Shown: piece by piece, positions 1 to 36,794 of the stretch
How the letters are laid out: each line of letters starts with the position of its first letter
Position numbering within the stretch: position 1 is the first letter of the stretch
Assembly: GCF_000315625.1 (NCBI RefSeq)
Contig: NW_005434402.1
Coordinates: 1-36,794 of the forward strand
Direction: 5' to 3'
DNA from: Guillardia theta CCMP2712
Taxonomy: Eukaryota; Protista; Cryptophyta
Length of the DNA stretch: 36,794 nucleotides
Program-made: the position numbers and the translations under genes
Notes under the pieces: model-generated
The model's input: only the letters and a program-made list of their open reading frames with translations
Databases searched by the model: none
Told to the model about the DNA's origin: nothing

Positions 1-11
1 TGGACGAGGAA

Positions 12-52
<41 letters not shown>

Positions 53-101
53 TGACGACGAGGAGGAGAATGACGACGAGAATGACGACGAGGAGGAGGA
101 G

Positions 102-136
<35 letters not shown>

Positions 137-2182
137 CGGGAGAAAAACGGGGAGGAGGAGGAGACTCTGTGTTGACCTGCACAGCAGCGGCAGCGATGAC
201 GAGAGGAGCGACGAACTTGGATCTCCACTGGTCGATTCGTTTCATGACGGCACAGACTCCCACACCTGGCCGACGTGAAATGAGATTGACTGGGAGAAAA
301 TGAGAGAAGAGGAGGAGGAGAAAGAAGAAACAGGAACTTGGCTGAGATGTCAAGTGAGTTATGACAAGAGGGGCGGAGGGAAGACAAGGTGGAGAGATGA
401 AGAGAGCAGAACAATCGAAATTTCAAGTCATCATAACACACAAGCATCACAAGTATCACACCTCATGACAAAGTAACAACATCTCAACAGCGTTGAGGGA
501 ACAAGAATCGTCACCGATGAAGACCGACACGACCAAGTTGGCTTGCATCCAAAACCTCTTAAGAACCCCGAGGTGCATCTGGCACAATCTTCAGTGCCCG
601 GCGGACTTACCAGCACTCACCTGGCTCTTGTCCGGGAGGTTTGAGAGGGAGCCGAAGACAAGGAGGTAGAAGGAGAGGAGGTACAACAGCTCCTTAGCAA
701 CAACATGCTCACACCTCGCAGCTGAATCTGTCTTGTCCTTGTCTCTCACGTTCTTCTTGCCACCTGCTGTCATCATTAACAGATGTTCCTCTTGCCCCTC
801 GTGTGACCTGTGAAGAGGTAGAAGAATCCGACGACTGCGAGCAAGACGCCAACGTAGTGCGTTTGTTGCAGGAGCTCCCAACCAAACTTGACGAGGAAGT
901 TTGTAAGGTTGGTTTGTACCTGCCCTTCATCTCATTTCCTCCCATCATCTTCCAGTCTCTTCAACCTGCTGATCATCACCAGAGTACAACCGAAAAGTTC
1001 CTGAGAGCAAGACATGTTATGAACGTGTTGCGAAGTTATGAGCGTGAAACAACATCACATCACCATATTCTGATCGAAGCACGTGTCTGATCAACCCTTC
1101 CATGCTATCTGTCGCTCCCCACGATCCTGCACTGATAGTCAGCCCTCAGAGCTTCCTCCACTTCTTCCTCTGCCACCGTCAACCTTCCCTGCCTCCTCTC
1201 CCTCCTCTCCCTCCATCCCCCACTCTTCTCGCCTCGTGTCTCTCCTCCCCTCCCACTTGCTCACCAAGAGGAGGGTGTGCTGCGGCGACCACTAGGTACG
1301 CATAGGGAAGCAAACCAACGAGTCCCCAGAAGCAGAGGGAGAGGAAGAGGCGAGGACGGAGTAAGAGGCCAGGCTCCTGCATACTGTTCTCAGGGAAGGG
1401 AATGCTGAAGGCGAGGATGCGTGGGGAGAGCAGAGCAAGAACGAGGATGAGGGGAGCAGGAGCAGGAGCAGGAGCAGGGGCAGGAGCAGGAGCAGGAGCA
1501 GGAGCAGAAGAGGGGAGTTGCCTTCTTGATGTTCATGGATACGATGGGAAGAGCATAGAACATGATGGTGTGCTGGTTGCTGAGACCAAGTCCGATGACC
1601 ATTGCTGCTGTCTGAGCATCTGATATGATCGCCGTCATGCTCTGTCCTCGATTTCCACACTCAATCATCAACTTCTTACCCTTGGGATCTTTTGTGAGAG
1701 CAAATCTATCAAGTCCGTCAAGCCATGAGAGAGGTTCAGTGGGAAACAGCACCTGAGGTGAAGGAAGAGCAGAACGGCGACAAACATGTTGTTCATCGCA
1801 AACACTTCAGCATGTGTTGCGTATGTCCAGACGAGAGGCGAAAAGGCAAAAGAGAAAGCGCTCCATGCTGAAACAAACCTTCGCCTCGCATCAACAAGGT
1901 GGGAGAAAACAAGAGCTCAGTACCTCGAACAATCGAGCTCGTCATCGCCATGCTTGCTTGCGCTTGACTGAACGATCTTAGTTCGCAGGAGGAGCTGAGC
2001 AGCACAAGTTTGTCAAGGGATTCAACAACATGTCATCGTTACGTTTGACACGCTGAAAAGAAACCAGCGGCGATCGAGGCTGACAGAGCTGACAGCAAGT
2101 TGACACGGAAGGCTGGCGACCCTGGGTCGCAAACATGAGAGTTGAACCCCTTCAATCCATCCCCTCTCCTCCTCAACATCAA

Positions 2183-2217
<35 letters not shown>

Positions 2218-2254
2218 ACATCAACATCAACATCATCATCATCATCAACATCAA

Positions 2255-2286
<32 letters not shown>

Positions 2287-3247
2287 ACACCATCCTCCAG
2301 CCCCTTCCCCTCCCTCCCCCTTCCCCTCCCTCCCCCTTCCCCTCCCTCCCCCTCTCCCTCTCTCTCCCTCTCCCTCATCATCAACTTCAAATCTTCTCCT
2401 AGTCATCTTCATCGAAGCTACCATAGGGGATGGCGCGTACGAAGATCGCTCCCAACTATCATGAAGAGATCAGCAAAGACTTAAGGCGCATAAGACCCTC
2501 ACAATGGTGTGCAGGGGGTAGCCAGGAGGGTGAGCAACTCCAAGATTGCAACAAGTAGCAACCTGCAAGGTCCTTTCATCCATCTTCATACCACCCATGA
2601 CGTCACTGTACCAAGTCCCCGCTATCACCTCCTCCCACCGTTCGATACATGGTGGACACATAGATGGCGAAACAAGCGCAGGTCACGGAGAGAGACCAGA
2701 TCAAGTCTGTTCTGTCCAGCCTGCTCATGGAGGTAGCAGGTAAGTTCCATGCTCGTCCTTCCGGGACCGTGAAAAGAAAAGGGATAACAAAGAAGGTGAT
2801 GATGATTGCTTTTACATGCGATGACACTTGTGAGGATGCGAAAATTTGTGAGCTCTCACACAGATTTTCTTTGTTCAAATTGTCTGATACTTTCAGCAGA
2901 TTCGGAAATGCAGCCCTCGATCTCTTTCCCTTTACCCACTTCCGATTCCAGTCTCTCTGCCCCTTCCCCTCCCTCTCCTGTTTGCTTCCCTGGTCTTGAT
3001 CTCTCTCTCTCATACACATACACTCCCACACACACCGTGTTTGCCATGATCCTCCTTCTCGTTCTCTCCCTCCCTCCTCCCTCCTCCCTCCTCCCTCCTC
3101 CCTCCTCCCTCCTCCCTCCTCCCTCCTCCCTCCTCCCTCCTCCCCTCCTCCCTCCTCCCTCCCCTTCTTCCCACTCTCCCATCTCCTCACCTCGCTCTTC
3201 CTCTTGCATCTTCTCCTGCATTCTCACCTGCTGCCCTGCCTCGCCAT
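1..3247 (-). CDS. TMEM260: TMEM260 / DUF2723 family GT-C protein O-mannosyltransferase-like membrane protein; multi-exon, 3' end beyond the left edge, start codon uncertain (3247 or 2728)
   Basis: Spliced exons give, in the family order: MYRTVGGGDSGDLV / VATCCNLGVAHPPGYPLHTI / GSPAFRVNLLSAL / FAFSPLVWTYATHAEVFAMNNMF / GLGLSNQHTIMFY / GLLPYAYL..AHPPLG / GSWGATDSMEGLIRHVLRSEYG/TFRL / VFGSLSNL / GVLKRFWMQANLVV. These match recalled TMEM260 motifs (GGDSGEL, LGVAHPPGYP, AEVFSLNN, CNQHT, HFLREEYGTF, ERFWMQ). Confidence 0.9.
2175..2290 (+). repeat. (CAT/CAA)n intronic microsatellite; similar tracts at about 29250-29510 and 33920-34200
   Basis: Directly visible trinucleotide repeats inside introns of the TMEM260-like, RAE1 and LRR genes. 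Confidence 0.9.
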
Positions 3248-3359
3248 GATCCGCAATCCTTCTTGATGGGAAACAAGCTCAAACTACTTAATTTAACCCA
3301 TAAGTCTCTTAAATTAACCAGAAACATGTTAACTGAACTTCCGAACTCAACTCGGAGGT

Positions 3360-3680
3360 CAACTCATCAGTCACTAGTCGGAGCCTCCGACGAGGCTCCG
3401 GGAGCCAGAGAGCCGGCCCATCGCGGGCCGTGGCATGCCACACTGAAGGCTACTAGCTTCAGTAGCGATGAGCCCGGACTCCAGACAAGTGGCCACCGGG
3501 CCCAGCCACCGGGCCCGGCACACTGCTCATCAGGCCGGCCAGGCCACCCCGGCTGACACGGAGCCTTTACGCAGTCACGGTCACCGCCGGGTGCGGGCGC
3601 GAAGTTTGGCACTGCTTGCAACGGAATTGAGTTGCCGCCCGGCCTCGTCGGAACACGGAACTCAGCGGTAGTAGAACCAT
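3360..3680. repeat. GC-rich, palindrome-dense intergenic island (copy 1)
   Basis: Dense CCGG/GGCC words (ccgggcccgg, ggccggccaggcc, ccaccgggccc twice); no credible coding exons; composition similar to 5920-6390 and 9030-9270. Confidence 0.45.
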
Positions 3681-3953
3681 GACGGATTTGAATTCTAAGC
3701 AACGAAAACACAGATACACGGTTATTTCATTCACGCGTTGACACAAATAGAGGTCAGTGCCGACCCAATATAGCAGGCCGCATGACAAAAATAAGATCTA
3801 CACAGAAGACTCATGATTCTAACACAGCAGAGACGAGGCCTCCACCAAGTTTATCATCATCCTTTCCTGTGGCATTGCTTTGAAATTTACCCATCTGAGC
3901 TTGAGAGCAAGAGAAAGCGCACAGACAAACCCCAACCAACGACCCTGACAAGT

Positions 3954-4636
3954 TTACAAGATGGTGCAGCCCCCTTTCTTCTTGGGTTCAGGCTTTGGCG
4001 GCTTCAGCGCGCACTTGATGGCCTCATCGAAAACTCTCTTCAAACCATGCTGAGTCAATGCAGAGCATTCCAGGTACTTCACCGCCTTGACCTTGTTCGC
4101 CATGGCTTTCCCCTGCTCCTCTGTGACTGGCCTCTGCTTCTCTTCTTCCAATTTCTTAATTATCTGGGGCTCGTTGCGCAAATCAATCTTGGTTCCAACT
4201 AGGATGATTGGAACACCCGGCGCATGATGTTGCAACTCCTTATACCACTTATGTTCCACGTTCTCTAGCGAAGTTGGATTGACGACAGAAAAGCAAACAA
4301 GGAACACGTCCGTCTGGGGGTAGCTGAGGGGTCTCAACCTGTCGTAGTCTTCTTGTCCTACAAGTATACATCTGTTAGCAAACAATCGGTCTTGAACACA
4401 AGGGATCAGACCTGCTGTATCCCATAATCCCAACGTCACAGGTTTTTCTTCAACCATTACATTTGCACTGTAATTATCGAAAACGGTGGGGATGTAATCC
4501 TGAGGAAAGGAGTTGGTTGTATCTGTTGATCTGTTAGAGTTCCTATGATAGGCACAAGTAAAAAATTACAGCTGATAAGCATGCACGTCTTTCCCACAGC
4601 ACCATCGCCAACAACAACGCACTTGATCGACCGCAT
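3954..4636 (-). CDS. RAC1: Rac/Rho-family small GTPase (exons 4636-4570, 4522-4412, 4357-3954)
   Basis: [78 protein letters not shown]...GTKIDLR...YLECSALTQ...KKKGGCTIL*. All G-boxes, a polybasic tail and a CaaL prenylation box are present. Introns are GT-AG, 47 and 54 nt. Confidence 0.96.
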
Positions 4637-5359
4637 CTGCTCAGTAGCTATTAGTAAGTAAACTTTTAGACAGAAAACGAGCTTTATCGCTCTGAAGGTG
4701 TAATTCAGAGCAGACATAAGACGGAGACCAAAACAATGAATATTCTATTGTGCAAAGAAAACATATTTGACAAGAAATTTCAGCACTTTCCGGTTCCTGT
4801 TCAAGCCAAATTCTGAAACTGATACCCTCTTCAGTGGAATGAGTATAAGTGTAGCATTCACAAAAAAGATTTCCATCTGCAACTTGAAAGTGCATCTACT
4901 CGACACAAGAAATCGTTGATAGCTCTAATCGTTTCTTATTTTCACTCTGGAGACTGAGTATTTGCTTCCTTCAAACAGCAGCCTTGTCTGCACTACTTTC
5001 GCAACTTCCAGTGAATGTGAGCAACATCCCTCTATAGACACTGTCCATTTTGATCAGAGTAGATTTCTTACTTCTACGCAGCTCTTCGTGTTTAATGCAT
5101 TTTCCACGCTCAACCAACCATTCCATCAAGTACGCTCTGAGCTGACCTCGCCGACTTCACAAGGTCCTTGAACCATCAACTCTTTCTGTATGTCTGAAGC
5201 GCTAGCTTCCAGTCTACGACTCAAGATAGATTGCCGATGGCGATCATAGGCGCCTCTGTCCTCTGGCCTCTGTTTCTCTCTCCCCTCCTCCTCCCTCTCT
5301 CTGACCCGCCATTGCTGCCTTCCACCGCAACAGCTCCTCGACGACCCTCCGCCTCGACC

Positions 5360-5920
5360 TGCAGTACCCCACCCCTTCATAGTCCGTACACCCTACCACC
5401 ATACCGACTTCCCTACCCACCCCTTGCATTCAGCTCCCCCGATATATTCTCAAAAAGTACCCCTCTAATTACCACCCACTGTTGTCCTGCAGAACAAGCC
5501 ATGTAATATGTACCCCACCCCCCATTGGACTTGTACCACCTACCATCTAATCATGTAAATTCCCACCACCACTAGTACCTGACCCTTCTCTCGACTAGGG
5601 ACTACCCCCTGGTAGAGGACAAATTGAGGTTCGGGGGGAATACACCCGTCCTTCTGTACCCACCCATAACGACAAGGGTAAGCCACTGGGGAAAGGATGG
5701 GTAGGGTAATGCCTCTATGACAAATCCTCTGTATTATTAGTTTTGTCTTTATATTAATTTTAAAAATGTCGGCACCAGCAACGATATCCACCCCCCTACG
5801 TAATTTAACAATGTGAGTACCCCTACCATCCTAAATGCAGTAAAGTACCATGTGTTTCCTCTATGGTACTACCCTACAAACTCAGACTACCCCACATTCT
5901 CGACAAGTACCCTCTGTGGG
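5360..5920 (-). promoter_or_regulatory. GGGGTA(C/G)-rich tract upstream of the Rac gene (candidate promoter region)
   Basis: Repeated GTACCCC/CTACCC words on + (e.g. 5364, 5457, 5510, 5817), i.e. G-rich on the Rac sense strand. Confidence 0.35.
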
Positions 5921-6390
5921 ACTGGCACCACGGTGAGTCATCACTCCTGTCTGACGGTTTCAAAGACCGTTGACAGGGCGCCGGGTTGGCGGCGCCGGGG
6001 GCCCCGCCCGGGCCGGGTCACGTCCGGGGCGGGCCACCGTGTGGCACTGCCAGGCTCGGACTGCCGCCATGATGTCTGAGTCAGCTTGCCTTACGGAGTA
6101 CGGTAGACCCGGTGACCGGGCCGGGGTCCGATCCGGCCCGCCGTCATGATGCGCGCCGCCGGGCCGGCCGGGCTGCCACCGTGAGTCATCACAGTTCACT
6201 TGAAGTGTCACGTTAAGCGCGCCCGGCGGGCGGCCGCGGAGGCTGGAGTGCCACCGCACTGTACTCGGACTGGCCGGCCCGCCGCCCGGGGGGGGGTGAC
6301 CGGCGGGCGTTAGTGACGAGGCCGGGCACTCAGCGGCTCAGTCGCGGCAGCCAGTGCCCGTCCGCCGCCGATCCCCCGGGCGATTCGCCA
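5920..6390. repeat. GC-rich palindrome-dense island with TGAGTCA motifs (copy 2)
   Basis: ggccggcc, gcgcgc and ccgcgg words; TGAGTCA at 5934, 6077 and 6182; GTGAGTCATCAC occurs twice. Confidence 0.5.
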
Positions 6391-6679
6391 CTGATCATAG
6401 CGTTGACATTTTGCTTTGTCTGCTTTGGGCTGTATGACGGTTTTCCCGTGAGGGGTTTGTTCTGCTTTCTATGTGGATTGGGGGGTGGCGTGTTTGAGGA
6501 TTTCAAACAGGGTCCAAATTTCAGGTTTATAACTCTGATGTTGTTTTCCAATAAGATATTTTAAACTGTATTGTGGAATGGTTGAGTATAAACAGAGAAG
6601 TAGGGCTGCACCCCAGAAGTTGCACTGAGATCATGGGGTAGTCGACTAACTAATTTGTAGAGCCTTCTTATGGTACAAT

Positions 6680-8570
6680 TTTATCAACAAGTTTGAACGA
6701 CCTCTCTACACGCCATGAGCCTCCCCTTGTTCGGGGCACGTCGCACCGCTCTGTACTGCCCTAACCATGGCTCGCAAACAGCGAGCCCGCGGCAGCGTGT
6801 GCAGACATCAGATGTTCACCGAACCTCCTCATGGGAAATTCCTGAGGTGTAGAGATGATGATCCTTGAGGAGTGCTTCGTACAGTGCGTGGATCTCACGA
6901 AAAATCGTTTGGTGAGCGAAGAGCATCAATAATACAAGTGAAAATCACCATCACAGGGATACGTTGCAATCGAAACCGGGTTGTGAAATACCCTAAGCTA
7001 TCTGCGATGCATGACAGGGAAACTGAGTTGGAGTAGATGGATGGAGATTACACACAAGACGACAGGGAATCATCATCCGACGGTGACTGGATTGTTCAAA
7101 AGCCGTACAGTCACCAGTGAGCTCAAGAACATATGTTTTCACGATGATGGCTGATAGGCTCGCAAGACATACAGTGCATTTTAGCAGTGGGCTGCTCGAT
7201 TGCTTGAAACCACGATGATCCACAGCACTATCGAATGATAACAAGCAAGTCCAGTGGTTCGTGAAGGATTCTTCATCCGGTTTTCAAGGATGTGTTGGAA
7301 CGATGAAACATGTTGCAAATCACCAAGGTCTATGCCATTTGATCACATGATGCATCATCTAAATATTACTGGTGTGAACTTGCATCAGATCGTGTGTCCA
7401 TCAATGAGCCGCTGCCAAGCAGATGATACGGTCACAGCAAACACGAGCACTTTGAAGATGCTGATATTCCAGGCCGTACAGCATTTATGATGTGGCTACA
7501 TGTCACATGCTTCTTGGTTAACACAGAAGTAACTTCGCCAGGCAAAAGATGGAACGTCGTCAGGATTACAAGGAGGTCGGTTGTGCTTTTACCCAGATTG
7601 AAACGCTTGTAATAAAGATATGATCACCTGAATGTGGAATTCTGTTTATTGATTCACAGTGTTTGTCGTTCGTGTACAATCATCGAGTGCTTGCTCTGTT
7701 GAACAAGGCACCCCTCTGTAGAGCCAAATGCGACAAGAACACTACTGTTGCATGGTAGCATTGCGAACTGTCCAAACAAGGCAGGATTGATTCGAAGAAC
7801 ATCTCATTTATTGATATCAGATTCATCTGCACATTGTTTCATTTCTAACTAGGTTTCTGCAGCGTTGTGGAAATGTCATGACAGAGGAAGAACTTAGTTG
7901 CAGTGCAGAAAAATCATCCAACGTCATGAAACATGGAAATGCAATTGTCAATGCACTTGATCATGGGTATAGTGATTCATGATCAACAACGATGATTCAA
8001 AGTCATCTATCCTGGCAGGTAAAGAAATCCTTTGTGCAAACGTCTCTTCATGCATCATTGAACGGTTGAGCATGTAAAGCTTTCTCTATAGAAAAGTGAG
8101 GTGCATGAATCCTGACCGTAAGACTAGAAGAATTCAAAGTGAGTGATGACATGAGAACACATATCTAGACAGCAAAGTCGCTTAAGGTACAGTTTGATAT
8201 ACAAATTTCTCACAAATCATGCATTTGAGCTCAACGTTCAACCTACGGCAATTTGAAAGGAGGGTCAATCAGAGTTGATTCTGTTCAATGGTGAATCTAT
8301 CATTAGTTGCTTAGCTGTTCATGAAAATTTCATCTTGTCTTCGAAGAATATTTTCAAGTACACACGCGGATTGTTTGTACCTAGGGTGCATATTCCAGTA
8401 CACGATGGATGATTCAAACCTTGGCCCAACCTGCAGAGTTGAGAAAGAAGCTCGATCATCTCTTACAGGTATGATATGAGATCTTCATCTCATTCCTATC
8501 TCAGTTGGGTTGGATTCGAAGTCTCTCAATATCAAGGTTCATCCTCGCGAGTCAGGAATGCACCATTTCA
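6680..8570 (-). other. Possible multi-exon hypothetical gene (unresolved, boundaries approximate)
   Basis: Short open segments bounded by GT/AG on - (e.g. YFTTRFRLQRIPVM / IHALYEALLKDHHLYTSGISHEE), with a promoter-type C-rich tract at 8600-8960 upstream. No recognisable domain. Confidence 0.25.
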
Positions 8571-9029
8571 TCGCCTCTTGCTCGTCCAGGGAGAGGGGGC
8601 TTGGGGAATGAGAAATGGGGGCTACCCCCCACCCCCTATCACAGAGTTTCAAACTGGTTCGAAGGTGGGTAGTTGAGGGTGCTCCATACCCACCCCACCC
8701 CCCAACGAAAGTCAAACGGAGGGGTTCTTGGAAGTCGAAGTTCCGACCAGTTTGGCCCTCGTTTTGTACCATATAAACGCTGCAATATTAAGTTGGTACC
8801 ACAGATACTTCTAAAATTCGTACTTTTACTTTGGTTTGGCGTGGTGAGGTGTCCAAGCAACCAAATTCAAATCACCCTACCCCTCTTTGGCCCTGCGCAG
8901 CAACGATTTTCCTAAGAGCGAGTACCCTCCTACACGCCTTCTCAAAGTAGGGTACTCCCACATGGCATGAAATGAAGGGACCCCACAGGCCCTTCGAAAA
9001 AAAAAAATCTTGCCAATTTTTCCTATGAG

Positions 9030-9270
9030 CACCCGGCCGGAAAAGCAACGCTATGTTCTCACCGTCACTGACCGTCGCAGTGATCGGATGCGCCGCGGCG
9101 CCGGGGACTCCTCGCCGGGAGCCGCTAGGGCCTGACTCACGGTGCTGACTCGTCACTGGCACAGTGCCGCCGGCCCCCGGCGTTCCGGTTCAACTGAGTC
9201 CGAGTCAGGCCGCGGCCCGGCCCGGCCCGGCCGCATTCAAGTACTTGTACTATAGTACTGGCACGGTACT
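9030..9270. repeat. GC-rich palindrome-dense island (copy 3, inverted relative to copy 2)
   Basis: TGACTCACGG at 9133 is the reverse complement of CCGTGAGTCA at 6179; run of ggcccggcccggcccggcc. Confidence 0.5.
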
Positions 9271-11098
9271 CTCTAATCATTGAAGTGGCGGATGAAGACG
9301 AAAAAAGACTCTGCGAGGTTGACAGCCTTGATGACTCCGGCACCGAAGGTACTTGAAGGTTTCCTGGTGGGTGAGGGTGGGGTGGTACCCGTCTTTGATA
9401 CTGTCAAGATGAATTTCGGGGGCCGAGTAACGCGAGGGTGGGTGATGAACAGATACGTGGGGGGTGGGGGAGGAGGGGGTACTGTCAGAGGTACTTTCTG
9501 GGGTCACGGGGGAGGGGGAGAAGTTTTTCGGGTAGGGGGTGCATCTTGTTGGAGGGGAGGAAGGGGTGGGTAGTACTGCCATACCTGGGCTGACGATAGT
9601 AAAGCGAGGGGTGGGAAAATATGGTGGGTGGGTAGTGATGTCGAGGGTAGACCAAAAAGGAAGGAACGAAAGAAAAGAAGGTTCTGGGATTGGGTAGGGG
9701 TGGTTGACCACGGGTGTAAATAAGGGGATTTTATGGGGTGAATTTCAAACGTGACACCAAAGGGGGCAGGGTGCGCGAAGGGGTGGTCAACGAAATGATT
9801 GAGTAGGAAAAAAAACGATTTCAGCTTCTTTTGGAGATTTGTTCCTATTTTGGGTTCCTCGGTCGGTGCTGGATATTTTCGGTGGGGGTGGATAAAGGTT
9901 CTCAATACTTCACAAAATAACACCTTATCCCCGCCAACTTGTGTTTTCCCGATATAGAATGGTACTAATTTGATCTATATTGTTACTTAATATTGTTAAT
10001 TATTAGAAATTACTGTGGGTCCACCCACTGCTAGTGTACACAATTCCACCCCGGCCGGATTTGATATTATTAGGGATCTGTCGGCGGGTAGGTCGATGGA
10101 ATGGGGGGAGCAGGAGGTTCGATTGGGCATGTATGAAGGCAGTGGTGATGTCAGGGGGAGATAGAGATAGCTTCTATTGGTAACGAGATGAAAATGCAGA
10201 TGAAAACTTCGAGTTTCATTCTTCACTTGGATGAACAAGCTGATATGGACGGGGATAGGAAACACGAAAACAAAATCTCGAAACTCGATTCAAGTGGTTT
10301 GATGTCATGGCGAGATGCGAAGCGGTTCTGGATTGCATTAGTCCATCCAGATGTGTTTTATTAGCCAGTGAAAAGATCGGCCATAGCAAATGGAGATATT
10401 GAAGCATGTATATCAAAGGGTTTGGTTGTAATGGAGCACAAACCTGGGCCGGGGTTTCAGTGGGAGTTTTAGTGGTCAGGAAGAACCATGAAAAACGATT
10501 TCCCTTTGTCTTCTATAGTCATTCATTGTTGTCACAATTCTATCGCTTTCTTCTCTCACTCTTTATTTGATAAGGCGGGGAAGGGGAGCGGGGCTCCTTC
10601 CTGTTATGAGTGAAGCAGCGGTTGTATGGCCTTGACCCTGGCAGGTAACTTGTGCTAGTGTCACGGCAGAGATTAACTTACAACTGTTGCTGTCTATTTT
10701 CTTGCGCAAAATCTGCACAGGAGAAACTGCATCGAGTTTCAAAGGACTTCGGTATGTATGCACTTGTGTGATTGTGTTAGGTACATAGTCGCGTGCACTG
10801 ATCGAATAGGATGAAAGAAAGGGTACGTTGGGGCTGGATTGGGCAGATTATATGCAGACACGATTTTACATTTGTGAGGCTCATCAAGAGTCTGTGAAAC
10901 ATAAGTTGTCAGGCGTAAAAAGGTGCAGAGCATTGACCTGATTATATCGTCAAAGCCCTGCCCCTTTGCCGCCGCTTTCGTCTCTTTAGGCTATAGAGAG
11001 TTGCCTCTGCCCAAGACCTCTGCTGAAGCTTGAAACTGATTGATTTCTGTGACTGGATCTGCTGGGCATGTTGCATTCTGCGTGGTGAAGGAATCGTC

Positions 11099-12107
11099 AT
11101 GCCACCTGGTGCTGATGGGCCTGGATTTGCGTCAAGCATTCAGACAGCAGCTCAGAGCATCGGGACCGGATCTCAGATAAAGACAATCGACATGTCGGAG
11201 AGCCAATCGCAACCTCTCTCGGCACGAGAAAGGTTGAGGCAGCATGTCAACCGAAACATTCAAATGCAGCAAGAGCTGGCGAGACAACAGGCAGAAAAGC
11301 AGGCCATCATTCATGGTGCTGATGCTGATTGTTACTTGCTGTTTCCATAGTCTGATGCAGCGCCGCAGCAAGCGCCTCTCCCAGCCTTCATGGCAAACAG
11401 TCGGGAGCTATCTTGGGAGTGCAAAATCAGGTGAACCCTGAAAGATGGGAGCCTGGCATGGCGATGAGCGGAGAGTTGACGTTGGAGCACAGGCTGGTGG
11501 ATTGGAGTCCCTGTATGCTCCCATTCAAGATACTCGTCTGGGGAAGCACGATATTCATGCCAATCACGCAAGTCAGGCTGGGATTTTGAGTGTCACCCCA
11601 AAGCAGCTTACGCACGCGGACGTCCTGAGCGTGAGCGACGGGAGGGGAGGCTGGCTGGCGGAAACAAACTTGTGCGGCAGGTTCCGATCAATATGAGCGT
11701 CGACATGACTGGGCCGCTGGAGACTCAATGTGAGAGTTGTTGTTAGCATACCATGTGGTCACGCGACAGCAGACGACTCTCCTGCTGACTTCGATCATGC
11801 GAACGACCTTGCGGAGACCGCTCCTTTCATTCCGTCACAGGTGACTGGCCGTCAGTCTGTTGTCGTGCCCTGTCCTCTCGTCTTCCTTTGACTCGCTTCC
11901 TCCTCGCAGGAATGGAACGATCCCAATCTGATCGACGGTGATTCCTCTCACCTGTATTATAGCCATGAAGAATGTCGCCCGGTCCCCGACGTCGTTGACG
12001 ATGACTGGGTACAGGTGAAGATGCATCTGAGTGCTTCCGTCGAGTGATAATGATCGTGCTTCTTACAGGGTTTGTATGATATGGAAGGGATGGTAGCTGA
12101 GAGCTAG
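11099..12107 (+). CDS. Hypothetical multi-exon protein (further 5' exons possible; splice phases not fully resolved)
   Basis: Open exon MPPGADGPGFASSIQTAAQ...ARERLRQHVNRNIQMQQELARQQAEKQ, followed by regularly spaced GT..AG introns of about 50-60 nt. No domain recognised. Confidence 0.4.
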
Positions 12108-12669
12108 CGACCGCGTTGGCTTCCATTGTGATGACAGATTGTCGATCTGATATGATCCAATTGATCTTGATCCTTGTGTGAGTGCTAAGGATTGTAACAT
12201 GGTGTGAAAGATACAAGTTGTTGGCATTATCCTTGCCCTCATGGTGACTGAGGCAAGTAATCAGATGGCGCATGACACGTGCGACTGTTGGTAGCATCTT
12301 AACCAGCTGACCTGTCCTTCATTTCATTCCTTCGACGTGTTGCTGCCCCCACCGGTCCGAAGATCACTTCACGACCCCTACCCCATTATCTCCCACATAC
12401 TACCCCCTCCTTCTGCCTGTGGAATGATGAGGAGGGTACCGTACTCCTGCCCCTGTCACATTTTGACAAGAGTGAGAAGTTGTGGGAGGCGGAGGAAGGA
12501 GAAGAGAAGAGAAGAGGCGATGAAAAGATGACGATGAAGAACCCAGTCTTGATGTCAGCTGCATTTGCTCTGATCCATCACGGACAGCAAGTTGGCGGCT
12601 CCAACGGCGGCAGAGACATGCTGTGAGAGTGCCGGGTTGTTGTGAACTTGTGTGAAGAGTAGCTCGAGG

Positions 12670-14192
12670 ATGGGAGGAGGCGACAAATTCTCAAGGAGGA
12701 AGAAGAGGACGGAGCAAGTCGTGAGCTCCTTCAAGGACTTCAACTTTCGAGCGGCTGTGCAAGATGTCTTGCAACGAGGTGACGATGCGATTCAAGAAGC
12801 TGAGATGTCGCTGAGGTACAATGACGTTGAGAGAGCGATGAATGAGCTCAGGCTTGCCCGTCAAGAGTACGATCATGTCCAGAGAACCGCAACAGGATGC
12901 TCTCCTCGCACAGAGCACAACTTGAGCACGTGTGCAAGGTTGTCGCTGTCAAGGATAAGAGAGCTGGAGCGGATAACTAACGATCGGTTGTATGAGACGG
13001 CGCAAGAGAAGAGGGACGGGATGCATCATTCCCCAGCAAAGTCAAGCACTCCCAGCGTAAGAACGCCTTGCGATTCTCCTCGTGCTAGTGCCCACGGGCA
13101 TTCCTCAACTCTGTCGTTGCAGATGCTTCCTGCCTTCATGGAAGAAAGTGATTGGACCTCCAACGATTTCCACGTGCGACCTAACTGGTCCGTGCCGATG
13201 CCGAGTGAGCATGAGAGGGTGAGAAAGATGGTGAGGAGAATGCGGCAAGGCAAGATGGGCAAGTCCGTCTACGAGGAGCAAGTTGTTCTCCGAATTGGAA
13301 ATCTCCGTTGCCCTTACGTTCTACTAGGTGAAGAAGGCTCATGTGGAATCGAAGCAGGTGGCGGCAAACATGACTGCAAGTATACTTTCTCTGTGTTGCT
13401 TCTCCCTCTTACACCTTTCTGTCAGACAGCTCCAAGGTCAAGAGCCAGTCCTCGTCTCTCCTCCGCTGTTTTCCTCTCAGAGGGCAAAGTGAACCAGTGG
13501 TGGCAGCAGCTGCAGATACTGAGGAGGAGAGCAAGGAGGACGACAACTTCGTGCATGCTGAGGAGAGGAAGGAGCCTCCCCGATGGGCAGTTCCTCACCG
13601 CCCGTCCACGAGTTCGTCCCCGATGCGAAGGATCAACTTCTTCGACCTCCTTGCTAGTCCCGCTGCCAGCAGCCCCGTGGCCACGGGCACCCGCGCCATC
13701 CCATCGACGCCTGTGAAATCAAGAGGAAGCGGCGGGAGGAACGCGGGAGGAGGAGAGAAGCGCTACGTGAGGGCCTGCCATCTCCTGCCGCAGGGTGACT
13801 GACCCCTACACCCTCCTGCCAGTCCTCCGTCAGCGACATCGATGCTCGTCTCGTCGGCAGCTTCTCGGCCGCTGTGTCCCCAACGCGGAGGATCAAGACA
13901 GCCAGGGAGCCACCCGGGAGAGGAGGAGGAGGAGGAGGAGGAGGAGAAGGTAAGGGAGATGCGCTGCGTGTGCTGCTTGTCAAGAGCTCGCAGAACGACG
14001 GAAAGCAGCAACTCCTCTAGGACTTTCCAAGTCGCCACAGGCTGCAACCAGCCCGATCGCCAGGTGCTGTTGATGATGAAGGAGAGGAGAGTGAAGGAGC
14101 GACAGGTCCACTCGACGAGTGCTCAAGGAGGTCGATCGGTTCGTGCGAAAGAATCCAAGAGTTTGAGGCCAGGCAAAGTAGAGCGAGAGTGA
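12670..14192 (+). CDS. Hypothetical protein (helical N-terminus, Ser/Pro-rich low-complexity remainder)
   Basis: Long ORF 12652-13716 with protein-like sequence (FNFRAAVQDVLQRGDDAIQEAEMSLRYNDVERAMNELRLARQEY) and downstream GT-AG bounded exons. 3' end approximate. Confidence 0.55.
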
Positions 14193-14233
14193 AGAGATGA
14201 AAATATGACGAGAGTGAAGAGATGAAAATATGA
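14184..14233 (+). repeat. Perfect 25-bp tandem duplication
   Basis: CGAGAGTGAAGAGATGAAAATATGA at 14184-14208 and 14209-14233. Confidence 0.9.
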
Positions 14234-14617
14234 GGGTGAAGATTTGTGGAAGTGGTAATGTCTCAATATGGAGCTCGTGTAAACTAGCAACTTGCAAGGG
14301 AAAGATTTTTACCTGTTTTTGTTTCAATCGGTGCTGAAATGTTGATGGAATGGTTTCAACCGTGTGATTCTTCAACGTCAACAGAGTCAAAGTCTTGATC
14401 GGTCGTGGTCGAGGTGTGTTCTAAAGTTACAGACTAAGATAAGCAGGGCACAGGTGCTTTCATACCTAAACATTTGACCACAACATTCCTTGACCACCAC
14501 ACCGACATCACAGATTTTGTGGGCACGTAAAGTCGTCGACTTGGTGCGACTACATCGAATCAAGAGGTCATGCGCATCTGTTTGTTTATTATCATGCAAG
14601 ACATATTATCATGCAGA

Positions 14618-14754
14618 AGGAGTGATATAGGACATGTTAGCCTCAGAACGAAAAGATGCTTGAGGTAAACTCGAGTCATACCTCAGCATCTTTCGCTACG
14701 GTCTTTACCTCAGCATCCTTTCGTTCTGAGGCTAACATGTTCTACATCACTCCT
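14618..14754. repeat. Long imperfect inverted repeat / hairpin (pre-miRNA-like or MITE-like)
   Basis: Left arm AGGAGTGATATAGGACATGTTAGCCTCAGAACGAAAAGATGCTTGAGGTAAA pairs with right arm TTTACCTCAGCATCCTTTCGTTCTGAGGCTAACATGTTCTACATCACTCCT: about 50 bp with 3 substitutions and a 1-nt bulge, loop about 34 nt. Confidence 0.9.
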
Positions 14755-14889
14755 CGGTGCTATATTCAGATCTTGAATCGCCGACAAACGTGCTTGAGGA
14801 AGGGATTGACATGTGCTAGCAAGCAGTAGAAACCTGCCCTGCTTAACTTATTCTACTGAGCTGTTCTATACTTGTTTCACTACTAGACT

Positions 14890-15571
14890 CTCAAACACTG
14901 TTACGACTAACTTGCTTTCCCTCATGCGCCTGCCTTCACCTCCCTTGTAATGGCATACCTTTATGATTCACCACTGTGAAAGCTGTTGGACCTCTTGTCC
15001 TCCCTTGTACATCCCTCGCTCCTCCAACAGCAATCTTGATCTTGTCAACAAACAATGTAGAAAATTCTTCTCAGCCTCTATTTGCTCTCTCTTGCAATCG
15101 ACACATCTAAATCTGCAATTTGTCACTATCGATCTTGATCCGATGCTCTATGCATCCTGCTCCAACACTTGAGCCACCCCCAGCCCCTTGGCAACGTATG
15201 TCTTCAGCTCCTACCTGTCCCACGTCTGTCCGATCCGATCCAGCACAGGGTAGCGGGTACTTGAACGAGAACTCGTGTGATCAGTGTCCGGCACATATGC
15301 AGGCCATGCGCCTCAAGACAGAGACTTGTATCTTCTGACCTCTCTCCCCCCCGCTCCCCTTGTCCTCCTTTACCAACTCGCATCGTCATCAACCTTCGTT
15401 CTGCGTGCAACACCCTCCGCTCTTCATTGCTGCTTCCATCATCGCTCGTCTTGTATATTCGTCCTGTTTCCTCTGCTTTCAACCCTAAGCAAAATTCTTA
15501 TTCTAGTCTTCAGTCCTATTAGTGTAGCCCAAGTCCACCTCGTCGCCATACTCGTGCTTTGGCCTTAAACT

Positions 15572-15633
<62 letters not shown>

Positions 15634-15740
15634 CACACTGACAACGACATCACATGATCTATCTTCACGAGCCATGCGTGTTCTTCTTCTGCTTCACTTC
15701 CCTGCTGCTCTTCCTTGATGTCAACTCCTTCGCCGTCGGT
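14890..15740 (-). CDS. Possible hypothetical multi-exon gene (boundaries approximate)
   Basis: Open segments such as CVDCKREQIEAEKNFLHCLLTRSRLLLEERGMYKGGQE and MKAEETGRIYKTSDDG.. with GT/AG boundaries; (GCAGGA)n intron-type microsatellite at about 15572-15632. Confidence 0.3.
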
Positions 15741-16783
15741 CCAGATAAAAAAAAGAAAAAAAAGAAAGTTAAAAAAAAGATCTCGGGATGGGGATAAAAA
15801 CATTCGATTTATATCATTGTAGATGTTAAAACACTTCTTTTCAGATCTCAGGCGTCAGATATTTTGGCAGTCGGTGAGAAGCGTTGCGTGTTTTCATTGT
15901 AGTAAGAAGAAGATTCTTGAGCCTCGAAGGGACGCAAGAACACCTTCAACTTGGGGGTGTACAGGGGGTTCTCAAAGGGGCGAAAGGGGTAGGGTACGTA
16001 CTGCAATGGCAGACTGATATTAGCTATATCAGACTGATATATTCGGAGGGAGCACCCTTGGATGGCAGGGTGGGGTCCTGGTGGTCGTTCGGTTGGGTAG
16101 GGGGGTGGTGCTTGACTCAAGGGTTTAACAGGCAAGAAGTCTGATTGTATCGAAAAGACTCGATTTTGAAAGGAGATGCGGATGGGTGGGAAACCAGGGG
16201 AACGTTTTGAGGATTGGGGGTGGGGTACTTTGAAAGGGTTGAATTTTACGAGACCTCGGATGGATATAATAGGGGGTACATGGAGAGGTAAATGCACTAT
16301 ATTACAGGGGTAGGGTCAAATAATCTTTTAGGTTTAGGTGGGGTGGGTCATCACGAGGGTGGGTGGTCGCTGGTAGTCATACTTGCTGGTAGTCTGCGTC
16401 GCTTCCCATGCTGGCCTTAAAGAGATACCAAGGTTTTCACTACCCCCCAATTTACTATACATAGGACCCCTACATGCCCAGTACTAGGTTGGTGTTGGTC
16501 CGGTCACGTCGTTGGCACGATACGAAAAAGTACCCCTACTTCGAAAGGCAAACATAGGGGTGTTGAAGAAGGTAAGGTCTCATATTAAGACCACCCCTCC
16601 GACCTTCAGATTCCCCCACGCCTGCCAAATCTCCTTCTCAATCCTCCTCGTCCCTTGTTGTTGCCTTCTTCTCTCTTCCTCCTCCTCCTCGTTCCTCCTC
16701 CTCCATCTCTCCTGTCTTCGTTCTCCCTGCTTCCTCTCTTTGTCCCGATCCTTGGTTTACCCCGGTTGCCCCCAAGGCGCTTC

Positions 16784-19700
16784 ATGGAATTGTCCCCCAT
16801 GCCGTCTACGTGCAGTTTCAGTCATGACTCACAAATGGAAAAGGAGCGGAGAGAGCAGCAGGTGTTTGAAAACCTTCAGGTCGAGGGCTATGCAGATGCC
16901 GAGTTCTTGGACAAGAGACCCTCTTGCGATAGTCGCATGGACGAGGGTCTACCTGAGCCTCTTCGCCCGTTGAGCCCTCCACACGAGTCTAGAAGCGAAG
17001 CTCCCCTGAACCAACAAGAGGATCATCAGCGCGTTCCTGCTTTCTTCCGGCAGAGCAGGCACTTCTCGCAGAGCTTCAAGCTGCCTTCACTCAAGCAGGC
17101 GACACAAGTTGACCAGAAATTCATGATTCGAGCGACTATGAACGATGTGCCGGGGCTGTTTCTGTTCGCCCTCTGGCTGATGGTCTATGTAGTCTTCGTG
17201 TATGCCCTGAGATCATACTCGTCCGCGTGTGCCAACGTGCAAACGGATGAGAGCGAGTACTACACCATGAAGAAGACAATGTTCGTCAAGATCCTGGCGG
17301 TGTTTCTTTTCAGCATTTGTATCCTCATGGATCTGTCTGGTATGCTGTTTCAGATCTCCGCCAAGAAGAGGACTCTCAACAGCCTCGTCCTCTTCATCAA
17401 CCTCGTTGCTTGCACGGTTTACCTGAGTTACGTCACGGGCGTGCTGCCGGTCCTCCACGACCTTGAGGGGCGGCAGATGTTCATCGAGCGCTACTTCCAA
17501 TGGATGAACACAACTCCCTGCATGCTGTTTGTCTTGCATGCTCTCGGGTCGTCCATGGAAAAGGAGCTCGTCATCTCCTTCTCGTCGCTCTTCCGCGTCC
17601 TGATATCCGATGAGTTGATGATCCTCACAGGTGGCATCTGACAGCTCGTGCTTCCATGATCAAGTCCTGACATGAACATGTCTTCCAGGGCTCGTTCATG
17701 CCGTCGTTGGTAACAGCATGATTGGTTGTGTCGCTTGCTTCCTGTCTTGCTGTTTCTTCCTCGACGTTCTCCGGGGTGTTCACGCCTTCACCAACTCAAG
17801 GTGTGACAAGAATGGACGTGCTGACTTCGTTGATGACATGCTCCGTCAGCGTTGCTAGAGCTGCGACAACGTACGAGATCGCGTCGTTGAGGTCGTTGGA
17901 GATCAGCACCTTCTTGCTGTGGTCCGTGTTCCCCGTCGTTCACCTGCTGCACTATGGAGGTGAGACTGGTACTGGTCACGTGGGACGTCTGACCTCTCAA
18001 CTCAAGGTTTCATCTCAACCTTCCAGTATGACATAGCGCAGACCTTCGTTGATATCCTCACCAAGTCGGTCTACACCGTCACGCTCCTCACCGGAAACTT
18101 CTGCATCCTCGACACTGTCGCCGAGGTCAGGATCGCCCAGCTGCAAGCTGAAAAAGAGACGAAGCATAAGAACGTGATCCGCACCGAGCTGATGAACCAG
18201 GCGCTGCAGGTGGGAGGGAGACAAGGAGGAGAAGGGGGCAGGGGGTTGATTGTGTGTGTACAGACGGCGATGCTAGAGGCGGAGACTTCATCTCGCCTGT
18301 CTCGTCATTTCCTTGCCAACATCAGCCACGAGCTTCGCACCCCCCTCAACTCGGTCGTCGCCTTCAACTCGCTCCTGCTGGAGTCGGAGGACCTGAGGTG
18401 AGCTTTATGCTGCCCTCTCGCGATGTGAGACCACAAACAGCGCCGCACACAAGGATTACGTTCGTTCCTCCTTGACGTCCGCGGACGCTCTGCTAACCGT
18501 CATCAATCAGGTCTTCCTCCTCCCTTGCTTTCTTCCTCCTCCCTTCCTCCTTTTTTCTACGCCCCTGCTGCTCCATCACCATCTCCTCCGATCCCTGCTC
18601 TTTCTTTCGTCCTGTTTCATCCCCCCCCCCCCCCTCCCCGTTCTAGTCCGTGTCTGCTCCTACTCCTCAAGTTTCCTGAAGGACCTGAGCAGGTGCTGGA
18701 CTACCCCAAGTTGGAAGCGAAGGAGGACAACGAGAAGGAGGGCAAGGGAGGAGAAGAGAAGGAGGGCAGCGAGCTCATGGAGGAGTTCTCCCTCCTCAAG
18801 CTTGGCGAGGATCTCTCCGACCTCATCGCCTCCTGCATCAAGTCAGACCTTGACTTCGCCGTCGACATCCAAGTCTCTGAGGCAGACGCGGAGCTCTTTC
18901 TCTATGGCGATGCCTTCCACATCCGTCAATGTGCCATGAACCTCTGCGACAATGGTGCTTCCTCCTGCTCCTCCTCCTCCTCCTCCTCCTCCTCCTCCTC
19001 CCCTCCCCCCCATCTCCTGTCGTTTCTCCTCGTCGTCTACCATCTGACTGACAGCTGTTCAGCCATGAAGTTTTCGCCGGAGCAGGGAGGAGAAGTGACT
19101 CTACGCATGAGGCTCTCAGACTTGGACGAGGCCTCGTCCGTGTGCCTGCTGCACGTCGAGGTGGAGGACAACGGCATCGGAATCCCAGAGGACAAGCTCA
19201 ACCTCCTCTTCAAACCTTTCTCTCAGGTCCCTGCTCCCTCCTCCTCCTCTGTCCTCCTTCTCCCTCACTCCCCCCTCTGTTTCTTCTCTTTCCTCATCAT
19301 CGTCTGTTCTTGCTTCCTCCTCCTCGTCCCTGCTGACCAGCCTGCAGGTTTCCTCGCAGTACACGCGACTGCATCAGGGGACGGGGCTGGGCCTCGCCAT
19401 CACCAAGAAGCTCGTCGACTCCATGCACGGCAGCATCTCCTGCCAGAGCAGAGGAGCAGAAGCCGCGAAGAGCAGAGGAGGAGCAGCGGCAGGAGGCACG
19501 GGAACAGTCTTCTGCATCACTGTTCCTCTTCACTTCACTCGTCAACCCGTAGGGGTCAACTCCACCCTAGAAATCCCAGGCCTGCAGGAGGGGACCGTCA
19601 TCCTGGCGACGAGGAAAGGACCGAGCTCAGCGCTCATCATGAGGCTGTGCAAAGAGAGGAAGGTGAGGGTGGTGGACCTGCGGCAGGACAAGGGGCCGGT

Positions 19701-21012
19701 CAGCAAGCAGCTGCTGGTGAAGCTGCAGGCGGCAGTGAAGGCTCAGGGGGATCGGCCGTTCTGTGTGGTGGTGGACATGCTGGTGTACGAGCAACTGAGC
19801 GCGATGGCGACGGAGCTGAGCTGCTTGAAGAGCTTCTTGATCTTGGGGGGGATGACGTCCCAGCTCTGCCTGCTCAAGAAGAAGCGACACGACGAAGCCT
19901 CCAACGTCATCCCCCTCCCCATCAAGCCGTCGGTGCTCTTCTCTAAGATCTTCTCCTCCTTCACGGTCGAGAGGAGGCGGTCGATGTCTTGCGCTTGTCT
20001 GACTGCCGCCAACAGGAGGAGAAGAAGTCTCCTGCCCTTCCCTCCTTTCCTTACGCTGCCAAGGTAGCCAAGGAGACGGTGAGCAGCGGGAACGTCCCGG
20101 CCCTGGAGGAGGCGGTGAAGAAGGAGGCGGAGGAGGTGAGAGGAGGAGACGCTGCGAGGCTTCAAAGGCTCATGGCCAAGCAGGATAATCGCATGCGCAT
20201 CCTCGTGGTGGAGGATCAAATCGCCAACCAGAAGGTCGCAGTAGCCCTCCTCCAGCGCGTCTTCGGTGAGCATGAGAGACTGAGGAGAAGGGAGGGAGGG
20301 AGGGAGGGAGGGAAGGAGGCCGCAGGAGGAGGAGGAGGAGGAGGAGGAGGAGGAGGTGGAGGAGGAGGAGGGTTGACTGGTGAGCAGGCAAGGATAAGGT
20401 TGCGGTTGACATCGCCAACAACGGAGAGGAAGGAGTCGCAGCCGCATCGTCTGGAAGCTACGACCTCATCCTCATGGACATTCAGATGCCCATCATGGAT
20501 GGACTTGAGGCCTCTCGCAAGATCCGCGAGTGGGAGAAGGAGGTATGCTGCTTCCGCCATTTCTCCCTCAACCCCCCCCCCCTCGCTGTGTCCTCCTCCT
20601 CCTCCTCCTCCTCCTCCTCCCCCTCCTCCTCTCCTCACGTCCATGGCAGAAGGATCGAAAGAAGATCTGCATCATAGCTGTCACTGCTCACACCAGCCCA
20701 GCGCATGTCGAGGAATGTATGCAAGCAGGTCTGCTATCTCCTGCCGCAGCTCTAATCCCTCCTCTCCTCTTCCTCTCTCCTCCCCCTTTGCCCTGTTCTA
20801 TCTTGCGATCTTCATACTGATGTTCATGCAGGCATGGATAGACATTTCTCGAAACCCCTCAGCCTTTCTCTCATGCGATCCATCGTAGAGGTAAACGTTG
20901 CTCCATCCATCCATCCTCCCTTTGATCATACCTCCCCCTCCCCTCCCCTTTCTCTCCCTCCCTCTCATTTTCTTTTCAGGACTTCGATGATTGGAAAGGA
21001 AGTCGCGTTTAA
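16784..21012 (+). CDS. Histidine kinase rhodopsin (HKR): 8-TM type-1 rhodopsin + HisKA + HATPase_c + pseudo-receiver + receiver
   Basis: Rhodopsin: helix [16 protein letters not shown] (R at 17489), helix [11 protein letters not shown], helix [12 protein letters not shown], helix [11 protein letters not shown] (DxxxK, Lys codon 18063-18065). Kinase: H-box [14 protein letters not shown] (His 18327), N-box [21 protein letters not shown]1 [18 protein letters not shown]2 [13 protein letters not shown]. Receiver: [29 protein letters not shown] (Asp 20477)..[15 protein letters not shown]. Stop TAA at 21010-21012. Confidence 0.93.
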
Positions 21013-21128
21013 CATCCTCGGATGACCTTGTTAGAAAATGTAGAGTGTGTGGAGTATGTACAATTAGTCAAGTAATGCTATTCTCCTCCTCATCCTCATC
21101 ATCATCATCATCATCATTATCCTGATCA

Positions 21129-23349
21129 TCATCCTCCTCCTCCTCCTCCTCCTCCTCCTCCTTGCTCTGTGCTAGTTGCCACTATCGCCTCTCGTAGCAG
21201 CACTTGAAACTCAGTTGCTCCTGGCATGGCGTCACAGTCCAACAGGCTCAGCGCTCTCTCACCTGTCCCTGTCGCTGTCGCCTGTAGGTAGGAGGAGGCG
21301 AAGCTGAGATGAACGCGACGGAAAGCTGCGAGGCAGGAGCTCATTCCGTATAAACCACCCCCCTCCCCTCCCCTCCCCTCCCCACCTTCCCTCCCCTCCC
21401 CTCACCCCTCAACACACATTTTTTCTGACGTCCTCTCCTCCCTAGATCCCTTCCTCTTTCCCTTTCCTCCTCCTCGTTCGCTTTTGTTCTCTTCCCACCT
21501 TGCAACGAACGCACGCAATCATTATAACGATCGCTGAGGTCCTGAGCGTGAGGGAGCAGGCGGGTCTTGGCTCGCTCAGCTGCCTGTCTGATCCCTCCAT
21601 GCACCTTCACCTCCTCCTCGAACTTCTTCATCTGCTGCCTCGTCACTCTCACGCTGCCACGTCCGCATGCTCACAAACTCTCGATGCTTGCGAGGGAGAT
21701 ACTCCTCCACCACCTCCCGCTAGTTGACAAGTCAGAGCCCCCACAGGGCGGAGAATGGAGGAGAGGAGGAGCAAGCGGTGCGGGAGCGAGAGAGGAGAGG
21801 GAGGGGAGGGGAGGAGCAGAGAGGGAAAGAGGAAGGAGCAAGGACCTGAAAATCGCTCATCAAGACCTCATGTCGCACACCGAGAAAGAGATCGATCATG
21901 ATGAAAACTGCACTCTATCGTCCCCGTTCAGCTTCTCCTCCTTCTCCCTCCCCTCCTCCTCCATACTTGCCCAGCACTTGGACCTTTCGCCCTTGACCAG
22001 ACTCCTTCATCATCTCCAGTCCCTTCCTCTCCTTCCTCGCTGGTCTTCAGGAGCACTCCGTCTGGCCAGAAGCTGCAGCGAGGGATGAGAGGAGCGCGGG
22101 GAAGGAGAGACGTGCCCTGTGAGGAGAGGGCGGTACACGTGGAAGAAGACGTCGGCATGCACGAGCTCGGAGAGCTACAAGAGGAGTCAGAGGAACCTCA
22201 ACTCGCCATCCTCCTCCACCTGCTTCATCATCGACTTGCAGTCCTGCAGCGCATCCCTCAAGTCTTCCAGCAGCTGCCCAGCTTCTCTCACAGCAACACC
22301 AGCCGCCTCCTCCCCTCCCTTGTCATCTTTGCTGATGTGCGACAGGATGAAGCATGGCGCGTAGAACATGGCGGCAACCAGCGGGCCCAGACGTGCTTGG
22401 ATGGCACAGGGGATGAGATGGAAAAAGCTCTCAGTGCTTGTGCCTGAATTGCTTCACGCTCACTCTCCTCCTCCTCCTCCTCCTCCCTTCACCTGTCATC
22501 GAGCTTATCGTTTCCAGCGCTTCCACGCTGCTCCTTCCCTGCTCGTTCCGCTTCAACCTGAGGAGCATCAGCGGGCGACGTGCGAGACAAGGGCATCATC
22601 ACTTCCAGTTCCAGAGGTCAATCGCAGCGGTGAGAACAGGCGGCAACCCGAGTCTGCCATGCCGTCACACCAGCATGAGGACCATCGCTACACTTGGTGC
22701 TGACGTCGACGAGAGGTGTCGAGATTTGAGCAGGAACGGAAGGATGCCGCACATAGTTAGCGTCCTGAGCCGCATGGGACGACTCTTCACTCTCATGCTC
22801 TCTCAGCCGCTCCCATGATACTGTACTGCTATGAGCAAACAACTTCACCTCCTCACACGCAACCTGTCGGTCCGTTTACGTATGAGTGTAGCAGCATGCA
22901 CAGGACGATGTATGCTCGCTTCAACTGCGCTTCTTCTAGGTCTACTCTGGATCAGAGGATTCAGTCGACTCACAACCGCACCATCAACATCGATGCATCG
23001 CAAGCGCTCGATCGACCGGAACAACTGGGGGGGGTGAGTCCGCGGGGCAGATGGAAGACAACAAGAGCAAATGTCACACCTGTCCTGTTCGGTTGAGGTG
23101 TGGCAGGTCATCTAGGATTCGTTCCCATGGCTCGTATGCTAGCGGCAGGCTGTCACAAGGTCAGCCATGGCTGTCGTAGGCATGAGAATACCGTTGGACA
23201 CAATGGTCAGGCAAGAATCCACCCTCGAGAGAAACATCAAACTTTCGGGCAGCCTTCTCCTCCTCCCAGGCTTCGACGACTCTCTGCCGGTAGCCATGGC
23301 TCCTCTCCTTGCTCCTGCAGCCCTTCAGCCATGGGCCACCCACCGCCAT
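21129..23349 (-). CDS. Indoleamine 2,3-dioxygenase (IDO) family heme enzyme, divergent; multi-exon
   Basis: Spliced exons: KFDVSLEGGFLP / LPLAYEPWERILDDLPHLNRTGQ / LKRAYIVLCMLLHSYVNG / RLGLPPVLTAAIDLWNW / ESFFHLIPCAIQ / VHADVFFHVYRPLLTG / GPSAGQS..IDLFLGVRH / EYLPRKHREF / RYNDCVRSL / LAAFRRVHLSFASSYL..GTG/ATEFQVLL. These are collinear with IDO motifs (GFLP, LPPIL, FFxxxR, GGSAGQS, YMPPAH, proximal His in RSYH, GTGG). Confidence 0.9.
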
Positions 23350-24186
23350 ATGCTCTCACGTAGCGACCATTCAACTAGCCCTCATACCGCACCTGCCATC
23401 GTACCCCCACAAGAACCCGTGAGAACCCCACCCTTGCAGCGCATTCACTCAACTCCATCCAGTACCCCTGCTTCCTCCCAGTTCAAGTACCCCTCAAGGG
23501 TCACCACCCCCACCCTCATCTACACCTCCCTACGACTGCGATGCTACCACCCCTACCCCCCATCGTACTCTATGGAGACTAGAAAGATGGAAGATGTTCT
23601 AACGCGTTGGGGGTGGTTGTCACAGGGGTAGTAGTTGTAAATGGTAGGTAGGGGTACTGAGAACCCTGTCAAGGAGGGGTACTAAAGATTAGTGAACGAG
23701 GGGTTTAATTGTAGAATGATGGGGTAGTGAGAGATAGAAGGGGGTACCGGATCATGGGGTCTGGAACAACAATCCAACCTTAGTCTGCAAATTTCAAAAA
23801 TAGGCGTTGAATTTCGAAAATCTGATCCTGGTTCAACAAACGATGTGATTGATAGGAATTTCAGACTTCAAGGCCAACAAAAGTTGGCGTATTTTACATA
23901 TGTTTTCGACTTGATTTTACGCCATTATTGAGATGCCTAAGAAAACGGAACACCCCCTCCCTCTGTGCCCACGAGCTAGGTCATGAATGGGGGTGTGATC
24001 CACCACCGGTGATGTGTGTACCCCCTTTAGAGATGAATGGAGGGTGTCTTGTGGTCAAGGGGTAGGGTATGGAATAGGGCTATGTGGGGGGATGATGGGG
24101 TCTCCAGTGAAGAGGTCTGTCGTGATGGGTGGTGAAAATACAAGTGGGGGTGGGGGTGGAGGGTGGTACGAGAAGAGAGCGCCGCT
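23350..24186. promoter_or_regulatory. Divergent IDO/QCR6 promoter region with a GGGGTA(C/G) strand flip
   Basis: GTACCCC on + at 23401, 23462 and 23487 next to the - strand IDO start. GGGGTAC on + at 23651, 23676 and 23741, staying mostly G-rich up to the + strand QCR6 ATG. Confidence 0.45.
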
Positions 24187-25367
24187 ATGAGTGACCCCGT
24201 CGATCCGCGGTGAGCATGGAGAGGAGGAGGAGGAGGTGAAGGAGGAGGAGGAGGAGGAGGAGCGAGCAAGAGGATATGATGTGCATGCATGATGAGAGGA
24301 AACGCTTAGGAATGGGAGACGAAAGGATCTTGCGACAGGAAAGGGTGTGGGTATGATGAGCTGCCGACAGCTGTTAGGTGTACGCTAGTATCATCAAAAT
24401 GAAGGAAGAAGGCAAAGGTGACGAGGCTTTGAACAGCAGACGATGTCAATGTGAGTGATGATAGAAGCCATGTGAACAGAGCGTGTAGTGGTTTGATGGA
24501 CAAGCGTTAGCGAGAGAAGAGATGTAGCCTTGCTGTGCGTGAGGATAACATGATGAGACAAGCATGATAACACAAGAAGTTGACTTAACACAAGAAGTTA
24601 CACACAAGAAGTTGAAGGGATTGATTCTGAAGCAACGATGTGGCCGTGTATGCGATCCAGAAACACTCTCGGCTAAGTAACGGGAGGTTGATGGATGGTG
24701 AGGGACTCTGAAGGTTTTTCCTGATGAGCAAGACTTTCAAACGATTTCAACGAATGCATGTGCCGCTGTGACGTGCTGAGAACCCAATGCAATGTGCATG
24801 AGAGGACCTCAGTGCTGTCAGCTGTCTGCGTATCGAATGCTGGGTGCATGTGTTGGTTGAAATCTCATAGCGTTGTTGTGGCAACGATGTCGGCTCCAAA
24901 CCTCACCGGACACGTGTTATAAAGGAATCAGCGGATTCTCACATGGCTCCGAACAAGATGTTAGTTGGAGAGATTTGAAATTTCAATGGATATGTGTTAG
25001 CTAAGCAACATAGTCTCATTGCATGCGAGAATCCAAAGGCTGTCGAGCATGCTTGCTTTTGCATGATCAAGAGGTCTGTTGCTCACATTCTGTTGCAGGC
25101 CAGCCATTGAGGAGTCTTGCAAGGGACATTGTCAGAAATATTTGAAGGAGCTTGAAGCATGCACAGAACGGGTCAACAAGATTATTGCTGAGGCAAAGCC
25201 AGGGGACGAGGTGCAAGCGCACTGCACAGGCCAATACTTCGACTTCTGGCATTGCATCGACCATTGTGTAAGTGTTTGCCTTGTGTTGTTTGTAAGTTAG
25301 AGGGGCGGGGGATGACTCTTTCATGTGTGGATAGGCTGCTCCAAAGTTGTTTGCGAAGTTGAAATAA
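24187..25367 (+). CDS. QCR6: Cytochrome b-c1 complex subunit 6 (hinge protein); exons 24187-24209, 25099-25267, 25335-25367
   Basis: MSDPVDPR/PAIEESCKGHCQKYLKELEACTERVNKIIAEAKPGDEVQAHCTGQYFDFWHCIDHC/AAPKLFAKLK*. UCR_hinge cysteine pattern and the typical C..QYFDFWHCIDHCAAPKLF ending; canonical GT-AG introns. Confidence 0.93.
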
Positions 25368-25488
25368 GAAAGGCGGCTTTGAGAAGCACTGGCGAAAGAT
25401 GATTTTCTCGGAACGTTCATAACGGCGAAATAAACTGAAAGACAGCGACATCCTAGTGATGGTTAAAAGTTTGTCTCTTTCTATTTTT

Positions 25489-26701
25489 TCACTTCATGTG
25501 CTCGTGCTGGAGGTTCTGAAACTTGTAGCTCGTCACTTGGCATTGCTCATCACACACGTTTGCCCTCACCCAGTGTTCGAGCTCTTGGCTGAAGGTTTCG
25601 ATCGGAAGCCTTGAGCTCTCCACAGCTTGTCGGACCTGAGGCTACATCAGCTAACACCGATTGACATGCTGCTTGCCTTGTCATCGTTGCACATCTCTTT
25701 CTGCCAGTCCTGCGGTTTCGACATTCCTCTGCTCATCTTGTCCCTGAGATCAACCACAATCATGTCAACCGCATCCGTGACGGGTAAAGGACCTCCATCC
25801 CGACGGATCATCTCCCGAGGCCTCACTGTTGCACGCATATTCAAGACATGACAAGGTGGTCAAGCAAGCCCTACGGCTCTAGGAGCACGAACTTGTTGAC
25901 CTCGGGATCAATGATGAGATCTTCCTTCTGCACGCAAGGCACCAAGATGTCACGATCATCAGCTAGCTCGGGTCAGCAAGTCACCGAGTCGTCAAACAAG
26001 GTCTCGATGTTGGTGATCGACGCGTCGCGTTGACTCTTCCTGTCCTCTATCCCAGGAATTCCTCCGGGCCAGGAGACGCTGACCTAGGGCGAGGAGGCTG
26101 AGAGGAGCCTGCTGACTGAAGCGCTCATTCACCTCTACTTCCATGAAGGAGACAGCTTTCGTGCCGTCCAGCAGGTAACGGACCATGCCGCTATCAAGCC
26201 CTCACAAGCTCACAAGCCTCGGCAGTACGCTTACCTCCTTCCGCTCCCGTATGCGAGCGCCCAGTCCATGAGGTGGACGTCGACGTGACCGTACTTCCTC
26301 GTCCTTGCGAGGGAATAGGGAGCCTCATTGTCCTGGTGAGCGCACGTCAGCTCACGGCTTACAGTCTCTTCCATCCACACCTTGGCGACCTTCACTTGCA
26401 TGTGTAGCTGACATGTCGAGGCGTACTTCTTGCGCAGGTCGTCTAACTCATGCATACTCTGAACCATGACGACGGGGTCCACGTCAAAGGAGAACTCATA
26501 CTGGAAAGTATCTCTCCACTCCACCGATCGGTTCACGCACGAGGAGATTTCTGTCTTGTCTTCTTGTTTGGGTCCGAACACGCTCTGACCCCACTTGAGC
26601 TTCACGTACAGATACCTTCCCTCCATCGGGCATTCCAGCAGCCTCAGGATCTTGAGCCTCACTGTGATCTTTCTCGCCTGCCGGTTGTGCAGGAAGGGCA
26701 T
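25489..26701 (-). CDS. NT-type C2 domain protein (EEIG1/EHBP1/FAM102-like); 3' end approximate
   Basis: RKITVRLKILRLLECPMEGRYLYVKLKW..KTEISSCVNRSVEWRDTFQYEF..YGHVDVHLMDWA../VRYLLDG..SFMEVE/VSV follows the NT-C2 beta-strand pattern. Confidence 0.7.
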
Positions 26702-27135
26702 CTCGCCCTTGACCCCTTCCCCTCAGGCTACGATGAGTCGCCGCAAGCTTCACCAGTCCCCTCCACACCTGCGCCTTCTCTCTTGCTCTCCTCCTCTCCT
26801 CTCGTTCACCTTCAGCCGCCCGCTGGCCACCGGCCGGGTTACAGCCACTGCTTGCCAAGGAGCGGACGAAACCTGCCTTAATCAGTACTGATCAGTTACA
26901 GTCAGCTTGGCGTTTTCCCCTCATCCTCTCTCCTCTCTTATCCCTCTTCTCCTCTCCTCTCCTCTCCTCTCCTCTCCTCTCGCACGTCAAGAACATCCCT
27001 CCACCCTCTCCCTTGCTCCGTCCTACATGTCCGCCTGGCAAACATAGTAGAAGAACCCGCCGGTGTAGGAGTATCCCGTCCTGCTTGCAGCATGAGGAGA
27101 GTCAGGCCGCCTGCCTCTCACTCACAGGTTTTGCA

Positions 27136-27238
27136 NNNNNNNNNNNNNNNNNNNNNNNNNNNNNNNNNNNNNNNNNNNNNNNNNNNNNNNNNNNNNNNNN
27201 NNNNNNNNNNNNNNNNNNNNNNNNNNNNNNNNNNNNNN
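27136..27238. other. Assembly gap (N run)
   Basis: Run of N. Confidence 0.99.
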
Positions 27239-27764
27239 TTCGGATGATCTACTGAAAGCTTCAAGTCTGCGGACTAAAAGTAAGTGGTCGACCATATTCG
27301 TGGTTACATGTAGTGGCTCCATCCCCCCTGAAATTCGAGGTGCGGTAGGGGGGTGGGGGTGGTTACCGTGCTGGAAATGCTTCGCATAGCCAAGGAGTGG
27401 GCAAACAAAGGCGGGAGAGCAGGGGAGAGCAGAGCAGAGCAGAGCAGAGCAGAGCAGAGCAGAGCAGAGGAGCACGTGACAGAAAGGACAAGCGACGAGC
27501 GTTGACGAGCGTTGATAAGAGTTGGCAATTGTTGGTGCAGAGAGACTGATAGGCGGGAGATTTGCATTGATACTGGAAGCGAAGGTGGGAGTGCTCGCAG
27601 AATTGCAAGAGATGAGGAAGAAGAAACGAGGAAGAGAATGTGAATGTGAAAGAAGAAGGGATTCTGGTTGTGATGGGGTTGTGATGGAAGTGGACCACGT
27701 TAGAACCAGCTGCAGACGGTCAGCTAGAATCTCGTGTGAGAATCTCGAGGGAGGAAGTTGTGCG

Positions 27765-29278
27765 ATGATGGCGACTGGTGGTGGCAACGAGAGGAGCACG
27801 GGCATCGATGATCCGCTACCCTTGAAGATGATCTACACGGCACTGATGCTGCCACGTGCAGTTGGTCATGTCAGGCATCGTCGCAGCAGATGCAAGCCGG
27901 CAGCACGATCACCAGGCATGGCCTGCACATGCCGTTGCCTAGCTCATGTGTGCTGCTTCAGATCAACCCTGCTCCTCAAGACTCCGTTTCTTGCATAAAG
28001 TTTGCGCCGAACAAGGCGAGGACATGGCTGCAAGAGTCTGGTCACGCTGACACGTGCAACAGGATTATCTTGTCTGCACTGCGTGGGATAATTCGGTATC
28101 CTTGTATGCCTTTCAGAAGAACGGGTTTGCGATCCAGTCGCGAGCTGAGGTGATTCAACTGAGACGCTGCCGTTGCTCACGTGCCGTAAGATGCAAATGA
28201 CGCAAAACCCGCACACGGGACCAGGTGAGTGACGGCCTCGAGGTAAGCCTGACGCTGCTTGTTGCTGACAATGTCTCTCAGTTCTTGGCGCCTGTTGGGA
28301 CAACATGGGCACCAAAGTTTTCACCGCATCGGCAGACAAGCAAGGTGAGCTCTGTGCATGGCACCTGCTGCATGTCAACTTGCTGCAGGGAAGGTTTGGG
28401 ATCTCGGCTCGCAGCAAGTCATTCAGTTCGCACAGCACGAACAGGTGAAGGAAGATGAAGAGAGAGCATGTCGATAAGATTGTTTCAGCCCATCAAGTGT
28501 GTCCATTGGGTCGATCCGCACAGCATGGTGGTCACTGCGAGGTACCACATCACTTGTCACAACTCCTCGACTTTTCTTCTTCTTGTTTTCTCTTCTCTCG
28601 TTGGTCAAGGTCTGTCACGCTTCTTTCTCGAAGTGACTCCTGCTCTCCTTTAGCTGGGACCGAACTATCAAATACTGGCCCTCCAACTCTCTTGGCAGCG
28701 GAACTCCAGCAGCGACCGTGACCCTGCCAGAAAGGTTTGACAAGAGCTCGAGGAGGAGGAGGAGGAGGAGGAGGAGGAGGAGGAGGAGGAGGAGGAGGAG
28801 GAGGAGGAGGAGGAGGCTGACAGTCTCGCAGGGTCTACGCCATGGACGTGCGGGACAACATCGCAGTGGTGGCTACAGCAGACAAGAACATTCACGTGAC
28901 ACTCGTGCCCTCTCTCCTCGCGCTCCTCAACCTCCTCCCAGGTCTTTGACATCCGCGCTAACCCGCAGCAGCCCATGAAGACTCACCTCGTAAGCTCGGG
29001 CGGCTCCCGGCCCAGCTAACGCCTGGCCTGCAGTCGCCGCTGAGGCATCAGGTCCGCACCGTCGCGCTCTTCAGCGACAACCGCGGGTGAGGGGATGAGG
29101 GCGATGAGCGATGAGGGTGAGGGCGATGAGTTGGTGATGTCATGGGGTCTTCAGGTACGCCATCGGGTCCATCGAAGGTCGCGTGCAGATCTATCACATC
29201 CAAGACTCCGACCAGGTGAAGCAGCAGCAGCAGTGACTACAACAACAACATGAACAACCTCAACATCCTCAACAACGA

Positions 29279-29322
<44 letters not shown>

Positions 29323-30368
29323 ACAACAATGTCAACATCATCAACGACAACAAACAACTTAAACTACAGCATCAGCATCATCATTATCAACCACCACAAC
29401 AAGATGGCCATCAACGACATCGTCATCAACATCAACATCAACAAAACTCCACCACCTCCTCCTCCTGCAGCAGCAGCACCACCACCACCACCACCACCAC
29501 CACCTGCTTCTTCTTCTCGACATCCACCACCACCTCCTCCAGGTTGTCCTCCTCCTGATTTTCACTTTTCTCCTTGTTCAGGGGAAGAACTTCGCGTTCA
29601 AGTGTCATCGCGACGCTCGCAATCAGGTCGGGGAGAAGAGAAGCAGGAGGAGAGGAGGAGCAGCCGACGTGTGTTGGCAGGACATCTACGCGGTCAATGC
29701 TATTGTGTTCCATAAGTTGCATGGCACGTTCTGCACGGGTGAGAGGAGGAGGAGGATCGTGAGAGGACGATGACTCGACGATGCAGCGGGGTCCGATGGA
29801 ACCTTTAACTTCTGGGACAAGGTGAAGATGAGCAGAGGAGTAGAAGGAGGAGCAGGACAAGGAGAGGGAGAGGGAGAGGGAGAGGGAGCAGGAGCTTGAG
29901 CTGGGCGTTGATGACAATGACGACGCTGACAATGATGGTCAGGATGCGAAGCAAAGGTTGAAGGGGTTCCAGCAGCTGCCGGTGAGAGTCACGTGACCTT
30001 GTTGAGATCACGAGCAACCATGTAGAATGCCATCACGTGCTGCGACTTCAACCATACCGGCGACGTGTTCGGCTATGCCGTCGGCTACGACTGGTCCAAG
30101 GGATACGATGCTCAGGTACCTCAACTCCCGTGGAAGTTTGAGAGAACCTTGTCTCATACGATAGGAACTTTCGATAGTTTCTGTCGTCTGCTGCTCTGCT
30201 CTATTCGATTGTCTTGACCTGACTCTCCATCTCCCTCCCTCTTGTCCTCCCTTCTTCCCTCCCCTTCCCTTTTCCCTTTTCTTTCCCCCTCTTGTTTTTC
30301 AGAATCGTCAAATGGAATCTCTCTGGCTACATCCGATACAAGACAATGAGATCAGACCAAAGAAATGA
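27765..30368 (+). CDS. RAE1: mRNA export factor RAE1/Gle2 (WD40); multi-exon, start uncertain
   Basis: INPAPQDSVSCIKFAP..TAWDNSV..HTGPVLGACW..KVFTASADKQGKVWDL..SWDRTIKYW..LPERVYAMD..SPLRHQVRTVALF..GYAIGSIEGRV..NFAFKCHR..IYAVNAIVFH..HGTF..GSDGTFNFWDKDAKQRLK..FGYAVGYDWSKGY. The WDKDAKQRLK and YDWSKG signatures favour RAE1 over BUB3. Confidence 0.94.
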
Positions 30369-30450
30369 TACATGAAAACGAACAAACACAACTCATCCTC
30401 ATCCTCATCCTCATCCCCCTCCCTCTCTCCCTCCCTCCGCATCTCTCGGC

Positions 30451-33400
30451 TCAGATCTTGAACTCAAACCCTTTCACAAGCTTCTCAGTCCCCATCATAA
30501 CGCTTCTTGACTTGTCCGTGCACATTCGGTTCCCCCGACAATCCAACTGGAGGAGACAAAAACAATAGAAGGAGAGGAGATGGAAGGGAAGGGAGAAAAG
30601 AGAGAAGTGTGAAGGAGGAGAGAAGGGAGAGAAGGAGGTTAGATGTGAATGCAAGCATGAAGAAAGATAATATGAAGTGGAAGAACGGGAAAGCAGGGGA
30701 ACAAGAGAGGAGAACTTCTGTGAGGGGAGGGCGGAGAGAGAGAAATGAAAGGGAAGGAGGGGAGGGCGAAGAGAGAGAAATGAAAGAGGAAAGGAGGGGA
30801 GGAAGGAGAGAGAGGCAGAAAGAGATGGAGGAGAGAAGAGGAAGGTGCGGAGGTTTGCTGTGCTTGCCTTGAGAGTTCTCCTTCCTCCCATCGCGATTTG
30901 CCGGCAGAGGAGAAGGCAGGAGGCGTCGTCGAGACCTGCTGCTCCTTAGAAGGCGAGGAAGATCAAGATGAGAGAAGAGAAGGAGACGGACAAGCCACAA
31001 GGCGAGAGGCGGGAAGCAGACAATCAGCATAGCGGGAGGGAAAGAAATGGAGGAGAGAAGAAGAAGAAAGATGAGGGTGGTTGAAGCAGCAGCACGAGAA
31101 GGTGATCGTTTCCTTTCACCTGCGTTGCGAATGGAGAGATACGTCAGACTCTCGCAGCCTCCCAGCAGCTCCATGGCGGCAGCGCAGTCATTGTCGTCGA
31201 GGACAAGAGAGCTTAAGCTGAAGCCAATTGTCACCCTCCCCTCCCCCTCCTCCTCCTCCTCCTCCCCATTCTCATTCCCCTCCTCGTCCTCGTCCTCCTC
31301 CCCAAAGTCGCTCTTGACCTGCTCGCGTCTCTGACTGCCTCGGCGATCCTCTTGACATCTGAGAACCAGGGCAAGTCAAGAGCAGCAAGCAGGAGGAGGG
31401 AGACAAGGAAAGAAAGCGACCGGGAGCATCAAGTCCGATGTTTGACATGTCGAGGTGTCGCAGGTTTTTGTTTCTCCTGATCAGCTCGACAAGTTCCTCC
31501 CCCGCGTCGCTCAGGTCGTTTCCTCCGACACTCAAACTCTCCAGCTTGCAAGCCTGACATGCGGAATGAGGTAGAGGAAGGAGACGGATGAGATGATCCA
31601 AAGCAAGACAAGAAGAAGACCAAGAAAAATAAAAGGGGGGGGGGCGATAGGAAGGAGAGGGAGCGAGCGAGCGAGCGAGCGAGGAAGGAGGAGGGAGGGG
31701 AGGAAGAGGGAGGGAGCGAGGGGAGGAAGAGGGAGCGAGGGGGAGGGAGCAAGGGGGAGGGAGGAGAGGGAGGGTAGGAATTGGGACCTGTCGAGCGATG
31801 GCCCGGAGGCCTCGGGTCGTGAACTCATTGTTGGAGATGTCGAGCACGGAGATGTCAAGCTAGTCAACGTCGAGAGCTGACTTCACCCTCGCTCCCCCTC
31901 GACCTCGGCCAGCCTGATACCCAGCAGCTCGCTGCCCTCATCNNNNNNNNNNNNNNNNNNNNNNNNNNNNNNNNNNNNNNNNNNNNNNNNNNNNNNNNNN
32001 NNNNNNNNNNNNNNNNNNNNNNNNNNNNNNNNNNNNNNNNNNNNNNNNNNNNNNNNNNNNNNNNNNNNNNNNNNNNNNNNNNNNNNNNNNNNNNNNNNNN
32101 NNNNNNNNNNNNNNNNNNNNNNNNNNNNNNNNNNNNNNNNNNNNNNNNNNNNNNNNNNNNNNNNNNNNNNNNNNNNNNNNNNNNNNNNNNNNNNNNNNNN
32201 NNNNNNNNNNNNNNNNNNNNNNNNNNNNNNNNNNNNNNNNNNNNNNNNNNNNNNNNNNNNNNNNNNNNNNNNNNNNNNNNNNNNNNNNNNNNNNNNNNNN
32301 NNNNNNNNNNNNNNNNNNNNNNNNNNNNNNNNNNNNNNNNNNNNNNNNNNNNNNNNNNNNNNNNNNNNNNNNNNNNNNNNNNNNNNNNNNNNNNNNNNNN
32401 NNNNNNNNNNNNNNNNNNNNNNNNNNNNNNNNNNNNNNNNNNNNNNNNNNNNNNNNNNNNNNNNNNNNNNNCCACTCGTCCCTCCCTCCCCTCCCCTCCC
32501 CTCCCCTCCCCTCCCCTCCCCTCCCCTCCCCTCCCCTCCCCTCCCCTCCCCTCCCCTCCCTCCCCTCCCTCCCTCCCTCCCCCGCTTCACTTGCAAGCTG
32601 CTCTCACCGGAGAAGTTGAGCGAGGAGGAAGACAAGTCAACTTCTTTCATCATCGCCCACTCACCGCTCTCGCCTCCTTTCTTCAACATCTCCAACAGAC
32701 TTCGCTGGCCTCCTGCATCTGTCAATCTCTGACATCCTTCCCTCCTCTTCATACCTCTTGCACTCTCACCCATCCCTTCTTCTTCCTGCTTCTTCTCCTG
32801 CTGCTGCTCCTCCTCCTCACATCGCTCCGCTCCAGCCACAGCCACTGGACCCATCCTTCCATTGATAGCTCGTCTCCTGCGGATGTCCTGTTTCCTTCTC
32901 CTCCTCCTCCCCCTCGCTGTCCTCGTCGGACTCGATGATCTCTACTCGCTTGTATCCTCCTTGCTGACCACCTCCTCCTCCACCACCACCACCACCACCA
33001 CCTTGCTGTCCTCCTGCCCCAAGCTCTTGGCTTTGGACGTTGACAGGACCTTTCGGGGCTTGGATTCTCGTCTCCACGTCTCTCCTGTCCTTGTTTCGTT
33101 GGTTCTTCACCTCCTTCACAGCCCCTCCCCTTGTGTCTTCCGCTTCTCTTGCGTCTCCCTCCTCTTGTCCCTTGCCTTCGCCCTCTCGAGCCTCTTCAAG
33201 CTGCTGTCGCAACCTCGTGACCTCTGCGACTCCTTCGGCCCACCTTTTCTCCTGCGCCTCCACCACCCTTGACAGACTCTCAGCTTAGAGCAGGAGAGGA
33301 TAGGTAGAAACAAGCGAAACCTGGATGCTTCTTGTTTCTCTTTCGTCAGATCGTCGAGATGCTTCAACTTGATTGCCTTGAGGGCTTCAAGTTGCTTTAT

Positions 33401-33985
33401 GTTCCTCTCAATCTCCTCAATCTGGTCAATGCCTTCCATTATCTTCCCTCCTCCTTCCTTCCTCCTCCTTCCTCCTCCTCCTTCCCGCATCGTCCTCTCC
33501 TCCTCCTCCTCCTCCTCCCCTCTCTCCTGCTGGCTGTCACCTCGCATCCGGCAAGGCTCACTTCAGCCTCCGCTCGCTCCCGTCGCGCTTGCGCCTCGTC
33601 CGACATCCGGTCGAGCGTCTTCAAGTTCGCTTGCGCGTCGGCCAACCTGCGGGCGGGATGAGGGGCAGGAGCGGTCGCGAGCTTCTCCTCAACACCTCCG
33701 ACCGAGAGCCTCCACGTCATTCGCCTGGCAACTGATGACGAGAAGACAGACGAGAGGGATACCAGACCTTGCTCTTCTTCTTCTTCTTCTTCTTGCCTGC
33801 TGCCTTCTTTGAAATCCTTTCATCCTCCTCCTCTGCGATGAGTTGTTGTGCTTTATGATCCGCCTAAGTGAATGTCACCTCAACGCACCCTCCACGCACA
33901 ACAGCTCTATCTCAATCCACCACCATCACCACCACCACCATCACCATCACCATCACCACCATTATCATCAGCATCAGCAACAGCA

Positions 33986-34016
<31 letters not shown>

Positions 34017-34076
34017 CAACAACAACAACAACAACAACATCATCATCATCATCAACAACATCAACAACGACATCAT

Positions 34077-34117
<41 letters not shown>

Positions 34118-36549
34118 GCAGCATCTCCATCTTCACCATCTCGATGTACATCTGCATCATCATCTTCATAATCATCACCACCATCACCATCACCATCACA
34201 ATCCCCTCAACCCAATCCCTCCTCCCAGCATCCCGACTCCTTCTCATCTTCCTGCTGCTACTGGACCACCAACACTACTATCGTCTACTCCTCAATCTCA
34301 CATTCATCGTGTCGTTGCCTTCACTCGGGGTCTGCATCCGACATCAAAAAGTTTCAGCCGCCAAGCTCAAGCTCACCTTAGCCACGAGATTCAACGAGCT
34401 CCACTTGTGGCACTGACGTGATCAAGTCAACATGGGGACAAGGAAGGTCTTCTGGTCTCTCCCGTCGATCCTCGCGGCTCACCTTGTTTAAAAGAACTTT
34501 CTTGAAACGCGCGGCTGTCGGGTGAAGTCGATCGATAAGCGTGAGGGCCGTGGCTTCCTCCTTGTTCTTCATCCATGGGCTCGCTCCTCGTTCAGCCGCT
34601 TCCGCCATGGCTCGCCATTCCTTGAGCCTACCATGACATGAGCTGCCAAAAAACTCGCCGTCATCTTCATTCACAGGGCGCAGTGATGAAGAAGCGAGTT
34701 GCCGTCCTGGTCGAGGGCGTTGAGAACCACCAGGCCCCTCATCGTCGACGGAACTTCCTGCAACGTGAGACAAGCACAATCACTGAGAATGTCTGCTTCC
34801 CCTCTGCTTCCCCTCTGCTTCCCCTCTGCTTCCCCTCTGCTTCCCCTCTGCTTCCCCTCTGCTTCCCCTCTGCTTCCCCTCTGCTTCCCCTCTGCTTCCC
34901 CTCTGCTTNNNNNNNNNNNNNNNNNNNNNNNNNNNNNNNNNNNNNNNNNNNNNNNNNNNNNNNNNNNNNNNNNNNNNNNNNNNNNNNNNNNNNNNNNNNN
35001 NNNNNNNNCTCTCCTCGTCTCCCTTCCTCGCTTCCCCTCTGCTTCTCCTCTGCTTCCCCTCTGCTTCTCCTCTGCTTCCTCCCTCTCATCTTCCACCTCT
35101 TCTCCTTCTTGGCCCTTCCACTCCTCATGCTGTTCCACGTATCCATCAGCCCCTCCTCTCTTACTTGGGGCATCTTGTCTGCGAGAAGCTGGTCGACTTC
35201 TTTCTCGAACTGTCCAGAGCTGCGGGAGATCAAGAAGAAAACACGAAGAGAGTCAGAGACAGAGAAGAAAACACGAAGAGAGTCAGAGACAGAGACAGAG
35301 ACAGAGATAGAGACAGAAACAGAGTCAGAGTCAGAGTCAGAGACAGAAGGGAGATAAGGTGAGGTAGAGAGCAGGGAGGAGGGGGGGGGGGGGGGGCCAG
35401 CAACCGAAGGCTTGAGAGAAGGCTATCGCGCATCTTGGAGACTTGAAGCTCCTTGAGAGAATGGCTGACGTCTGGTCAGCCTCGCAGCTTTATCAAGACA
35501 GTCTTGACCTCCTTATGACTTGCTGCCTCTGCTCCATGAGAAGCTGAGGGGAGAAAGTCAAGCCTGTAGGAGCTGAGAAAGCAAAGCACAGGATGCAGGT
35601 CCGTCTCCTTCTTCCTGCTCTCTTGTGTCTTCTGCTCGCGCATCGTCTCCTCCCTCTCGGTCTGCTGAAACTTGAGGGGCTGACAGCATCATCGAGACGG
35701 CACAAACCGCTGGGGGAGCAGCTGGGGGAGGGCGAGGGGTGGAGCTTTGGAGCTCCTGGGAGGGCTCGACCTGAATCAGGCATGAGGCAAGCAGCACTAA
35801 CTTTACAGCTCCACCTCCCTCGCTGCCTCCACCGCAACCGTCTTAGCGACAGTCTTGGCCCTCTTTCCATCCAGAACTTCAAAGTGTGAGGAGAGCACAA
35901 GAGGTCAAGTTCTTCACTTGTAGGCAACTTGTTCCACAGGCAAGGCAAGGCCTTCTTGAACGTGATCGTCACATTCTGAGGCTTTACGTCGACCGCGTGG
36001 CTGATGACTCTGAGCCATCAACGTCAACTGACAGCAAGCAACAAGCAATGTTCTTCTTCTTCTCGCCTCTCTTGAAACTCTATCGCCGTCACATCGCGTC
36101 CGAACCGAACTTCAGCTAATGATCCTTGTATCGTAACAACTGGTGGTTTTGCGTTCTGTTTGCAGCAAAGGTCATCTTGTCAGAGCTCCCTTCGTCGCCT
36201 AAACATGCTTGCTCATGACCTCTACTTGCTCAGCCGTCAAGTCTCACAAGCCAGTCTCTTCGTGTGTTCACCATCCCTCTCACCCACACTCAATGTTGTT
36301 TCTCGTACTCCCCTCTTATCCCGTCCAGTACTCTTCATTCCCTTCCCTCCCTCCTCTACTCGCCCCCCTCCCTCTCTAACTCTCCCTCCCTACTCTCCCC
36401 ACTCCACCATCCCTACTCTCCCTTCATTCCTCCCTCCCTCTCTCATGCTCCCTTCCTCCATCCCTCCCGCATGCTCTCTGCCTCACCTTCATCTTCACCA
36501 GCACTCGAACTTCGCTCTCCGTCTCCTTCATCTGCCATGGCGCCGCCAT
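30451..36549 (-). CDS. Probable multidomain protein: N-terminal CS (p23-like) domain, ankyrin-like repeat, coiled coil, C-terminal RNI-type leucine-rich repeats; spans two gaps and may be more than one gene
   Basis: CS-like: MAAPWQMKETESEVRVLVKMK..VTIQGSL..NVTITFKKALPCLWNKL. ANK-like: [31 protein letters not shown]. Coiled coil: AQQLIAEEEDERISKKAAGKKKKKKSK and IEEIERNIKQLEALK. LRRs: EVDLSSSSL, LDISNNEFTTRGLRAIA, LESLSVGGNDLSDAG, LRHLDMSNIGLDA, LSSLVLDDNDCA, LTYLSIR/GNRM. Confidence 0.6.
31943..32471. other. Assembly gap (N run)
   Basis: Run of N, flanked on the right by (CCCCT)n. Confidence 0.99.
34793..35080 (+). repeat. 11-bp minisatellite (CTGCTTCCCCT)n in an intron, interrupted by gap 34909-35008
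   Basis: About 10 perfect units before the N run and degenerate units after it. Confidence 0.9.
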
Positions 36550-36630
36550 GACGATGATTTCCTCGAGTACCCCACCATGACCCCAGAACTACCCCACCCT
36601 GTGTGAGTTGAGACTCCTGCCATCACCGCA

Positions 36631-36707
36631 ATGAAGAGACTGGAGCGCGAACTTTACAGGAAGCTGATGAGAGAGGGAGAGAAGGTGAGGAGAAGAGGAA
36701 CGATGGT

Positions 36708-36760
<53 letters not shown>

Positions 36761-36794
36761 GAGGAGCGAGGAGCAGGAGCGAGGAGCGAGGAGC
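36631..36794 (+). CDS. First exon (36631-36684) of a LYR-motif-like protein; gene continues beyond the window
   Basis: ATG..MKRLERELYRKLMREGEK followed by a GTGAGG donor and a (GCAGGA)n intron. LYRxLxR resembles the Complex1_LYR motif. Confidence 0.5.

What the first reader, a model, noticed from the sequence alone, without database searches (positions are those of the whole stretch)
16784..21012. Light-gated hybrid histidine kinase: rhodopsin-HisKA-HATPase-pseudoREC-REC with no cyclase output
Seen: splicing joins a type-1 rhodopsin with its retinal Lys (DILTK) through a helical linker to an intact H-box, N/G1/F/G2 boxes and a canonical receiver (ED..D..T..KP), then a stop. The ORF track hides helices E and G, so the gene is easily mis-annotated as a plain histidine kinase. 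Known: the characterised HKRs come from green algae (Chlamydomonas/Volvox HKR1 and 2c-Cyclops, which carry a cyclase-type domain, and Ostreococcus HKR). Inference: this is a cryptophyte-type photoreceptor phosphorelay that signals through a separate partner such as an HPt or response regulator. It is the best candidate for an undescribed system here and a possible optogenetic two-component tool.
Basis: partly seen in the sequence, partly recalled or inferred. Interest (0 to 1): 0.9.

Follow-up and report, generated by a model that had tools for sequence, protein, structure and literature searches.

The report
Known Guillardia histidine-kinase rhodopsin gene
This is a real, expressed, 15-exon gene of the cryptophyte alga Guillardia theta that fuses a retinal-type light sensor to a histidine kinase and receiver, but it is already annotated (GUITHDRAFT_122016) and was listed as a putative histidine-kinase rhodopsin in two papers from 2020, so only its biochemistry remains unknown.

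Summary
Window 16784-21012 (+) holds a 15-exon gene whose introns are all GT-AG. It encodes 1015 aa: an N-terminal tail, an 8-helix type-1 rhodopsin (retinal Lys376 in DILTK, Gln239 at the bacteriorhodopsin D85 site), a helical linker, HisKA (His446), HATPase_c, a degenerate receiver fold, a canonical receiver (Asp938), then a stop. There is no cyclase. Spliced transcript contigs from two runs support every intron and corrected one of my splice calls.

The novelty claim fails. The genome is Guillardia theta CCMP2712. The gene is GUITHDRAFT_122016 (XP_005818773.1), and that RefSeq protein equals my model from Met18 onward, helices E and G included. All four published Gt_122016 primers (Konno 2020, "putative HKR", expression measured) match the window exactly. 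Awasthi 2020 lists the protein as GtRh5, a HisK-RR modular rhodopsin, with Q222 and K359 tabulated (8 of 8 residues match).

Rhodopsins with kinase and receiver but no cyclase are that catalogue's largest group, and Gln at position 85 is common among them. I found no photochemical or kinase data for any cryptophyte member.

The likely mechanism is a light-regulated His-Asp phosphorelay through a separate HPt protein; this is inferred. An HPt-like exon exists elsewhere in the genome.

Verdict: already known, real, uncharacterised, modest interest.

The parts
16784..21012 (+). Whole coding region, 15 exons, 1015 aa, stop TAA 21010-21012. This is GUITHDRAFT_122016 / Gt_122016 / GtRh5.
   Evidence: Model. 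Spliced contigs. Identical to XP_005818773.1 from Met18.
16784..17630 (+). Exon 1: N-terminal tail (aa 1-122) plus TM0 to TM4 start. The RefSeq start is the ATG at 16835 (Met18).
   Evidence: Transcript contig covers 16708-17627. No ATG occurs in 16600-16783. Published forward primer sits at 16835-16853.
17689..17800 (+). Exon 2 (end of TM4, and TM5)
   Evidence: Joints 17627->17686 and 17798->17848, GT..AG
17850..17959 (+). Exon 3 (TM6, with the W-x-x-F-P motif)
   Evidence: Joints
18007..18209 (+). Exon 4: TM7 with Asp372 and the Schiff-base Lys376 (DILTK), plus the first part of the helical linker
18264..18397 (+). Exon 5: linker end and H-box (His446, codon 18327-18329)
   Evidence: Pfam HisKA. 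The rhodopsin contig runs into this exon to about 18354, and the kinase contig starts at about 18347.
18441..18510 (+). Exon 6: DHp helix 2, first part
   Evidence: Joints 18395->18439 and 18507->18690
18693..18954 (+). Exon 7: end of DHp and start of HATPase_c (N-box NLCDNA spans the exon 7/8 junction)
19063..19226 (+). Exon 8: HATPase_c with G1 box DNGIG and F box
19348..19965 (+). Exon 9: G2 box GTGLGL, end of HATPase_c, and most of the degenerate receiver fold
   Evidence: Joint 19223->19345
20016..20135 (+). Exon 10: spacer between the pseudo-receiver and the receiver. I missed it in my first model.
   Evidence: Joints 19964->20015 and 20133->20182
20184..20265 (+). Exon 11: receiver beta1 with E890-D891
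20388..20542 (+). Exon 12: receiver with phospho-acceptor Asp938 (codon 20477-20479)
   Evidence: Pfam Response_reg 5e-11
20650..20728 (+). Exon 13: receiver Thr971
20832..20890 (+). Exon 14: receiver Lys993 (SKP)
20980..21012 (+). Exon 15: last 10 codons plus TAA
   Evidence: Joint 20888->20978, also seen in 2 raw RNA reads of X17. Published reverse primer sits at 20994-21009.
17150..18095 (+). Rhodopsin domain, TM0-TM7 (aa 123-386, introns included in this span)
   Evidence: Pfam 5e-20. AF2 model shows 8 helices. Foldseek matches Rh-PDE 7cj3/7d7q and bacteriorhodopsin, with TM-score by target up to 0.85-0.86.
17498..17500 (+). Codon of Gln239, at the bacteriorhodopsin D85 counterion site (motif [10 protein letters not shown])
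   Evidence: Tabulated as Q222 of GtRh5 in PMC7693036.
19546..20051 (+). Degenerate receiver (pseudo-REC), aa 701-852. It has no acidic pair after beta1. Asp776 sits at the end of beta3, and a KP motif follows beta5.
   Evidence: No Pfam hit. AF2 pLDDT 81, (beta-alpha)5. Foldseek top hits are REC domains, E 7e-4 to 1e-2. Conserved in cyclase-less relatives.
18705..18705 (+). Assembly base C reads G in RNA contigs (X1, X2) and in DNA contigs (X12). This changes codon CCC (Pro497) to GCC (Ala).
   Evidence: table 3. Homologues have Ala, Thr or Ser at this DHp position.

Best explanation
This is the Guillardia theta histidine-kinase rhodopsin GUITHDRAFT_122016 (Gt_122016, GtRh5), an enzymerhodopsin of the cyclase-less HKR kind. 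Shown here: one expressed 15-exon gene encodes an 8-helix type-1 rhodopsin with the Schiff-base lysine (K376) and Asp372, but Gln239 at the D85 site and Val250 at the D96 site, so it is not a proton pump. After it come two predicted linker helices, a DHp domain with His446, a complete CA domain, a receiver-like fold lacking the metal-binding acidic pair, and a canonical receiver with Asp938. Inferred: retinal isomerisation moves TM7, and the helical linker passes this to the DHp dimer. That changes autophosphorylation of His446. The phosphoryl group then goes to Asp938 in the same protein and on to a separate HPt protein and response regulators, as in eukaryotic multistep phosphorelays. The sign of regulation is unknown; by analogy with Cr2c-Cyclop1 it may be light inhibition. 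The pseudo-receiver probably acts as an internal regulatory or dimerisation module, as in other hybrid kinases with that layout.
For: Gene structure and transcript. Identity with XP_005818773.1 / EKX31793.1 on a 36794-base contig. Genome size of 87.1 Mb in 669 contigs. Exact matches of all four published Gt_122016 primers. Match to GtRh5, 8 of 8 tabulated residues. Domains. Key residues. Rhodopsin fold with TM0: the sequence match to Rh-PDE 7d7q starts at TM0, the AF2 model has 8 TM helices plus linker and DHp helices, and Foldseek's best matches are Rh-PDE, then bacteriorhodopsin. Pseudo-receiver. Possible partners in the same genome: an HPt-like exon with HAHSIKGASATIG, Pfam Hpt 25.1 bits against a cut-off of 24.6, and receiver domains outside the HKR loci. 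Mechanistic analogy: Cr2c-Cyclop1 needs ATP, the conserved His and phosphotransfer to its receiver, and is light-inhibited (PMC8006352).
Against: No experiment on this protein or any cryptophyte HKR was found. Retinal binding, absorption, kinase activity and light dependence are all untested. No single contig spans rhodopsin and full kinase: the two transcript contigs meet inside exon 5 with only about 8 bases of overlap, at an H-box stretch where summed contig depth triples and loose ends run into unlike sequence; I read this as k-mers shared with paralogues. The linker has low AF2 confidence (pLDDT 51-64) and is broken into two helices in the monomer model. The HPt candidate is one exon just above threshold, and nothing links it to this kinase. 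For the related Cop5, the authors raise that the kinase may be non-functional (PMC8006352).
Confidence: 0.8

Rival explanations
1. The protein is photoactive, but the C-terminal receiver is not a relay station. It serves as an internal phosphate sink or autoregulator, or it acts directly by protein-protein contact, so no HPt or response regulator lies downstream.
For: Only one weak HPt-like exon was found in 87 Mb. The protein carries a second, degenerate receiver that suggests intramolecular control, as in hybrid kinases such as ShkA, whose Rec1 is among the fold matches.
Against: The receiver has the full D/D/T/K set typical of phosphorylatable receivers. Six-frame searches of an intron-rich genome miss short HPt domains, so few hits mean little (one search says absence is not shown).
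Confidence: 0.12
2. The rhodopsin domain is not a light sensor here. It senses something else or only anchors the kinase, and the kinase is light-independent.
For: The primary counterion is Gln. The green-algal relative COP5/HKR1 has been linked to ammonium chemotaxis (PMC11621555, title and abstract). Gt_122016 expression tends to fall on nitrogen depletion (PMC7714340).
Against: Lys376, Asp372, Trp240, Thr243-Thr244-Pro245 and the W-x-x-F-P motif of helix F are conserved across the family. Gln at position 85 occurs in Cop6 (Q170), which is light-regulated (PMC7693036; PMC8006352). G. theta also has rhodopsin-like genes that lost the Lys (Rh-noK), and this gene is not one of them.
Confidence: 0.06
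3. The fusion is an annotation artefact, and the rhodopsin and the kinase are separate transcripts or genes.
For: No single Logan contig spans the whole mRNA. The contigs break inside exon 5.
Against: The rhodopsin contig already contains the spliced linker and the H-box up to about 18354. The kinase contig starts at about 18347 in the same uninterrupted exon. At least ten relatives of about 900-1050 aa from other organisms have the same fusion. Konno et al. designed full-length RT-PCR primers at both ends and then quantified the gene as expressed.
Confidence: 0.02

Closest known systems
Gt_122016 / GtRh5 / GUITHDRAFT_122016 (Konno et al. 2020, PMC7714340; Awasthi et al. 2020, PMC7693036)
   Same: It is the same gene. 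The RefSeq protein equals my model from Met18, the four primers match exactly, and 8 of 8 tabulated residues match.
   Different: Transcript data suggest a start 17 codons upstream, at 16784, and Ala instead of Pro at residue 497 (480 in RefSeq numbering). Neither paper reports photochemistry or kinase activity.
Ot-HKR of Ostreococcus tauri and other cyclase-less Rh-HisK-RR rhodopsins ('noncanonical HKRs', PMC13739731)
   Same: Same kind of protein: rhodopsin, HisKA, HATPase_c and receiver, with Asp212 and Lys216 kept. Awasthi 2020 places OtRh1 in HisK-RR and not in the cyclase list.
   Different: OtRh1 has Glu at the D85 site (E181) where this protein has Gln. A marine-metagenome clade that I suspect is Mamiellales, but could not name, is only 27-28% identical in the rhodopsin part and is a weakly supported sister (86/81) to the cryptophyte clade.
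Chlamydomonas/Volvox HKR1 (Cop5) and 2c-Cyclop (Cop6/Vop6)
   Same: An 8-TM opsin plus DHp/CA kinase plus receiver. Cop6 also has Gln at the D85 site (Q170). This is the mechanistic template for His-to-Asp signalling.
   Different: Those proteins carry a guanylyl-cyclase domain (plus SAM and others), and this one stops after the receiver. They fall in a separate, strongly supported clade. The chlorophyte cyclase HKRs that I aligned lack the pseudo-receiver.
Rhodopsin phosphodiesterase of Salpingoeca rosetta (PDB 7cj3, 7d7q)
   Same: It is the closest solved rhodopsin by sequence (E 2e-9, aligned from TM0) and by fold (E 6e-9, TM-score by target 0.71-0.85). Both are 8-TM enzymerhodopsins with a helical linker.
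   Different: The output domain differs: phosphodiesterase against histidine kinase. Identity is 18-19%.
Hybrid histidine kinases with a pseudo-receiver before the true receiver (for example ShkA of Caulobacter, PDB 6qrj/6qrl)
   Same: The layout is DHp-CA, degenerate receiver, then receiver. ShkA is among the best sequence matches to the receiver, and its Rec1 is among the fold matches of the pseudo-receiver.
   Different: The sensor is different, and there is no evidence of c-di-GMP control here. The structural match is only at fold level (TM about 0.5-0.6, 12% identity).

Membership tests
Histidine kinase rhodopsin (HKR) | Type-1 (microbial) rhodopsin domain with the Schiff-base lysine in helix 7 | tested here: met
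   Pfam Bac_rhodopsin 5e-20 over profile positions 7-219 of 224. Lys376 in DILTK is invariant in a 20-sequence alignment. Fold match to bacteriorhodopsin has TM-score by target 0.85 and rmsd 2.2 A.
Histidine kinase rhodopsin (HKR) | Extra N-terminal helix (TM0), giving 8 TM helices and cytosolic ends, as reported for the enzymerhodopsins identified up to 2021 (PMC8006352) | tested here: met
   The AF2 model has 8 helices before the linker. Sequence and fold alignments to Rh-PDE start at its TM0. This is prediction only.
Histidine kinase rhodopsin (HKR) | HisKA/DHp with the phospho-accepting His, fused in the same polypeptide | tested here: met
   Pfam HisKA 6.9e-15. SHELRTP with His446. The spliced contig joins TM7, the linker and the H-box.
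Histidine kinase rhodopsin (HKR) | Catalytic HATPase_c domain with N, G1, F and G2 boxes | tested here: met
   Pfam 6.2e-25. NLCDNA, DNGIG, FKPF and GTGLGL are present.
Histidine kinase rhodopsin (HKR) | C-terminal receiver with the acidic pair, phospho-Asp, Thr/Ser and Lys | tested here: met
   Pfam Response_reg 1e-21. E890-D891, D938, T971 and K993 are present.
Histidine kinase rhodopsin (HKR) | Retinal binding and photochemistry | not testable with these tools
   No published data were found for any cryptophyte HKR.
Histidine kinase rhodopsin (HKR) | Light-dependent change in kinase or phosphotransfer activity | not testable with these tools
   Konno 2020 states that kinase activity of HKRs had not been revealed. 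Only 2c-Cyclop has indirect evidence, through its cyclase read-out.
Two-component cyclase opsin (2c-Cyclop) | Guanylyl/adenylyl cyclase domain after the receiver | tested here: not met
   There is no Guanylate_cyc on the protein or anywhere on contig C272, while 81 matches lie elsewhere. The transcript ends about 70 nt after the stop by my calculation from contig lengths.
Light-driven proton pump (bacteriorhodopsin-like) | Asp at the proton acceptor (D85) and proton donor (D96) positions | tested here: not met
   Gln239 and Val250 occupy these positions.

The most novel reading that the evidence does not exclude
The cyclase-less HKRs of cryptophytes and their marine relatives form a functionally distinct, uncharacterised subfamily. 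Two features mark it: a conserved pseudo-receiver between kinase and receiver, and a Gln-85/Asp-212 retinal pocket. In Guillardia they may work as a 'split' two-component cyclase system, with light-controlled phosphate passing through the lone HPt-like protein to a separate kinase-receiver-cyclase or receiver-cyclase protein such as the one on contig C25.
Probability: 0.12. Interest if true: 0.6.

Novelty: already known. Interest (0 to 1): 0.25.

Why it matters
In the literature I could search, no HKR has had its kinase activity shown to be light-controlled by direct assay, and the cryptophyte clade has no spectroscopy at all. A cyclase-less member with an intact kinase and receiver is a reasonable candidate for a light-controlled two-component tool, and for learning how Guillardia uses its many rhodopsins. 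This report adds a transcript-checked gene model, two probable corrections to the public protein (start codon, Pro497Ala), fold-level support for the pseudo-receiver, and a candidate HPt partner. It does not uncover a new system.

Tried and rejected
1. My first gene model had 14 exons and a single intron at 19966-20063. Transcript contigs showed two introns and an extra exon instead.

2. Raw RNA reads of run X17 gave only 39 reads, almost all at the 3' end. They confirm only the last intron.

3. The Pfam Hpt search of the genome at the default threshold found nothing. Relaxing it gave one exon at 24.1 bits, and 25.1 bits when the ORF was scored alone.

4. Pfam does not detect the pseudo-receiver, even at E=1. 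Only the predicted fold supports it, and the Foldseek E-values are marginal.

5. I tried to name the marine clade (P0036) through homologue searches, but none of its members carries a name. Its assignment to Mamiellales / Ot-HKR is therefore only an inference from Kabbara 2018.

6. I briefly thought that four of six Guillardia HKR loci were unrecognised, because Konno's dataset holds only Gt_122016 and Gt_107802. I dropped that idea when Awasthi 2020 turned out to list GtRh4-10.

7. 'Gln at D85 is unusual' is rejected within this family: 17 of 47 modular rhodopsins have Gln there.

8. The original HKR1 paper (PMC3501036) is not held.

Full report
**1. What is in the sequence**

The window is eukaryotic, with short GT-AG introns.
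- Pfam finds them in order on the separate exon ORFs: Bac_rhodopsin (4.9e-9), HisKA (1.2e-8), two halves of HATPase_c (5.9e-9 and 1.5e-6) and Response_reg (5e-11).

**2. Transcript evidence**

- The look-up of sequencing runs returned runs of two coded organism labels.
- Contigs of X1 and X2 lack the introns, so they derive from spliced RNA. Contigs of X12 keep the introns, so they are genomic DNA.
- Twelve GT..AG joints are listed. The junction 18954/19063 follows from adjacent record coordinates. The junction 20542/20650 follows from my arithmetic: the 243 contig bases left after 20540 fit only the spliced form.
- The reads corrected my model. Between 19965 and 20265 there are two introns (19966-20015 and 20136-20183) around an exon at 20016-20135. 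The final model has 15 exons and 1015 aa.
- One contig carries exon 1 through the spliced linker into the H-box (16708 to about 18354). A second runs from about 18347 to about 70 nt past the stop.
- The two contigs meet inside exon 5, where summed depth rises from about 116 to 330-380 and loose ends diverge. I read this as k-mers shared with paralogous H-boxes.
- So a single transcript is very likely, but no single contig shows it.

**3. Identity of the gene**

- The assembly has 87.1 Mb in 669 contigs.
- A whole-library HMMER search with helices TM0 to TM4 found only 70 relatives.
- The top cluster contains EKX31793.1 / XP_005818773.1, 'hypothetical protein GUITHDRAFT_122016 [Guillardia theta CCMP2712]', UniRef L1I6C2 'Histidine kinase', 998 aa, on a contig of 36794 bases.
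- That protein is identical to my model from Met18 onward. The public annotation therefore already joins all helices correctly.
- Konno et al. 2020 (PMC7714340) list primers for Gt_122016 / XM_005818716.1. All four match the window exactly once: at 16835-16853, 20994-21009, 17088-17108 and 17162-17181.
- That paper calls Gt_122016 a putative HKR. It says two of three 'clade C' rhodopsins carry a kinase domain, and it reports that expression tends to fall under nitrogen depletion.
- Awasthi et al. 2020 (PMC7693036) tabulate 'GtRh5 Q222 T226 T227 V233 D355 G339 Y347 K359' in the HisK-RR class. All eight residues match XP_005818773.1. GtRh4 likewise matches GUITHDRAFT_107802.
But the gene, its architecture and even its Gln are already in print.

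**4. Anatomy**

Residue numbers follow my model; subtract 17 for RefSeq numbering.
- *Pfam on the full protein* (converted to model numbering): Bac_rhodopsin 176-385, HisKA 438-501, HATPase_c 564-695, Response_reg 886-1004, and no cyclase.
- *Helix C* reads [10 protein letters not shown]. Against bacteriorhodopsin numbering (from established knowledge of that sequence), R82 is Arg236, D85 is Gln239, T89 is Thr243 and D96 is Val250.
- *Helix G* reads FVDILTK, so D212 is Asp372 and K216 is Lys376. The protein is of the sensory type, not a pump.
- *Closest solved rhodopsin*: the 8-TM rhodopsin phosphodiesterase, by sequence (7d7q, E 2e-9, aligned from TM0) and by fold.
- *AF2 model of aa 117-517* with 20 homologues: mean pLDDT 80. 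It shows eight TM helices, then a linker helix and the two long DHp helices. Linker confidence is low at 51-64, so 'helical linker' is supported only as secondary structure.
- *Kinase boxes* (H, N, G1, F, G2) and the *receiver residues* E890-D891, D938, T971 and K993 are intact.

**5. The pseudo-receiver**

- Residues 701-852 give no Pfam hit.
- The region aligns across the cyclase-less relatives.
- It folds with pLDDT 81 into a beta1-alpha1 to beta5-alpha5 pattern.
- Its best PDB matches are almost all receiver domains (StyR, PleD, PhyR, CheY, Spo0F, ShkA Rec1), at modest scores: E 7e-4 to 1e-2, TM-score by target about 0.4-0.7.
- It lacks the acidic pair after beta1 (VILATRKGP) but keeps an Asp at the end of beta3 and a KP after beta5.
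- The chlorophyte cyclase-bearing relatives that I aligned lack this module. I found no paper that mentions it, but I cannot claim it is undescribed.

**6. Relatives**

- Long relatives share rhodopsin and HisKA. Most also carry HATPase_c and a receiver, without a cyclase. The Myrmecia protein scanned by Pfam (P0049) and, by precomputed Pfam, further Myrmecia, Trebouxia, Dunaliella and Volvox proteins add Guanylate_cyc, and most also add SAM.
- A maximum-likelihood tree of the rhodopsin-to-DHp region places this gene in a 100/99 clade. Its members are Guillardia paralogues, a Hanusia-like sequence, MMETSP transcripts and marine metagenome proteins.
- That clade is weakly sister (86/81) to another marine clade. 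It is apart from the chlorophyte cyclase HKRs plus a Goniomonas sequence.
- The tree is midpoint-rooted, and several long branches were flagged.
- Gln at the D85 site occurs in all Guillardia paralogues and in the cyclase HKRs. Glu occurs in other clades. Awasthi 2020 counts 17 Gln among 47 modular rhodopsins.

**7. Paralogues and partners**

- Five further loci encode rhodopsin-kinase genes: C31 (which is GUITHDRAFT_107802), C1, C99 and two on C84. Receiver exons were matched at four of them; the fifth is cut by the start of its contig.
- The C1 locus is represented in RefSeq only by a 141-aa fragment, while an MMETSP transcript gives 995 aa.
- Awasthi's list of GtRh4-10 already covers a family of this size.
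- None of the loci has a cyclase domain nearby.
- One HPt-like exon exists at C259:19413-19532 (-), with the motif HAHSIKGASATIG and an Hpt score of 25.1 bits against a cut-off of 24.6.
- Receiver domains outside the HKR loci exist on C29, C78, C154, C49 and C25.
- On C25, HisKA, two receiver pieces and a strong Guanylate_cyc (3.9e-60) lie in a row on one strand. This is a two-component cyclase without a detectable rhodopsin.
- Nothing links any of these to the gene in hand.

**8. Mechanism and verdict**

- The best reading is a light-regulated hybrid histidine kinase that feeds a multistep phosphorelay.
- The domain set, key residues, expression and fold are shown here.
- Retinal binding, the sign of light regulation and the partners are inferred. 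The inference rests on Cr2c-Cyclop1, which needs ATP and phosphotransfer and is light-inhibited, and on general two-component knowledge.
- The held literature has no work on a cryptophyte HKR.
- The finding is accurate and the gene is a sensible target for biochemistry, but it is already known as a predicted HKR. It belongs to the commonest architectural class of modular rhodopsins, so I score novelty as 'already known' and interest as low to moderate.

Noticed in passing
window 18705: The assembly reads C, but two RNA-derived contig sets (X1, X2) and the DNA contigs (X12) all read G. This turns Pro497 (RefSeq P480) in DHp helix 2 into Ala, the residue most homologues have there. It is probably an assembly error or a strain difference carried into XP_005818773.1.
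   Followed up: yes
window 16784-16837: The transcript extends to at least 16708, and there is no ATG anywhere in 16600-16783, so the first AUG is 16784, 17 codons upstream of the RefSeq start at 16835. A 97% identical fragment from another sample (P0001) has Leu at the RefSeq start position and begins at the equivalent of Met6.
   Followed up: partly
G000:C25:716500-723500 (L013): HisKA, two Response_reg pieces and a strong Guanylate_cyc domain (3.9e-60) lie in order on the + strand. This is a two-component cyclase gene with no detectable rhodopsin, so receiver-to-cyclase coupling exists in Guillardia outside the HKRs.
   Followed up: partly
G000:C259:19413-19532 (-), L012:1426-1686 (-): This is the only HPt-like match in the genome by six-frame search. 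One exon carries HAHSIKGASATIG and scores Pfam Hpt 25.1 bits against a cut-off of 24.6. It is a candidate phosphotransfer partner for the hybrid kinases.
   Followed up: partly
G000:C31:~71400-75100, C1:~990200-993700, C99:~2000-5200, C84:~200-1700, C84:~198600-202300: Five paralogous rhodopsin-histidine-kinase loci, all with Gln at the D85 site. Four of them have lost the Arg82 equivalent (helix C reads FAQW, YVQW or FMQW). The C1 locus is annotated in RefSeq only as a 141-aa fragment (GUITHDRAFT_149795), although a 995-aa transcript exists. Konno's 42-rhodopsin dataset contains only two of the six.
   Followed up: partly
P0073 (cluster of P0005): A 939-aa member of this eukaryote-type HKR clade is deposited as 'MAG: ATP-binding protein, partial [Promethearchaeia archaeon]' (MGB1591753.1). 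It may be eukaryotic contamination of an archaeal bin.
   Followed up: no
window 21220-21261 and beyond: Transcript contigs show a CT..AC joint, which is an intron of a minus-strand gene, directly downstream of the HKR stop. Depth there is higher than over the HKR. The two genes converge within about 200 bases.
   Followed up: no
window 3957-4457 (-): An exon encodes a Ras-family small GTPase (Pfam Ras 8e-31). The other long ORFs of the window gave no Pfam match.
   Followed up: no
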